Assembly (NCBI GenBank): GCA_014804245.1
Contig: JAAVAE010000014.1
Span: 25,117 to 89,116 of the forward strand
DNA length: 64,000 bases
DNA from: Lachnospiraceae bacterium
GTDB taxonomy: Bacteria > Bacillota > Clostridia > Lachnospirales > Lachnospiraceae
Direction of reading: 5' to 3'
Shown: positions 1-64,000 of the stretch, one piece after another
How positions within the stretch are numbered: position 1 is the stretch's first letter
Layout of the letters: each line of letters starts with the position of its first letter
The notes under the pieces: generated by a model
Database searches by the model: none
What the model was told of the DNA's origin: nothing
Seen by the model: only the letters and a program-made list of their open reading frames with translations
Translations under genes and position numbers: made by a program

Positions 1-460
1 CCTCCGTACCGGCTGGCACATAATAAGAGCGTCCGTCTGAGTTTACAAGAACATCTGTGTCAGCATATCCGCCTTCTCCATCATCATTGTAGACCTTAAG
101 AAGCAGTGTACCGCCGCCGCGATTGATGATATCCTCACTCTTTATCCAATGGAAATGAGAAGGGAAGGTCTGTCCATCTTTTAGGTAAATCAGCTTCTCT
201 GCATAGACCTTTTTGTATTTCGGATCCTTCTGGTTCCCGTTACGGATCGTAATCAGCGCAAAGCCGACTTTGTCAAAATCTTCCAGACCGCAGTCTGTAA
301 TGTCCCAGCCCAGCATATTATCGCGAATCTCGTCGTACTCGTGATTTTTTGTCATCCATTCCTCTGGGGACCACATACAGAAAGGCGGCAGTTCAATCTT
401 ATGTTTCTTCAGCATTGCTTCCATTTCCTGGATACTCTGATTGATTTTTGAACGCTTCAT
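1..460 (-). CDS. D-lyxose/D-mannose family sugar isomerase (cupin), 3' end runs off the window
   Basis: Not in the ORF track. Hand translation from ATG 460: MKRSKINQSIQEMEAMLKKHKIELPPFCMWSPEEW...LGWDITD...YAEKL...PSHFHWIKSEDIINRGGG, the motif set of this family. AAGGAGG RBS upstream. Confidence 0.85.
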   Translation of the reverse strand, partial: MKRSKINQSIQEMEAMLKKHKIELPPFCMWSPEEWMTKNHEYDEIRDNMLGWDITDCGLEDFDKVGFALITIRNGNQKDPKYKKVYAEKLIYLKDGQTFPSHFHWIKSEDIINRGGGTLLLKVYNDDGEGGYADTDVLVNSDGRSYYVPAGTE

Positions 461-474
461 AGTATTTTTCCTCC

Positions 475-1488
475 TTATAGTTTGTCAATAAAATTCATTT
501 TTACTTTGTAAATCTTGCTCTCGCCCGGTTCCAGAATGGGGGCAGGACAACCTTCTTGATCTACCTTTGGACCATCTAAGAACGTATTCATTGGTTCCAT
601 GCCCATGACATACTCGCCCTTACCAAGCATCTTCCACTGGCAGAAGTAGGGAAGATCATTTCCGTCATACTGGATGTTCACGCCAATACTGCGCTTCTCA
701 TTAAAAACTGTATATTGGGCCATTCCGTTTTTATCCTTTTGAATCTTATGGAAATAGCAGCGCTCCGGATAGGGATATTGCGGTGCTTCTACCTGTCGCC
801 AAGTATCTGCATATTTTGCCGCATGTGCCTCACGGGGGACAGTCTCCAGGCTGTCAAAGATTAACTTTGTGCCTTCTTCCAGAAGAGGATATCCATAGTT
901 CAAATGCAGAGCATAGACAAACTGTCTGTTTCCAAAACCATGGTTCGTAATGGTATCGGTCATAAGAATACTATCATTCTCGTATTCAAACTCCAACTTC
1001 CGGTGCAGGGTCAGATTCTCTCCAAAAATACGTGCCTCGCGCATAGTCCCTTCCAGTGTAATTGTAGGATTTTCACCGTTTACGCCTCGCGCATATTTCA
1101 CATTCTCTGCAGGCGCATTGGCAATTCTGCCATGAAGGCCAAGTTCTTCTCCATCCTTTTCTGTAGGAATACCCAAATTCTGCAGACCGCAGGTCGTCAG
1201 CATACCCACGAAAAAGTTACGCAGCCAACGAAAACCTTGGGCGTCGTAATACTCCGGTGCGACAATGCCGCAGGGAGCGATATAGTTCATGTTCTTTCCC
1301 TTGTAACGTACTTGATACAAATCCATACAGCGTCCAGGAAGTACGGTCACCGACAAATTTCCGCCGTTTGCCACCTCTATCACCTGAACACCTTTCTGAA
1401 ATCCGCCCGTTAAAACAGCTTCGTGCAAGGACATTAACTGATCGGAATCCCCAACGTATTCCAGTCTTTCCTGATAAGTCTTGCTCAT
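475..1488 (-). CDS. Aldose 1-epimerase family protein (DUF4432 type)
   Basis: LPGRCMD, GMLTTCGL, LGLHGRI, LHLNYGYP and YVMGMEP motifs. Start moved to ATG 1488 after a GGAGGTG RBS. Confidence 0.8.
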   Translation of the reverse strand: MSKTYQERLEYVGDSDQLMSLHEAVLTGGFQKGVQVIEVANGGNLSVTVLPGRCMDLYQVRYKGKNMNYIAPCGIVAPEYYDAQGFRWLRNFFVGMLTTCGLQNLGIPTEKDGEELGLHGRIANAPAENVKYARGVNGENPTITLEGTMREARIFGENLTLHRKLEFEYENDSILMTDTITNHGFGNRQFVYALHLNYGYPLLEEGTKLIFDSLETVPREAHAAKYADTWRQVEAPQYPYPERCYFHKIQKDKNGMAQYTVFNEKRSIGVNIQYDGNDLPYFCQWKMLGKGEYVMGMEPMNTFLDGPKVDQEGCPAPILEPGESKIYKVKMNFIDKL

Positions 1489-1575
1489 AGTTCTCACCTC
1501 CTTTTATTTTTTTATTCATTTCTCCTTAAAGGCATTTGAATGTGTATTTTATCCGCCTCTTGAGAAATTGCCCAC

Positions 1576-1604
1576 ATAGTATCATCTTGTTACTTCCTTG
1601 TCAA
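1576..1604 (-). promoter_or_regulatory. Sigma-A promoter of the epimerase/isomerase operon
   Basis: TTGACA-17 bp-TACTAT with extended -10 TG on the minus strand. Confidence 0.65.
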
Positions 1605-1719
1605 GCAGTCAAATGCTTTCATCACAGAATTGTTTACCTCCATTTTTTACCAAATATCATATCAAGCAGAGGATGCCACGCAAAGTAGCAGAATTGTCTC
1701 AAATGTTATTTTTATTTGC

Positions 1720-1748
1720 TTGCAATGCAAAGAGCGATTTTCTATACT
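1720..1748 (+). promoter_or_regulatory. Sigma-A promoter of the XRE-ABC operon
   Basis: TTGCAA-17 bp-TATACT, followed by an AAGGAGG RBS. Confidence 0.55.
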
Positions 1749-1778
1749 TGGCGTATCAGATTAAGGAGGTCATAAATC

Positions 1779-2681
1779 ATGACATTTGGAGAAAAATTAA
1801 AATCGATCCGCAAGCAGGCAGGTATATCCCAGGAAAAACTGGCAGAAAAAATCGGGGTATCCCGCCAGGCCATCACAAAATGGGAGACAAATGCGGGCAT
1901 TCCAGATATTGAAAACATTATGGCGATTTCAACTTTGTTCAATATTTCTATTGATGAACTTTTGTCAAATGAAAAGAACGTCAGGCAGGTTACGGATTAC
2001 CTATTTGAAAGTGTCACAGAATATGATATTGATTTTCCTAAGCGATATGATATGAAATTAGGCGGCGCCAATACGCTTGTTATGTCGGGCTATGATGGGG
2101 AAAAAATCCGCGTCCGTCTGGCATCCAATACACTTTCTACTCTTCAAAGTGATTTTAAATTGAAAATTGATGATATTAAAAATCGCATTGACCTGGATGT
2201 CACCCGGAAAAATGGGATGACGGAGGCAGCAGCCAAAGAAGCGCTCACGATATTTGTACAGCTTCCAAACAAATATGTGGGTAAAATTGAATTGGCTGTT
2301 AATGCAGAAAATATCGAGGTACGTTCTCTGGAGTGCGAAAGTATTGAATTTGATACAAAAACAAAAAATTTCACGCTGGATGAGGTTGCTGGAACAATAG
2401 AAATAAACTGTAATCTGGATATGAATATCATCTGCAAATCTCTGAACGGTTCTATAGAAATCAATCAGATTTCGGCAACTTCCAGAATCAGTCTGCCGGA
2501 AGGAACCGGCTTTACTGCTGTTGCGAAGGGAATCAAAACAAGCATTTCTTATGAGAAGGATGGCAGGAAAACAGCGTCTTTTGCGGACGAAGAATCAGAA
2601 AATTTAATTGAATTAAATGGAATAAACAGCGAACTGGTTATTTGTGAAAAAAAGGAGGATGCAAAATATGGCATTTGTTAA
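1779..2681 (+). CDS. XRE-family HTH regulator fused to a DUF4097-like beta-repeat domain
   Basis: N-terminal SQEKLAEKIGVSRQAITKWE HTH. C-terminal beta-rich repeats (GKIELAVNAENIEV, GTIEINC, GSIEINQ). No TM segment. Confidence 0.75.
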   Translation: MTFGEKLKSIRKQAGISQEKLAEKIGVSRQAITKWETNAGIPDIENIMAISTLFNISIDELLSNEKNVRQVTDYLFESVTEYDIDFPKRYDMKLGGANTLVMSGYDGEKIRVRLASNTLSTLQSDFKLKIDDIKNRIDLDVTRKNGMTEAAAKEALTIFVQLPNKYVGKIELAVNAENIEVRSLECESIEFDTKTKNFTLDEVAGTIEINCNLDMNIICKSLNGSIEINQISATSRISLPEGTGFTAVAKGIKTSISYEKDGRKTASFADEESENLIELNGINSELVICEKKEDAKYGIC

Positions 2682-3435
2682 AGAAACTGTTATTTCCGCA
2701 AAAAAGTTAAAAAAGAGTTTTATGACCAAAGACAGGTCGCAGGATATTTTTGATAATCTAGATCTGGATATTTATAAGGGAGACTTTACTGTGATTATGG
2801 GATCTTCCGGGGCAGGAAAATCAACCTTGATGTATTCTTTGTCTGGTATGGACAGACCTACTTCCGGGGAGATTGAATTTTGTGGAAAAAGGATTACGGA
2901 ACTTAACGACGATCAGCTTGCAGTGTTTCGAAGGAAAAACTGTGGTTTTGTGTTTCAGCAGATTTATCTTTTGGAAAAGATGAGTCTGATGGACAATGTG
3001 ATTACGGCAGGCGCTTTGGTGAGTTGCAATCGGAAGGAAATTGCAAAGAGGGCCTCCAAATTATTTGAACTGGTAAATATTCCGGAAATCACACAGAAGA
3101 AGTTTTCTTCCCGGATTTCGGGAGGTGAGGCACAGAGGGCAGGAATTGTAAGGGCGGTCATCAATTCTCCTGAAGTGGTATTTGCCGACGAGCCCACAGG
3201 AGCTTTAAATTCCAACAATTCGGATGCGGTTCTGGATGTATTTACAAAACTGCATTGTAACGGGCAGAGTATCATCATGGTAACGCATGATAAAAAATCC
3301 GCACTTAGGGGCAACCGCGTTATTTATCTGAAAGACGGTCAGATTTTCGGGGAATGTGATTTGGGAAATTATCATCCGGATAACGAGGAAAGAAAAGAGA
3401 AGTTGAACTGTTTCTTACAGGAAATGGGGTGGTAA
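2668..3435 (+). CDS. ABC exporter ATP-binding protein (LolD/MacB-like)
   Basis: Walker A GSSGAGKST, signature ISGGEAQR, Walker B VVFADEPTG, H-loop MVTHD. RBS AGGAGG before ATG 2668. Confidence 0.92.
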   Translation: MAFVKETVISAKKLKKSFMTKDRSQDIFDNLDLDIYKGDFTVIMGSSGAGKSTLMYSLSGMDRPTSGEIEFCGKRITELNDDQLAVFRRKNCGFVFQQIYLLEKMSLMDNVITAGALVSCNRKEIAKRASKLFELVNIPEITQKKFSSRISGGEAQRAGIVRAVINSPEVVFADEPTGALNSNNSDAVLDVFTKLHCNGQSIIMVTHDKKSALRGNRVIYLKDGQIFGECDLGNYHPDNEERKEKLNCFLQEMGW

Positions 3436-3436
3436 G

Positions 3437-5758
3437 ATGAAAAAAATAAGAGGTCTGATATTACATAATTTAATAAAAGATAAGGGACAGTATGCGTCCT
3501 TTGGAATCATCCTCCTGATTACTGCTTTTATCTTAAATCTGGCGTTGGTTCTAACGTTTCAGGTTGATAAAGCATATGACAAAAAGTTAAACGATTTAGA
3601 TACTGCAAATATCAATTTCTGCATTCCCCAAATGCAGGATAAGGATGTGCTCTCGGAGGAATGCCTGAAGCTTACCGGAGTGAAGGATGTGGAGAGACGA
3701 GAAGGGATTTTTGTTTCCGCTGTGATGAAAGAATTCCGGGGTGTGGACTTTACCATGAACACGGTATTTTACAATTTGGATGAAGCACGCCGGCTCAATC
3801 AATTTAAACTGCTCAAGGAGAGCGGGAAGGAATTTGATGCACCCGTTTATGTTCCGCTTTTTGTAGCGGAATTTGGGGAATTCCAGCTGGGAGATGACAT
3901 CATTTATGAAATTGATGGGGAAGAGTATCTTTTTCAGATCGCAGGGATTCTGGAAGAAATGCAGTATGGGAACGCAGGAAGCGGATTGCTTTTAGCATAT
4001 CTTCCGGAAGAGACTTATCGGGAACTAGAGAAGGAAAGGGAAGTAAATCGGATTGCAGAGTATTCTCTTATGACAGATGGGAATGTTCAGGACATAAAAA
4101 ATGAAATCAGTACCATGCTTTCCGAAGAAAACATTCATCTGTTGTCTATACTGGATCGTGATTCGGCAAAGCAGGTAAGGACGATGGTGTGTAATCTGAC
4201 TATCCTGATTTTAGTTGTTTTTTCTTTTATCATTCTGCTGGTAAGTATGTTTCTGTGTAAATTTCGTATACAGAACGGCATTGAGGAAGAAATTACCAAT
4301 ATGGGTGTATTAAAAGCCCTTGGCTATACGGGATCAATGATTATTTTTGCCACCATACTGCCATATATGCTGGTGGGCGTTTTGACGGCCTTTGCGGGGG
4401 CGTGCCTTTCCTATCTTCTTCTGCCTGTTCTATCAGAAAGCCTTGCAATGCAGTCAGGATTTTCCTTTGCCCTGCATTTTGACGCGGCGGCGCTTTTCCT
4501 AACGGTTTTATTACTTGGCGGAATTACATTGTTTTTTACTTATTTTGCAGCAAAGCGGATTAAGAAACTTGTACCCATTGATGCGATTAGAGGAAATAGT
4601 CCAGATAAGGGAAGCAAAAGAAATTATTTTCCTTTAGATAAAACAGCAGGCAGTCTTCAGATTAACTTGATTTTAAAGCAGACGGCAGCCTCGGCAAAGC
4701 AAAATGTCTTACTTTTTATAGTATCCTTTTTGATGATGATGCTGGTAGCTTTTGCGGGGACACTATTTTATAATGTGGTAATCTGCCCGGAGAATTTTAG
4801 CAGCACGCTGTCAGAAGAGATGCCGGGGATTATCTTAACGACAAAGCCAGAAACCTTAGAATATGTGAAAAATGAACTGAAAGATAAAACACAGATAGAA
4901 AAGGTGCTGGAATATACAGCGGGAAATGTAAAAACAAAAGCCGGCAGCGCCACAGCATTTTTATCTGAGGATTTCTCACTTGTTTCCAATGATTTGTGCT
5001 ATGAGGGAAGAAATCCCGAAAAAGACAATGAAATTGCTGTGGGGAGTGCATATGCAGAGGATTATTCTATTGGAGATAAGATAGAAATCCAGTGCGGGGA
5101 CAATACTTATACCTATGATATTGTTGGGTATGTGCAGAGCGTCAATTATCAGGGAGAAGTGATAGAACTTACCAAGGAAGGATATCTGCATTTAGACAGT
5201 AATTTTAATAGCCAGTCTCTGTATCTTTATTTGGCGGATGGAGTAGATGCGGAAGCTTTTTTGAGAGAAATAGAGGAAGAATATGACACTGACATCATTG
5301 CTTCCGTGAATTACGATAAAATGATGGAATCCTCACAGGGCATGTATCAGGGAATAGTGAAGGGAATCATTGCGGCGATTTTCTTAGTGACGGTGCTGAT
5401 TGTTTTTCTGATTCTTTCAATTATAATTAAGTCATTGATTGTAAGAAGGAAGCAGGAATTTGGAATCTATAAGGCAATGGGATATTCCAATATTCAGCTG
5501 ATCATACAGATAGCAGGGAGTTTTCTTCCTGTATCTATCGCTGCTGTACTGACCTCGGCTATATTGGGAATCTGGTATATGCCTGTGGTAAATAAAGTGC
5601 TTTTCCAGATGATTGGTGCTATGAAAAATAACCTGCAGGTTTCACTGACGGTTCTGTTGCTGTTCGCAGCGGCGCAGATAGCGGCGGATTTCATTATAAG
5701 CGTGTGTCTGGCACTGCCGATTAAGAAGATATCGGCTTATTCTTTGATAAAAGAATAA
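3437..5758 (+). CDS. FtsX/MacB-family ABC permease (duplicated)
   Basis: Two repeats of TM-extracellular domain-3 TM, with GVLKALGY and GIYKAMGY motifs. Confidence 0.88.
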   Translation: MKKIRGLILHNLIKDKGQYASFGIILLITAFILNLALVLTFQVDKAYDKKLNDLDTANINFCIPQMQDKDVLSEECLKLTGVKDVERREGIFVSAVMKEFRGVDFTMNTVFYNLDEARRLNQFKLLKESGKEFDAPVYVPLFVAEFGEFQLGDDIIYEIDGEEYLFQIAGILEEMQYGNAGSGLLLAYLPEETYRELEKEREVNRIAEYSLMTDGNVQDIKNEISTMLSEENIHLLSILDRDSAKQVRTMVCNLTILILVVFSFIILLVSMFLCKFRIQNGIEEEITNMGVLKALGYTGSMIIFATILPYMLVGVLTAFAGACLSYLLLPVLSESLAMQSGFSFALHFDAAALFLTVLLLGGITLFFTYFAAKRIKKLVPIDAIRGNSPDKGSKRNYFPLDKTAGSLQINLILKQTAASAKQNVLLFIVSFLMMMLVAFAGTLFYNVVICPENFSSTLSEEMPGIILTTKPETLEYVKNELKDKTQIEKVLEYTAGNVKTKAGSATAFLSEDFSLVSNDLCYEGRNPEKDNEIAVGSAYAEDYSIGDKIEIQCGDNTYTYDIVGYVQSVNYQGEVIELTKEGYLHLDSNFNSQSLYLYLADGVDAEAFLREIEEEYDTDIIASVNYDKMMESSQGMYQGIVKGIIAAIFLVTVLIVFLILSIIIKSLIVRRKQEFGIYKAMGYSNIQLIIQIAGSFLPVSIAAVLTSAILGIWYMPVVNKVLFQMIGAMKNNLQVSLTVLLLFAAAQIAADFIISVCLALPIKKISAYSLIKE

Positions 5759-5872
5759 TGTATAAATGGTTTCGGACGAGAAGGAGTGTTTTGGAAGGAA
5801 TCGTTGTGTTATAAATATACATATGTTATAATTGAAATGAACAGATGTTATATATTATAGTGGGAGGTTGCT

Positions 5873-6721
5873 GTGAAAAACTCCGAAATAATAAAGGAAA
5901 TACGTTCATGCTTAAAGCTAAGCCAGAGTGAATTGGCGGGAAAACTGGGTGTTAGTTTTGCTACTGTAAACCGCTGGGAGAAAGGTCACTGTGAGCCATC
6001 GAGAATTGCTATTAATGCAATTAAGAACTTATGTGCCAGTAGTAACATTGATTTCTCCCGGTTTGAAGGAAATCATATTATTAGTACCAATGATATTGTA
6101 ACTCTTTATCATGGTTCGAAATCAGGCATTAGTGGTGCTATTGCACCTGTAAGCCGTGAATATTGTGATTTTGGAAAAGGTTTTTATATGGGTACAGACC
6201 GCATGCAGCCGCTTACTTTGATTTGCAATTATCCAAAAGCCAAAATCTATACATTACAGGTTGATCTGTCCAATCTTAAAATTTTTGATGTGGAAGTAGG
6301 ATTAGATTGGGCATTGCTAATTGCATTTAATCGCGGCAAAATGGAAACTGTAAAAAATACGCAAATCTATAATAGGATTACAGATTTAAGTAAAGGCTGT
6401 GACATGATTATCGGTTATATTGCAAATGATAGAATGTTTGTCGTTCTTGATCGCTTCTTTAATGGAGAGATTACGGATACTGCACTGATTCATAGTCTTT
6501 CTGCACTAAAGCTTGGCAAGCAATATGTGGCCTTAACAGAAAGGGCATGTAAAAAAATAAGTGTTCTTGATGAACAGGAGCTTTCAGAGGAGGATCGGAT
6601 TGGTTTAAAGCGGGAAAGCGAAGTAAATCGCTCTAAAGGTATTGCAATGGCAGATGAAATTTGTCGGAAATATCGCCGTGAGGGGCAGTTCTTTGATGAA
6701 ATATTAAAGGCAGGTGAATGA
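5873..6721 (+). CDS. XRE HTH-DUF3990 fusion protein (ADP-ribosyltransferase-like fold)
   Basis: N-terminal HTH SQSELAGKLGVSFATVNRWE, then LYHGS...DFGKGFY...DMIIGYIAND...QY as in DUF3990. GGGAGG RBS and GTG start. Confidence 0.75.
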   Translation: MKNSEIIKEIRSCLKLSQSELAGKLGVSFATVNRWEKGHCEPSRIAINAIKNLCASSNIDFSRFEGNHIISTNDIVTLYHGSKSGISGAIAPVSREYCDFGKGFYMGTDRMQPLTLICNYPKAKIYTLQVDLSNLKIFDVEVGLDWALLIAFNRGKMETVKNTQIYNRITDLSKGCDMIIGYIANDRMFVVLDRFFNGEITDTALIHSLSALKLGKQYVALTERACKKISVLDEQELSEEDRIGLKRESEVNRSKGIAMADEICRKYRREGQFFDEILKAGE

Positions 6722-6722
6722 T

Positions 6723-7151
6723 ATGGCAAATCTTGATTCTCAAAAGCGTCAACTCTGTGATATACAAGGTCGATTATTTGAGCTTGCACGAAAGAAAGGG
6801 TATGATTGCCCGGTATTTATAAAGGATTTTATGAATAGCCATGTGGCTGCATCTCTGGATGATATTTATGATCGCCTGCAATGGGCTGGCGAAGAGTATA
6901 TTCTGGAAGAATTGGATGAAGAAGTAAATGGTCTTAAAAAGGCTGGCATAGTTTATCATGCAGAGGTGATGTACTGGGCGGGGTATATCTATCGTTACTG
7001 GCATTATTATACCAATGAAAACAGTTGGGAGATATATAAAATTGCCGGGGCCGAAACAATGAACGAATGCTGGCTGGGGTTTCATACACTTGACATTGAG
7101 ATGGCAATTGATGATTTGAAGGAGATTTACAGGCAAAAGATTGAAAAATAG
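6723..7151 (+). CDS. Conserved acidic helical protein, putative antitoxin partner of DUF3990
   Basis: Starts 1 nt after the upstream stop. Motifs LCDIQGRLFE, FMNS, YWAGYIYRYW and FHTLD resemble proteins I recall beside DUF3990 genes. Confidence 0.6.
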   Translation: MANLDSQKRQLCDIQGRLFELARKKGYDCPVFIKDFMNSHVAASLDDIYDRLQWAGEEYILEELDEEVNGLKKAGIVYHAEVMYWAGYIYRYWHYYTNENSWEIYKIAGAETMNECWLGFHTLDIEMAIDDLKEIYRQKIEK

Positions 7152-7242
7152 TTGATTAAATCCAAGCAGCACCATTTATTTTTGTAAACAGGCAAGAAGA
7201 GCTTGACTTTTTGGAAGATAAGGAAATTTACAGGTAAAATAC

Positions 7243-7273
7243 AGGGCTCTGGGAATTATTCTCAGAGCCCTTT
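7243..7273. terminator. Hairpin terminator between convergent DUF3990 module and trp operon
   Basis: AGGGCTCTGGGAA-tta-TTCTCAGAGCCCT. Confidence 0.7.
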
Positions 7274-7300
7274 GGTATGTTACAAATGCATTCTATAAGG

Positions 7301-8080
7301 TCATATGGCATCTTTCATTTTTCTTACATATTCTCCAACCGGTCCGGCTGCATCTTTTCCATATTGAGCCACCAGTTTAATGATAGCAGATCCCACGATT
7401 GCACCGTCGGATATTCCTGCCATCTTAGCCGCCTGTTCGGGAGTAGAGATTCCAAAGCCTACGGCGCAGGGGACGGAAGCATTTTCCCTTACCAATTTTA
7501 CGAGGGAAGCGATATCAGTTTTGATCTCGCTGCGCACACCGGTGACGCCTAAGCTGGAAACGATGTAAATAAAGCCTTTTGCCTCTTTTGCAATCATTGC
7601 CACCCGGTTTTCGGAGGTGGGGGCAATCAATGAAATAAGGTCTATATCATATTTTCTGCAGATTTCGTCAAATTCTCCTTTTTCCTCAAAGGGAAGATCG
7701 GGGAGAATTAGCCCGTCGATGCCGATTTCCCGGCAGGTGCGGATGAACTTTTCCGCATCATAAGAAAATACCACGTTGGCATAGGTCATGAATACCATGG
7801 GAAGGCTTACGGGATGGGCAGAGTCTGTTCGCAGTTCTCTGACCATATCAAAAATCTGATCGGTAGTCACGCCATTTTTTAATGCCCGCAGGTTGGCTCC
7901 TTGAATCACAGGACCTTCTGCAGTGGGGTCGGAAAAAGGAATGCCAAGTTCAATCAAATCAGCACCGTTTGCAGCCATACTGCGTACGATTTCCTTGGTG
8001 GTTTCAAGATCCGGATCACCGCAGGTGATAAATGGGATAAAGGCTTTGCCCTTGGCAAAAGCATCAGCAATTTTACTCAT
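7301..8080 (-). CDS. trpA: Tryptophan synthase alpha chain
   Basis: [48 protein letters not shown]. True start MSKIAD overlaps the trpB end. Confidence 0.97.
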
Positions 8081-9263
8081 GGATATCCTCCCCTCTGTAA
8101 CGCGCAATGGCAGCGCAGTCTTTGTCGCCGCGTCCTGAAATAGTGATGACGATGATCTTGTCTTTATCATACTTTGGAGCAATTTTTATTGCGTGGGCAA
8201 CGGCATGAGCACTTTCTATGGCGGGAATGATGCCTTCTGTGCGGGAAAGATATTCAAAGGCGTTTACCGCTTCTTCGTCTGTGACAGGAACATAGCTTGC
8301 CCTTCCCTGATCGTGGAGCCATGCATGCTCAGGACCGATGCCGGGATAATCCAGTCCTGCGGAGATGGAATAAACGGGAGCAATCTGCCCATATTTATCC
8401 TGACAGAAGTAGGATTTCATTCCGTGGAAAATACCAAGCCTTCCGGTGTTAATGGTAGCGGCTGTCTCGAAGGTATCAATTCCCCGTCCCGCAGCTTCAC
8501 AGCCAATCAGTTCTACATCTTTATCCTCAATAAAATGGTAAAAGGTTCCCATGGCATTGCTGCCGCCGCCTACGCATGCCATGACTACATCCGGAAGGCG
8601 TCCTTCCTTTTCCAGAATCTGCTGCTTGATCTCCCGTGAAATGACAGCCTGGAAATCTCTCACAATGGTGGGGAAAGGATGGGGTCCCATAACTGATCCG
8701 AGGCAGTAATGGGTGTCGTCAATCCGGCTGGTCCATTCACGCATGGCTTCGGAAACGGCGTCCTTTAAAGTTGCTGTTCCGGTCTTTACAGGAATGACTT
8801 CCGAACCTAAAAGACGCATCCGGTATACATTAAGTGCCTGCCGCTTCGTATCTTCCTCACCCATAAAGACCACGCACTCCATGCCAAGGAGTGCAGCGGC
8901 AGTAGCGGTGGCAACGCCGTGCTGACCGGCGCCGGTTTCGGCAATCAGTCTGGTTTTGCCCATCTTCTTTGCAAGGAGCGCCTGTCCTAAGACATTGTTG
9001 ATCTTGTGGGAACCGGTATGGTTTAAATCCTCTCTCTTTAAATAGATTTTTGCACCGCCTAAATCTTTCGTCAGTTTTTCTGCGTAGTACAGACGGCTGG
9101 GACGTCCTGCATATTCATTGAAAAGAGCGGTGAGCTCCTTGTTGAATTCCGGATCATTCTTATAATGATTGTATGCTTCCTCCAGTTCAATGACGGCATT
9201 CATGAGGGTTTCAGGAATGTATTGTCCGCCGTGAACTCCGAAGCGTCCTTTTGAATCTGACAT
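8073..9263 (-). CDS. trpB: Tryptophan synthase beta chain
   Basis: [15 protein letters not shown] (PLP lysine), [30 protein letters not shown]. Confidence 0.98.
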
Positions 9264-9307
9264 GTTTTCCTCCTATTGATTCCTAAAATAATGTTGAAAA
9301 ATAGTTT

Positions 9308-9910
9308 CTAGCCTTCCTTTCGGACCGCATTGATAAATGCTTTTATTTTGGCATAATCTTTGCACCCATCTGTCTCTACCCCGGAACTGGTGTCCACTCC
9401 GTAAGGATGGGTCAGGGATATGGCGTCTTTTACATTCTGGGGCGTCAGCCCGCCTGCCAGGAAAAAGGGTCTGCGGATATCCTGTATCAGTGACCAGTCG
9501 AAGGTCTCTCCTGTTCCAAGCCCGTTGTCCAAAAGCAGATAATCACAAGGATAGGCGAGAGCTTTTTCTATGTCTTCTCTGGTCTTAATGATAAAGGCTT
9601 TGATAATGGGTTTATCGCACAGGCACTTTAGCCTTTGCGCATAATCGGCATCCTCCTGTCCGTGGAGCTGTGCTGCCTGTATGGTTCCATTCTGTAAAAG
9701 AGCGGCTACGTTTTCAAGGGGCTCATTTACAAAGACGCCCACACTTTGAATGGCAGGACCCAGAAGGCTTTTCAAATGAGCAGCCCTTTCGGGAGAGACG
9801 TAACGCGCCCTCCCTTGCAGAAAAACAAATCCGATATAGTCAGGTCTTAATTCATTGACATAGGAAATGTCGTCTTCTGACTTCAGACCGCATATTTTTA
9901 TCTTTGTCAT
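9308..9910 (-). CDS. trpF: Phosphoribosylanthranilate isomerase
   Basis: KIKICGL, QLHG, GTGETFDW, FLAGGL, VDTSSGVE. Confidence 0.96.
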   Translation of the reverse strand: MTKIKICGLKSEDDISYVNELRPDYIGFVFLQGRARYVSPERAAHLKSLLGPAIQSVGVFVNEPLENVAALLQNGTIQAAQLHGQEDADYAQRLKCLCDKPIIKAFIIKTREDIEKALAYPCDYLLLDNGLGTGETFDWSLIQDIRRPFFLAGGLTPQNVKDAISLTHPYGVDTSSGVETDGCKDYAKIKAFINAVRKEG

Positions 9911-10707
9911 GATGCGCCTCCGTTTATTCCTTTAAGTTCATCCAGCATGGCTTTCTTGTTGGGGGAGCGCATAAGGGTCTCGCCAATTAACACAGCATTC
10001 ACGCGGGATTGTTCCAAAGATACGATATCCTCCCGGCAGCGGATGCCGCTTTCTGCAACGAATAAAATGGATTCCGGCACCAGTGAGCGGAGACGGGCGC
10101 TGTTGTTTATATCTACGGAAAAGTTTTTAAGGTTCCGGTTGTTTACACCTATAATGCGGGCGCCTGCTTTAATGGCGGAAGCAATTTCCGCTTCATCATG
10201 TGCTTCCACAAGGGCTGAGAGTCCAAGCCGGTCACAGATTTCAATATAGTGCTTTAAGGTATCGGTGGAAAGCAGGGAACAAATCAACAGGACGGCGCTT
10301 GCGCCTAACAATTTTGCCTCGTAAATCATGTATTCGTCCACCGTAAAATCCTTGCGGATGCAGGGAATGGAAACAGTCCCTGCGATTTCTTTCAGATATT
10401 CATCCTTCCCTAAAAACCATTTTGGCTCTGTCAGCACGGAGATGCAGGATGCCCCTGCTTCTTCATACTCTCTGGCTATGGAAAGATAGGGAAAATCCTC
10501 TGCAATCAATCCCTTGGAAGGAGATGCCTTTTTGCATTCGCAGATAAAGCTGATACCTTCAGAAGATAACGCTTTTTCAAAGGGAAATTCCGTCTGGCAG
10601 TCCATGGAAAGGGCAAGTTCTTTTATTTCTGCAAGAGGATGGACGGCATTTGCTTCCTCCACCCGTTTTTTGGCATAATCTGCTATGGTTTCTAATATGG
10701 TTGCCAT
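9907..10707 (-). CDS. trpC: Indole-3-glycerol phosphate synthase
   Basis: ECKKASPSKG, ISVLTE, RKDF, IGVNNRNL, AESGI, LIGE. Confidence 0.97.
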   Translation of the reverse strand: MATILETIADYAKKRVEEANAVHPLAEIKELALSMDCQTEFPFEKALSSEGISFICECKKASPSKGLIAEDFPYLSIAREYEEAGASCISVLTEPKWFLGKDEYLKEIAGTVSIPCIRKDFTVDEYMIYEAKLLGASAVLLICSLLSTDTLKHYIEICDRLGLSALVEAHDEAEIASAIKAGARIIGVNNRNLKNFSVDINNSARLRSLVPESILFVAESGIRCREDIVSLEQSRVNAVLIGETLMRSPNKKAMLDELKGINGGAS

Positions 10708-10781
10708 TTTATGTTTAACCTTTCTGTAATCGTTAAATTTTTCAACGCTTTAGATCACTTCTATCCAATTTGTTTTTGGAG

Positions 10782-11798
10782 TTAGGCATTGCTTTCTGTT
10801 TTGAATGTCTCCAGTACTGCAAGTGCCTTTCCGCTGTCAATCAGTTCTGCGGCAAGGGTAATGCCGTCTTTAAAGGAATCCGCCTTTCCTGCAATGTAAA
10901 GGGCAGCTCCGGAATTTAAAAGTACCGCATTGCGCTTGGGACCTTTTTCTCCTTTTAAAATAGAGAGTGTAATTTCTGCATTTTCAGCAGGAGTGCCGCC
11001 TACAAGGTCTTCTTTTTTACAGGAGGCAAGACCGAATTCTTCTGGAGTAATCGTATAGGTTTTGTATGCACCCTCATGAAACTCACAGATCATGGTGGGA
11101 GCGCTGGCAGATATCTCATCCATTTTATCCGTTCCGTAGACTACCATTCCGTGTTTTACACCCAAGCTGGTAAGAACTCTTGCAAGAGGCTCTACCAGAG
11201 ATTCATCGTAAACGCCAAGGAGCTGCCTGTTTGGGGAGGCGGGGTTGGTCAGGGGACCTAAAATATTGAACACCGTGCGGATGCCAAGTTCCTTGCGGAT
11301 AGGACCTACATACTTCATGGAAGTGTGATATTTCTGTGCAAAGAAGAAGCAGATGCCGGCTTTTTCAAGAAGGGAGATACACTTTTCCGGTGACTGGTCG
11401 ATGTTGACGCCGAGAGCCTCTAAGCAGTCCGCCGTTCCGCACTTAGAGGAAGCGGCACGGTTGCCATGCTTGGCGACTTTAACGCCGCCGGCGGCAGCTA
11501 CCAGTGCGGAGGTAGTTGAAATATTAAAGCTGTGAGCGCCGTCACCGCCGGTTCCCACGATTTCCATGACATCCATGCTGTGGGGTACCTTTGTAGCGTG
11601 ATCCCGCATGGCTGCAGCACAGCCTGCAATTTCATCTGTGGTCTCCGCCTTTGTGCTTTTGGTGGACAAAGCCGCCAGAAAAGCTGCGTTTTGTGTAGGA
11701 GAGGTCTCGCCGCTCATGATTTCATTGATAACGGCATAAGCCTCGTCATAAGTTAAGTCCTGTTTGTCAACGATTTTTACGATTGCTTCTTTAATCAT
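10782..11798 (-). CDS. trpD: Anthranilate phosphoribosyltransferase
   Basis: [34 protein letters not shown]. Start is 11798 or 11810. Confidence 0.97.
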
Positions 11799-11867
11799 TT
11801 TAATCACCATATTCCTTTCTGCTATTGCTGTATTTGTTTGCTATTCCTTTTTTATTGATACTGAAAC

Positions 11868-12440
11868 TTATGCTATCTGTTCCAGAAAATTTTTTACAAT
11901 TGTTTTTCCGTCCGGTGTAAGAATGGATTCAGGATGAAACTGCAAACCATAAACCTTATAGTCCTTATGCTTCACCGCCATCACTTCACCGTCCTGCGTC
12001 CTGGCGGTTATGGAAAGGCATTCGGGAAGCGTATTCTCCAGCAGGGCGAGAGAGTGATATCTGGCGACCGGTATAGTTTCCGGGAGGTTCTTAAAAATCG
12101 GGCATTCCTTGTCAAGTGCGGTCAGAGACTGCTTTCCGTGCATCAGCTCTTTGGCATAGGAGACCGTTCCTCCGTAAGCTGTGCAGATGGACTGGTGCCC
12201 CAGGCACACACCTAAAATAGGAAACTGGCTTCCCAACTCTTTTACAACACTTACGCATATGCCTGCGTCTTCCGGTTTTCCGGGACCGGGAGAAAGAATA
12301 ATGGCATCAGGTTTCATTTCTTTTATTTCTTCTACGGAATAAGCATCATTCCGAACAACCTTAATATCCGGATTTAATGATCCTACCAGCTGAAACAGAT
12401 TGTAAGAAAAGCTGTCATAATTATCGATTAATAAAATCAT
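11868..12440 (-). CDS. trpG: Anthranilate synthase component II
   Basis: IDNYDSF, SPGPG, GVCLGHQ, RYHSL, QFHPES. Confidence 0.96.
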   Translation of the reverse strand: MILLIDNYDSFSYNLFQLVGSLNPDIKVVRNDAYSVEEIKEMKPDAIILSPGPGKPEDAGICVSVVKELGSQFPILGVCLGHQSICTAYGGTVSYAKELMHGKQSLTALDKECPIFKNLPETIPVARYHSLALLENTLPECLSITARTQDGEVMAVKHKDYKVYGLQFHPESILTPDGKTIVKNFLEQIA

Positions 12441-13900
12441 TGGTCTATCTCCTTAGCAGTTTTTAATGCATTTACAACGGCAGCAGCTTTGTTAAGGCAT
12501 TCCTGGAATTCCTTCTCGGGAACGGAATCCGCCACGATGCCGGCGCCGCTTCTGACAAATACTTTGCCATTCTTTTTATAAGCGATTCTGATAGCAATAC
12601 AGGTATCTAAGTTGCCGGTAAAATCCAGATAACCGATGGCGCCGCCGTAGATGCCCCGCTTGTTGTTTTCCAGATCGTTGATTAACTGACAGGCTTTAAT
12701 TTTCGGCGCGCCTGAGAGGGTTCCGGCGGGAAGAATCGCATCTATAGCAGAAAGTGCATCTTCGTTTTCACGGATTTCTCCCCGGACCGTGGAACCGATG
12801 TGCATGACGTGGGAATATCTTTCAATACAATGATATTTTTCCACTTCTACGGTTCCGAACTTGCTGATTTTTCCAATGTCATTTCTGCCAAGGTCTACCA
12901 GCATATTATGCTCTGCCAACTCTTTTGGGTCAGCAAGCAGTTCCTCTTCTAAGGCTTTGTCCTCTTCCTCCGTCTTTCCTCTGGGTCTTGTTCCTGCCAA
13001 TGGAAAGGTGTGGAGAATGCCGTCTTCCAGTTTGACTAAGGTTTCCGGGGAGGCGCCTGCCACCTCCATATCGCTGCTGGAAAAATAAAACATATAAGGA
13101 GAGGGATTCATAGTGCGCAGCACCCGATAGGTGTTTAAAAGACTTCCCTCAAAGTCTGCCTCCAAACGGTTGGAGAGAACGATTTGGAAAATGTCCCCCT
13201 CTTTAATGTGATGCTTTGCTTTTTCCACCATGGCGCAATACTCTTCCTGCTGGAATAAAGGGCGGAAGTCGGTGGTGCATTTACCGGGATCCTCTGCTAT
13301 GGGAGTGCCGTTTTTAATCAGATCGGACAGCTGCTTTAATTCCAAAATGGCTCTGTTGTATTCTGTTTCAAGATGTTCAAGGCTGATATTGACGATTAAA
13401 ATAATCTTTTGCTTGAAGTTGTCAAAGGCAATCACTTTGTCAAAAAGCATCAAGTCTACATCTTTGAACCCTTCCGTATCAACAGCATCCAGATTTAACG
13501 AGGGTTCCGCATATTTCAGATAATCATAAGAGAAATACCCCACCAGACCGCCTGTAAAGGGGGGGAGGTAGGAGAAGCGGGGGCTTTGATGCTCCTCAAT
13601 TACCTGCCGGATGTATTTGCCGGGCTCTGCGGTTTCAAATGAGAGCGCGCCCACTTTCATCTGCCCGTTCTGACAAGTGATTTCCAGGCTGGGGTCATAG
13701 CCTAAAAAAGTGTACCGTCCCCATTTTTCATGGTCAGAAACAGATTCCAGCAGATAACAATGGCTGGATACATTTTTCAGGATTTTTAAAACTTCAATGG
13801 GTGTCCTTACGTCAGAAAGAATTTCCATGCTGACGGGAGCCGTTTTATACTTATTTTCCTGTTGAAGTTCTTTTAAAATTTTAAGTTCAGGTTGAATCAT
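12437..13900 (-). CDS. trpE: Anthranilate synthase component I
   Basis: LLES, GDIFQIVLS, NPSPYM, ASPE, PLAGTRPRG, EHNMLVDLGRND, PAGTLSGAPK. Start moved to ATG 13900 (GAAAGGA RBS) because the longer ORF runs through the T-box. Confidence 0.97.
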   Translation of the reverse strand: MIQPELKILKELQQENKYKTAPVSMEILSDVRTPIEVLKILKNVSSHCYLLESVSDHEKWGRYTFLGYDPSLEITCQNGQMKVGALSFETAEPGKYIRQVIEEHQSPRFSYLPPFTGGLVGYFSYDYLKYAEPSLNLDAVDTEGFKDVDLMLFDKVIAFDNFKQKIILIVNISLEHLETEYNRAILELKQLSDLIKNGTPIAEDPGKCTTDFRPLFQQEEYCAMVEKAKHHIKEGDIFQIVLSNRLEADFEGSLLNTYRVLRTMNPSPYMFYFSSSDMEVAGASPETLVKLEDGILHTFPLAGTRPRGKTEEEDKALEEELLADPKELAEHNMLVDLGRNDIGKISKFGTVEVEKYHCIERYSHVMHIGSTVRGEIRENEDALSAIDAILPAGTLSGAPKIKACQLINDLENNKRGIYGGAIGYLDFTGNLDTCIAIRIAYKKNGKVFVRSGAGIVADSVPEKEFQECLNKAAAVVNALKTAKEIDQ

Positions 13901-13945
13901 ATTTTTCCTTTCCGCCCGTAGGCTATTGGGATTTCTTATGTTAAT

Positions 13946-14275
13946 AAAAAAACGCCCTCGACAGAAATTAACTTCTGCCAAGGACGAATATAAACTATCC
14001 GCGGTGCCACCTTGATTTACAGCCTGCGCTGTACACTTAACAGGATACCAACATATCCCCGGCAACTGACGTGTGCCTTACGTTGCAGAATACTTAACAG
14101 ATTACGAAGTAAGCTGACAGTTTTACGAAGTAAACTGATAGATTTACGAAGTAAGCTATTGTTCACTGCACCCTCTGCGGTCCATTTGATGACTTGTTTT
14201 CCACCCGTTTCCAGCAATCCGGGCTCTCTGTGGGAGCATCATCACCTTTATCTCCGCGTCAACGGTTTAGGTTTT
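13946..14275 (-). promoter_or_regulatory. T-box riboswitch (Trp) upstream of trpE
   Basis: Minus strand: AG-bulge AGAGA, GCUG loop, specifier UGG (14182-14184), T-box AAUCAAGGUGGCACCGCG (14000-14017), terminator hairpin with U7 (13946-13986). Confidence 0.95.
14102..14157. repeat. Three tandem 21-bp-period repeats with palindromic core TTACGAAGTAA inside the trp T-box
   Basis: Core starts at 14102, 14123 and 14144. Confidence 0.9.
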
Positions 14276-14286
14276 AAATTTTCTTT

Positions 14287-14315
14287 ATCATAGCGCAGTG
14301 GTAAAGGATTGTCAA
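14287..14315 (-). promoter_or_regulatory. Sigma-A promoter of the trp leader
   Basis: TTGACA-17 bp-TATGAT on the minus strand. Confidence 0.75.
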
Positions 14316-14331
14316 CAAAAAACAAACAAAA

Positions 14332-14360
14332 TTGACGTAAAAAATAAATTCTTCTATAAT
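14332..14360 (+). promoter_or_regulatory. Sigma-A promoter of the DUF4832 gene
   Basis: TTGACG-17 bp-TATAAT. Confidence 0.7.
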
Positions 14361-14410
14361 TTATAAAATATATTTCAATGAAAAGGGCAGATTGCATTCA
14401 GGAGGTTATT

Positions 14411-15805
14411 TTGCGTAGGGTAAAGAGGTCTATTCCTTGTACGGGGATTCTGTTTTTCGTTATATTATTAGTTTTGGCAGCAGCATATATAGTTTTAATG
14501 TCAAAAGGCAATTGGAAATTTCAGGAGACAGATCGGCGGCTTGAGAATCCGAATCGAGGCTTTTATATCCAGGTTAACAGCAGGAATTATGAAAGGATAC
14601 CGGATATAGCAAAAGAGGTAAGGATCATTCTTCTTACTTTCAATATAGGAGAGTATCTTTCGGAGGATCTGCCGGAAGAAAAGCTGGAGGAACTTGAAAA
14701 TGCACTGCGAACAGCCAAAGACAGTCATGTTGCGGTTGTGTTCCGGGCCGCCTATGATTTTGATGGAAACGTGGAAGAACCGGACAGCATAGAGCGGATG
14801 GGCAGGCATATGGAACAGATATCTGAAATTTTAAATACCTATGCCGATCAGATTCTTGTGGTGCAGGCAGGAATGCTGGGAGATTATGGAGAATGGCATT
14901 CCAGCCGCTATTTAGATGGAACGGAAGAAGAACAGGCGGAGAGCAGATTGTACATTTTAAGACAATGGGAAGCATATTTATCTCCCCAGATCAAGGTAGA
15001 TGTACGCAGACCGCGATTTATAAGGGAAGCCATGGAGGAAGGCGTTTTAACAAACAGGCTGGGATTTCACAATGACGGTCTGTTGTCCACGGATAATGAT
15101 ATGGGGACTTATGATGAAGCAGGAATGAGCCGCGAGTATGAGTTGGAATGGATGCAGCTAAATCTCGCAGGACAGGTAAACGGTGGGGAGATGCCGATGG
15201 CAGGGGAGTTTAGCCTTCCGGAAAATGCAGATCGGGAATTTGCAAAAATGCATATAGGATATCTGAACCTGAAATATAACGAAGAGGTGCTCGCTAGGTG
15301 GGAAGCGGAAACGATGGGAGGTATGGATGCGAAAAGTTATTTGGAGAATCATCTGGGATACCGCCTGTTCCTTTCGGATCTTGTCATGCGGCAAATACAT
15401 CTGGAAGGGGAGCTTTTTCAAAATGGAATGAAAATGAATATCCGCTTATGCAATACGGGATATGCGCCGCTTCCTTCTGACTATAAAGTATTTCTGGCTG
15501 TAGGCGCTGATGGGGAATGGGTCTTTCAGGAGATTCAGATGCCGGAATTGTATCAGATATCCAACGGTGAAAGTGTGGAAAAGGAAATAGAGGTACAAAT
15601 TCCGGAAAAATTTGCCTATGAGAACACACTGGACATAGGGTTAAAAATTGCCCGTGACGCAGAGGAAGAAAACGGGCAGGATTGCGTGGAGTTAGCCAAT
15701 CAGGAATTTGTTTATCAAAATGGGGTAAATAAGTTTGCGTCCTTAGACAGAGAATGGAAATGGTTTTTTAAAACTGGGGTGTCAGACTCTAAGATATATG
15801 AATAG
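14411..15805 (+). CDS. Membrane-anchored DUF4874/DUF4832 protein (putative glycoside-hydrolase-like TIM barrel)
   Basis: N-terminal TM; NPNRGFY, VVQAGMLGDYGEWH, GFHNDG, GGE, HLGYRL, NTGYAP motifs. TTG start after GGAGG. Confidence 0.7.
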   Translation: MRRVKRSIPCTGILFFVILLVLAAAYIVLMSKGNWKFQETDRRLENPNRGFYIQVNSRNYERIPDIAKEVRIILLTFNIGEYLSEDLPEEKLEELENALRTAKDSHVAVVFRAAYDFDGNVEEPDSIERMGRHMEQISEILNTYADQILVVQAGMLGDYGEWHSSRYLDGTEEEQAESRLYILRQWEAYLSPQIKVDVRRPRFIREAMEEGVLTNRLGFHNDGLLSTDNDMGTYDEAGMSREYELEWMQLNLAGQVNGGEMPMAGEFSLPENADREFAKMHIGYLNLKYNEEVLARWEAETMGGMDAKSYLENHLGYRLFLSDLVMRQIHLEGELFQNGMKMNIRLCNTGYAPLPSDYKVFLAVGADGEWVFQEIQMPELYQISNGESVEKEIEVQIPEKFAYENTLDIGLKIARDAEEENGQDCVELANQEFVYQNGVNKFASLDREWKWFFKTGVSDSKIYE

Positions 15806-15859
15806 ATAAAATATTAGCTAATAATTGTAATTTTTTAATATTTGGGATAAAATATTATC
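15805..15859 (+). promoter_or_regulatory. hipBA-like promoter with two GATAA-N4-TTA(T/G)C operators
   Basis: GATAAAATATTAGC (15805-15818) and GATAAAATATTATC (15846-15859). TTGTAA-17 bp-TAAAAT, with the ATG 7 nt after the -10. Confidence 0.6.
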
Positions 15860-15860
15860 T

Positions 15861-16148
15861 ATGAAGACAACATTTTCTTTTTTACAAAAAACACCGGGAG
15901 AATTACAGACACTTATTGCTGAACGTGTCCGCATGATTAGAAAAAGGCGGAAAATATCGCAGAAGAAACTAAGCGAATTATCGGGAGTGAGTCTTGGTTC
16001 TGTTAAACGATTTGAGCAAAGCGGTGAGATCTCATTTCTCTCCCTTATCAAAATTGCAACTGCGCTGGGTTTAAACAATGAACTGGAGCATTTATTTGAG
16101 GATGTTCCGCCATTGTCTATAGAGGAGATTATCCGTGGACAGGATTAA
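15861..16148 (+). CDS. XRE HTH antitoxin (HipB-like)
   Basis: SQKKLSELSGVSLGSVKRFE HTH; overlaps the downstream HipA-family gene. Confidence 0.82.
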   Translation: MKTTFSFLQKTPGELQTLIAERVRMIRKRRKISQKKLSELSGVSLGSVKRFEQSGEISFLSLIKIATALGLNNELEHLFEDVPPLSIEEIIRGQD

Positions 16149-17274
16149 ACAACTAAATGTATTTTATCATGAGAATAAGGTAGGAACTTTAGCGCTGTAT
16201 AAGGAGCATCTGGCAGCTTTTGAATACGATAAGGAATGGATTGAAAACGGATTTTCTATTAGTCCGTTTTCTCTGCCTTTAGAAAAAAGAATTTTTATTC
16301 CGGATATGGATCCTTTTGGCGGTTTGTTTGGTGTGTTCGCAGACAGCCTTCCGGATGGGTGGGGACGTTTTCTGGTAGATCGTCTGATGCTCAAAAATCA
16401 TATGAATCCTGCCATGGTGGGTAATTTGAACAGACTTGCGATTGTAGGAAATTCAGGAATGGGTGCACTTTCTTATAGACCGGAGATACAACTGAATGCT
16501 GTGTCATCGATAATGGAACTTGATCAAGTTGCAGAAGAATGTGAGAATCTATTGAAAACGGAATATTCTGCTGATCTGGATCAATTATTTCAACTGGGAG
16601 GTTCCTCCGGCGGCGCAAGGCCTAAAATCCTGACGGAAATAGATGGTGAGGAGTGGATTATCAAGTTTCCGTCTCATGATGATAAAAAGGATATTGGCAA
16701 ACAGGAGTATGAGTATTCCTTGTGTGCAAAAGAATGTGGCATTGAAATGACAGAAACAAAATTGTTCCATTCTGAAAGATGTGCGGGATATTTTGGCACG
16801 AAACGTTTTGACCGGAAAAGAGATGCTGGAAATGTTACGACTAAAATCCATATGCTTTCTGTCAGTGCAATATTGGAAACATCGCATCGGATTCCAAATC
16901 TGGATTATCATCTTCTGATGAAACTCACTTTGGAAATCACGAAGGATTTTTCAGAGGTACTGAAGCTATATAGATTGATGTGCTTTAATGTGTTCGCCCA
17001 CAACAGGGATGATCATTCAAAAAATTTTTCCTATCTGTATGATGAAGCGGAAGCGCGTTGGAGACTTGCACCTGCCTATGATCTGACTTACAGCAATTCC
17101 CTTGGGGGAGAACATGCTACAACCATCAATGGAAATGGCTCTAATCCTGCGCTGGCAGATTTGCTTGCTGTAGCCATACAGATTGGTATTCGGGAAACAC
17201 AGGCTAAGAAGATTGCATTGGAGATTAGGGAGTGTGTATGTGATATGTTGGATGAGTATTTGCAAATAAAATGA
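16135..17274 (+). CDS. hipA: HipA-family toxin Ser/Thr kinase
   Basis: N-terminal FADSLPDGWG subdomain, P-loop GGSSGGARPK, KRFDR, NRDDHSKNFS, LAPAYD. Confidence 0.92.
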   Translation: MDRIKQLNVFYHENKVGTLALYKEHLAAFEYDKEWIENGFSISPFSLPLEKRIFIPDMDPFGGLFGVFADSLPDGWGRFLVDRLMLKNHMNPAMVGNLNRLAIVGNSGMGALSYRPEIQLNAVSSIMELDQVAEECENLLKTEYSADLDQLFQLGGSSGGARPKILTEIDGEEWIIKFPSHDDKKDIGKQEYEYSLCAKECGIEMTETKLFHSERCAGYFGTKRFDRKRDAGNVTTKIHMLSVSAILETSHRIPNLDYHLLMKLTLEITKDFSEVLKLYRLMCFNVFAHNRDDHSKNFSYLYDEAEARWRLAPAYDLTYSNSLGGEHATTINGNGSNPALADLLAVAIQIGIRETQAKKIALEIRECVCDMLDEYLQIK

Positions 17275-17319
17275 TGTTGCCCTTGCAACTTCATGCTTTT
17301 ATGTTAAAATAATAACTTG

Positions 17320-17582
17320 GCAACAGACGGGAAATCCGTCGATGATTGCGGTGCCGGACTATCATCCGGCTTAAAAAGGAACAATGTGAAAATCATTGGC
17401 AGCTTACTCTGAGGTAAGGCGGATGAGATTCCAGGGCAGGAATGCCAGCCATTGTATCAATGATGTGCGCAGCATGAAGTATATTTTAAAAGCAGCACAG
17501 ATATGAGAAGACGGAAAATCAAAAGAAGCCAAGTCCTAAGACTTGCCGTAATCATAAATCTGTTTCTTTGGTAGGAAGGAAA
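17320..17582 (+). ncRNA. Cobalamin riboswitch (sequence-divergent)
   Basis: GGUGC-hairpin-UUAAAAAGGAA, CAAUG-UGAAAAU-CAUUG, GCCAUUG...UGAGAAGAC, B12-box-like AGUCCUAAGACUUGCCGU. 17342-17351 pairs with 17546-17555. Precedes DUF4430 and S-component genes. Confidence 0.82.
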
Positions 17583-17592
17583 GGAGAAAAGG

Positions 17593-17991
17593 ATGAACAA
17601 AAAACAGACGATTACTTTGGTAGGCGTATTTGCGGCGATTCTTGTTATTGCGGCAGTAGTGGCAGGGATGCTGAACTATCGCGCTACGCAATCCGGTATG
17701 AAGGAATTTCAGGTTGAGGTGGTTTCTGACAGAGATGGATATTCTCAGACAGCAGAATATAGGTCGGATGCCGAATATCTGGGAGAATTTTTAAGGACGA
17801 TGGAGAGCTGCGAATGGCAGGAGTCCAGCTATGGAATTTATATCACCGGGTTTGACGGAATGCAGGAAGATTTGGATAACCAGTACTGGTGGTGTGTACT
17901 GGTTAATGGAGAATCCAGTATGACAGGAGCAGACGAGATTCCCCTTGCGGATGGAGATGTATATTGCTTTACTCTGAAGCAGGGGTGGTAG
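17593..17991 (+). CDS. Membrane-anchored DUF4430 protein (transcobalamin C-terminal-like; putative corrinoid-binding)
   Basis: N-terminal TM; YGIYITGFDG, YWWCVLVNG...GADEIPLADGD motifs; riboswitch context. Confidence 0.78.
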   Translation: MNKKQTITLVGVFAAILVIAAVVAGMLNYRATQSGMKEFQVEVVSDRDGYSQTAEYRSDAEYLGEFLRTMESCEWQESSYGIYITGFDGMQEDLDNQYWWCVLVNGESSMTGADEIPLADGDVYCFTLKQGW

Positions 17992-17992
17992 G

Positions 17993-18496
17993 ATGTCGGT
18001 TAGGAAAATGACAAGGATAGCGCTTTTAAGTGCTATCCTTTATGTGTCAAAGGTGGCATTGGAGGCTTTTGCCAATGTGGAATTAATTTCTACTCTGGTT
18101 ATTGTTTATACGCTGGTTTTTGGACGGGAAACCTTCTTGACTATAACGGTGTTTAATTTGTTCGAACTGATACAATGGGGATTTGGAAGCTGGTGGGTAA
18201 GCTACCTGTATGTGTGGCCCCTGCTCTGCTTAAGCGTGTTGCTGCTTAAGAAGCTGGTGAAGGAAGAAATTCTGGTCTGGAGTGTAGTGGCAGGATGCTT
18301 TGGGCTGATATTTGGCGGTCTGTTTGCCATAGCCTACCTTCCCATAGACCCGTCCTATGCTCTTGCATACTGGATATCAGGGCTTCCGTGGGATGTATGG
18401 CATGGGGTGTGGAATTTTGTTTTGACGATTGTACTCGGAAAACCTTTGTATAAGGTTCTGCGTATGCTGAAAAACCGTTTTTTTGCAGAAGAGTGA
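17993..18496 (+). CDS. ECF transporter S-component, CbrT-like (cobalamin)
   Basis: 167 aa hydrophobic; RIALLSAIL, NVELIS, YWISGLPWDVWHG pattern; riboswitch context. Confidence 0.72.
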   Translation: MSVRKMTRIALLSAILYVSKVALEAFANVELISTLVIVYTLVFGRETFLTITVFNLFELIQWGFGSWWVSYLYVWPLLCLSVLLLKKLVKEEILVWSVVAGCFGLIFGGLFAIAYLPIDPSYALAYWISGLPWDVWHGVWNFVLTIVLGKPLYKVLRMLKNRFFAEE

Positions 18497-18503
18497 AAAT
18501 AGC

Positions 18504-18559
18504 AAAACGGCGACTGCGTTATCTGAGCAACAGATAGTGCAATCGCCGTTTTATTTTTA
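18504..18559. terminator. Bidirectional intrinsic terminator
   Basis: AAAACGGCGA...TATCTG-agcaa-CAGATA...TCGCCGTTTT between convergent genes. Confidence 0.8.
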
Positions 18560-18576
18560 TATTTGCAGTGAAAGAT

Positions 18577-18888
18577 TTATTTGAATTTCACTGCTGTCCC
18601 ATAAGCCATCACTTCGGCAGCCCCCTGCATGACAGAAGAGGAGGAGTAGCGGATGTTGACAATTGCGTCAGCGGAAAGGCGCTCTGCTTCCGCTATCATA
18701 CGTTTTGTTGCCAGATCCCTTGCTTCGTTCATCATATCGGTGTAAGCTTTTAGTTCACCGCCGACGATGGTTTTAAAGCTCTGGGTGATGTCCCTGCCGA
18801 TATTCTTTGACTGGATGGTGCTGCCCTTTACCAGACCAAGCATTTCAAGTTCTTTTCCGTTAATGTAATCTGTGTTTACTAAAATCAT
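18577..18888 (-). CDS. YbjQ (UPF0145) family protein
   Basis: LGLVKG, VGGELKAYT, ADAIVNIR, EVMAYGTAVK. Confidence 0.9.
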   Translation of the reverse strand: MILVNTDYINGKELEMLGLVKGSTIQSKNIGRDITQSFKTIVGGELKAYTDMMNEARDLATKRMIAEAERLSADAIVNIRYSSSSVMQGAAEVMAYGTAVKFK

Positions 18889-18927
18889 TTTTTGTACTCC
18901 TTTTATTTAGAATATTTTTTTTAAATT

Positions 18928-19131
18928 TTATTGTAGATTCAGCTCCGGCGGAATATCAAATTCATTGGGAACCGGTTTCCCGTTCTTTTTTCTTTGTCTG
19001 ACACATTCCGTCAGTAAATATTCAATCTGCCCATTGACGGAACGGAAGTCATCCTCTGCCCATGCAGCTATGGCATCATAAAGTTTAGGAGAAAGCCGGA
19101 GAGGCACTTGTTTCTTAGTATTGTCTGCCAT
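18928..19131 (-). CDS. Arc-like ribbon-helix-helix DNA-binding protein
   Basis: [35 protein letters not shown]. Confidence 0.82.
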
Positions 19132-19132
19132 A

Positions 19133-20155
19133 TTAATAAAGGCTTCCTGAGTTTACAATGGGCTGGGCATCCCGGTTTCCGCACAGAACTACCAGTAAAT
19201 TGGACACCATGGCGGCTTTTCGCTCTTCGTCTAATGTGACGACTTCGTTTTCGCTGAGACGTTCAAGCGCCATTTCCACCATGCCCACGGCTCCATCTAC
19301 AATCATCTTTCTGGCATCAATGATAGCGGATGCCTGCTGGCGCTGCAGCATTACTGCGGCAATTTCCGGTGCATATGCAAGATAAGTGATTCTGGCTTCT
19401 ATGATTTCAAGACCTGCTTCATTTACCTTTTTCTGGATTTCAGACCGGATCCTCTCTGCAACAATCTCGCTGGAGCCTCTAAGAGAGCCCTCGTCTGCGA
19501 TGCCGTCTCCTGTAGTATCCACATTAGGAGCAACGTCGTAAGGATACATCCGGACAATATCCCTAAGTGCGCTGTCACACTGTAAGGACAGATATTCCTT
19601 GTAGTTATCTACATTGAAGACCGCTTTTGCGGTATCCACCACTTTCCACATCACTGCAATGCCAATCTCCACAGGATTCCCCAGACAATCGTTGATTTTC
19701 TGTCGGTTATTGTTCAGCGTCATTATTTTAAGGGAAATTTTCTTGTTTGCAGCTTCTGGCTGTGATGCATTTGCGTCTGTGCCGATTGTAAGTGTGCCTA
19801 AAAGGTTTTTTTCATTTACATCGCCGCTTTGGTTCAGTTTTGTCTTTGCTGCCGGGTTGAAACTTGAGCAGAAGGGATTGATAAAATAAAAACCGGCATC
19901 TTTTAAAGTTCCCACATATTTCCCGAAAAGCGTAAGCACCAGCGCTTCCTGGGGCTTTATGACTTTTAATCCGCCAAAAGGAATCCAACCAAGCGCCGCA
20001 TAGAGAACGCCAATGATAAGCAAAACAGGATTACCGCTGTATTCAATCAGAAATCCTCCTGAAATAATGCACACAATAGAAATAAGGTACAAAAAAATAA
20101 ATAGAAATAACATGACCATACCGTTTTTCTTGTTATTAAGAACTTTTTCATCCAT
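19133..20155 (-). CDS. SPFH (band 7) domain membrane protein
   Basis: Two N-terminal TMs, [49 protein letters not shown] before ATG 20155. Confidence 0.92.
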
Positions 20156-20180
20156 AATGTAATCGTCTCCTTTGATTAAT

Positions 20181-20219
20181 TGATATTTGAATGATATCAT
20201 TTTGATATCACAATGTCAA
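20181..20219 (-). promoter_or_regulatory. SPFH operon promoter with TGATATCA repeats (putative RHH operator)
   Basis: TGATATTT (20181), TGATATCA (20192) and TGATATCA (20203) at 11-bp period, overlapping TTGACA-17 bp-TATCAT. Confidence 0.62.
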
Positions 20220-20337
20220 GAGCACTATTTCAATAAACAAATATTTTATTCCTGTTCAATGAAGCAGGGATTAGGTATAATACAAATTAGAGGCAGAAAG
20301 TGCGTAATATGTTTTGGTATGAAAAGGAGAGAAGTGT

Positions 20338-21297
20338 ATGAAGATTGTTGTTTTGGAGAGAAACAGTGTGGGTACGGATGTGTCGATGGACGCTATTGGG
20401 AAATTGGGTGAAATGACGGTATATCCGAATACTACGGCAGCAGATGTAAAGGAAAAGGTAAAGGATGCGGAAATCATAGTTGCAAATAAAGTTCCTTTAA
20501 ATGAGAACACATTGAAGGATGCCGCAAATGTGAAATTGATATGTGAGTTTGCTACAGGGTATGATAATGTGGATCTGGAATATTGTAAGAGCAGGGGAAT
20601 TAAAGTGGCAAATATCGTGAATTATTCTACAGATGCTGTGGCGCAGCATACCTTTGCTCTTTGCTTTTATGTGTTGGAAAAACTTCGTCATTATGATGAG
20701 TATGTTAAGTCAGGTGCCTATGCGGCACAGGACAGGTTCTCAAACTTTGACCGTCCATTTACGGAACTGGCAGGGAAAACGTGGGGAATCGTAGGTATGG
20801 GTAATATTGGAAGAAAGGTGGCAAAGATTGCAGAAGCATTTGGCTGCAAGATTATATTTTATTCTGCTTCTGGCAGCAGTACCTGTACAGAGTATGAAAG
20901 GGCCAGCTTTGACACGCTTCTTAAAGAATCGGATTTTTTGTCGCTTCATTGTCCGCTGAGCGATAAGACAAGGAATTTGATTAATTTGGATGCATTAAGG
21001 AAGATGAAGAAAAATGCAATCTTGATTAACGTGGCAAGAGGACCGGTGGTGAATGATGGAGATTTATATACGGCGCTGACGGAAGGATATATTGCGGGGG
21101 CAGGGCTGGATGTGACCAGCACAGAGCCTATGAAGGAGAGCAACCCGTTAAGCAAAATTATGGACAGTAATAAACTGATCATTACACCTCATCTTGCATG
21201 GGCAAGTGATGAGGCGAGAAACAGGTGCGTTTCTGAAACTTGTAAAAATATAGAAGCCTTTTTGAAGGGTGAAGACAGGAACATCGTCAATAAATAA
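20338..21297 (+). CDS. D-2-hydroxyacid dehydrogenase (glycerate dehydrogenase/hydroxypyruvate reductase-like)
   Basis: ATGYDNVD, GIVGMGNIG, SLHCPL, INVARG, GLDV..EP, TPHLAW. Confidence 0.9.
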   Translation: MKIVVLERNSVGTDVSMDAIGKLGEMTVYPNTTAADVKEKVKDAEIIVANKVPLNENTLKDAANVKLICEFATGYDNVDLEYCKSRGIKVANIVNYSTDAVAQHTFALCFYVLEKLRHYDEYVKSGAYAAQDRFSNFDRPFTELAGKTWGIVGMGNIGRKVAKIAEAFGCKIIFYSASGSSTCTEYERASFDTLLKESDFLSLHCPLSDKTRNLINLDALRKMKKNAILINVARGPVVNDGDLYTALTEGYIAGAGLDVTSTEPMKESNPLSKIMDSNKLIITPHLAWASDEARNRCVSETCKNIEAFLKGEDRNIVNK

Positions 21298-21306
21298 TGG
21301 AGAATT

Positions 21307-22173
21307 TTATGCCTGCTTTCGGTATTCGTTCCTATGCTGGATAGGTGTTTTCCCGGTGGCTTTTTTAAATACCTGGGAGAAATAGGATTGGGATGAAAAG
21401 CCCAGCATCGTAGAAATCTGGGAAATGGAGCAGGTAGTAGATTCAAGCAGGGACTTTCCTTCCTGGATTCTCTTCTGCAGAAGATAATTGATGGGGGAAA
21501 GTCCTGTGTATTTCGTAAAGGCATGGGCCATGTAATATTTATTCATGTGGGTGAGGGAAGCCAAAGTATCCAGAGTGATATTTTCCGAATAATTTGCATC
21601 CAGATAGTTTTTGATCTGGGTGCATTCTCTATTTAAAATCGTATTATTGCTTTTTACGACAGACAGGTTGTCGTTCCGCAGCATACAGATCAAAAGTACT
21701 TCCAGAAGATTCTGACAGACGGTCTCATAATTCTCCTCTTTGCGGGCAATTTCTTCCAGCATAATATTCAAATAGGCATAAACCTTGGAACTTTGCATAT
21801 TATATTTATATACAGCGCCGGATGCGGTCTGCACAGAAATACCATCCTGGGCAGAGGCGATATTTTCAAATGAAAATGAAAGACCTTCGATTCCTAATAC
21901 GATATATTCAAGGGGAGTTGTCTGAAGGGATTTTTCAGTATGCTGTACATGGGGATTAATGATGACCATGTCATTTTTAGCCACAGGAAATTCCGAGCCT
22001 TCTGCAATGAAGGAACCGCTTCCGCTTACAACATAAAATAATTCGCTAAAAGGGTGAGAATGAAGAATGCTTTGCCAGTCCCCCTCATATTTTGAGGTGG
22101 ATACATATAAAAGTTTGGAATGATCAAAGTAAGATGACTTGTTGTTTTCTATGCGATGTCTCGTATTTCCCAT
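21307..22173 (-). CDS. AraC-family regulator (cupin + HTH), divergent from the GNB/LNB operon
   Basis: HSHPFSEL cupin; GFSSQSYFSQVFKKATGKTP HTH. Start moved to ATG 22173. Confidence 0.9.
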   Translation of the reverse strand: MGNTRHRIENNKSSYFDHSKLLYVSTSKYEGDWQSILHSHPFSELFYVVSGSGSFIAEGSEFPVAKNDMVIINPHVQHTEKSLQTTPLEYIVLGIEGLSFSFENIASAQDGISVQTASGAVYKYNMQSSKVYAYLNIMLEEIARKEENYETVCQNLLEVLLICMLRNDNLSVVKSNNTILNRECTQIKNYLDANYSENITLDTLASLTHMNKYYMAHAFTKYTGLSPINYLLQKRIQEGKSLLESTTCSISQISTMLGFSSQSYFSQVFKKATGKTPIQHRNEYRKQA

Positions 22174-22450
22174 TGTTTTTTGCCTTCCCCGAAAATTGTA
22201 TGCACTAAATATAGCAGAATTTATATATTTTGTCCATATGATAAAAACGGGATAAAATATATAAAAAGAGCAAAAGAAATAGCAAAGGATAAAATGAAAT
22301 AAAATATACAGCAGTTGATCATAAATAATTCGCGGCAAATGATTTGTATCTAATAATATGCATAAAAAGCAAAAGAAGAATATCATTTATATGGATAATT
22401 TGCACAGAAAGAAAAACACAATATCAAAATTTTAAATAAAAATATATAAA

Positions 22451-22513
22451 AGCAAGATATATAAAATATCAAGCAACAATAAGATTGATTAAAAAAAATG
22501 ATTTTACTATACT
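22451..22513 (+). promoter_or_regulatory. Promoter of the GNB/LNB operon with possible AraC half-sites
   Basis: TTGATT-17 bp-TATACT. AGCAA direct repeats at 22451 and 22472 (21-bp period) abut the -35. Confidence 0.45.
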
Positions 22514-22582
22514 TAAGATACATTTAAGAAGTGGAACTGATGGGAGTAAGTGCTCAGCACGAATTTTAAGGAGGAATTTATT

Positions 22583-23986
22583 ATGAAATTGAAAAAAGTT
22601 ATTTCAGCTTTGCTTGTAATGACCATGGCTGCGTCTTTGCTTGCAGGGTGCGGCGGTTCAGGCAACGATGCTGGTTCATCCGGGGCAGACAGTAGCTCCA
22701 GCGATGCGGCACAGACCGAAACATCGTCAGAGGATGCCGGCGGAGGAAGCGCAGTGGAAGAGCAGGTACTTAAGGTAGCAGCTTTTGAAGGCGGCTACGG
22801 TGCAGACATGTGGTCAGAGGTTGTAGCAGCTTTTGAAGCTTCTCATCCCGGTGTTACCGTAGAGCTTACGATTGATAAGAAACTGGAAGATGTAATCAGC
22901 CCCAGCATGAAGGCAGGCGATTATCCTGATGTAGTACATCTTGCTACAGGCCGTGAAGCAGCTCTGACAGAGACACTGACCAAGGAAAATGCGCTTCTTC
23001 CTTTAACAGACGTCCTTGAGATGACGGTACCCGGCGAAGACGTAAAAGTAAAAGATAAAATCATTCCCGGTTTCCTTGACACATTGGCAACCAATCCCTA
23101 CGGGGACGGCGTAACCTATTATGCACCTATGTTCTACAGCCCCTGCGGTCTGTTCTACAATGCAGGACTGTTTAAGGAAAAAGGCTGGGATGTTCCTACT
23201 ACCTGGAGTGAAATGTGGGAGCTGGGCGATACAGCAGCGGCAGATGGAATTGCACTGTTTACTTATCCTACAACCGGATATTTTGATGCATTTACATATG
23301 CAGCATTGGCTTCTGCAGGCGGATCGGATTTCTTCGACAGCTGTATGACATATGAGGACGGCATCTGGGAAAGCGCAGACGCAACCAAGGTATTTGAACT
23401 GGTTGGCACATTGGCAGGCTATACAGAAGCAACTACCGTTGCAAATGCGAACAATGACAACTTTACAAAGAATCAGCAGCTGATTCTTGACAACAAAGCA
23501 ATCTTCTGTCCTAACGGTACATGGCTGCCCGGTGAAATGGCAGATGCTCCCAGAGCAGATGGTTTTGAATGGGGATTTATGGCGCTTCCCGCAGTGAATG
23601 ACGGCGGAGCAGGCTGCTCCTTCTGCTGGTTCGAGCAGATGTGGATTCCTGCAGCAGCACAGAATCAGGATATGGCGAAAGAATTCGTAGCTTATATGTA
23701 TTCTGATGAAGCAGCACAGATTTTTGCAAAATCTACAGCAATTCAGCCGATTACTGGAGTCAGTGATTATCTGGAAGGCGACAATAAGATGTTCTACAGC
23801 ATCTATGACAATGGCGCAACCGCAGTTATGGGCGGATTTGCCGCTACTGCACCGGTAGAAGGCGTTAACATGCTGGATACCTTATGCGGAACAGTCAACA
23901 GTATCGTAAGCGGTGACAAGACTGTAGCCGATTGGCAGGCAGCCGTAGAAGAAGCAAGTGATAAATTAAGAGCGGCAATGGAATAA
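22583..23986 (+). CDS. Carbohydrate ABC transporter solute-binding lipoprotein (putative GNB/LNB)
   Basis: Lipobox LLAGC, Ser/Gly linker, FEGGYG, NGTWLP motifs; operon context. Confidence 0.88.
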   Translation: MKLKKVISALLVMTMAASLLAGCGGSGNDAGSSGADSSSSDAAQTETSSEDAGGGSAVEEQVLKVAAFEGGYGADMWSEVVAAFEASHPGVTVELTIDKKLEDVISPSMKAGDYPDVVHLATGREAALTETLTKENALLPLTDVLEMTVPGEDVKVKDKIIPGFLDTLATNPYGDGVTYYAPMFYSPCGLFYNAGLFKEKGWDVPTTWSEMWELGDTAAADGIALFTYPTTGYFDAFTYAALASAGGSDFFDSCMTYEDGIWESADATKVFELVGTLAGYTEATTVANANNDNFTKNQQLILDNKAIFCPNGTWLPGEMADAPRADGFEWGFMALPAVNDGGAGCSFCWFEQMWIPAAAQNQDMAKEFVAYMYSDEAAQIFAKSTAIQPITGVSDYLEGDNKMFYSIYDNGATAVMGGFAATAPVEGVNMLDTLCGTVNSIVSGDKTVADWQAAVEEASDKLRAAME

Positions 23987-23994
23987 GAGTTTAA

Positions 23995-24031
23995 GGAGTG
24001 CTCCAGAGGTTTCCGCCTTTGGAGCACTTTT
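23995..24031 (+). terminator. Stem-loop after the SBP gene (partial terminator or mRNA stabiliser)
   Basis: GAGTGCTCCAGAGG...CCTTTGGAGCACTT followed by T residues. Confidence 0.65.
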
Positions 24032-24092
24032 GTTTCATATGGATGACTCGCAAGGCGAGGCATCCGTTGTTTGGGAAAATGGGGGTATGCAT

Positions 24093-24986
24093 GTGAAAAA
24101 GAGCAGAGCAAGAAGCGTTTTTATTGGGGTATGTGTGACACCTGCGGTTATATTGTTTATCATTTTTATGCTGATTCCAACCTTTAACGTGTTTAAAATG
24201 TCGCTTTATAAATGGGGAGGATATTCCAATACCAAGGAATTTGTAGGACTGAACAACTTTAAAATTTTAGTGGAAGATATGAATTTTTTCCGCTCGTTTC
24301 AGAATACAGTCCTTTTGATTGTCTGTGTAACCATTGTAACAATGGCGCTTTCTCTGATATTTGCAGCAATATTATCCAGAGAAGAGATTAAAGGACAGAA
24401 TTTTTACAGGATCATATTCTATATTCCTAATATTTTATCGGTGGTGGTTATTTCAGCAATTTTTTCGGCAATTTATGATCCCAATAATGGGCTTTTGAAC
24501 AGTATCATCGGCATTTTCAGAGGAAGTGATAAGACTCCGATTCTCTGGCTGGGGGATCAGAAACTGGTAATCTACAGTTTGGTGATCGCCATGATATGGC
24601 AGGCAATCGGTTATTACATGGTCATGTATATGGCAAGTATGGCAAGTGTGCCGGAAAGTCTTTACGAATCGGCAAATTTGGAAGGAGCGGGGCGGATGCG
24701 GCAGTTCTTTTCCATTACCTTGCCACTGATATGGACCAATGTAAGGACTACTTTAACTTTCTTTGTGATCAGTTCTATCAATCTGAGTTTCCTGTTCGTA
24801 AAGGCGCTGACAAACGGCGGTCCGGACGGAGCAACAGAAGTATTTTTGAGTTATATGTATAAACAGGCATATACCAATTCCTCATATGGATATGGTATGG
24901 CAATCGGTGTTGTGGTGTTTATATTTTCTTTTGGTTTATCGGCTATTGTCAATCTCGTTACGAAACGAGAACCATTGGAATTTTAA
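24093..24986 (+). CDS. Carbohydrate ABC transporter permease 1
   Basis: FVGLNNF, EAA loop YESANLEGAG, six TM segments. Confidence 0.92.
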   Translation: MKKSRARSVFIGVCVTPAVILFIIFMLIPTFNVFKMSLYKWGGYSNTKEFVGLNNFKILVEDMNFFRSFQNTVLLIVCVTIVTMALSLIFAAILSREEIKGQNFYRIIFYIPNILSVVVISAIFSAIYDPNNGLLNSIIGIFRGSDKTPILWLGDQKLVIYSLVIAMIWQAIGYYMVMYMASMASVPESLYESANLEGAGRMRQFFSITLPLIWTNVRTTLTFFVISSINLSFLFVKALTNGGPDGATEVFLSYMYKQAYTNSSYGYGMAIGVVVFIFSFGLSAIVNLVTKREPLEF

Positions 24987-24998
24987 GGAGGGGTGCAT

Positions 24999-25880
24999 AT
25001 GAAAAAGAAAAAAGAAATGAGCTTTGATGCTTTATATAAACTTTTTATATATGTTGCCCTGATTACCCTTGCGGTCAGTATTATTGTGCCGGTGGCCTGG
25101 GTATTTCTGGCATCCATAAAGGAAAATTCAGAATTTTATGGGAATCCCTGGACTATGCCGAAAGGCATTTACTATCAGAACTTTATAGATGCTTTTGAAA
25201 AAGCAAAGATGGGAGAATATTTTCTGAATTCCATACTGGTAACAGTTCTGGCGCTTGCCATATTGCTGATGGTGGCGCTGCCTGCGGCTTATGTACTTGC
25301 AAGGTATCGTTTCACAGGAAGCAAACTGATTAATGTTATGTTTATGGGCGGATTGTTCATCAATGTAAATTATATTGTGGTACCAATTTTCCTTATGTTT
25401 GTGGACGCTGATAAATTTTTAAAGAGCCTTGGAGGAAACGGATTTTTCCTGAATAATCTTTTTGTGGTGGCGCTTGTATATGCATCTACTGCGTTACCTT
25501 TTACCATTTATCTGCTGTCCGGTTTTTTTGTCACGATACCGAGAGATTATGAAGAGGCGGCATATGTGGATGGAAGCGGTTATTTCAGGACCATGGTAAA
25601 AATTATGATGCCGATGGCGCTGCCCAGCATTATTACGGTGATTCTGTTTAACTTTTTGTCCTTCTGGAATGAATACATCATTTCCATGACCTTGCTTACA
25701 AAGGATGCCAAGACGCTTCCGGTAGGTCTTATGCAGCTTATGCAGGCACAGAAGGCGGCGGCAAATTATGGACAGCTTTACGCCGGACTGGTAATCGTAA
25801 TGCTTCCTACTTTGATTTTATACATTTTGCTTCAGAAGAAGTTGACCCAGGGTATGAGCCTTGGCGGATTGAAAGGTTAA
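24999..25880 (+). CDS. Carbohydrate ABC transporter permease 2
   Basis: EAA loop YEEAAYVDGSG, WNEY, TLPVGL, C-terminal GGLKG. Confidence 0.92.
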   Translation: MKKKKEMSFDALYKLFIYVALITLAVSIIVPVAWVFLASIKENSEFYGNPWTMPKGIYYQNFIDAFEKAKMGEYFLNSILVTVLALAILLMVALPAAYVLARYRFTGSKLINVMFMGGLFINVNYIVVPIFLMFVDADKFLKSLGGNGFFLNNLFVVALVYASTALPFTIYLLSGFFVTIPRDYEEAAYVDGSGYFRTMVKIMMPMALPSIITVILFNFLSFWNEYIISMTLLTKDAKTLPVGLMQLMQAQKAAANYGQLYAGLVIVMLPTLILYILLQKKLTQGMSLGGLKG

Positions 25881-25893
25881 AGGAGGAGAGGCT

Positions 25894-26058
25894 ATGAAAT
25901 GGATTGTCAGATTGATATATATACTTGTTTTTGTTGGCAGTATGGCGCTTATTGCAATAGGGCAGCGCAGGATTGGACCGCTGGGACTTTCGATCATGCT
26001 GGTGGGTCTTGCGGGGATATTGATTCTTCTTTATCTGTACAATAAGAAATTTCAATGA
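25894..26058 (+). CDS. Small 54-aa two-TM membrane protein (DUF6903-like)
   Basis: Not in the ORF track. AAGGAGG RBS; MKWIVRLIYILVFVGSMALIAIGQRRIGPLGLSIMLVGLAGILILLYLYNKKFQ fills the gap between permease and phosphorylase. Confidence 0.8.
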   Translation: MKWIVRLIYILVFVGSMALIAIGQRRIGPLGLSIMLVGLAGILILLYLYNKKFQ

Positions 26059-26087
26059 TGATAAGGCGAAAGAATGGAGGAATGAAC

Positions 26088-28256
26088 ATGGAAGATGCAG
26101 GCAGACTGACGCTGCCTACAGATGTAGATATGGTTGAAGAAACAATACGTTTAAAGAATCTGCTTAAGGCAGATGCCTTAAGGGATTGTGACGGAACAAC
26201 AATGCCTGAAGAACTGCTTGATCAGGATGCAAAAATATATGCTACTTATTATACGACCAGAAAAGACAATGACTGGGCAATGAAAAATCCGGAGGAAATA
26301 CAGCAAGAATATCTGATCAGTGACCATGTGACAGCAAAAGGCAGCAGTCTTCGCATAGAGATTATGAAGGGATTTCATACCGAGCAGCTGAAGGTGAATA
26401 CCATTGATGATCCTAAGAGGTGGTGGGAGGTCATTGACAGGACTACGGGAGAGGTGGTTCCGGCGGATAAGTGGGAATATGATGAGACCTCAGGAGAAGT
26501 AGTGATCGTATCTGTTCCTTACCACCAATACACAGTGAGTTTCCTGGCTTTTCTGATCTGGGATCCGGTGCATATGTATAATTACATTACAAATGACTGG
26601 AAGAATGCCCCCCATCAGCTGACATATGATGTAAGGCAGCCCAAGACACAGGTTTATGTAAAGGAAAAACTCAGAAAGTGGTGCGAGGAAAATCCGCATG
26701 TAAATGTAGTGCGGTTCACGACCTTTTTCCACCAGTTTACGCTCACATTTGACGATCAAAAGAGAGAAAAATTTGTTGAATGGTTTGGTTACAGCGCCAG
26801 TGTAAGCCCCTATATTCTTGAAAAATTTGAAAAATGGGCGGGGTACAGATTCCGTCCCGAATTTATTGTGGATCAGGGATACCACAACTCTATTTTCAGG
26901 GTACCATCCAAAGAATTTAAGGATTTCATAGAGTTCCAGCAGATGGAAGTATGTGCGCTGGCAAAGGAGTTAGTGGATATTGTGCACAGTTATGGCAAAG
27001 AAGCCATGATGTTTCTCGGGGATCACTGGATAGGGACTGAACCCTATGGAAAATATTTTGAGAAAATAGGTCTGGACGCTGTTGTGGGATCCGTTGGCGA
27101 TGGTGTCACGCTGCGCATGATTTCTGATATTAAGGGCGTGAAATATACAGAAGGACGCCTGCTTCCTTATTTTTTCCCGGATGTTTTTACTAAAGGGGGA
27201 GATCCAATCGGGGAAGCTCAGGATAACTGGATTAAGGCGAGAAGAGCCATTCTGCGCTCTCCTTTAGACCGAATCGGATATGGGGGCTATCTGAAGCTGG
27301 CTTCTGAATGGCCCGGCTTTATAGACCAGATCGGCAGGGTAGTGGATGAATTTCGTCAGATACATAAAAATATGGAGGGAAGCAAGGCATATACGGCTCC
27401 TTTCAAGGTAGCTATTTTAAATTGCTGGGGCAATTTAAGAAGGTGGATGTCGAATCAGGTCCATCATGCTCTGTGGTACAGGGAAATCTATTCTTATGTG
27501 GGTGTGATTGAATGCTTAAGCGGCATGCCTGTTGAGGTGGAATTTATCACCTTTGATCAGGTGAGGGAAGGAATCGATCCCTCAATTAAAGTCATTATCA
27601 ATGCGGGAGATGCATACACGGCATGGAGCGGCGCAGAGAACTGGAAAGATGAAAAAGTCGTATGTGCCATTCGCAGATTTGTGGATGAAGGCGGCGGATT
27701 GATTGGAGTAGGAGAGCCCAGCGCCTGTCAGTATCAGGGGCATTATTTCCAGCTCAGCGATGTGCTGGGGGTAGACAGGGAGATGGGATTTTCCATGAGC
27801 ACAGACAAATATAATGAAGCAGACAGCAGCCATTTTATTCTGGAGGATGTGCCCGGTGAGATTGATTTTGGGGAAGGTAAAAGCCGTATCTATGCTCAGG
27901 GTGAGCACTATCAGATATTGAATATGGACAGACCATACAGCCGTCTGGTGGTCAATCAATATGGAAAAGGGAGAAGCGTCTATTTTACAGGGCTTCCTTA
28001 TTCGCCCCAGAATTGCCGTATCCTGTTGCGGGCAATTTATTATGCAGCGCATCAGGAAGAAGAGATGAAGAAGTTTTATGTTACCAATGTGGACACGGAA
28101 CTTGCTGTTTTTGAAAAAACAGGAAAAATCGCGGTCATAAACAATTCCAAAGAGCCAAGGCAGACCGATTTATATGTGCAGGGGAAATTGATGCAGCATC
28201 TTGATATGGCTCCCATGGAAATGCGCTGGGTAGATTATAAGGAGCAGAAGGTATGA
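26088..28256 (+). CDS. gnpA: 1,3-beta-galactosyl-N-acetylhexosamine phosphorylase (GH112)
   Basis: GRLTLPTD, ADALRDCDGT, WDPVHMYN, RFTTFFH, MFLGDHWIG, RIGYGGYL. Confidence 0.95.
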   Translation: MEDAGRLTLPTDVDMVEETIRLKNLLKADALRDCDGTTMPEELLDQDAKIYATYYTTRKDNDWAMKNPEEIQQEYLISDHVTAKGSSLRIEIMKGFHTEQLKVNTIDDPKRWWEVIDRTTGEVVPADKWEYDETSGEVVIVSVPYHQYTVSFLAFLIWDPVHMYNYITNDWKNAPHQLTYDVRQPKTQVYVKEKLRKWCEENPHVNVVRFTTFFHQFTLTFDDQKREKFVEWFGYSASVSPYILEKFEKWAGYRFRPEFIVDQGYHNSIFRVPSKEFKDFIEFQQMEVCALAKELVDIVHSYGKEAMMFLGDHWIGTEPYGKYFEKIGLDAVVGSVGDGVTLRMISDIKGVKYTEGRLLPYFFPDVFTKGGDPIGEAQDNWIKARRAILRSPLDRIGYGGYLKLASEWPGFIDQIGRVVDEFRQIHKNMEGSKAYTAPFKVAILNCWGNLRRWMSNQVHHALWYREIYSYVGVIECLSGMPVEVEFITFDQVREGIDPSIKVIINAGDAYTAWSGAENWKDEKVVCAIRRFVDEGGGLIGVGEPSACQYQGHYFQLSDVLGVDREMGFSMSTDKYNEADSSHFILEDVPGEIDFGEGKSRIYAQGEHYQILNMDRPYSRLVVNQYGKGRSVYFTGLPYSPQNCRILLRAIYYAAHQEEEMKKFYVTNVDTELAVFEKTGKIAVINNSKEPRQTDLYVQGKLMQHLDMAPMEMRWVDYKEQKV

Positions 28257-29377
28257 AGATAGAAAATCCGGCTTGTGCCAAAATAGTAGAAGCAATTGCG
28301 CAGTTTGACCTGGAAGGGAAGCTGGTAGATCAGCAGCCTTATGGAAATGGTCATATCAATGACACATTTCTGCTCACCTATGAAACATCAAATGGTGACA
28401 GAAAATATATTCTGCAGAGAATGAATCATGCCATTTTTAAAAAGCCCCAGCAGCTTATGGAAAATGTGGTAAATGTTACAGAATATCTGCGCAGGGTGAT
28501 CAAAGAGCAGGGCGGGGATCCTGACAGGGAGACTCTAAATGTCATAAAGACCCGAAATGGAGAAAATTACTATGAAGACAGCGGTCACAATTATTGGAGG
28601 GTGTTTTTGTACATAGAGCGAACCATATGTCTGGAACAGGTGGAAAGTGCAAAAGATTTTTATGACAGTGCCGTGGCTTTTGGGAATTTCCAGAGGATGC
28701 TTGCAGATTATCCTGCCGAGGAACTTCATGAGACGATTCCTAATTTTCATAATACTCCCTCCCGTTTTCGTGACTTTCAAAAGGCAGTGCAGGAGGATAA
28801 GCTGGGAAGGGCGGCGCTTGCTAAAGAGGAGATTGCCTTTGCCCTTGAGAGAGAGAAGGACACACCGGTTCTGCTGGATCTTCTGGCGGAAGGGAAACTG
28901 CCTCTTCGTGTAACGCACAATGACACAAAATTAAATAATATTTTGTTTGATGCAGACACCAAAAAGGCATTGTGCATCATTGATCTGGATACGGTAATGC
29001 CCGGTCTTTCCCACTATGATTTCGGTGATTCCATCCGCTTTGGAGCAAGTACAGGTGCCGAAGATGAAAAAGATTTAAGCAAAATCGAACTGGATCTGTC
29101 TCTATTTGAGACCTTCACGAAAGGTTTCCTTGAAGGATGCGGCGGGAGCCTTACAGAGAAAGAAATTGAAATGCTTCCTATGGGGGCAAAACTGATGACT
29201 TATGAATGCGGTATACGCTTTCTGGCAGATTTTCTGGAAGGAGATGTGTACTTTAAGATTCACAGAAAAGAGCATAACCTGGACCGGGCAAGGACGCAGT
29301 TTAAGCTCATAGCGGATATGGAAGAAAAGTGGGACCGCATGATTGCCATTGTAGAAAAATACAAAAACAAATATTAA
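28253..29377 (+). CDS. nahK: N-acetylhexosamine 1-kinase-like phosphotransferase (APH fold)
   Basis: GNGHINDT, HNDTKLNN, IDLDTVMPG, DFGD; coupled to the GH112 gene. Confidence 0.75.
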   Translation: MKIENPACAKIVEAIAQFDLEGKLVDQQPYGNGHINDTFLLTYETSNGDRKYILQRMNHAIFKKPQQLMENVVNVTEYLRRVIKEQGGDPDRETLNVIKTRNGENYYEDSGHNYWRVFLYIERTICLEQVESAKDFYDSAVAFGNFQRMLADYPAEELHETIPNFHNTPSRFRDFQKAVQEDKLGRAALAKEEIAFALEREKDTPVLLDLLAEGKLPLRVTHNDTKLNNILFDADTKKALCIIDLDTVMPGLSHYDFGDSIRFGASTGAEDEKDLSKIELDLSLFETFTKGFLEGCGGSLTEKEIEMLPMGAKLMTYECGIRFLADFLEGDVYFKIHRKEHNLDRARTQFKLIADMEEKWDRMIAIVEKYKNKY

Positions 29378-29399
29378 TAGGGTAAAATTGATCGATTTG

Positions 29400-29443
29400 A
29401 AAAGCCTCACAGAAATTTTCCTTTGCAATCCTGTGGGGCTTTT
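29400..29443 (+). terminator. Intrinsic terminator
   Basis: AAAAGCCTCACAG...CTGTGGGGCTTTT. Confidence 0.7.
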
Positions 29444-29535
29444 ATTGTTTCGGGTAAAATGATGTGATAAAATAGAAATGCGGATTGTTTTCCGTATCAT
29501 ATTGCAGGACGCAGGAAAGGTGAGGAATTTTATAT

Positions 29536-30837
29536 ATGGGAATTGTGTTGAAAAATATTCTGGCAGTACTCCCGGAAGGGGAGAAGGATGTAATTAGGGA
29601 AACGGATATTTATATTGAAGGAAGCAAAATTGCAGCGATCGGTACACAGCCGGAAGGCTTTCGGGCTGACAAGGTGATTGAAGGAAAGAATAAACTCGCC
29701 ATACCGGGGCTTGTGAATTGTCATACGCATTCATATATGTCCTTTATGAGAAATGTGGCGGACGATTTGAGTTTTATGGACTGGCTTTTTGGAACGATTG
29801 ATCCGATTGAGCAGCAGATGACAGACGAGGACACTTATTGGGGAGCTTGTCTGGCAATCATTGAAATGATGAAAAGCGGAACCACCTGTTTTAATGATAT
29901 GCAGATGAACATTCATCAGACGACAAGGGCGGTAAAGGAATCTGGTATGCGTGCCGTCATCAGCCGCGGTCTGGTGGGAAGCGGAAATGATGAGGCAGGG
30001 CAGATGCGGCTTAGACAGGCTTACGAGGAGCGAGATGCGGCAAAGGATTGCGACAGACTGACCTTCATGTTGGGACCGCATGCACCCTATACATGTGATG
30101 ACGCTTATATGCGTATCGTTTCCGAAGAAGCCAAAAAGAATCAGATGAGGATTCATGTGCATCTTTCTGAAAGCGAAAGTGAGATTCAGCAGATCAAAGA
30201 AAAGTATGGCTGCTCGCCCATTGAGATGGCGGATAGAAACGGACTGTTCGATGTACCTGCCATAGCTGCCCATTGTGTACAGATCACAGAAAGCGACATG
30301 GAAATTTTAAGGAAAAAGAATGTCAGCGTGGTCACCAATCCCGCCAGCAACATGAAGCTGGGCAATGGTTTCGCACCTGTTCCCGCCCTGCTTGAAAAGG
30401 GGATTAACGTCTGCCTTGGAACGGATGGGGCAGCAAGCAACAACAGCCTTAACATGTTTCACGAATTAAGCCTTCTTACCTTAATCCACAAAGGCGTTAA
30501 GAAAACGCCGCAGTGCATCAGCGCAAAAGAAGGATTTAGAATTGCAACCATAAATGGAGCCAAGGCCCTTGGACTTGAAAAAGAAATAGGATCTCTGGAA
30601 GAGGGAAAGAAAGCGGATATTGCAATTCTTAATTTGAATACACCTTCCCTGACACCGAGAAACAACCTTCTTGCCGGTCTGTCTTACTCCGCAAATGGTT
30701 CAGAGGTGGAAACAGTTCTGATTGACGGAAAAGTCACCATGGAAAACAGAAAGATTCTGACCATGGATGAAGAGCTGGTGTATCAGAAGGTTAATGACAT
30801 CATAGTCCGTATGGGTCTTGACAAAAAAGAATATTAA
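29536..30837 (+). CDS. mtaD: 5-methylthioadenosine/S-adenosylhomocysteine deaminase-like amidohydrolase
   Basis: PGLVNCHTH, PHAPYT, HVHLSES, AAHCV, SNMKLG, GTDGAASNN; adjacent to ahcY. Confidence 0.82.
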   Translation: MGIVLKNILAVLPEGEKDVIRETDIYIEGSKIAAIGTQPEGFRADKVIEGKNKLAIPGLVNCHTHSYMSFMRNVADDLSFMDWLFGTIDPIEQQMTDEDTYWGACLAIIEMMKSGTTCFNDMQMNIHQTTRAVKESGMRAVISRGLVGSGNDEAGQMRLRQAYEERDAAKDCDRLTFMLGPHAPYTCDDAYMRIVSEEAKKNQMRIHVHLSESESEIQQIKEKYGCSPIEMADRNGLFDVPAIAAHCVQITESDMEILRKKNVSVVTNPASNMKLGNGFAPVPALLEKGINVCLGTDGAASNNSLNMFHELSLLTLIHKGVKKTPQCISAKEGFRIATINGAKALGLEKEIGSLEEGKKADIAILNLNTPSLTPRNNLLAGLSYSANGSEVETVLIDGKVTMENRKILTMDEELVYQKVNDIIVRMGLDKKEY

Positions 30838-30946
30838 TTGTATGTAGCTGCTTTGCGGTTATCATAAAAGTGATGATAGGACAGACGACCATCACTATAA
30901 TAAAAATTCGGCTGAAATTTATAGATTCTATTTGGAGGATAAGAAG

Positions 30947-32197
30947 ATGAACAGTGAAATCAGAGACATTCGTTTAGCCGAATCGGGAGAGCGCAAGATT
31001 GAGTGGGTAAAAAGAAATTGCGATCTGCTCCGCACCCTTGAGGAGGAGTTCTCAAAGACAAAACCCTTTGAAGGAAAGAAAATTGCACTTTCCGTGCATT
31101 TGGAAGCAAAAACAGCCTATCTTTGTCTGGTGTTAAAGGCAGGGGGAGCAGAAATGTTCGTAACAGGCTCTAATCCTTTGTCCACACAGGATGATGTGGC
31201 AGCAGCACTGGTGAAGGCGGGGCTTGAGGTTCATGCTTGGTATGATTGTACACCGGAGGAATATGAACTGCATATTCGCCATGTACTGGAAGCAGGACCT
31301 AATATCATTATTGATGACGGCGGTGATCTGGTAAATATGGTACATACGCAGATGCCTGAATTGATACCGAACATCATCGGCGGCTGCGAGGAGACAACTA
31401 CCGGAATTATCCGTCTGGAAGCGATGAATCATGCCGGAGAGCTGAAATTCCCCATGGTACGTGTGAACAATGCAGACTGCAAGCATTTATTTGATAATCG
31501 TTATGGTACCGGACAATCTGTATGGGATGGTATCAACCGGACAACAAACCTGATTGTGGCAGGTAAGATCGTAGTAGTAGCAGGTTATGGGTGGTGCGGT
31601 AAGGGTACTGCCATGAGAGCCAAGGGACTTGGCGCAAGAGTAATCGTAACAGAAATCGATCCTATCAAGGCAATAGAAGCAGTGATGGACGGGTTTGATG
31701 TAATGCCTATGAACGAAGCCGCGAAGGTGGGAGATTTCTTTGTAACGGTTACTGGCTGTGACAAGGTAATCGATGAGGAAGACTTCAAAGTGATGAAGGA
31801 CGGCGCCATTCTTTGTAATGCAGGTCATTTTGACTGTGAGATTGATATGGCGAGACTTCGTGAAATTGCTGTGGAGACAAGAGAGCAGAGAAAAAATATT
31901 ATGGGATATAAGCTGCCTACCGGACAGTGGATCTTCGTTCTGGCAGAGGGAAGACTGGTCAATTTAGCTGCCGGCGACGGACATCCGGCAGAGATCATGG
32001 ATATGAGTTTTGCGATTCAGGCGCTGTCTGCCAAGTATTTGGTTGAACACGGAAGCGAACTTAAAGAGAAGTTGATCGATGTGCCGAGGGAAGTTGATCA
32101 GGATGTAGCAAAAAGAAAACTGGCATTCCTCGGAAAGGAGATCGATGTGCTCACGCCGGAACAGGAGAAATATCTGAACAGTTATACATTGGATTAA
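30947..32197 (+). CDS. ahcY: Adenosylhomocysteinase family hydrolase (short archaeal/Thermotoga-like type)
   Basis: SNPLSTQD, DDGGD, EETTTG, KHLFDNRYGTG, GYGWCGKG, NAGHFD, GRLVNL, GHP..MDMSF. Confidence 0.95.
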   Translation: MNSEIRDIRLAESGERKIEWVKRNCDLLRTLEEEFSKTKPFEGKKIALSVHLEAKTAYLCLVLKAGGAEMFVTGSNPLSTQDDVAAALVKAGLEVHAWYDCTPEEYELHIRHVLEAGPNIIIDDGGDLVNMVHTQMPELIPNIIGGCEETTTGIIRLEAMNHAGELKFPMVRVNNADCKHLFDNRYGTGQSVWDGINRTTNLIVAGKIVVVAGYGWCGKGTAMRAKGLGARVIVTEIDPIKAIEAVMDGFDVMPMNEAAKVGDFFVTVTGCDKVIDEEDFKVMKDGAILCNAGHFDCEIDMARLREIAVETREQRKNIMGYKLPTGQWIFVLAEGRLVNLAAGDGHPAEIMDMSFAIQALSAKYLVEHGSELKEKLIDVPREVDQDVAKRKLAFLGKEIDVLTPEQEKYLNSYTLD

Positions 32198-32236
32198 AAC
32201 AACAGACAAGTAAATAATGAAGGGTGGGGAATCAGC

Positions 32237-33961
32237 ATGAAACAAAGGGTAAGAAAAATAAGCATTAAAGTAAAGATATTGTTTCCGGCAAGTCTGCTCG
32301 TTATTGCAGTCTGTCTGGTCATGGGAATCAGTTCCTTTGAGCATATGGAATCAGCCATGGTCGAAATGGGGGTAGAGGAGGCTGACATGGCGGCAGAGAT
32401 TGCTGCAAAAATGATAGACGGAGATACAGTTGCGCTGATAGGAGCAGACAGTAAGGAAACAGAAGAATACCAGAGCCTGCTCATCATGATGCGGAATTTA
32501 CAAAAAAGTTGTGGAATTGCTTACATGTATACTTTGTATACGGATGGCAGTCAGGTATATTACGGAATTGATACGGATGAAACAAGCGGTCAGAATGCTC
32601 CGGGAGAAGTATTTGACGTTTCTTACGAGGAACTGGCGGATGTTTTTCAGGGAAATGAATATGTACAGGATTATATAGACTCTACAGAAGACGGGGAACT
32701 TATTTCGGTATATAAGCCCATTTTAAGTCAGGACGGCAAGGTAGCAGCAGTACTTGGCTGTGATTATGATGCGGCACATGTGGTTTCAAAATTGAATACC
32801 TTGAGGCTCTGGGTGATCGAACTTGGCGCTGTCTGTCTGGCAGCGGGCATCCTTATTCTGTACCTGATTGTGGGAAGGATTATGAGAAATCTCCGCGCCG
32901 TGGACGGAAAAATTTATGAACTTGTCCATAATGAAGGAGATCTGACCCAAAAGTTAGATATCAAGACTGGTGATGAGATGGAGCTTATTGCGGAGAATGT
33001 GAATGCGCTGCTTGCCCATATCAGAGAGATCATGCTGAATATATCCGAAAATTCTAAGAAGCTGAGCAATTCTTCTGAGAAAGTGGTTCAAAGCCTTTTT
33101 GGAGCAGAGGGCAACATTGCAGATGTATCTGCAACCATGGAAGAAATGAGTGCAGCGATGGAAGAAACCAGCGCTTCATTAGGACAGGTTCATGAATCGA
33201 TAGAAGAAGTTTATAAGACGATTGCTGACATTTCGCAAAAGACAGAGGACGGAAAGGAATCCGCCGTCAGGATTATGGAAAAAGCAGCAGAGATTTATAA
33301 GAATGCTGTTGAAAACCAGAAGAACGCGATAGAGCAGACCAAGGTCATGGCTTCTTCCGTCAACGAGAAGATTGAGAAATCCCGTGCGGTCGAGGAAATA
33401 AGCGTACTGACCGCCAACATTATAAGTATTACAAGTCAGACGAATTTGCTGGCATTAAATGCAAGTATAGAGGCGGCAAGAGCAGGAGAGGCAGGAAAAG
33501 GCTTTGCGGTGGTTGCGAATGAAATCGGAAAGCTTGCAACAAATTCGGCGGAGGCGGCATCCCAGATCCGCACAGTAAGCGCTAACGTAACGGAAGCTGT
33601 CAATGAATTATCAAAAGAAGCTGAAAATATGTTAGGCTTTATGAATGAGACGGCAATAGCAGGTTATCAGAAACTTCTGGAAACCAGCGAAAATTATCAA
33701 AGCGATGTTGGAAGCATGGGACAGATCATGGAAGAATTTGCTGATGAAAGTAAACAGATTCGGGACAACATTGATAGCATAAAGGACGCGATTTCCATGG
33801 TGAACGTTGCGGTTGAGGATTGTGCAAAGGGCGTTGCAAATGTTGCTGAAATGTCAACGGAGCTGACGATCAGTGTGAAGGATATCAGCAGTGAGGCGGA
33901 TGCCAATAGGGAAGTTTCACGGGAATTGAACGATGAGGTAAATAAATTTAAATTGCAGTGA
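32237..33961 (+). CDS. Methyl-accepting chemotaxis protein
   Basis: TM, Cache-like domain, TM, HAMP; [27 protein letters not shown] signature. Confidence 0.95.
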
Positions 33962-34082
33962 TAATAATTTTGCTATCAGACAAAAGAAATGATTGCATAA
34001 TAATATCTAATCATTTACTATATTAATATACCATTGTCATACAATTTAAAACACAATTATATTGATTAAGGGGGATATGCTT

Positions 34083-34724
34083 ATGCAAGAGACTATTAAA
34101 ATCCAATCAAAACAGTATCGCAACGTTGTGCTGAAAGCCATTCCCGGGCATTTTGTAACACCGAATTCCCATGTAAATTATTTTCTGGATATGACCACCA
34201 TCAAATCCAGACTCAGTGAAGCCTCAGCGGTAGCAAAGGCGCTCAGTGAGCAGATAACGGCGACGACTGTTGTTGATACGATCGTATGTATTGACGGCTG
34301 TGAGATTATAGGTGCTTTTCTTGCCGAGGATCTGACAAGAGCGGGTGTTTATTCCATGAATTCACATAATACAATCTATATTGTTACACCTGAGTATGTA
34401 AATTCAGGACAGCTTGTTTTCAGGGAGAACATGGTTCCAATGATCCGGGACAAAAATATTCTTTTGCTTATGGCATCAGCAACGACGGGGCAGACAATTG
34501 TAAAAGCAGCTCAGGCTCTTGGCTATTATGGAGCAAAGATCAGCGGTATCAGTGCAGTCTTCAGCGCAGCAAACAGTGTTATGGGCATTCCTATCCAATC
34601 CTTGTTTACAATTACGGATATACCGGATTATAAGACATACAATCCGGAAGGATGCGCTTTATGCAGAGATGGAAAGAAGATTGATGCATTCGCAAACGGT
34701 TTTGGTTATTCCAAAATAAATTAA
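34083..34724 (+). CDS. Type I phosphoribosyltransferase-fold protein (orotate PRTase-like, degenerate PRPP loop)
   Basis: GHFVT..SHVNYFLD N-terminus; ILLLMASATTG in place of VLIVDDVxTTG; C-terminal Y.PEGCALC. Confidence 0.65.
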   Translation: MQETIKIQSKQYRNVVLKAIPGHFVTPNSHVNYFLDMTTIKSRLSEASAVAKALSEQITATTVVDTIVCIDGCEIIGAFLAEDLTRAGVYSMNSHNTIYIVTPEYVNSGQLVFRENMVPMIRDKNILLLMASATTGQTIVKAAQALGYYGAKISGISAVFSAANSVMGIPIQSLFTITDIPDYKTYNPEGCALCRDGKKIDAFANGFGYSKIN

Positions 34725-34735
34725 GAGATATAAGG

Positions 34736-34775
34736 AAGGAGTATTGAACGGGTTGGTTCAATACTCCTTTATTTT
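34736..34775. terminator. Bidirectional terminator
   Basis: AAGGAGTATTGAAC-gggttg-GTTCAATACTCCTT perfect 14-bp stem between convergent genes. Confidence 0.82.
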
Positions 34776-34787
34776 ACTTAAAAATGA

Positions 34788-34961
34788 TTAGTTGTAATTA
34801 TCTATGCAGGGCTGGAACATATCTTTGGACACGCCGCAGAGAGGACAGCACCAGTCATCCGGAAGATCTTCGAAAGCTGTGCCGGGTGCGATACCATGTT
34901 CAGGATCACCTTTTTCAGGATCATATGTGTAGCCGCAGGGATTACAAAAATATTTTTTCAT
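34788..34961 (-). CDS. Rubredoxin (57 aa)
   Basis: Not in the ORF track. [57 protein letters not shown]; AAAGGAG RBS. Confidence 0.95.
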
Positions 34962-34979
34962 TGTAGATAAGCTCCTTTC

Positions 34980-35519
34980 TTAATTAAAATATCTCTTAAG
35001 CAGGCCTTCAAATGCCTTGCCATGTCTAGCTTCGTCACGAGCCATCTCATGAACGGTGTCATGGATTGCGTCAAGGTTTGCAGCTTTTGCGCGCTTAGCG
35101 AGGTCGAATTTACCAGCTGTAGCGCCGTTTTCAGCTTCTACTCTCATTTCAAGGTTCTTCTTGGTGGAGTCGGTTACAACTTCGCCTAACAGTTCAGCAA
35201 ATTTAGCAGCATGTTCAGCTTCTTCATAAGCAGCTTTTTCCCAATATAAACCGATTTCAGGATAGCCTTCTCTGTGAGCAACTCTTGCCATTGCAAGGTA
35301 CATACCAACTTCTGTACATTCGCCGTTGAAATTTGCTCTTAAATCTTCAAGAATGTCTTCGCTTACGCCTTTAGCAACGCCTACCACATGCTCAGCAGCC
35401 CAAACTTTCTCTTCACCTTGGGCGGTGAATTTCTCTGCGGGTGCGTTACAAACGGGGCATTTCTCAGGTGCCGCATCTCCTTCATAAACATAGCCACATA
35501 CCTGACATACAAATTTCAT
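34980..35519 (-). CDS. Reverse rubrerythrin (NADH peroxidase)
   Basis: N-terminal CQVC/CPVC rubredoxin domain followed by a ferritin-like domain with EEAEH and DEARH. Confidence 0.95.
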
Positions 35520-35544
35520 AATACTTATCTCCTTTTCTTATATA

Positions 35545-35931
35545 TTAATTTTTGGATAAACAATTGTTACAGCGGCCATAAAAGTAGGTCACTTGTCCTT
35601 CAATTTCACCTTTAAAGTTCTTCTGTGCTGCCTTTGATAGATGCTCTGTCATTGGTATATTCAGATCCATTACACATCCGCATTCGGAACATACGAAATG
35701 ATAATGAGGTGAAGTATCATAATCAAAGTGATCTACGCTATCGCCTACCCGGATTCTTGCTATTTCACCGATATCGGCAAGCAGGGTCAGATTCCGGTAT
35801 ACAGTTCCCAGGCTGATATTCGGAAAGGACTCGCGAACATTCCTGTAGACAACATCTGCAGTAGGATGATCTTTTCTGGTGGCCAGAAATGCTTTAATAG
35901 AATCTCGCTGTTTACTGTGCTTCAGATTCAT
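35545..35931 (-). CDS. perR: Fur-family regulator, PerR-like
   Basis: HPTAD, SLGTVYRNL, HYHFVCSECG, CNNC; first gene of a peroxide-defence operon. Confidence 0.82.
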   Translation of the reverse strand: MNLKHSKQRDSIKAFLATRKDHPTADVVYRNVRESFPNISLGTVYRNLTLLADIGEIARIRVGDSVDHFDYDTSPHYHFVCSECGCVMDLNIPMTEHLSKAAQKNFKGEIEGQVTYFYGRCNNCLSKN

Positions 35932-35948
35932 GAAGATTCCTTTCTGAT

Positions 35949-36000
35949 AAAATAGTAATCATTACTGTTTTAATTATACAAAATATATATAAAAAGTCAA
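35949..36000 (-). promoter_or_regulatory. perR promoter and Per/Fur-box-like inverted repeat
   Basis: AAAATAGTAAT-C-ATTACTGTTTT (35949-35971; 11-1-11, one mismatch) just downstream of TTGACT-16 bp-TATAAT. Confidence 0.7.
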
Positions 36001-36108
36001 TATCTCCCTTGCAATTTATAAATTTTTTATAGATTCATTGATTCTTTAATAACATGCTTTTTATAGTATGTGCTATAATCGATATAAAAGACATGTAAGG
36101 GGATAGGG

Positions 36109-37587
36109 ATGAAGTTTAAGACCAGATTAGTGATAACATTTCTGACAATCATTTTACTTCCTCTGGTACTTGCCTGTACAGCGTTTATCTGTATAGGAGG
36201 TTATCTCATCAAGGAGCAGGAAGAATACGGATTCCGCAATGACGATTATAACATGCTGATTGATCCCACGCAGGCATCCAGGTTGATTTCTGATGAGATT
36301 TTCCGGGAAGTTGAAGTGATTTTGACAGAAGATCCTTCCAATCTAGAGAAAGAAAATATTCTTGCAAGGATTAATGAAAAGATTGCCAATAAGTCTTCTT
36401 ATATCATCTTGCGGAAACAGGATATCCTTTTTTATACGGGCAATGAAGTGGCGGCAAAGCAGATTTTTGACAAGCTGCCGGATTTTCAGGAAGAAAATAT
36501 AGGGCAGAAGGAGAAACTAAGTTTCTATTATGATGATATGAAAAATCTGGTGCGGCAGATGGATTTTCATTTTGATGATGGAAGTGAGGGCAGCTTTTTT
36601 GTAATTACAAGGAGCAATTCTATTATTTCGAGAAAACTGTTTGTGGATATGGCAATTGCTATTATGGTAATTCTGATTTTCACAAGTCTGTTTTTAACAA
36701 ATTGGATCAGCCGCGGCGTTTTTTCTCCAGTCAACCAGTTGAATATTGCCATGCAGAATATTGCGGAGGGCAATCTTGAATACAGGCTCCCTGACAAAGA
36801 TGACGGAGAGATAGGAGAGCTATACCGAAACTATGAGGACATGCGGCTGCGGCTGAAGGAGTCCACAGATGAAAAGATTCTGGCAGAAAAGCAGAACAAG
36901 GAACTGGTAAGTAACATATCCCATGATTTAAAAACGCCGATTACGGCAATAAAAGGATATGTGGAAGGAATCATGGATGGTGTGGCAGACACACCGGAAA
37001 AAATGGATAAATACATCAGGACCATCTATAATAAAGCAAATGATATGGACAGGCTGATCAATGAACTGACTGTATATTCAGGAATTGATTCCAACCGTAT
37101 TCCCTATCACTTCCACAAAATAAACGTTTCTGAATATTTTGGAGATTGTATCGAAGAAGTGGGACTTGATCTGGAGTCTAAAAATATAGAACTGAATTAC
37201 TCCAATTTGGTAGCGCCGGGCACGCTGATCATTGCAGATCCGGAGCAGCTGAAGCGAGTAATCAATAATATTATAGGAAATAGTATTAAGTATCTTGATA
37301 AGCCAAAAGGAGAAATCGATATTCGAATTTTGGATGAAATAGATTCCATACGCGTGGAGATAGAAGATAATGGAAAAGGAATTGCGGCAAAAGACCTGCC
37401 CAAGATATTTGAACGTTTTTACAGATCAGATACCTCGAGAAATTCAGCGCAGGGCGGAAGCGGAATTGGATTATCCATTGTAAAGAAAATCATTGAAGAC
37501 CATGGCGGTTACATCTGGGCTACCAGCAAAGAGGGTGAAGAAACCTGCATGCATTTCGTAATCCGTAAATATCAGGAGGCGGAATAG
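36109..37587 (+). CDS. Sensor histidine kinase (HAMP, HisKA, HATPase)
   Basis: Two TMs, SHDLKTP H-box, NIIGNSIKY, DNGKG, GSGIGL. Confidence 0.95.
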   Translation: MKFKTRLVITFLTIILLPLVLACTAFICIGGYLIKEQEEYGFRNDDYNMLIDPTQASRLISDEIFREVEVILTEDPSNLEKENILARINEKIANKSSYIILRKQDILFYTGNEVAAKQIFDKLPDFQEENIGQKEKLSFYYDDMKNLVRQMDFHFDDGSEGSFFVITRSNSIISRKLFVDMAIAIMVILIFTSLFLTNWISRGVFSPVNQLNIAMQNIAEGNLEYRLPDKDDGEIGELYRNYEDMRLRLKESTDEKILAEKQNKELVSNISHDLKTPITAIKGYVEGIMDGVADTPEKMDKYIRTIYNKANDMDRLINELTVYSGIDSNRIPYHFHKINVSEYFGDCIEEVGLDLESKNIELNYSNLVAPGTLIIADPEQLKRVINNIIGNSIKYLDKPKGEIDIRILDEIDSIRVEIEDNGKGIAAKDLPKIFERFYRSDTSRNSAQGGSGIGLSIVKKIIEDHGGYIWATSKEGEETCMHFVIRKYQEAE

Positions 37588-37652
37588 GGAATCTTGCGTG
37601 CATAGGCACTATGATTTAAAAAAGAAACAGATTGAAAGGAACGATTAGTGAA

Positions 37653-38342
37653 ATGAGCAGAATTTTAATTATTGAGGATGAAGAAGCAATTGCTGATCTG
37701 GAAAAGGATTATCTTGAACTGAGCGGATTCGATGTGGAGATTCGGAATAAGGGTGATGAGGGGCTTAAAGCAGCAATGTCTGAGGAATTTGATTTAATCG
37801 TGCTTGATTTGATGCTGCCCGGTATGGATGGATTTGAAATCTGTAAACGAATCAGAGAGGAAAAGAATATCCCGATCATCATGGTATCCGCCAAAAAAGA
37901 TGATATTGATAAGATCAGAGGCTTGGGTCTGGGCGCTGATGATTATATGACCAAGCCTTTCAGCCCCAGTGAGCTGGTTGCCAGAGTGAAAGCGCATATG
38001 GCAAGGTATGACAGGCTTGTGGGCTCTACACAGAAAAATAATGACATTATTGAAATCCGGGGCATCCGCATTGATAAGACAGCGAGAAGAGTGATTGTAG
38101 ACGGTGTAGAAAAGGCATTTACCGGCAAAGAATTTGATCTTCTCACCTTCTTGGCGGAGCATCCAAATCATGTATACACAAAGGAAGAACTGTTTCGGGA
38201 AATCTGGGATATGGATTCCATCGGAGATATCGCGACAGTGACAGTGCATATTAAGAAGATACGTGAAAAGATTGAGTATGACTCTGCAAAGCCCCAATAT
38301 ATTGAAACAATCTGGGGAGTAGGTTATCGCTTTAAAGTGTAA
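37653..38342 (+). CDS. OmpR-family response regulator
   Basis: IIEDE, LDLMLP, GADDYMTKPF, IETIWGVGYRF. Confidence 0.95.
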   Translation: MSRILIIEDEEAIADLEKDYLELSGFDVEIRNKGDEGLKAAMSEEFDLIVLDLMLPGMDGFEICKRIREEKNIPIIMVSAKKDDIDKIRGLGLGADDYMTKPFSPSELVARVKAHMARYDRLVGSTQKNNDIIEIRGIRIDKTARRVIVDGVEKAFTGKEFDLLTFLAEHPNHVYTKEELFREIWDMDSIGDIATVTVHIKKIREKIEYDSAKPQYIETIWGVGYRFKV

Positions 38343-38356
38343 GGACGGAAAATCAA

Positions 38357-39079
38357 GTGCAGAAAAATATTATTTACGAAGATGAACATATAATTGTCGT
38401 GTTTAAGCCCGCGGGAATTGCCACCCAGACGGCAAGAATCGGTCAGCAGGATATGGTCAGTGAATTAAAGAATTATCTTGCCGGGAAGCCTGAATATCGG
38501 GGGAGTGGTGAGCCTTATCTGGGAGTTGTCCACAGGCTGGATCAGCCGGTTTCAGGAATACTGGTCTTTGCCAAAACGAAGCAGGCGGCGGCAGGATTAA
38601 GCAGTCAGATAAACAACGGCAAAATGCATAAGTATTATTATGCGGTCATTTACGGGGAATCCCGCCAGGAAGAAGAACAGCTGGAGAATTATTTATATAA
38701 GGATGCCAAGACGAATAAATCTGTTGTGGTAAAGGAAGACTTTCCGAATGCCAAAAAGGCGATTTTGATTTATAAAAAGATGAAAACACTGATGATTTTG
38801 GAAAAGGAACAGGAGGTTTCCCTAGTGGAAATTCAGCTCCTTACCGGACGGCATCATCAGATTCGGGCACAATTTGCATATAATGACATGCCTCTTTTGG
38901 GGGACAGCAAATACGGCACTGAAAGTTCGAAACAGCTTGGCAGAGAAATCGGATGCAGAAATGTGGCGCTTTGTGCCTATAAGCTGATACTGGAGCATCC
39001 TGTAAAAAGAAAAGAAATGATTTTTGAGAAACAGCCGGAAGGAGAAATTTTTCTTCCTTTCTTTACCAGAGGAATTTAA
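38357..39079 (+). CDS. RluA-family pseudouridine synthase
   Basis: KPAG, VHRLDQPVSG, TGRHHQIR, LGDSKYG. Confidence 0.92.
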   Translation: MQKNIIYEDEHIIVVFKPAGIATQTARIGQQDMVSELKNYLAGKPEYRGSGEPYLGVVHRLDQPVSGILVFAKTKQAAAGLSSQINNGKMHKYYYAVIYGESRQEEEQLENYLYKDAKTNKSVVVKEDFPNAKKAILIYKKMKTLMILEKEQEVSLVEIQLLTGRHHQIRAQFAYNDMPLLGDSKYGTESSKQLGREIGCRNVALCAYKLILEHPVKRKEMIFEKQPEGEIFLPFFTRGI

Positions 39080-39090
39080 AATTTTTAAGG

Positions 39091-39120
39091 TCATATTTCA
39101 CTTGAAATTACCCATACTAC
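39091..39120 (+). promoter_or_regulatory. Sigma-E-like (mother cell) promoter of the YtvI-like gene
   Basis: TCATATT-15 bp-CATACTAC, close to the Bacillus sigma-E consensus. Confidence 0.55.
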
Positions 39121-39163
39121 CAGTAGTCTTTTGTGTAAAATGGTAAGGTATGGGTGATTTTTT

Positions 39164-40255
39164 ATGGATAAATTTTCTGTAAATAAAATAAATTTAAGCG
39201 AAGCGGGAAAAAAATATCTGATATTGGCGGCGGTAAGTTTTTTGGTATATCTGGCAATGAAATATATCAGTCCTATCGTGTCGCCATTTCTTTTTGCCTT
39301 TTTACTGGCGGGGCTTTTGAATCCGGCGGTACAGATACTTCACAATAAAATGAAAATACGAAAATCGATTCTGGCAGGAATCCTTTTATTTGCAGTCGGT
39401 GTTCTGATTCTAATACTAATGTGGATAATCTTATCAGCGCTCATTTCCGGCGGGGGGCGTCTGGCAGGGCAGATACCGGATTACCAGAAGGAGTTCAATG
39501 TTCTTTTAGGGGACTGCTGCAGTATGATGGGAGAAAAGTTTGGGGTGGATGGTGTCCAGATTGAAAAATTTATTGTAGAGCAGGTGAATCTTTTTATTGA
39601 TAATCTTGAGGTCAATGTGCTGCCTGAAATTATGGGAAAATCTGTAAATTATATGAAAAGCATTGTGAGTTTTATCAGCATCATTGTAGTGATGATGATT
39701 GCAGTGCTGCTTATTATGAAGGATTACGATAAATATATGCTCCGGTTAAAGAAAGAAGAGGGACTTTTGGGCGTAAGGGAAGTTGTGAAAAAGGTGATTC
39801 TTTATGTGAAGACTTTTATCAAGGCACAAATCATCATCCTCTGTACCATCAGTACCATATGTGCTGTTGCGCTTGCGCTGATGGGAATGGAAGGGGGTAT
39901 TGTCTATGGGATATTGACAGGGATTATGGACATGCTTCCTTTTATAGGAACCGGAATTATGCTGATTCCGCTGGCGATTTTCCGGCTGATCAGCGGAAAT
40001 TACTGGCAGGCTTTTTTTTGCTTCTGCCTCTATGCTGTCTGTGCGCTGATCCGGGAATTTTTGGAACCCAAACTGATTGGAGAGAAGGTTGGGGTGTGGC
40101 CAGTAGGAATTTTGTTTGCAGTCTTTGCCGGGATCCATTTGTTTGGGGTGTGGGGAATCGTTAAAGGACCGCTGTCGCTGGTGATTATATGTGAGTCTTG
40201 TAAATATTTGTGGAGTAGGATGGAACGGGAGGAAACGGTTTTGGAGCCAGAATAG
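39164..40255 (+). CDS. AI-2E family transporter (sporulation protein YtvI-like)
   Basis: SPFLFA, DMLPFIGTG, REFLEPKLIG, GIVKGP; multi-TM. Confidence 0.85.
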   Translation: MDKFSVNKINLSEAGKKYLILAAVSFLVYLAMKYISPIVSPFLFAFLLAGLLNPAVQILHNKMKIRKSILAGILLFAVGVLILILMWIILSALISGGGRLAGQIPDYQKEFNVLLGDCCSMMGEKFGVDGVQIEKFIVEQVNLFIDNLEVNVLPEIMGKSVNYMKSIVSFISIIVVMMIAVLLIMKDYDKYMLRLKKEEGLLGVREVVKKVILYVKTFIKAQIIILCTISTICAVALALMGMEGGIVYGILTGIMDMLPFIGTGIMLIPLAIFRLISGNYWQAFFCFCLYAVCALIREFLEPKLIGEKVGVWPVGILFAVFAGIHLFGVWGIVKGPLSLVIICESCKYLWSRMEREETVLEPE

Positions 40256-40269
40256 GGGTGAATTCACAG

Positions 40270-40316
40270 ACAGTCCTATTCAGCTAAGCGGCAGCATCAT
40301 AGCTGAATGAGGCTGT
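40270..40316. terminator. Hairpin between convergent genes
   Basis: ACAGTCCTATTCAGCTA...TAGCTGAATGAGGCTGT imperfect inverted repeat. Confidence 0.55.
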
Positions 40317-41083
40317 TAATGGTATCGCTCGGAAAGTCCGCTGCGTTTAAAGGCAGACTCAAAGAAACGCTCCCGATATTTTTTGGGCGTCATACCAAAG
40401 CTCTTTTTAAAAACTTGAATAAAGTGGCTTTGGGAATTGAAGGCCAGTATGGAAGCGATGTCAGCGGTCGGTGTGTCGGAGTATAGGAGCATATTTTTGG
40501 CGGCCTGCATCCGGCGGTCTGTAATGTACTGGGAGATGGTCATTTCAGTTTCTTTTTTAAACAATCCAGACAGGTAATTGGGGTTTAGGTTGACTTTGGC
40601 AGCAAGGGTTTCTATAGACAGCTTTTCATGTAGATGATAGTAAATGTAATCCATGCACGTCAGAATGGGCTTTGAATAAAGGGGACGTTTATGAATTTCA
40701 GACATTTGTGATGTGAAAAAGCTGATCATATCTTCGTATAATTGAATAATACTGTCAACATCCTGACAAGAATCCACCCGTTGAATATAGAGGTCGCTGG
40801 CGGTGTATGCATCTTCCTCATCCATACCGCCTTCAATGGAAAAACGCGTTGTCAGGGTGATGGAAGCTATAAAAAGATATTTGAAATTTTTTAGCGGAGT
40901 ATCTGATAAATGACCGCTCAATTCTGACAGAAATAAGTTCTTGCTTACTGCAACGGCATCCATATTTCCATCCCTGATCATATTGTACATGTGTAGCTCT
41001 TCATCATATTTGTGATGGCGGGTGCCATTCTCGCGCCGTAAAAACTGCTGGTAATATAAGGCTTTATTATTTACATAGGGCAT
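40316..41083 (-). CDS. AraC-family regulator, divergent from the ROK-VOC-GH1-ABC operon
   Basis: LNPNYLSGLFKKE, FNSQSHFIQVFKKSFGMTPKKYR; AGGAG RBS before ATG 41083. Confidence 0.92.
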   Translation of the reverse strand: MPYVNNKALYYQQFLRRENGTRHHKYDEELHMYNMIRDGNMDAVAVSKNLFLSELSGHLSDTPLKNFKYLFIASITLTTRFSIEGGMDEEDAYTASDLYIQRVDSCQDVDSIIQLYEDMISFFTSQMSEIHKRPLYSKPILTCMDYIYYHLHEKLSIETLAAKVNLNPNYLSGLFKKETEMTISQYITDRRMQAAKNMLLYSDTPTADIASILAFNSQSHFIQVFKKSFGMTPKKYRERFFESAFKRSGLSERYH

Positions 41084-41285
41084 AATGCTATCTCCTGATT
41101 TCAATTGTATGCATCAAAGGCAGATTTTTGTAAATATGCACAAAAAAATAGAAATATATTTGGTATAATTATCGAAATTAATATATATATGAAAATTGTA
41201 ACATAAATATGAGAAAAATGATATAACAAAGCGCAAATATTTGTTACCTTTAGTTCACAGACAAAACGAGAAGAGGAATAGAGAT

Positions 41286-42278
41286 ATGAAATGTTTGGCT
41301 TTGGATTTCGGCGGCAGCTCCGTCAAATATGCTCTTGTGGATCAGGAGGCTCATTTGGAACATTCAGCTAAGGTTCCGGCACCGCTTAATTCTGTAGACG
41401 AGTTTGTTGAGACGGTAACCAATTTGTATGAATGCTTTCGGAATGAAATCGAAGGCATAGCCATTAGTATGCCGGGTTATATTTCATCTACAAAAGGGAT
41501 TTTGTTTGATTCGGGAGCGTATAAAGCACTTTACGGGTTTAATATCTACCAGCTTTTGGGGGAAAAGTGTCCGGTGCCTATAACGATGGAAAACGATGGA
41601 AAGTGTGCTGCTTTGGCAGAAGCATGGAAAGGTGCCTTGGCAAAATGCAGGGATGGAGCAGTGATTGTATTGGGTTCCGGAATTGCAGGAGGAATCATTA
41701 AAGATGGTAAGATTCACAGCGGACGGGATTTTTCCGCAGGAGAGTTGTCTTATCTGATTACGGATCCAACTCAAAAGACGCCTTTGTGCTGTGCATATAT
41801 GTCGGCGGCAATGCATGGACTGTGTTATAGGGTCTGCAAAGCAAAAAATCTGGATCTCTCTGTCCAGGACTCTGCATCAATTCTTACATGGCTTGATGGT
41901 CTCATTCAAATGCCTTATGCAGATCCCAAAGGCAGTTTGAAAAAAATTAAATCTGACGGCGTTCAGATCTTCAAGTGGCTTTCAGAGGGTGATGCTGATG
42001 TTACATATATCTACCAGAATTTTATCAGGTCGCTGGCCGTGGTTGTCCACAATGTACAAATTTGCTATGCACCGGAAAAAATTGCAATCGGCGGCGGTCT
42101 TAGCTTGGAAAATCGTATTTTTGAGGATTTGAATCAGGAACTTTGCTCGTACTATCATGCCATGGAAGTGGGAAAAGAATTATATGCAGATGTAGTCAAA
42201 TGCCATTATCTGAGCGAATGCAACCTGATTGGCGCTATGTATAACTATTTGCTCCACCGTCATAATAATGACATCTGA
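41286..42278 (+). CDS. ROK-family kinase (beta-glucoside kinase-like)
   Basis: ALDFGGSSVK, ISMPG, ENDGKCAALAE, LGSGIAGG, AGELSY. No HTH and no CxCGxxGC zinc motif. Confidence 0.85.
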   Translation: MKCLALDFGGSSVKYALVDQEAHLEHSAKVPAPLNSVDEFVETVTNLYECFRNEIEGIAISMPGYISSTKGILFDSGAYKALYGFNIYQLLGEKCPVPITMENDGKCAALAEAWKGALAKCRDGAVIVLGSGIAGGIIKDGKIHSGRDFSAGELSYLITDPTQKTPLCCAYMSAAMHGLCYRVCKAKNLDLSVQDSASILTWLDGLIQMPYADPKGSLKKIKSDGVQIFKWLSEGDADVTYIYQNFIRSLAVVVHNVQICYAPEKIAIGGGLSLENRIFEDLNQELCSYYHAMEVGKELYADVVKCHYLSECNLIGAMYNYLLHRHNNDI

Positions 42279-42314
42279 TGATGCTTATTATATCAAAAAT
42301 GAAAGAGAGGATGA

Positions 42315-42878
42315 ATGAAAATGGAACAAGTCAAAACAACTTACCCTAACCCTAATCGGCCACCAAAGAAATTTACGGCCAAAAGTCTTCACGGACGTAC
42401 CAGACTTTATGTGACTACGTATAAGGATCTGCGTCGTTTCCAGAACTTCTATATCAATGTGTTCGGATGGGACATGATTGAAATGCCAGTGGCGGCCAGC
42501 GGTGTTCCGGCCGGCGACGAGCATCCTTCACTGCTGATGGCAACAGGACCTTCACAGTATGATTATGAAGGAGTAACACCGGGACATATGAACATGTTTG
42601 TTCATTGGGCGCCGGGAGAGATTGAGAAACAGGGACCGTTCACGGAAATTCATATGGATCGGCCTCTGGAAGAAACGATTCAGAAAATTATCGACCATGG
42701 CGGTAAGCTGATTCTTGACAAGAGCAAATCAGCACTTGCAAAACCTTTGGACGACAGTAAGCAAAGCTGGGAAATTCATGCAGTAGTAGAAGATCCCGCT
42801 GGTAATTATCTGTACCTGTGGAAATGCCCGTCTTCAAGAACCTGGGATGAGCTGGAAACCGAGTACGACGTTATATAA
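42315..42878 (+). CDS. VOC (glyoxalase/bleomycin-resistance fold) protein A
   Basis: FYINVFGW, LEETIQKIIDHGGK and AVVEDPAGN are VOC hallmarks. Confidence 0.72.
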   Translation: MKMEQVKTTYPNPNRPPKKFTAKSLHGRTRLYVTTYKDLRRFQNFYINVFGWDMIEMPVAASGVPAGDEHPSLLMATGPSQYDYEGVTPGHMNMFVHWAPGEIEKQGPFTEIHMDRPLEETIQKIIDHGGKLILDKSKSALAKPLDDSKQSWEIHAVVEDPAGNYLYLWKCPSSRTWDELETEYDVI

Positions 42879-42890
42879 GGAGGAGAAGAG

Positions 42891-43574
42891 ATGAAAAAAA
42901 TATATACATGTTTTGCCTGCGGCTTCCCCATTGCGTTTGAAGAGACAGAAGTCCCTGCACATTGCCCCGGATGCGGAGCACCGCGTTCACAATTTTTAGA
43001 GGAGCCTTGGTGCGGCAGCATTGAAAAAAGACGTATCCACGTTGATCCGCCCGAGGTTGATCCCAACAGAGATCCTTTTGATATTTCTTTCCATCCGGCA
43101 AAGGATTTTGCGCCTCTTAAGGGACATGGACGGACAAGGCAATGGGTTATGGGATACAATGAAGGACAGGCGCAGGAAATGAGATCTTTTTATGAAGACA
43201 TTTTTGGATGGGATATCATTGAAACAGAAAATTCCGATCCCGAAAATCCTACCATGTATTGCGCTACAGGACCAGGAACAGAGGACTGGGAACCAAGAGT
43301 ATGTTCTTTCGGATATGGTTTCCTGACACCTTATGCTAAAGAGGGAGAAGTCAAACCGACAGACTGCTTTGTAGTTGAAGTGAAGGATATTGAGGATACA
43401 TTGAAAAAGACAGTAGAATTCGGAGGCAAGGTGCTGCGTGAGCGCTTTTCTTTCGAAGGTCAGGATTATGCGGTGATAGAAGACAGCGAAGGCAATCAGC
43501 TGTATATCTGGGAGCAAAAAGATAAGGAGCCTGATTATTGCACAAATCCGGTGACCAGAACAGGAGCGCAGTAG
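42891..43574 (+). CDS. Rubredoxin-like domain-VOC fusion protein B
   Basis: N-terminal CFACG...P..CPGCGAPRSQF, then FYEDIFGW, VKDIEDTLKKTVEFGGK, AVIEDSEGN. AGGAGG RBS. Confidence 0.75.
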   Translation: MKKIYTCFACGFPIAFEETEVPAHCPGCGAPRSQFLEEPWCGSIEKRRIHVDPPEVDPNRDPFDISFHPAKDFAPLKGHGRTRQWVMGYNEGQAQEMRSFYEDIFGWDIIETENSDPENPTMYCATGPGTEDWEPRVCSFGYGFLTPYAKEGEVKPTDCFVVEVKDIEDTLKKTVEFGGKVLRERFSFEGQDYAVIEDSEGNQLYIWEQKDKEPDYCTNPVTRTGAQ

Positions 43575-45074
<1,500 letters not shown>

Positions 45075-45089
45075 GAAAATGGTGAAAAT

Positions 45090-46595
45090 ATGGAAAAAAA
45101 GGTTGTTTTAAAAGTAGAGGGTTTGAATAAATCATTTGGTTCTACACGGGCTGTTGTGGATATGCATCTGGAATTGTATGCGGGTGAGATTCGGGGACTG
45201 ATTGGAGAGAACGGCAGCGGAAAATCAACCGTGACGACTATGATTGCTGGAAGTCAAAGACCGGATAGCGGAACGATGATGATGGATGGGAAAGTTCATG
45301 CGCCGAAGAGCATGCTGGAGGGACGTGCGGCAGGTGTATGTATGCTTCTTCAGGAAAAAGGAACAATCAATCATCTGACAGTTTCCGAAAATATTTATCT
45401 GGGCGAAGAAGATAAATTCAGCCGTTATGGCATTGTTAACCGGCGTAAGATGGACAAAGAAGCAAAGAAGGTGTTGGAGAGTATTGACCTTGGAGATGTA
45501 AATCCTGCTCATTTGATTGATGAACTCAGTTTTGAAGATCGAAAGCTAGTGGAAGCAGGAATGGCGATGAAAGCTGATCCCCGGATTTTGATTGTGGATG
45601 AGACGACCACAGCGCTGTCCCAGAAAGGGCGTGAGGTGATTTATCGTATTATGAATCAAATGAAAGAGGAGGGAAAAACTGTAATCTTCATTTCCCACGA
45701 CCTGGATGAACTTAAAGAGATTTGCGACAATGTAACAGTTATGCGCGACGGTGCATATGTTACTACTTTATATGGAGACGAGATTACCATTGACAGTATG
45801 CGTCAGAATATGATTGGGCGTGAATTGTCCGAAGGTTATTATCGAAGCGATTATGATGATAATTATGATCATGAGACAGTGATGCTGGATGTGAGCCATG
45901 TTACTCTCGGAAATACCCTTAAAGATGTTTCCCTTCAAGTGCATAAAGGAGAGATTCTTGGAATCGGCGGTCTGACTGATTGCGGTATGCATGATCTGTG
46001 CAAGGTAGTATTTGGCTTGAGACAGCCAGATACTGGAGAAGTATGTCTTCCGCAGAAGGGTGTGAGTATCAAAAATTCCACTCAGGCAGCAGAAAACGGA
46101 ATGGGATATGTCCCTAAAGACCGTGAACTGGAAGGACTGATGCTGGCAGCGAGCATTCGGGATAATATCAATCTGATGGCAATGGATAAGATAAAAAAAG
46201 GTTTCCTGATAACACCTGGGGCGACCAGGAAGCTGGCAAGCACACAGGTGGAGGCTTTAAGTATCAAAATTGGTGGTATGGAGTTACCTGTATCCAGCTT
46301 AAGCGGCGGCAACAAACAAAAGGTTGCAATTGCCAAATGCATGGCAAACGATGTCGAAATTCTTATTATGGATTGTCCTACCAGAGGAATTGATATTGGA
46401 GTCAAAGCGGCAATTTACCGCTTACTGGAAAAGTTTAAAGAGGAAGGCCGTGCGATACTGATGGTTTCAGAGGAACTTCCTGAGCTGCTGGGAATGGCAG
46501 ATAATCTGGTTATTATGAAGGATGGCGAAGTGACTGCGCGCATTAAGCGAAGTGTTGATGTGACAGAGCATGATGTCATTATCAAAATGATTTAA
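45090..46595 (+). CDS. CUT2 (RbsA/MglA-like) sugar ABC ATPase
   Basis: Tandem NBDs: GENGSGKST, IVDETT, LSGGNKQK, DCPTRGIDIG. Confidence 0.93.
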   Translation: MEKKVVLKVEGLNKSFGSTRAVVDMHLELYAGEIRGLIGENGSGKSTVTTMIAGSQRPDSGTMMMDGKVHAPKSMLEGRAAGVCMLLQEKGTINHLTVSENIYLGEEDKFSRYGIVNRRKMDKEAKKVLESIDLGDVNPAHLIDELSFEDRKLVEAGMAMKADPRILIVDETTTALSQKGREVIYRIMNQMKEEGKTVIFISHDLDELKEICDNVTVMRDGAYVTTLYGDEITIDSMRQNMIGRELSEGYYRSDYDDNYDHETVMLDVSHVTLGNTLKDVSLQVHKGEILGIGGLTDCGMHDLCKVVFGLRQPDTGEVCLPQKGVSIKNSTQAAENGMGYVPKDRELEGLMLAASIRDNINLMAMDKIKKGFLITPGATRKLASTQVEALSIKIGGMELPVSSLSGGNKQKVAIAKCMANDVEILIMDCPTRGIDIGVKAAIYRLLEKFKEEGRAILMVSEELPELLGMADNLVIMKDGEVTARIKRSVDVTEHDVIIKMI

Positions 46596-46608
46596 GGAGG
46601 TGTTTTTT

Positions 46609-47565
46609 GTGAAAGAAACAACAAAACATAAATTCATCACAAAGGACAGGATACGGGCTTATCTTCCGGTATTTGCTTTGCTGTTTGTTGTAGCGCTTTT
46701 TGCCATTTTGACTCATGGAACAACGATGAAAATTAATAATCTGAAACAAATCATGTTGCAATCATGTACTTATATTGTAGCGGGGCTTGGCATTATCTTT
46801 ACAATGTCCTTGGGTAATATGGATATGTCTCTGGATGGTATTGTCTGCTTATCAGCATGTCTGAGCCTGCTGGCAACAGAAGTTACCGGCAGCTGGATGA
46901 TGTTTCCAGTCATCTTCCTAATTGCAATTGCATGTGAAATGGCAATCGGAGGCATTAACATTTTGCTGGGCATTAACAGTGTGATTGCTTCCTTCGCAGT
47001 TTCTTTCTTTGGAAAAGGAGTGGCGGGATTTATAATCGGCAACCGAACAAAGGCTTTGAGCCTGCCAGGGGAATTTAGTTTTCTCTACAACAGGACGGGC
47101 TTCTACATCATAACAATTATGGCAATTTTCGTGTTGACGGTGATTTTCCATTATACAAAGCTGGGGAAACGTGCGATGGCAATTGGTTCAAATCCAAGTG
47201 CGGCAAAGGCGGCAGGAATCAATGTGACAAAATATAAATTGTTGTCCTATTTGGTAGCAGGTATCATGATGGGGCTTGCGACACTTCTGATTGTCTTGCG
47301 TTCCGGCTCCACCAGTGCAACGACGGGTTCCGGTTTTCATGTATCGGTACTTCTGATGATGGTAATCGGGGGAGCGGCCCTTACCGGAGGCACCAAAGAA
47401 AAAATTTATAGTGTAGTTGTGGGTGTTCTCATATATTTGTGCCTAGAGAATGGTCTTACTGTTTTGGGGACAAGCCCGGAGGTAATAGGTCTGATTGAGG
47501 GGATTATTTTCCTGGCATCTGTAACGCTGACCTTTGACCGTGATGGCGTTCCGTATATTTTATAA
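46609..47565 (+). CDS. CUT2 ABC permease 1 (RbsC-like)
   Basis: GNMDMS, YTKLGKRAMAIGSNPSAAKAAGIN, VIGGAALTGG. Confidence 0.9.
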   Translation: MKETTKHKFITKDRIRAYLPVFALLFVVALFAILTHGTTMKINNLKQIMLQSCTYIVAGLGIIFTMSLGNMDMSLDGIVCLSACLSLLATEVTGSWMMFPVIFLIAIACEMAIGGINILLGINSVIASFAVSFFGKGVAGFIIGNRTKALSLPGEFSFLYNRTGFYIITIMAIFVLTVIFHYTKLGKRAMAIGSNPSAAKAAGINVTKYKLLSYLVAGIMMGLATLLIVLRSGSTSATTGSGFHVSVLLMMVIGGAALTGGTKEKIYSVVVGVLIYLCLENGLTVLGTSPEVIGLIEGIIFLASVTLTFDRDGVPYIL

Positions 47566-47640
47566 AGCAGGCTTTTGATTTGGCTTTCATTTACTAAATA
47601 AAGATTAGGATATTAAAAAATGAAAAATGGAGGAAAGAAT

Positions 47641-48804
47641 ATGAAAAAGAAATGGATGAAACTTGTGGCTCTTTCGATGTCCCTTATGATGGTGCTTTTA
47701 ACGGCATGTGGATCTGGACAGAATGCCGGAGAAAGTACAGCTGGGAATACCTCTGCCGAAAGCAGTGAGGCAGCAGGAGCAGAAACAGGCAGTGAAGATA
47801 CTGCTGATGCTAATCTTACAGTGGGAGTCATCATTTGGTCTACCGATGATGGGCTTGGCGCTGATTCAAAGAAGGCATTGGATGCGGTAGCAGATGATCT
47901 TGGTATTAACCTGATTTATAGAACAGGAAGCTATGATGCTGAAAATCAGACCACTGATCTTGAAAATCTGATAGCAGCCGGAGCAGACGGCATCATGTGT
48001 TGTGTTATAGTGGATACATCAACAGACGAGCTGCTTAAGGTTTGTGAGGAAGCTGATGTTGATTATCAGGTATTCTTCCGCAACATTATAGACGAAGAAG
48101 CTTATAACTATTGTATGTCAAGCGATCACTTTGCAGGATATATCTGTGAGGATGAAGGATCTGCCGGTGTTGATATGGTTGATGAGCTGATTGCACAGGG
48201 ATGTACTACCTTTGGGCTTATCAACCGTGAGGCAGGCAACGGTGTTATTGACCGTCGTCAGCAAGGTACAATGGAATATTTAGATGAAAAAGGATTGACT
48301 TACTATGTTTCTACTAACACCAGTACAGCAACCGCAACAGAAATGGTAGATGCAACAGATCAGCTTCTTGCAGCTTATCCTGATATTGACGGATTGATTC
48401 TTTCTTCTGGTTCCAATGGTGCTATTGATGCAATTGTTACAGACCTTGAGGGTACAGATATTAAGCTTACATCATTTGACACACCGGCTGATATTGAAGG
48501 GTCTTTCAATGCTGGAAATCTGTGTATGTTGACAACTGGAGCACAGATCGACCCTGTTTATGCACTGATCAATCTGTACTGCAAAATGACGGATAATCCG
48601 AAATCCGAAACACCTACTGAATATGGTTCCAATTATATTTATATGAAGTCTGCGGAAGATGCTAAAACCTATGAACAGTATTTTGGAGAGTTCAACAGCT
48701 ACACAGCAGATGAGATAAAGAGTATGGTAGATATGGATTTAGCTTCCTTCGAAAAAGAAATGGCAAATTATAGTCTGGAAATGGTTGTAGACAAAATGGA
48801 ATAA
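47641..48804 (+). CDS. CUT2 ABC solute-binding lipoprotein (RbsB-like fold)
   Basis: Lipobox LLTAC, acidic linker, LENLIAAGADGI, YPDIDG, SFD. Confidence 0.88.
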   Translation: MKKKWMKLVALSMSLMMVLLTACGSGQNAGESTAGNTSAESSEAAGAETGSEDTADANLTVGVIIWSTDDGLGADSKKALDAVADDLGINLIYRTGSYDAENQTTDLENLIAAGADGIMCCVIVDTSTDELLKVCEEADVDYQVFFRNIIDEEAYNYCMSSDHFAGYICEDEGSAGVDMVDELIAQGCTTFGLINREAGNGVIDRRQQGTMEYLDEKGLTYYVSTNTSTATATEMVDATDQLLAAYPDIDGLILSSGSNGAIDAIVTDLEGTDIKLTSFDTPADIEGSFNAGNLCMLTTGAQIDPVYALINLYCKMTDNPKSETPTEYGSNYIYMKSAEDAKTYEQYFGEFNSYTADEIKSMVDMDLASFEKEMANYSLEMVVDKME

Positions 48805-48842
48805 ATACTTGGTAAAACATCTGAAGTTTAGTAAATGAAGAC

Positions 48843-48892
48843 AGGAAGCTGCTGTAGACATAAATTGATTACTGTCAAAGCAGCAGCTTCCT
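48843..48892 (+). other. Stem-loop after the SBP gene
   Basis: AGGAAGCTGCTG...CAGCAGCTTCCT 12-bp inverted repeat, no U-tract. Confidence 0.65.
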
Positions 48893-48908
48893 AATAGGAG
48901 AAAGGAAT

Positions 48909-49886
48909 ATGACGAAAAGAATTAGCTATCAGATAAAAAATTATATGATTGCAATAGCGATTCCGTTGGTTTTATATGTGATTCTGTTGATTGCAGCGCC
49001 AAAGGCAATGGGCGGAACACAAATTTTTGACATTCTACGTCAGGCAATGTTGCCTTCTATTCTGGCATGGGGTGTTGCATTTGCCTGCAAGCTTGGCTTA
49101 TGGCATTTTGCAGCAGGGGCAAATGTGATTTCCGGTATTATCATTGGAGCAGGTATTGGCAATCGTTTGGGGGGAAGCCCGGTTGTGATAGCGATCAGTA
49201 TCATTGTCACCAGCACGCTAATCGGTCTTGCATGCGGGATGATTTACATATGGATTAAAGTTCCATCCATCATTGCAACGGTAGGGTGCATGTTAGTTCT
49301 GGAAAGTATATCCGCTCTTGCCTGGGGAGGAGGAGGAATTACAGTGAGCAAGGACTATGCTATTTTTAACAGTGTAGTGGTTGTTGTCATTTGTACGTTA
49401 ATCAGTTTTGTGATTGCCTATTTCCTTTATGCAAGGACGAAATATGGATTTAATTTGAAGGCAGTTTCCAGCAACATCAATGTTGCAGAGCAGCAGGGAA
49501 TTGATGTTAGAAAGGTGAAAGTGATTTCATTTGTCTTAGTCGGATTTTTCAGTGGTATTTACGGTACATTGACTCTTGCACGATCCTTCAAACAAGTACC
49601 TGTCACAAATATGGGAAGCATGGATATGGTATTTAATGCAATTATGTGCTTCTTTGTGGCAGCAGCGATTGAAAAGCGCGTAAATCTGATGGTAGGGGTC
49701 TATATAGGTTCCCTGACGGTTCAGCTGATTAAGTTTGGAATTGTTGCGCTGGGGATTTCAGGGCAGTTCAATAATGCAGCAGTTGCAATCGCGCTTTTGA
49801 TTTTCTGTATGATCAGCAGTGAAAGCGAACCAATTATGAAGTTACGCGCAAAGCTGCGTCCTAAAAAAGACATAGCTGCAGAATAA
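48909..49886 (+). CDS. CUT2 ABC permease 2
   Basis: KVPSIIATVG, RTKYGFNLKAVSSNINVAEQQGID; multi-TM. Confidence 0.88.
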   Translation: MTKRISYQIKNYMIAIAIPLVLYVILLIAAPKAMGGTQIFDILRQAMLPSILAWGVAFACKLGLWHFAAGANVISGIIIGAGIGNRLGGSPVVIAISIIVTSTLIGLACGMIYIWIKVPSIIATVGCMLVLESISALAWGGGGITVSKDYAIFNSVVVVVICTLISFVIAYFLYARTKYGFNLKAVSSNINVAEQQGIDVRKVKVISFVLVGFFSGIYGTLTLARSFKQVPVTNMGSMDMVFNAIMCFFVAAAIEKRVNLMVGVYIGSLTVQLIKFGIVALGISGQFNNAAVAIALLIFCMISSESEPIMKLRAKLRPKKDIAAE

Positions 49887-49953
49887 ATAGTTAAACGCCT
49901 TGTAATATTTACAGAATGGGGTTTCGACTGCTATACTGGTGTTGTTGCTGTAG

Positions 49954-51498
49954 ATGGGCAAAAGAGGTGGAACATTGGTAAAAAGGGCAGGGAACTTGTT
50001 TACAACTGCATATTTATTGCTGATTTTTGGGGTATATCCTTTGTATATGAAACAAGGGTATGTGGATATCGGGAAGGCGAAGTACCAGTTCTTTATTTAT
50101 TGTTCTCTGGCGGCACTTGGTATTTTTACACTGATTGGTGTGATTTACGGAGGGCAGGTGATTTGTCGGCGTATCAGGCAGAAGGAAGCCTATCTCATTA
50201 ATTGGGATGGAATGTCGGTGACAGATGTATTTGTAATGTTGTATGCTACGGAAATTTTTGTTTCTTATGCTTTTTCTGACTATCGGAAGGAAGCTCTCTG
50301 GGGGACGGAGGGCTGGTATATTGGGTTGGTGCTTTTGCTTACCTTATGTGGGTTATATTTGTTTGTCTCCAGATTTTGGGGAGGGGAAAAGATCGTCTGG
50401 TATGTGGCGCTGGCAGTGTCGGGGACGGTTTTTCTTCTTGGTATTTTGGACCGGTTTTCAATTTATCTTCTCCCTATAGAAATCAGGGACGCTTCTTTCA
50501 TTTCTACGCTGGGAAATATTAATTGGTTTTGCGGGTATCTTTCGGTTTTGGCACCCATAGGTATCTGCCCGTTTTTGTTTCAGGAACGGGGAAAGGTGCT
50601 GTATGGTGTTTATGCGGTCATTGCATTTATGGCAGGATTTTGTCAGGGGGGAAGCAGCGTCTTTCTTTTCTTTGGCGCCTTATTTTTTATTTTACTATGG
50701 ATAGCTGTAAAAAAGAAGGAATGGGTCAGGGATTACCTTCTGCTAATTTTTTTATGGGGATTTTCGGCACAGCTGGTTCGCTTGATTCGTATGTTTGTGC
50801 CGGATGGGTATAATTATGATATGGATAATTTGTGCGGTTATCTGACAAATTCCAATATCACTTTGCTGATTGGTGCAGTTGCTTTGGGGGGGCATCTCTT
50901 CCTGCGCTTTATGTGGAAGGGATCTATAGATGACAGAAAACAGAGAAATATTCATAGAATCATGAGTCTGCTGCTGGGAGGCGGGATTCTGCTCTGGCTG
51001 GTGCTGACGGGAGTCAACACGTGGATAGGGATTCCCGGGCTTGAAAACAAGGATGGATTTTTGCTAAACAGAAAATGGGGAAATGGCAGAGGAGCAGCTA
51101 TTTACAATGGTCTTCGGATGTATGGTCAGATGTCGGTTTTCCAAAAACTGTTTGGGATAGGACCGGATTGTTTTTCTGCATATGCATATTCCCTGCCGGA
51201 AGTTGCGGGAGACCTTAGAGATTACTTTGGGGCTAACCGCCTGACCAATGCGCACAATGAATTTCTCACTGCCCTGGTAAATACAGGGATATTTGGTGTG
51301 TGCTTTTTTGCAGGTATTTTTATTTCTTTTGGAAGAAAGTGCATGAAAGAGAAAGAACAGAATGCGGAATTTTACTTTTTTGCTGTGTGCATTGCCTGCT
51401 ATTTTGTCCATAATATGGTGAGTTTTGCGCAGGTGTTGAATCTTCCTTTTTTATTTTTGATTTTGGGAATGGGAGAGGCGAAAAGAAGGTCGCAGTAA
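49954..51498 (+). CDS. O-antigen ligase (Wzy_C) family membrane protein
   Basis: Many TMs; STLGNIN, GRGAAI, FGIGPD, NAHNEFL...GIFG. Confidence 0.8.
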   Translation: MGKRGGTLVKRAGNLFTTAYLLLIFGVYPLYMKQGYVDIGKAKYQFFIYCSLAALGIFTLIGVIYGGQVICRRIRQKEAYLINWDGMSVTDVFVMLYATEIFVSYAFSDYRKEALWGTEGWYIGLVLLLTLCGLYLFVSRFWGGEKIVWYVALAVSGTVFLLGILDRFSIYLLPIEIRDASFISTLGNINWFCGYLSVLAPIGICPFLFQERGKVLYGVYAVIAFMAGFCQGGSSVFLFFGALFFILLWIAVKKKEWVRDYLLLIFLWGFSAQLVRLIRMFVPDGYNYDMDNLCGYLTNSNITLLIGAVALGGHLFLRFMWKGSIDDRKQRNIHRIMSLLLGGGILLWLVLTGVNTWIGIPGLENKDGFLLNRKWGNGRGAAIYNGLRMYGQMSVFQKLFGIGPDCFSAYAYSLPEVAGDLRDYFGANRLTNAHNEFLTALVNTGIFGVCFFAGIFISFGRKCMKEKEQNAEFYFFAVCIACYFVHNMVSFAQVLNLPFLFLILGMGEAKRRSQ

Positions 51499-51551
51499 CA
51501 GCTCAGTCCTGGTTCCGGGTATGGGGTGCAGTAGTTTTTGGAAGAAGTCTG

Positions 51552-51580
51552 TTGACAAATGCTTCTTTTTTATCTACAAT
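51552..51580 (+). promoter_or_regulatory. Sigma-A promoter of the proS leader
   Basis: TTGACA-17 bp-TACAAT. Confidence 0.75.
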
Positions 51581-51639
51581 CATGATACAGTTTGGTTCCG
51601 TGCAAAGCGGAGCATAAAAATAAAATAGCATCAAAGACG

Positions 51640-51920
51640 TGGCGAAGAAAAGGAATAGTACAGATAAGAAGCTTCCAGAGAGAAAATCCCTTATAGAGCA
51701 GACTCCATAGAGAATCTGCCGGAAGGAGCTGAAAGATTTTCAAGTGAAATATCCGGAACCTGCCTTGGAGTCCTGCATGAAAGTGCAGCGTAGCACCGGC
51801 GATAACGGTATGAAAAGAGAATGTTTACAACAGTGCTTAGTTTGTTGCATTAATTAGGGTGGTACCGCCGGTTTCCGGTCCCTTGCGGGGTGGAGAGGTG
51901 TGCCGCCCTTTGTGTTTTTG
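51640..51920 (+). promoter_or_regulatory. T-box riboswitch (Pro)
   Basis: AGUA, AGAGA bulge, GCUGAAA loop, specifier CCU (51759-51761), T-box AAUUAGGGUGGUACCGCC (about 51852-51869), downstream hairpin and U-rich tract; precedes proS. Confidence 0.92.
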
Positions 51921-52018
51921 TCTGGAAAGTCTATAGCTGGTACGGAGGCACGGACTTTTCGGTATAGGAATTGAAGTGGAAAGTAAAGAAGAAAGAACCG
52001 TACAGAAAAGAGGAGAAA

Positions 52019-53449
52019 ATGGCTGAGAAAAAATTAGTAGAAGCAATCACATCCATGAGCGAAGATTTTGCGCAGTGGTATACGGATGTGGTAAAAAAAG
52101 CAGAATTGATTGATTATTCCAATGTAAAGGGCTGTATGGTAATTAAGCCTGCCGGATATGCTATTTGGGAGAATATTCAGCGGCAGTTGGATGACAGATT
52201 CAAGGCAACCGGTGTGGAGAATGTATATATGCCTATGTTCATCCCGGAAAGTCTCCTGCAAAAGGAAAAAGATCATGTGGAGGGTTTTGCGCCTGAGGTT
52301 GCATGGGTGACCCATGGAGGACTTAATCCGCTTCAGGAAAGAATGTGTGTCAGACCTACTTCAGAAACCTTGTTCTGTGATTTTTATAAGGGAGATATTC
52401 ATTCTTACCGTGATCTGCCTAAAGTATATAATCAGTGGTGCAGCGTGGTGCGCTGGGAGAAGGAGACAAGACCATTTCTGCGCTCCCGGGAGTTCTTATG
52501 GCAGGAGGGGCATACTGCCCATGCTACTGCCCAGGAGGCACAGGAGAGAACAGAACAGATGCTGAACGTCTATGCTGATTTCTGCGAGGAAGTGCTTGCA
52601 ATTCCTGTTATTAAAGGGCGTAAGACGGATAAAGAAAAATTTGCAGGGGCGGAGGCGACTTACACCATAGAAGCACTGATGCATGATGGCAAGGCACTGC
52701 AGTCCGGTACCAGTCATAACTTTGGAGATGGTTTTGCAAAAGCTTTCGGCATTCAGTTTACAGATAAAGACAATCAGCTGAAATATGTGCATCAGACTTC
52801 ATGGGGAATGTCTACCAGAATTATCGGTGCAATCATTATGGTACATGGAGATGATTCGGGTCTGGTGCTGCCTCCTAAGATTGCACCCACGCAGGTCATG
52901 ATCATTCCGATTCAGCAGAAGAAGGAAGGCGTTCTTGACAAAGCATATGAACTGCGTGACAGATTAAAAGGTTTCCGCGTAAAAGTGGATGACAGTGATA
53001 AGAGTCCCGGATGGAAATTCTCTGAGCAGGAAATGAGGGGAATTCCTATGCGTGTGGAAATCGGACCGAAGGATATTGAGGCAGGCAAATGTGTTATCTG
53101 CCGCCGCGATACCAGAGAAAAGATTGAGGTAGAACTTGATAAACTGGAGGCGACGATAGCAGAACTCCTTGTAAAGATTCAAAAGGATATGTTGGAAAGG
53201 GCAAGAAAGCACCTTGAAGCACACACTTACACAGCAGGCAGCAGGGAAGAATTTGAAAAGATTTTTGAAGAGAAGGCAGGCTTTGTGAAAGCTATGTGGT
53301 GCGGAGAAACTGCCTGTGAGGAAGCCATCAAAGAAAATATGGCAGTTACCAGCAGGTGTATGCCTTTTGAACAGGAGTGCCTGTCGAAGGCTTGTGTTTA
53401 CTGTGGGAAACCAGCGAAGAAAATGGTATACTGGGGAAGAGCATATTAA
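52019..53449 (+). CDS. proS: Proline-tRNA ligase (archaeal/eukaryotic-type, no INS editing domain)
   Basis: [44 protein letters not shown]-terminal GRAY. Confidence 0.97.
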
Positions 53450-53479
53450 TGACGCAGCAAGTTTAGAAGGAATTTACGA

Positions 53480-54823
53480 ATGCAGAATACAGTCATGATA
53501 CAATTACCTGAAAAAGTGAAATTTATTATAGATACCATCATGGAAGCCGGCTACGAAGCATATGCAGTAGGCGGCTGCATTCGTGACTTTATTTTGGGCA
53601 GAACGCCGGATGACTGGGATATCACTACCTCTGCAAAGCCGGATCAGGTAAAGGCGCTTTTCCCACGGACAATTGACACTGGGATACAGCATGGAACGGT
53701 TACGGTGATGCTGGACAAGGAAGGCTTTGAAGTCACTACCTATCGCATTGACGGTGAATACGAAGACGGCAGGCATCCTAAGGAAGTGACTTTCACGGCA
53801 AACCTGGTGGAGGACTTAAAGCGCAGGGATTTTACCATCAATGCCATGGCGTACAATGATAAAGCAGGGTTGGTGGATGCCTTTGAAGGCATGAGGGATA
53901 TAGAAAAAAAGGTCATCCGCTGTGTGGGAGACCCGATGCAGCGGTTTACTGAGGATGCACTGCGTTTGATGCGTGCCGTGCGCTTTTCTGCCCAGCTGGG
54001 ATATGAGATTGAAGAAAAGACGTTGGATGCTATGAGAGAGCTTTCCCCGAATCTGGTTCATATCAGTGCGGAAAGGATTCAAAGCGAACTGATAAAGCTG
54101 GTGATATCACCGCATCCGGAAAAGCTTCGGATTGCTTATGAAACGGGAATTACCAAAATCATATTGCCGGAGTTTGATGCATGTATGGAAACAGAACAGA
54201 ATAACCCTCACCATTGCTATAGTGTGGGAGAGCATACATTAAGGGCGATGCAGGAAATACGGGCGGATAAGGTGCTGCGCCTTGCCATGTTGTTCCATGA
54301 TATAGGCAAGCCCGGAACGCTTACGCTAGATGAGGAGGGAATTGTTCACTTTCATGGGCATCCGGCTCTTTCTGAGAAAATGACCCGGGATATTTTGAAG
54401 AGATTAAAGTTTGATAATGACACCATTTATATGACCACGAATCTGGTAAGATATCATGATTATGATGTTGAACCGGGACCTAAATATGTAAGGCGTGCGA
54501 TCATGAAGATAGGTGAGGATGTTTTTCCGCTTTTGTTCGATGTTAAGCTGGCAGATATAAAGGCTCAGAGCGCCTATATGCGTAAGGAGAAAGTAGAGAG
54601 GTTAGAGGCGGTCCGTCAGGTTTATGAAGAAATAGTTGCACAGAAGCAGTGTGTATCTTTAAAAACGCTTGCTGTTACGGGAAAAGACCTGATGAGGGAA
54701 ATGGGGATGCAGCCGGGACCGGAAATTGGATTAATACTTAAGAAGTTACTGGATCTTGTGATTGAAGATCCTTCCCTCAATGAAAAGGAAATTCTTATAA
54801 AGGCAGCAGAAGAATTTCAGTAA
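53480..54823 (+). CDS. cca: CCA tRNA nucleotidyltransferase with HD domain
   Basis: VGGCIRD, DWDITT, DLKRRDFTINA, EDALRLMR, SAERI, FHDIGK. Confidence 0.9.
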   Translation: MQNTVMIQLPEKVKFIIDTIMEAGYEAYAVGGCIRDFILGRTPDDWDITTSAKPDQVKALFPRTIDTGIQHGTVTVMLDKEGFEVTTYRIDGEYEDGRHPKEVTFTANLVEDLKRRDFTINAMAYNDKAGLVDAFEGMRDIEKKVIRCVGDPMQRFTEDALRLMRAVRFSAQLGYEIEEKTLDAMRELSPNLVHISAERIQSELIKLVISPHPEKLRIAYETGITKIILPEFDACMETEQNNPHHCYSVGEHTLRAMQEIRADKVLRLAMLFHDIGKPGTLTLDEEGIVHFHGHPALSEKMTRDILKRLKFDNDTIYMTTNLVRYHDYDVEPGPKYVRRAIMKIGEDVFPLLFDVKLADIKAQSAYMRKEKVERLEAVRQVYEEIVAQKQCVSLKTLAVTGKDLMREMGMQPGPEIGLILKKLLDLVIEDPSLNEKEILIKAAEEFQ

Positions 54824-54849
54824 TACTTTAAGGCGGTTACTCATATGAT
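54823..54849 (+). promoter_or_regulatory. Sigma-E/sigma-K-like promoter of the cotS-like gene
   Basis: ATA-16 bp-CATATGAT directly upstream of a spore coat gene. Confidence 0.45.
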
Positions 54850-54879
54850 AGGATATGACACGAATTGGGGGTAATCGCC

Positions 54880-55860
54880 GTGAATGACAGAAGCATCAGT
54901 CTGCTGGAAAATTATGATATAGAAGTGCTTCGTACCTGGAAGGGGCGGGGCGCTATTCTTTGTGAAACAAGGCAAGGGGTTCTGATTTTGAAAGAGTATG
55001 CCGGGCATAGGGAGAAGGCTGCTTTCCAGAATGCATTGCTTACCATGGTGAAGGAAAGGGGATTTGAGAACGTAGAAAGCATCCTTAAAAATAAGGAGCA
55101 GGAGCTTTTGACGCAGGATCAAGATGGAACCTTATATATTCTTAAAACATATTTTGAAGGACGGGAATGCAATGTTAAGGATATGGAGGAATGCAGGCAG
55201 GCAGTGAGGGTGCTTGCCCAGTTTCATAATGTATCTTATGCTGATAGTTCCCTGCTATCCGGTGTGGGTGAGCCGCGCTATGCTTATATGGAATTTGAAA
55301 AACATAACAAAGAGCTTCGAAGGGTCAGAAAATACCTGAAAGACCGGGGTCAGAAAACGGATTTTGAGATCTGCCTGATCAAGAATTATGATTACTTTTT
55401 TAACTTGGCACTGCAGCTTGCCGAGGAACTTCGGTTTTATCAAAAAGAGGAAGAAAAGCGGTTCATATGCCATGGCGATTATCAATATCATAATATTATC
55501 GTTGCCGGTGATCAGATGAATCTGATTAATTTTGAAAAATGTGTTTCCGAGAGCCCGGTCAGAGATTTATATTTGTTTATGAGAAAGCTGCTTGAGAAGA
55601 GCGGCTGGGTAGAGAGTATAGGTTTTGAGCTGGTGGATACATATGAAAAAGTAAGACCCATGGAAAAGGAAGAATATCGGCAATTATATTACCGGCTGGC
55701 TTATCCGGAGAAATTTTGGAAAATTGTCAATTTTTATTATAATTCCGGTAAGGCGTGGATTCCCGGAAAAAATCTGGAAAAGCTGAATAAAGTGACGGAA
55801 CAAGAAAAAGATAAACAGAAATTTCTTGAAAAGTTCAAGAGCCGATATGGAATATCGTAA
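54880..55860 (+). CDS. CotS-family spore coat protein (kinase-like fold)
   Basis: LAQFH, CHGDYQYHN, LINFE, RDLYLFMRK, LAYPEKFWK. Confidence 0.85.
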   Translation: MNDRSISLLENYDIEVLRTWKGRGAILCETRQGVLILKEYAGHREKAAFQNALLTMVKERGFENVESILKNKEQELLTQDQDGTLYILKTYFEGRECNVKDMEECRQAVRVLAQFHNVSYADSSLLSGVGEPRYAYMEFEKHNKELRRVRKYLKDRGQKTDFEICLIKNYDYFFNLALQLAEELRFYQKEEEKRFICHGDYQYHNIIVAGDQMNLINFEKCVSESPVRDLYLFMRKLLEKSGWVESIGFELVDTYEKVRPMEKEEYRQLYYRLAYPEKFWKIVNFYYNSGKAWIPGKNLEKLNKVTEQEKDKQKFLEKFKSRYGIS

Positions 55861-55983
55861 AGTACAAAAGACAGTTTGAACTGCCACCTTTTAACAACTG
55901 CACATAAAGGTTTGACTAATTTGGGCTTCGTGGTATACTCTAAATTAGAAAACTAAGATTGTTTGTATTTGAGGAATAGGAAT

Positions 55984-57408
55984 ATGATGAATAGAAATAA
56001 AATACAAAAGATGATAAAACCTCTTCTTTGCGGACTATGTCTTATATTGACTGGATGCAGTGCCGCCAGTATGGCACGTGAATCAACTTTTGAGAGTGCT
56101 TATGAAAACGGTGAGCAGGAAGAGCCTGTGAATATTTACACCTCTGCCGCTTCTGCGGTTATCAAATCTGTTAATGCACAGGACCAGACAATAAGCGTAT
56201 ATCTGATAGAAAGGAAGGAAAACAGGACCTTAAGCTATGATGGTGCCACAATGGTTCAGGATAAGTATGGCAGTGCCATGAGTATGGTACAGCTTAAGGC
56301 AGGGGATGTGGCTGATCTTACATATAACAGTGAGCTTGACAGAGCGGGTTCTGTTGTACTTTCAGGAGATGCGTGGAGCTATGAAGGTGTAGTGAAATAT
56401 AATCTGGACGCAGGGAAGGGAAGCGCCGCCATTGGTGATGAGACTTACAGCATAGATGAGACGGTGCTCGCATTTTCAGACGGCAGACCAATTGAAACGG
56501 ATGAGATCATCCATCAGGATGTTTTGACTTTCCGCGGAAAAGGGCATAGCATTATAAGCATCACAGTGGATAAAGGGCATGGATATCTGGATCTTGTAAA
56601 TGACGAGGCAGTTTTGGGAGGATGGATAGAGATCGGACAAACTGTCATTTCCCAGATTGCGCCGGATATGTTGTTTACGGTTCCTGAGGGAAATTATAGT
56701 GTCAGACTTACCGGTGCAGGGATTGATGAAACACGGGAGATAACGATTGAGAGAAATAAGGAAACGGTGCTGGATCTTGGAGATATTGAGATACCGGAAC
56801 CGGAAAATGGAGTTGTAAAATTTGAAATCATACCGGAAACAGCAGTCGTGTATGTGGATGATGCCAGGGTAGACACTACATATCCAGTCAGATTGTCCAT
56901 GGGACTCCATCAGGTGACGGCAAAGGCATCGGGCTATGATACCCTTTCGGAATATTTCCAGGTGGAGAAAGAGACAACCACGGTCAAAATGAATTTAACG
57001 GAGGCTGCCACTGTTTCCGGAAATAATATTGCGCCAAGTGTGAGTGAAGGCAGCAGAATCACAATCGAAGCACCTTCGGGTGTGGATGTGTATCAGGATA
57101 ATCTATACAAAGGAATTGCACCGGTTACTTATACCAAGACTGCCGGTGAGCATACGATTACGCTGCGCAGGACAGGATATATTACCAGAAGCTACAGTAT
57201 CACGGTTCCGGATGACAATCAGGATGTGACGTATTCTTTCCCGGAACTGGATCCTGAAAACACGGAAGCTACATCTAAGGATACATTAGGAGATTATACA
57301 GTGAGTGGAAATACGCTAATTAGAAATACGGTTAGCGGTAATTCCGTAAGCGGCAATACGGTTAGCGGTAATTCGGCAAGTGATAATTCGATTATTGATA
57401 GAAAATAA
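55984..57408 (+). CDS. PEGA-domain lipoprotein with C-terminal VSGN repeats
   Basis: Lipobox ILTGC; PEGNY, GLHQVT..ASGY and GEHTITLRRTGY PEGA-like repeats. Confidence 0.75.
   Translation: MMNRNKIQKMIKPLLCGLCLILTGCSAASMARESTFESAYENGEQEEPVNIYTSAASAVIKSVNAQDQTISVYLIERKENRTLSYDGATMVQDKYGSAMSMVQLKAGDVADLTYNSELDRAGSVVLSGDAWSYEGVVKYNLDAGKGSAAIGDETYSIDETVLAFSDGRPIETDEIIHQDVLTFRGKGHSIISITVDKGHGYLDLVNDEAVLGGWIEIGQTVISQIAPDMLFTVPEGNYSVRLTGAGIDETREITIERNKETVLDLGDIEIPEPENGVVKFEIIPETAVVYVDDARVDTTYPVRLSMGLHQVTAKASGYDTLSEYFQVEKETTTVKMNLTEAATVSGNNIAPSVSEGSRITIEAPSGVDVYQDNLYKGIAPVTYTKTAGEHTITLRRTGYITRSYSITVPDDNQDVTYSFPELDPENTEATSKDTLGDYTVSGNTLIRNTVSGNSVSGNTVSGNSASDNSIIDRK
57298..57390 (+). repeat. 15-bp-period coding repeat, (T/S)VSGN
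   Basis: AATACGGTTAGCGGTAATTC at 57325 and 57355; protein TVSGNTLIRNTVSGNSVSGNTVSGNSASDNS. Confidence 0.8.
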
Positions 57409-57555
57409 GGCGAAAAAACCTTGGAAACCGCATAAAAAGTGCATAAATAGGAAATATTTCTTGACAAATATATTTAAAAACGATATATATAGATATAGGC
57501 GTTTCAAAAGAGACATCTACGAAAAAAACACTCATATAAAGAGGAGGAGTTCGAA

Positions 57556-57831
57556 ATGAACAAAACAGAATTAGTTGTAGCTATGGCAGAACAGGCTGAA
57601 TTATCCAAGAAAGATGCAGAAAAGGCTTTAAAGGCTTTTATTGATGTTGTATCCGAGGAATTAAAGAAAGATGGAAAGGTTCAGCTGGTTGGCTTTGGTA
57701 CTTTTGAAGTATCCAAGAGAGCAGCCAGAGAAGGCAGAAATCCTCAGACAGGCGAGGTAATGCCTATTGCAGCTTCTAAAGCACCTAAATTCAAAGCTGG
57801 TAAGGCTTTAAAGGATTTAGTAAACGAATAA
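57556..57831 (+). CDS. hup: DNA-binding protein HU
   Basis: MNKTELV, VQLVGFGTF, GRNPQTG, PKFKAGKALKD. Confidence 0.97.
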   Translation: MNKTELVVAMAEQAELSKKDAEKALKAFIDVVSEELKKDGKVQLVGFGTFEVSKRAAREGRNPQTGEVMPIAASKAPKFKAGKALKDLVNE

Positions 57832-57845
57832 GATAAACTATTAGA

Positions 57846-57873
57846 GAAGGCCTGCACCCGCAGGTCTTTTTTT
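57846..57873 (+). terminator. Intrinsic terminator after hup
   Basis: GAAGGCCTGC-accc-GCAGGTC followed by T7. Confidence 0.8.
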
Positions 57874-57921
57874 CCAGTAAGCCCATGTGAAGCGGGCATC
57901 TGGTCCAGTAAGAGAGGATAT

Positions 57922-58161
57922 ATGAGATTAGATAAATATTTAAAAGTTTCCCGCCTAATCAAAAGAAGAAGTGTTGCCAATGAAGCTTGTGATGCAGGAA
58001 GAGTCCTTATTAATGATAAGCCTGCAAAAGCTTCAGCAAATGTGAAAGCGGGAGATATAATAACGATTGCATTTGGGAATAAGGATGTCCGGGTCGAAGT
58101 ATTGAATGTGCAGGAAACGGTCAGGAAAGAAGAAGCCAAAGAATTGTTCCGTTATTTATAA
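57922..58161 (+). CDS. yabO: S4-domain RNA-binding protein (YabO/RqcP)
   Basis: MRLDKYLKVSRLIKRR..A.EAC..GRV; conserved synteny. Confidence 0.92.
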   Translation: MRLDKYLKVSRLIKRRSVANEACDAGRVLINDKPAKASANVKAGDIITIAFGNKDVRVEVLNVQETVRKEEAKELFRYL

Positions 58162-58237
58162 TTTTGTAAAAAGTGATTCTACAACAGCAAGTCTCCTAAT
58201 ATAATTTTCTAGAGAAGATTGTATCAGGAGGCTTATT

Positions 58238-58528
58238 ATGGAAGAACTGACCAATATGAACAAACGTGCGCATAAGCTGATACTGAATAATAGAAGGAGC
58301 TGTAATCTGACAGGGGTCAATGATGTTCTGTCCTTTGATGAGCATGAGATTATCCTGGAAACAGAACAGGGCATGTTGATGATCAAGGGAGTCGAACTGC
58401 ATGTGAGCAGGCTTACCCTGGATAAGGGAGAGGTAGATGTTGACGGAAGGATAGACAGTCTCACTTATTCGGAACAGTCCGGGATGAACGCTAAGGGAGA
58501 GTCCTTACTGTCCAGATTGTTTAAGTAG
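58238..58528 (+). CDS. yabP: Sporulation protein YabP
   Basis: HKLILNNR...TGVNDVLSFDE...LETEQG, C-terminal SRLFK. Confidence 0.93.
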   Translation: MEELTNMNKRAHKLILNNRRSCNLTGVNDVLSFDEHEIILETEQGMLMIKGVELHVSRLTLDKGEVDVDGRIDSLTYSEQSGMNAKGESLLSRLFK

Positions 58529-58534
58529 GTGCCT

Positions 58535-59023
58535 ATGAGCCAGAATATTATAAATGAGGTGGTCTTTCTCCTGCACTCCTTCCTGTTGGGGATAGCAATT
58601 ACATTTGTATATGATGGTTTCTTGATTTTGCGCAGGCTGATCAGACACAGCCTCTTTCTGATTTCAGTGGAGGACATGATTTTCTGGATAGCCTGTGCAA
58701 TTGGTGTTTTTTATATGCTTTATGAAGAAAACAACGGAATACTAAGGTGGTTTGCTGTGTTTGGCGCGACACTGGGAATGATAGCATATAAAAAGAGCAT
58801 CAGTCCGCTGATTGTCAATATTCTTTCGACAATCATAAGGCAGATTTTTCATGTACTTTTTCGTGTGATCAGATTTTTATTAAAACCGGTCAGATTCCTC
58901 GGAAAAAAGCTGGGAGGAGCCCTGAAGGTTTCTTCCAGAAAGGGAAGAAAAGTGGGAAAATCTATGAAAAACAAGTTGACGGGCAGGATGAAATTACTTA
59001 AAATAACATTATGTAAACATTAG
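58535..59023 (+). CDS. yabQ: Spore cortex biosynthesis protein YabQ
   Basis: YD...RR, EDMIFW, NNGILR; basic C-terminus; follows yabP. Confidence 0.9.
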   Translation: MSQNIINEVVFLLHSFLLGIAITFVYDGFLILRRLIRHSLFLISVEDMIFWIACAIGVFYMLYEENNGILRWFAVFGATLGMIAYKKSISPLIVNILSTIIRQIFHVLFRVIRFLLKPVRFLGKKLGGALKVSSRKGRKVGKSMKNKLTGRMKLLKITLCKH

Positions 59024-59050
59024 CAGATTTGAAAGAATGAAGGTATCGTT

Positions 59051-59356
59051 ATGGCAAGGAAAGCTGCATACAGGAGAAGACAGCAGAATCGTTTTGGGAT
59101 GTTTCTGGTTTCTCTGGTCGTGCTCATGCTGCTGGTCGTGGTGGCTTTTAACAGCATAGGACTTATGGCGAAGAAAGAAGCTTATCAGCAGAAGGAAGCG
59201 GCGTTGGAGGAGCAGATTGCAGCGGAGCAGGAACGGGCGCAGGAAATAGAGGAATTTGAAAAATATACGCACACCAAAAAGTACATTGAAGAGGTGGCAA
59301 GAGAGAAACTGGGACTGGTATATGAGGGCGAGATATTATTTGAAGATGAGAATTAA
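59051..59356 (+). CDS. divIC: Septum formation initiator (DivIC/FtsB)
   Basis: Basic N-terminus, TM, coiled coil, YIEEVAREKLGLV..GE. Confidence 0.88.
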   Translation: MARKAAYRRRQQNRFGMFLVSLVVLMLLVVVAFNSIGLMAKKEAYQQKEAALEEQIAAEQERAQEIEEFEKYTHTKKYIEEVAREKLGLVYEGEILFEDEN

Positions 59357-59385
59357 AGCAGGCGGATGAATCCCCTGCTTTTTTT
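59355..59385 (+). terminator. Intrinsic terminator after divIC
   Basis: AAAGCAGG...CCTGC followed by T7. Confidence 0.8.
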
Positions 59386-59450
59386 GTCAAAATATTTTCT
59401 GTTTTTGATACGTATTTATGACAAAATACGTACTGCTTGCTGTGTATAAT
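59385..59450 (+). promoter_or_regulatory. spoIIE-type Spo0A-dependent promoter
   Basis: 0A-box-like TGTCAAA (59385) and TGACAAA (59419); ATGACA-21 bp-TATAAT over-long spacer. Confidence 0.6.
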
Positions 59451-59474
59451 AATCCTTTGCAGGAGGAAGCGGCT

Positions 59475-60680
59475 ATGAAAAAACAGATATTAGGCGAAAG
59501 AGAAGAATTCAACAGTATACTGCCGGAATATGGAAGAAGAAAATTGCTCACCTACGCGGATTCCATCAGGGAATTAGCAGAAAGCTTCCGGGAAACTGAA
59601 AATAATAGGGAAAATATGACCGGGGAAGCCGCAGCGGACAGAAGAGATTACATATGGCAGAAGCGCCTCAATGAAAATAAGAATCTGATGGTGGAGCATC
59701 TTCAGGAAATGGCGCAGATTATGACGCAGCTTGCCGAGGAATCAAGAAAATGTGTGCCCATGGGAGAACGGCGTTTCAAGCAGATATCACATGCACTGCG
59801 CGAGGTGGACATCCAGCTTAAGAATCTGTATCTGATAGAAAATGAAGCAGGACGTATGGAAGTATCGCTTACCATGAGAAATATAAAGAAAAATAACTTG
59901 TCTTCGGAAGAAATCGGTGATCTGCTTTCAGTCCTTTTAAATATGCGCCTTATAAGTGCTCAGGACAATGCTTTTTTCCTGGGAGCAGACTGGCAGACTT
60001 TTTATTATGTGGAGGAGGCAAGATTTCATGTGCTGACAGGTGTTGCCAGTGCAGTTAAGGAAACAGAAAAGATTTCAGGGGACAATTATACCTTTTTCCG
60101 CAGGGAAGCGGGAAACCTAACTGCAGTGCTTTCGGACGGCATGGGTTCGGGGGAAAAAGCATGCAGTGACAGCACCATGGTAGTAGAACTGATGCAAAAA
60201 TTTCTGGAAGCAGGATTTCAAATGGAAATGGCGATTCAGATGATCAACAGCGCACTGCTTACGGGGGAAGAAAATTCAAATATGTCCACACTTGATCTTT
60301 GCAGTATGGATCTGTACAGTGGGGAATGTCGGTTTGTGAAGGTGGGAAGCGCCAGTTCTTATATCAAACGCCAGCATTTAGTGGATAGGATTTCTTCCGG
60401 CAATCTTCCCCTTGGTATTTTCCAGAAGCCGGATATGGAGGCGGTGGGAAGAACCTTGATGGATGGAGATTACATTGTTATGGTGTCGGATGGGGTGCTG
60501 GATGCTCTTTCCCAGGGAATCGGAGAGGATATGCTTTCCGAGATTATCGGCAGCACGAATTTGGAAAATCCCGGCGAGATGGCAAATGCTATACTGAACT
60601 TCTGTATTCACCAGTGCAGAGGGCGCATCCGGGACGATATGACGATTTTGGTGATAGGAATATGGAAAAAAGAGGATTAA
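59475..60680 (+). CDS. spoIIE: SpoIIE-family PP2C phosphatase lacking N-terminal TM domain
   Basis: SGDNY, LSDGMGSG, TLDL, KVGS, LPLG, SDGV, DDMT; canonical divIC-spoIIE-tilS position. Confidence 0.8.
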   Translation: MKKQILGEREEFNSILPEYGRRKLLTYADSIRELAESFRETENNRENMTGEAAADRRDYIWQKRLNENKNLMVEHLQEMAQIMTQLAEESRKCVPMGERRFKQISHALREVDIQLKNLYLIENEAGRMEVSLTMRNIKKNNLSSEEIGDLLSVLLNMRLISAQDNAFFLGADWQTFYYVEEARFHVLTGVASAVKETEKISGDNYTFFRREAGNLTAVLSDGMGSGEKACSDSTMVVELMQKFLEAGFQMEMAIQMINSALLTGEENSNMSTLDLCSMDLYSGECRFVKVGSASSYIKRQHLVDRISSGNLPLGIFQKPDMEAVGRTLMDGDYIVMVSDGVLDALSQGIGEDMLSEIIGSTNLENPGEMANAILNFCIHQCRGRIRDDMTILVIGIWKKED

Positions 60681-60718
60681 CTCTTTCATTTTTCATTTGT
60701 TTCCGCTATATTTATAAT

Positions 60719-62152
60719 ATGATTAAAAAAGTACTGGAGTATGTCAAAAAGTATCACATGATTGAATCAGGGGATACAATAGTGGCAGGAGTTTCAGGAG
60801 GCGCAGATTCTGTTTGCCTCCTTTTTATGCTGGCGGAAATACAGAAGCAAATCCCATTTTCCATAGAGGTAGTACATGTTAATCACAAGGTCCGCCCGGA
60901 TGCCGCGCAGGATGCCTGCTTTGTGAGGGAGCTTTGTGCCAGGCAGGGGATTGCTTTTCACCTTGTGGAGGAGAATGTGAAGGAAAGAGCAAAGGAGCGC
61001 GGTATTTCCGAGGAGGAGGCGGGCAGAGCCGTCAGATATGAGGCATTTGAAAAGGCGCTGGGGGACAAAAGGGGTAAAATTGCAGTTGCCCATAATAGCA
61101 ATGACAGAGCGGAGACCATGCTCTTTCATCTGTTCCGGGGGACAGGGCTTACGGGGGCAAGCGGTATTCGTCCGGTCAATGGGAAGATCATCCGTCCGCT
61201 TTTATGTTTACGGAGAAGTGAGATTGAGCAATGGCTGGAAACGAGGGGTCATTCTTTCTGCCAGGACAGCACGAATGCGCAGGATTTTTATACCAGAAAT
61301 CGTATCAGACATCATATATTGCCTTATGCGGAGCAGGAAATTTGTCAGGGAGCAGTTGCCAATATGAGCCGTGCGGCGGATCAGCTGCTTAGTGCTGAAG
61401 AGTATATTGCAAGACAGACGAAGGCAGCTATGGAAAGATGTGTGCAGGTTGAAGATGGAAGGGAAACGGTCATCATAAAAATACCGGAGCTTCTGAAGGA
61501 GGATGCATACTTAAGAGGGCGTATCCTGATGGAAAGCGTGGCGATGGCGGCAGGGCGCAAAAAGGATATCACAGCGGCACATATTCATAATATGGAATCT
61601 CTTTTCCGGGGGGAGGGGAGCAAGGAAATACATCTTCCCTATGGAATCACGGTTTATAAAAAATATGAATTGGGTATGATACAAAGGAAGGACAAAAAAA
61701 CTGGACTAAAAAAGGATGAATATGAGATATCCATTCCTATATCCCTGTACACTGAAAAACATGTCTGCGGAGGAACATTCAGGCTGTCCGCCGTCAGAGT
61801 GCCGGGGCTTGGAATGGTGGAATTTACAGTGTTTTCACGAAAAGATTCACAAAATATTCCAGAAAAAACATATACGAAATGGTTTGATTATGATAAAATA
61901 ACCTCGTCTGTTATGTTTCGTACGAAGAGACCGGGAGATTATCTCACCATCAATCACCAGATGGGGCATAAGTCACTACAGGATTATTTTGTAAATGAAA
62001 AGATCCCGAAGGAAGAGAGAAATCAGATTTATCTGTTGGCGGAAGGAAAACATGTCATGTGGATTCCGGGCCTAAGGATAAGCGAATATTATAAGATACA
62101 TAAGGATACCCGGACGATTTTGCAGGTAAGCATTGTGGATGAGGAAGGATAA
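60719..62152 (+). CDS. tilS: tRNA(Ile)-lysidine synthetase
   Basis: GVSGGADS, HVNH, AHNSNDRAET, IRPLL, RNRIRH; C-terminal TilS domain. Confidence 0.96.
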   Translation: MIKKVLEYVKKYHMIESGDTIVAGVSGGADSVCLLFMLAEIQKQIPFSIEVVHVNHKVRPDAAQDACFVRELCARQGIAFHLVEENVKERAKERGISEEEAGRAVRYEAFEKALGDKRGKIAVAHNSNDRAETMLFHLFRGTGLTGASGIRPVNGKIIRPLLCLRRSEIEQWLETRGHSFCQDSTNAQDFYTRNRIRHHILPYAEQEICQGAVANMSRAADQLLSAEEYIARQTKAAMERCVQVEDGRETVIIKIPELLKEDAYLRGRILMESVAMAAGRKKDITAAHIHNMESLFRGEGSKEIHLPYGITVYKKYELGMIQRKDKKTGLKKDEYEISIPISLYTEKHVCGGTFRLSAVRVPGLGMVEFTVFSRKDSQNIPEKTYTKWFDYDKITSSVMFRTKRPGDYLTINHQMGHKSLQDYFVNEKIPKEERNQIYLLAEGKHVMWIPGLRISEYYKIHKDTRTILQVSIVDEEG

Positions 62153-62209
62153 ATACAGGCGGCGGATACAAAAGACGTATTGGCCGGAAGAGAGAAAGGA
62201 GCTGATAGT

Positions 62210-62734
62210 ATGGCTGAAAAAATCAGAGTGCTGATTTCGGAAGAGGAAGTGGATGCTAAAATCAAGCAGATTGGTGAGCAGATCAGCAAAGATTATGCAG
62301 GTAAAGAGGTTCACTTGATCTGTGCGCTCAAAGGTGGGAGCTTTTTTATGTGTGAGCTGGCGAAAAGGATCACGGTGCCGGTTTCTCTGGATTTTATGTC
62401 AGTTTCCAGTTATGGAAATGAGACCAAATCCAGCGGTGTGGTAAAGATCGTGAAGGATCTGGACGAACCAATCATGGGTAAGGACGTTATCGTAATAGAG
62501 GATATTGTAGATTCGGGACGTACCTTAAGTTACATGTTGGATTTACTTAGGGAAAGAAAGCCTGCAAGCATCAGGCTCTGCACCTTGCTGGATAAGCCGG
62601 ACCGCAGAGTGGTGGAGGTGCCGGTAGATTATACAGGTTTCCAGATTCCGGATGAGTTTGTTGTGGGATATGGATTAGATTATGCACAAAAGTATAGGAA
62701 TCTTCCCTACGTTGGGATAGTAGAATTTGAATAA
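62210..62734 (+). CDS. hpt: Hypoxanthine phosphoribosyltransferase
   Basis: [39 protein letters not shown]. Confidence 0.96.
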
Positions 62735-62778
62735 GTAAAAACAAGGCCGGGAAATTTCCGGCAAGTGAGGTAACAAGG

Positions 62779-64000
62779 TTGAACAAGAAAAACAGAGGAT
62801 ATAATGCATATTTTATACTCATATTATTGCTGTTGGCATTGCTGATTATTCCGAATCTTTTGGATCATGGACAGGTGGAATATACCCGGGGTGAACTGCT
62901 TTTGGATTTAGAGGGCGGCAATGTGGTACACGCAAGTATCAGTCCCAGCCGGCAGACACCTACAGGCGAGGTTGATTTCGTACTAAAGAACGGGGCGGAG
63001 CGAACGCTGTATGTGACAGATGTGTCTGAGATTGAAGAAGTATTGATTTCCCATGGCATTGACCCGGAGGTCAAAAAGGTGCAGGAAGAAAGCTGGTTTC
63101 TGACCAGTGTATTTCCTGTATTGCTTGCAATTATTGTAATGGTCTTCTTCTTCGTAATGATGAACAGCCAGAATGCCGGCGGAAATAGTAAGATGATGAA
63201 TTTCGGAAAAAGCCGGGCAAGATTATCCATGGGTGATGGGAAGATTACATTAAAAGATGTGGCCGGGTTGAAAGAGGAAAAGGAAGAACTGGAAGAAATC
63301 GTGGAATTCTTGAGAGATCCTGCCAAGTTTACCAGAGTGGGAGCCAGAATTCCCAAGGGCGTGCTGTTAGAAGGCGCACCCGGTACCGGTAAGACGTTGC
63401 TTGCCAAGGCGATTGCAGGTGAAGCGGGGGTTCCTTTCTTTAGTATTTCCGGTTCTGATTTTGTGGAGATGTTCGTCGGTGTCGGCGCATCCAGAGTACG
63501 TGATCTTTTTGAGGATGCAAAGAGGCATGCGCCCTGTATTGTATTTATAGATGAAATCGATGCGGTGGCAAGACGCCGTGGTACCGGTATGGGCGGCGGT
63601 CATGATGAAAGAGAGCAGACTTTAAATCAGCTGCTTGTTGAGATGGACGGCTTTGGTGTAAACGAAGGAATTATCGTGCTTGCCGCTACGAATCGTGTAG
63701 ACATTCTGGACCCTGCAATCCTTCGTCCGGGACGTTTTGACAGAAAGATCAGTGTCAACAGGCCGGACGTGGGCGGAAGAGAGGACATCCTCAAGGTGCA
63801 TGCGAAAAATAAACCTCTTGGAGAGGATGTTGACTTAAAGCAGATTGCCCAGACTACGGCAGGGTTTACGGGAGCAGATTTAGAGAATCTTTTAAATGAG
63901 GCATCCATTGTAGCCGCTAAGACGAACAGAAGCTTTGTCATGCAGGAGGACATCAAGAAAGCCTTTATTAAAGTAGGTATCGGCGCTGAGAAAAAGAGCC
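62779..64000 (+). CDS. ftsH: ATP-dependent zinc metalloprotease FtsH, 3' end runs off the window
   Basis: Not in the ORF track. TTG start after GAGGT; two TMs, [53 protein letters not shown] in frame; follows hpt. Confidence 0.96.

Follow-up and report, generated by a model that had tools for sequence, protein, structure and literature searches.

Paired VOC-fold proteins without the canonical metal site, encoded in predicted beta-glucoside operons and proposed to act together on released aglycones

Among described VOC proteins, glyoxalase I holds its metal through four ligands (His/Gln, Glu, His, Glu) on central strands, and extradiol dioxygenases and methylmalonyl-CoA epimerase conserve His/His/Glu-type metal ligands. 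The solved VOC proteins 2R6U and 3HDP, as well as the epimerases, adopt a back-to-back arrangement. MRD, Rv0577 and TnmS1 are non-catalytic binders or of unclear function, and KbpA and SgaA have regulatory or sensor roles. To our knowledge, the enzymes that handle aglycones after gut bacteria have removed the sugar are largely unknown. A published list places a Glyoxalase_4 isomerase family among gut polyphenol enzymes (PMC8824206), and SPG, which isomerises deoxynivalenol, supplies a VOC precedent on an aglycone-type molecule (PMC12566506). We take the Glyoxalase_4 isomerase to be dihydrodaidzein racemase. A further study describes MRD as a non-metalloprotein and DnrV as a VOC protein whose doxorubicin binding averts product inhibition (PMC12979805). 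With respect to glucoside breakdown, work on C. farciminis has proposed a route in which sinigrin is first phosphorylated and then hydrolysed, and employed BglK to prepare phospho-sinigrin (PMC8660893).

Here we describe a pair of adjacent genes, A and B, in a 64,000-nucleotide stretch of a Lachnospiraceae bacterium genome (the window). As the original prediction held, both open reading frames are present 12 nt apart on the forward strand, between the A stop at 42878 and the B start at 42891, and the gap contains the sequence GGAGGAG. The A frame opens at 42315, and its start is more likely the second ATG (42321-42878, +; 185 aa), as judged by ribosome-binding-site spacing and by an ESM Atlas entry that begins at residue 3; residue numbers in A nevertheless count from 42315 throughout. 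Protein B (42891-43574, +) comprises an N-terminal Cys4 knuckle, a conserved Pro/Arg/His-rich linker and a VOC domain at approximately residues 80-210, which exceeds the Pfam Glyoxalase cut-off (PF00903, 27.7 vs. 20.6 bits), whereas A of the window falls below it. Across the two families PF00903 is matched at E≤0.01 by 68/71 B and 36/71 A members, and a phmmer search of the PDB with A alone gave no match. The two proteins are indeed diverged paralogues, with 29% identity across 171 columns (E 1e-18) and family profiles that align at 99.9% probability (E 8e-36). The motifs proposed to be common to them are all present and in order, except that the spacing from F to HGRTR is five residues, not three. 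AlphaFold models of A and B (pLDDT 77.5 and 81.8, respectively) adopt VOC folds, with the two paired beta-alpha-beta-beta-beta modules evident in the model secondary structure of both, and Foldseek recovers 2R6U with E 4e-7 for A and 2e-9 for B. Further fold matches include Rv0577, AbxF, MRD and metal-dependent VOC enzymes.

The claim that the standard metal site is altered stands insofar as the four ligand positions are kept in neither family, with its register corrected by one residue. The H-F-E-I strand of 2R6U aligns to L31-Y32-V33-T34 of A and to Q84-W85-V86-M87 of B. The corresponding ligand positions of A (L31, F95, F109 and Y167) are all variable, with no conserved ligand in a 71-row family, and those of B are occupied by Q84 (Arg in 68/71), F144 (Phe/Tyr), C159 (variable) and Y205 (Tyr in 64/71). 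Because the canonical metal ligands are absent, A and B are neither glyoxalase I nor dioxygenases, and an identity as an ordinary enzyme of either kind is thereby ruled out. Of 171 A domains, at least 167 retain each of H26, R28, R30, E85, E111, W152, R175, W177 and E181 (E111 in 170; W152 in 168, with three gaps), followed by W169 in 153 and N93 in 149. By register, E111 lies two residues past the lost His of the second module, where B has Val, Ile, Met or Leu, and from its place in the alignment it would face the pocket; W152, in turn, aligns with the PWG Trp of 5UMP, a residue that B is without. Presumed pocket-face positions are more variable in A than in B (mean entropy 2.12 vs. 1.13 bits), a pattern that fits a variable specificity subunit (A) working with a constant partner (B). 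Tandem copies of A (25 A-A pairs) diverge more on the four central strands, at 39-43% of positions, than they do overall (23%); variability specific to one face was not seen in these copies, with both strand faces alike (0.39 vs. 0.43), and the pocket-face assignment is thus not confirmed.

To establish how regularly the two proteins are paired we compared 122 loci, of which 59 come from genomes, retrieved with the A alignment from the best 80 of its 84 matching stretches, and 63 are metagenome loci retrieved with the B alignment. Together they contain 147 A frames, 106 B frames and 38 B-A fusions; 13 A and 3 B frames within 300 nt of a locus end were set aside for the pairing counts. Every assessable A gene (134/134) is followed by another A or by B, and A lies directly upstream of B in 101/103 assessable cases, the two unpaired B genes (L057, L120) being B starts cut at contig ends, as is that of G035:C41. 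The gene runs are AB in 81 cases, AAB in 14 (two of which represent a frameshifted single A) and AAAB in 6. The fusions are spread over 18 loci, in 15 of which they neighbor one another in twos or threes, and all are ordered B-A, the reverse of the separate genes; nine homologues of about 390 aa are likewise B-A fusions. A single clade for 19 fused A halves is rejected (p-AU 1.1e-6, with at least three label changes, in a test made after the tree had been seen), and fission of fused genes, rather than repeated fusion, may be at work. It is important to note that clustering at 93% identity leaves 70 of the 118 complete units; a tree of A and a quick tree of B, each built on these 70 units and the window's pair, resolve the same main groups. 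Chance adjacency and recent local duplication are ruled out as explanations of the pairing by the 122 loci, the congruent trees and the fusions.

Homologue searches returned 117 proteins for A (from 129 candidates) and 104 for B (from 175), many of them 70-90% identical and almost none named, and a profile search of 1.84 billion representatives yielded 16 proteins at E≤1e-30 and 79 at E≤0.001, numbers that indicate a small family well separated from ordinary VOC proteins. Locus record titles are mostly of Lachnospiraceae, Oscillospiraceae and other Clostridia, together with one Actinomycetota bin. Full A+B units occur in 6/36 genomes of the same genus, which may overlap with the 122 loci and are not counted as independent, and in none of 24 genomes of other families or of 400 drawn across the phylum. 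One further same-genus genome (G018) has a decayed locus in which TetR, GH1, A and B fragments lie together (L134:6925-8045), and the module therefore seems to disappear as a whole. A, B or GH1 genes that are frameshifted or split are also found at L003:10001-10543, L005:9995-10840, L114, L026 and L036, through either assembly error or decay. In five loci (L022-L025 and L082) two B-A fusions of different clades stand back to back and divergently transcribed, with GH1 after one of them and a ROK/ABC operon converging. Two Clostridia-like loci (L047, L050) sit on contigs titled Akkermansia muciniphila and Bacteroidaceae, by mis-binning or transfer. A search of longer proteins for fusions to other domains gave, among 7993 candidates, only 8 matches (427-428 aa, with VOC domains), which is weak evidence against such fusions, and three proteins of 1031-2216 aa (P0247, P0254, P0262), each matching part of the A profile weakly 8-14 times, are possibly multi-VOC repeat proteins. 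Searches of the open-access literature found no description of the A/B pair.

The N-terminal domain of B (residues 1-36; 42891-42998, +) does resemble the rubredoxin domain of rubrerythrin, as had been suggested. Its C7-x2-C10-x14-C25-P-x-C28 motif is invariant, with C7, C10, C25, P26, C28 and Y5 in 71/71 B sequences and F12 in 66/71, and it combines the CxxC...CPxC pattern and the aromatic core of the rubredoxin-like family PF21349 (RUBY_RBDX). The window's B matches that model at E 1e-4 with 22.1 bits, below the gathering score of 26.5, and also has rubrerythrin and rubredoxin matches in the PDB. Family-wide, RUBY_RBDX matches 48/71 B members at E≤0.01, DUF7130 matches 49/71 and a Zn-ribbon model 16/71.

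Gene order, B-A fusions and structure prediction all speak for A and B being partners, and the two very probably form a heterodimer. A complex of A, Zn and B was modeled with a score of 0.93, against 0.00 for the best control in a set without homodimers; the mark applied is reached by 116/157 solved and 2/215 mismatched pairs, counts that are only roughly valid here. At least 67% of contacts are common to the runs, and partner pLDDT is at least 86. The pass may nonetheless reflect VOC likeness as such, as similar VOC dimers (2R6U) have been solved. The top modeled contacts run from the first helix of A (F45, N48, V49) to the second module of B (K173, T174, F177, D198), and the modeled interface further includes knuckle residues 10-16, 20 and 22-29 of B and, in both chains, the ATGP...E loop. 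Within single chains of 2R6U, 3HDP and methylmalonyl-CoA epimerase, the models of A and B each align on the two modules, whereas B aligns on one module only of E. coli glyoxalase I. These whole-chain alignments, taken with the modeled contacts, suggest that the two subunits dimerize back to back, each with a pocket of its own. The proposal that active sites are built at the interface is accordingly revised: the pocket likely lies within each subunit, and what crosses the predicted interface is the conserved loops.

The operon context links the pair to sugar genes, as originally proposed. Upstream lie a divergent AraC-family regulator (40316-41104, -; Pfam HTH_18, E 3e-24), replaced by TetR or MerR in many related loci, and a ROK kinase (41286-42278, +; PF00480, E 2e-30) that is likely a beta-glucoside kinase, BglK being the best of the 12 NCBIfam models matched at 117 bits, far under its cut-off of 550. 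Directly downstream is a GH1 6-phospho-beta-glucosidase (43662-45074, +), which carries the motifs NEI, ENG and S-x-x-T-G-E-x-x-K-R-Y and exceeds the NCBIfam thresholds (785 vs. 624 bits for PRK09589, and 706 vs. 686 bits). The last motif, which we take to be phosphate-binding and of phospho-type, is present in 68/68 full-length neighboring GH1s. The operon continues with a two-domain ABC ATPase of a monosaccharide-type importer (45090-46595, +; PF00005 twice), a first permease (46600-47565, +; PF02653), a substrate-binding lipoprotein (47641-48804, +; PF13407) remote from all solved ones (best PDB match YtfQ-type, E 2e-7), and a second permease (48909-49886, +; PF02653). A scan for promoters and terminators did not rise above shuffled sequence (18 vs. 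24.4 and 10 vs. 6.6 ± 3.0, respectively). About 7 kb upstream of A/B is a rubrerythrin-like gene (34980-35519, -), which is not a recurring neighbor elsewhere; the region 34980-35931 (-) presumably encodes a Fur/PerR-like regulator and, beside it, a rubrerythrin-like protein whose N-terminal domain is a rubredoxin.

Among the 122 loci, 46 have long flanks and are partly redundant; 45 of these contain a permease, 44 a binding protein, 39 GH1, 7 GH3 and 35 ROK, and GH1 or GH3 stands beside A/B in 44, the remaining two being L027 and L063. The genome of the window has 3 GH1 genes in 2.93 Mb, corresponding to about 2% per 20 kb by chance. Regulators and accessory genes vary (TetR 25, AraC 9, MerR 9, SDR 8, SnoaL 2); all labels come from profiles on the loci's own clusters, so that a few of the GH3, AraC and ABC labels denote unrelated neighbors. 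In single-unit loci, a threshold of 62% identity separates the GH1s into three groups, and one of 45% separates the binding proteins into five. Pairwise identities, which are not independent of each other, correlate at 0.69 for A with B (46 loci) and at 0.69 for binding protein with ATPase (30), and those of B correlate at 0.17 with GH1 (24 loci), 0.25 with the binding protein (33), 0.14 with the ATPase (35) and 0.52 with ROK (27), from which it follows that the A/B unit has exchanged its importer and hydrolase partners for different ones, yet stays with such genes. Individual loci show further arrangements: L027:9389-13495 has A-A-B followed by a GH2 whose best model is beta-glucuronidase LacZ4 (571 bits, below the cut-off of 950); L042:5496-9965 has SDR, GH3, a SnoaL_4 protein and MerR directly before A-B, with no ROK or GH1 in view; and L082:18780-19226, at a distance of about 8 kb from the fusions, encodes a C-glycoside deglycosidase beta subunit (PF19906, E 4e-34), which is not a general neighbor.

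Within 28/122 loci the same operons carry a second pair of small paralogues, C and D (about 142 and 125 aa; hhalign 99.8%), exemplified by L076:9810-10238 and 10228-10620. They have no Pfam, NCBIfam or PDB match and are thus flagged here as a second family without any annotation. NIPSNAP/ABM look-alikes in ESM (0.90) provide a lead and suggest a dimeric alpha-beta barrel; for a split chalcone isomerase, another candidate identity, the PDB, Pfam and NCBIfam searches gave no match. C and D were not found in the window's own assembly, which is 60% complete, and the accessory SDR, SnoaL and C/D genes are all absent from the window's locus. Their presence in related loci suggests a pathway.

In light of these results, the gene clusters around A/B are predicted to take up plant-type sugar conjugates and cleave them, and the role of A/B is probably directed at the aglycone: where GH1 is replaced by GH3, or by GH2 as in L027, A/B are kept, which points away from the sugar. 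We tentatively favor, at somewhat below even likelihood, a reading in which A and B constitute a metal-free heterodimeric enzyme that converts the released aglycone, with the knuckle in a structural role. The ABC system would import an intact small beta-glucoside, as its family suggests; the ROK kinase would phosphorylate C6; and the GH1 enzyme, of clear family membership, would cleave the phospho-glucoside to glucose-6-phosphate and aglycone. The aglycone would then enter the aromatic pocket of A, where Glu111 is a likely acid/base for isomerization, elimination or hydrolysis, making the aglycone harmless or usable. B would likely be the constant partner, its Cys4 knuckle clamped onto A, and additional copies of A would likely widen the range of aglycones accepted.

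The strongest competitor to catalysis, although unlikely, is a non-catalytic binder, a reading absent from the original prediction, in which A+B would keep a toxic or inhibitory aglycone bound or free GH1 from product inhibition, much as DnrV, MRD and TnmS do with their own ligands. The missing metal site and the fold matches to MRD (1KMZ), Rv0577 (3OXH) and TnmS1 (5UMQ) fit such a role, as do the variable pocket strands, which are equally compatible with ligand diversification, and the alignment of W152 with the PWG-motif Trp of 5UMP, to which we presume a stacking role. DnrV, whose binding of doxorubicin prevents product inhibition, fits this reading as well (PMC12979805). A stoichiometric sponge would, however, be poorly suited to catabolic flux, no exporter is conserved nearby, and the invariant Glu, obligate second subunit and metal knuckle exceed what known binders need. 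What tips the balance from sponge to enzyme is the invariant Glu together with the obligate partner, the presence of accessory genes of lyase and dehydrogenase type, and the flux to be expected of a catabolic route.

The original prediction had also entertained a redox-active pair, and we judge it quite unlikely that the knuckle is an iron rubredoxin set beside the A pocket, passing single electrons to or from the aglycone, for instance as a quinone or radical intermediate. The rubrerythrin-type motif with conserved Tyr5, Phe12 and Phe/Tyr35, the excess of RUBY_RBDX over Zn-ribbon matches (48/71 vs. 16/71), the modeled contacts with A of residues around the Cys ligands and the anaerobic lifestyle of most named hosts are all consistent with this arrangement. 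Against it, DUF7130 matches as many B members (49/71) as RUBY_RBDX, sequence cannot separate Fe from Zn, and the 295 unlabelled frames within 7 kb include no recurring flavoprotein, ferredoxin or oxidoreductase, SDR being present in only 8/46 long loci. More generally, those frames contain no redox partner, exporter or sulfatase that is found repeatedly in unrelated loci, and the redox reading is weakened because a conserved redox partner gene is missing nearby. A bolder extension, that A+B represent a new VOC class in which the internal metal site has been traded for a docked iron rubredoxin, performing one-electron chemistry on plant-defence aglycones with a swappable A and constituting, with C/D, SDR and SnoaL, an undescribed anaerobic pathway for dietary-glucoside aglycones, is similarly doubtful.

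It is improbable that A/B act on the sugar side, whether the target is the (phospho)glucoside prior to hydrolysis, a modified sugar or a glycolytic by-product such as methylglyoxal. Conserved basic residues of A (R15, K18, K19, R28, R30, R175) and B (R47, R48, R83, R84) could bind phosphate, and the correlation of 0.52 between B and the ROK kinase fits a link to the kinase step. Yet the glyoxalase I metal ligands are absent, the pair persists where GH3 or GH2 replaces kinase and GH1, the neighboring glycosidases are from ordinary families that call for no modified sugar, and a single sugar would hardly account for A pockets that are duplicated and variable. A role as sensor or regulatory accessory, in which A/B would bind the aglycone and modulate a regulator, kinase or transporter, is very improbable indeed, since the regulator switches among AraC, TetR and MerR and the transporter among at least five groups with A/B constant, despite a structural branch shared with Rv0577 (titled a kinase inhibitor homologue) and a weak KbpA match (E 0.07).

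Overall, the earlier interpretation is partly supported: the three outcomes that it had named as counting against it, namely homologues occurring singly or away from sugar genes, failure of a heterodimer to form and a close characterized homologue such as an ordinary glyoxalase I, did not materialize in the analysis. A/B is a real, conserved and undescribed module outside glyoxalase I, the dioxygenases and KbpA (NCBIfam NF053614, cut-off 250), to which B scores 12.8 bits and A has no match, and we regard it as a well-supported lead rather than the discovery of a function. Aglycone enzymes of gut bacteria determine host exposure. Importer, kinase, GH1 and two-subunit VOC protein form a compact, reconstitutable set that is found in cultured strains, among them Diplocloster hominis CSJ-3, D. 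modestus ASD4241 and Lachnospiraceae bacterium 28-4.

Compared to known systems, glyoxalase I, methylmalonyl-CoA epimerase and the extradiol dioxygenases have the VOC fold in common with A/B, whereas all four metal-ligand positions are lost in the latter. The top sequence and fold match for both proteins is the uncharacterized RHA04853 of Rhodococcus RHA1 (2R6U), at Z 9.9 and rmsd 3.1 over 126 aligned residues for the A model and Z 14.5 and rmsd 2.8 over 123 for the B model. It shares with A/B the elements GR, FY..FGW, TGP, GG and D..GN but differs as a single 148-aa protein without a knuckle that retains H-F-E-I, at 20-30% identity to A/B. 3HDP also matches both (Z 8.4 for A and 10.2 for B). 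The rubrerythrin-type rubredoxin domain and the B knuckle share the pattern CxxCG-aromatic ... P..CPxCG...F, the latter being distinguished by its 14-residue spacing and by fusion to a VOC domain rather than to a diiron bundle. Rv0577 (3OXH), MRD (1KMZ), TnmS1 (5UMQ) and AbxF, the last an enzyme by its PDB title and among the top fold matches, belong to the same fold branch at no more than 20% identity, and the B-A fusions, like Rv0577, contain two VOC domains. In contrast to A/B, neither these four nor DnrV are known from sugar catabolic operons, and we know of none that is an obligate two-gene heterodimer with a Cys4 knuckle; the obligate VOC heterodimer, the rubredoxin-like clamp, the reversed-order fusions and the variable, expanding subunit were likewise not found in our literature searches. 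Dihydrodaidzein racemase would be a VOC precedent on aglycone-type molecules, and cotton SPG differs in being metal-dependent and is a weak fold match (7VQ6, rmsd 15.7). At the level of the operon, the C. farciminis-type route and the A/B loci follow the same logic of kinase and 6-phospho-beta-glucosidase, with nothing in the A/B loci that marks glucosinolates as the substrate. Relative to PTS-type glucoside routes, the A/B operon has an ABC importer in place of the PTS and, in addition, a dedicated pair of VOC proteins.
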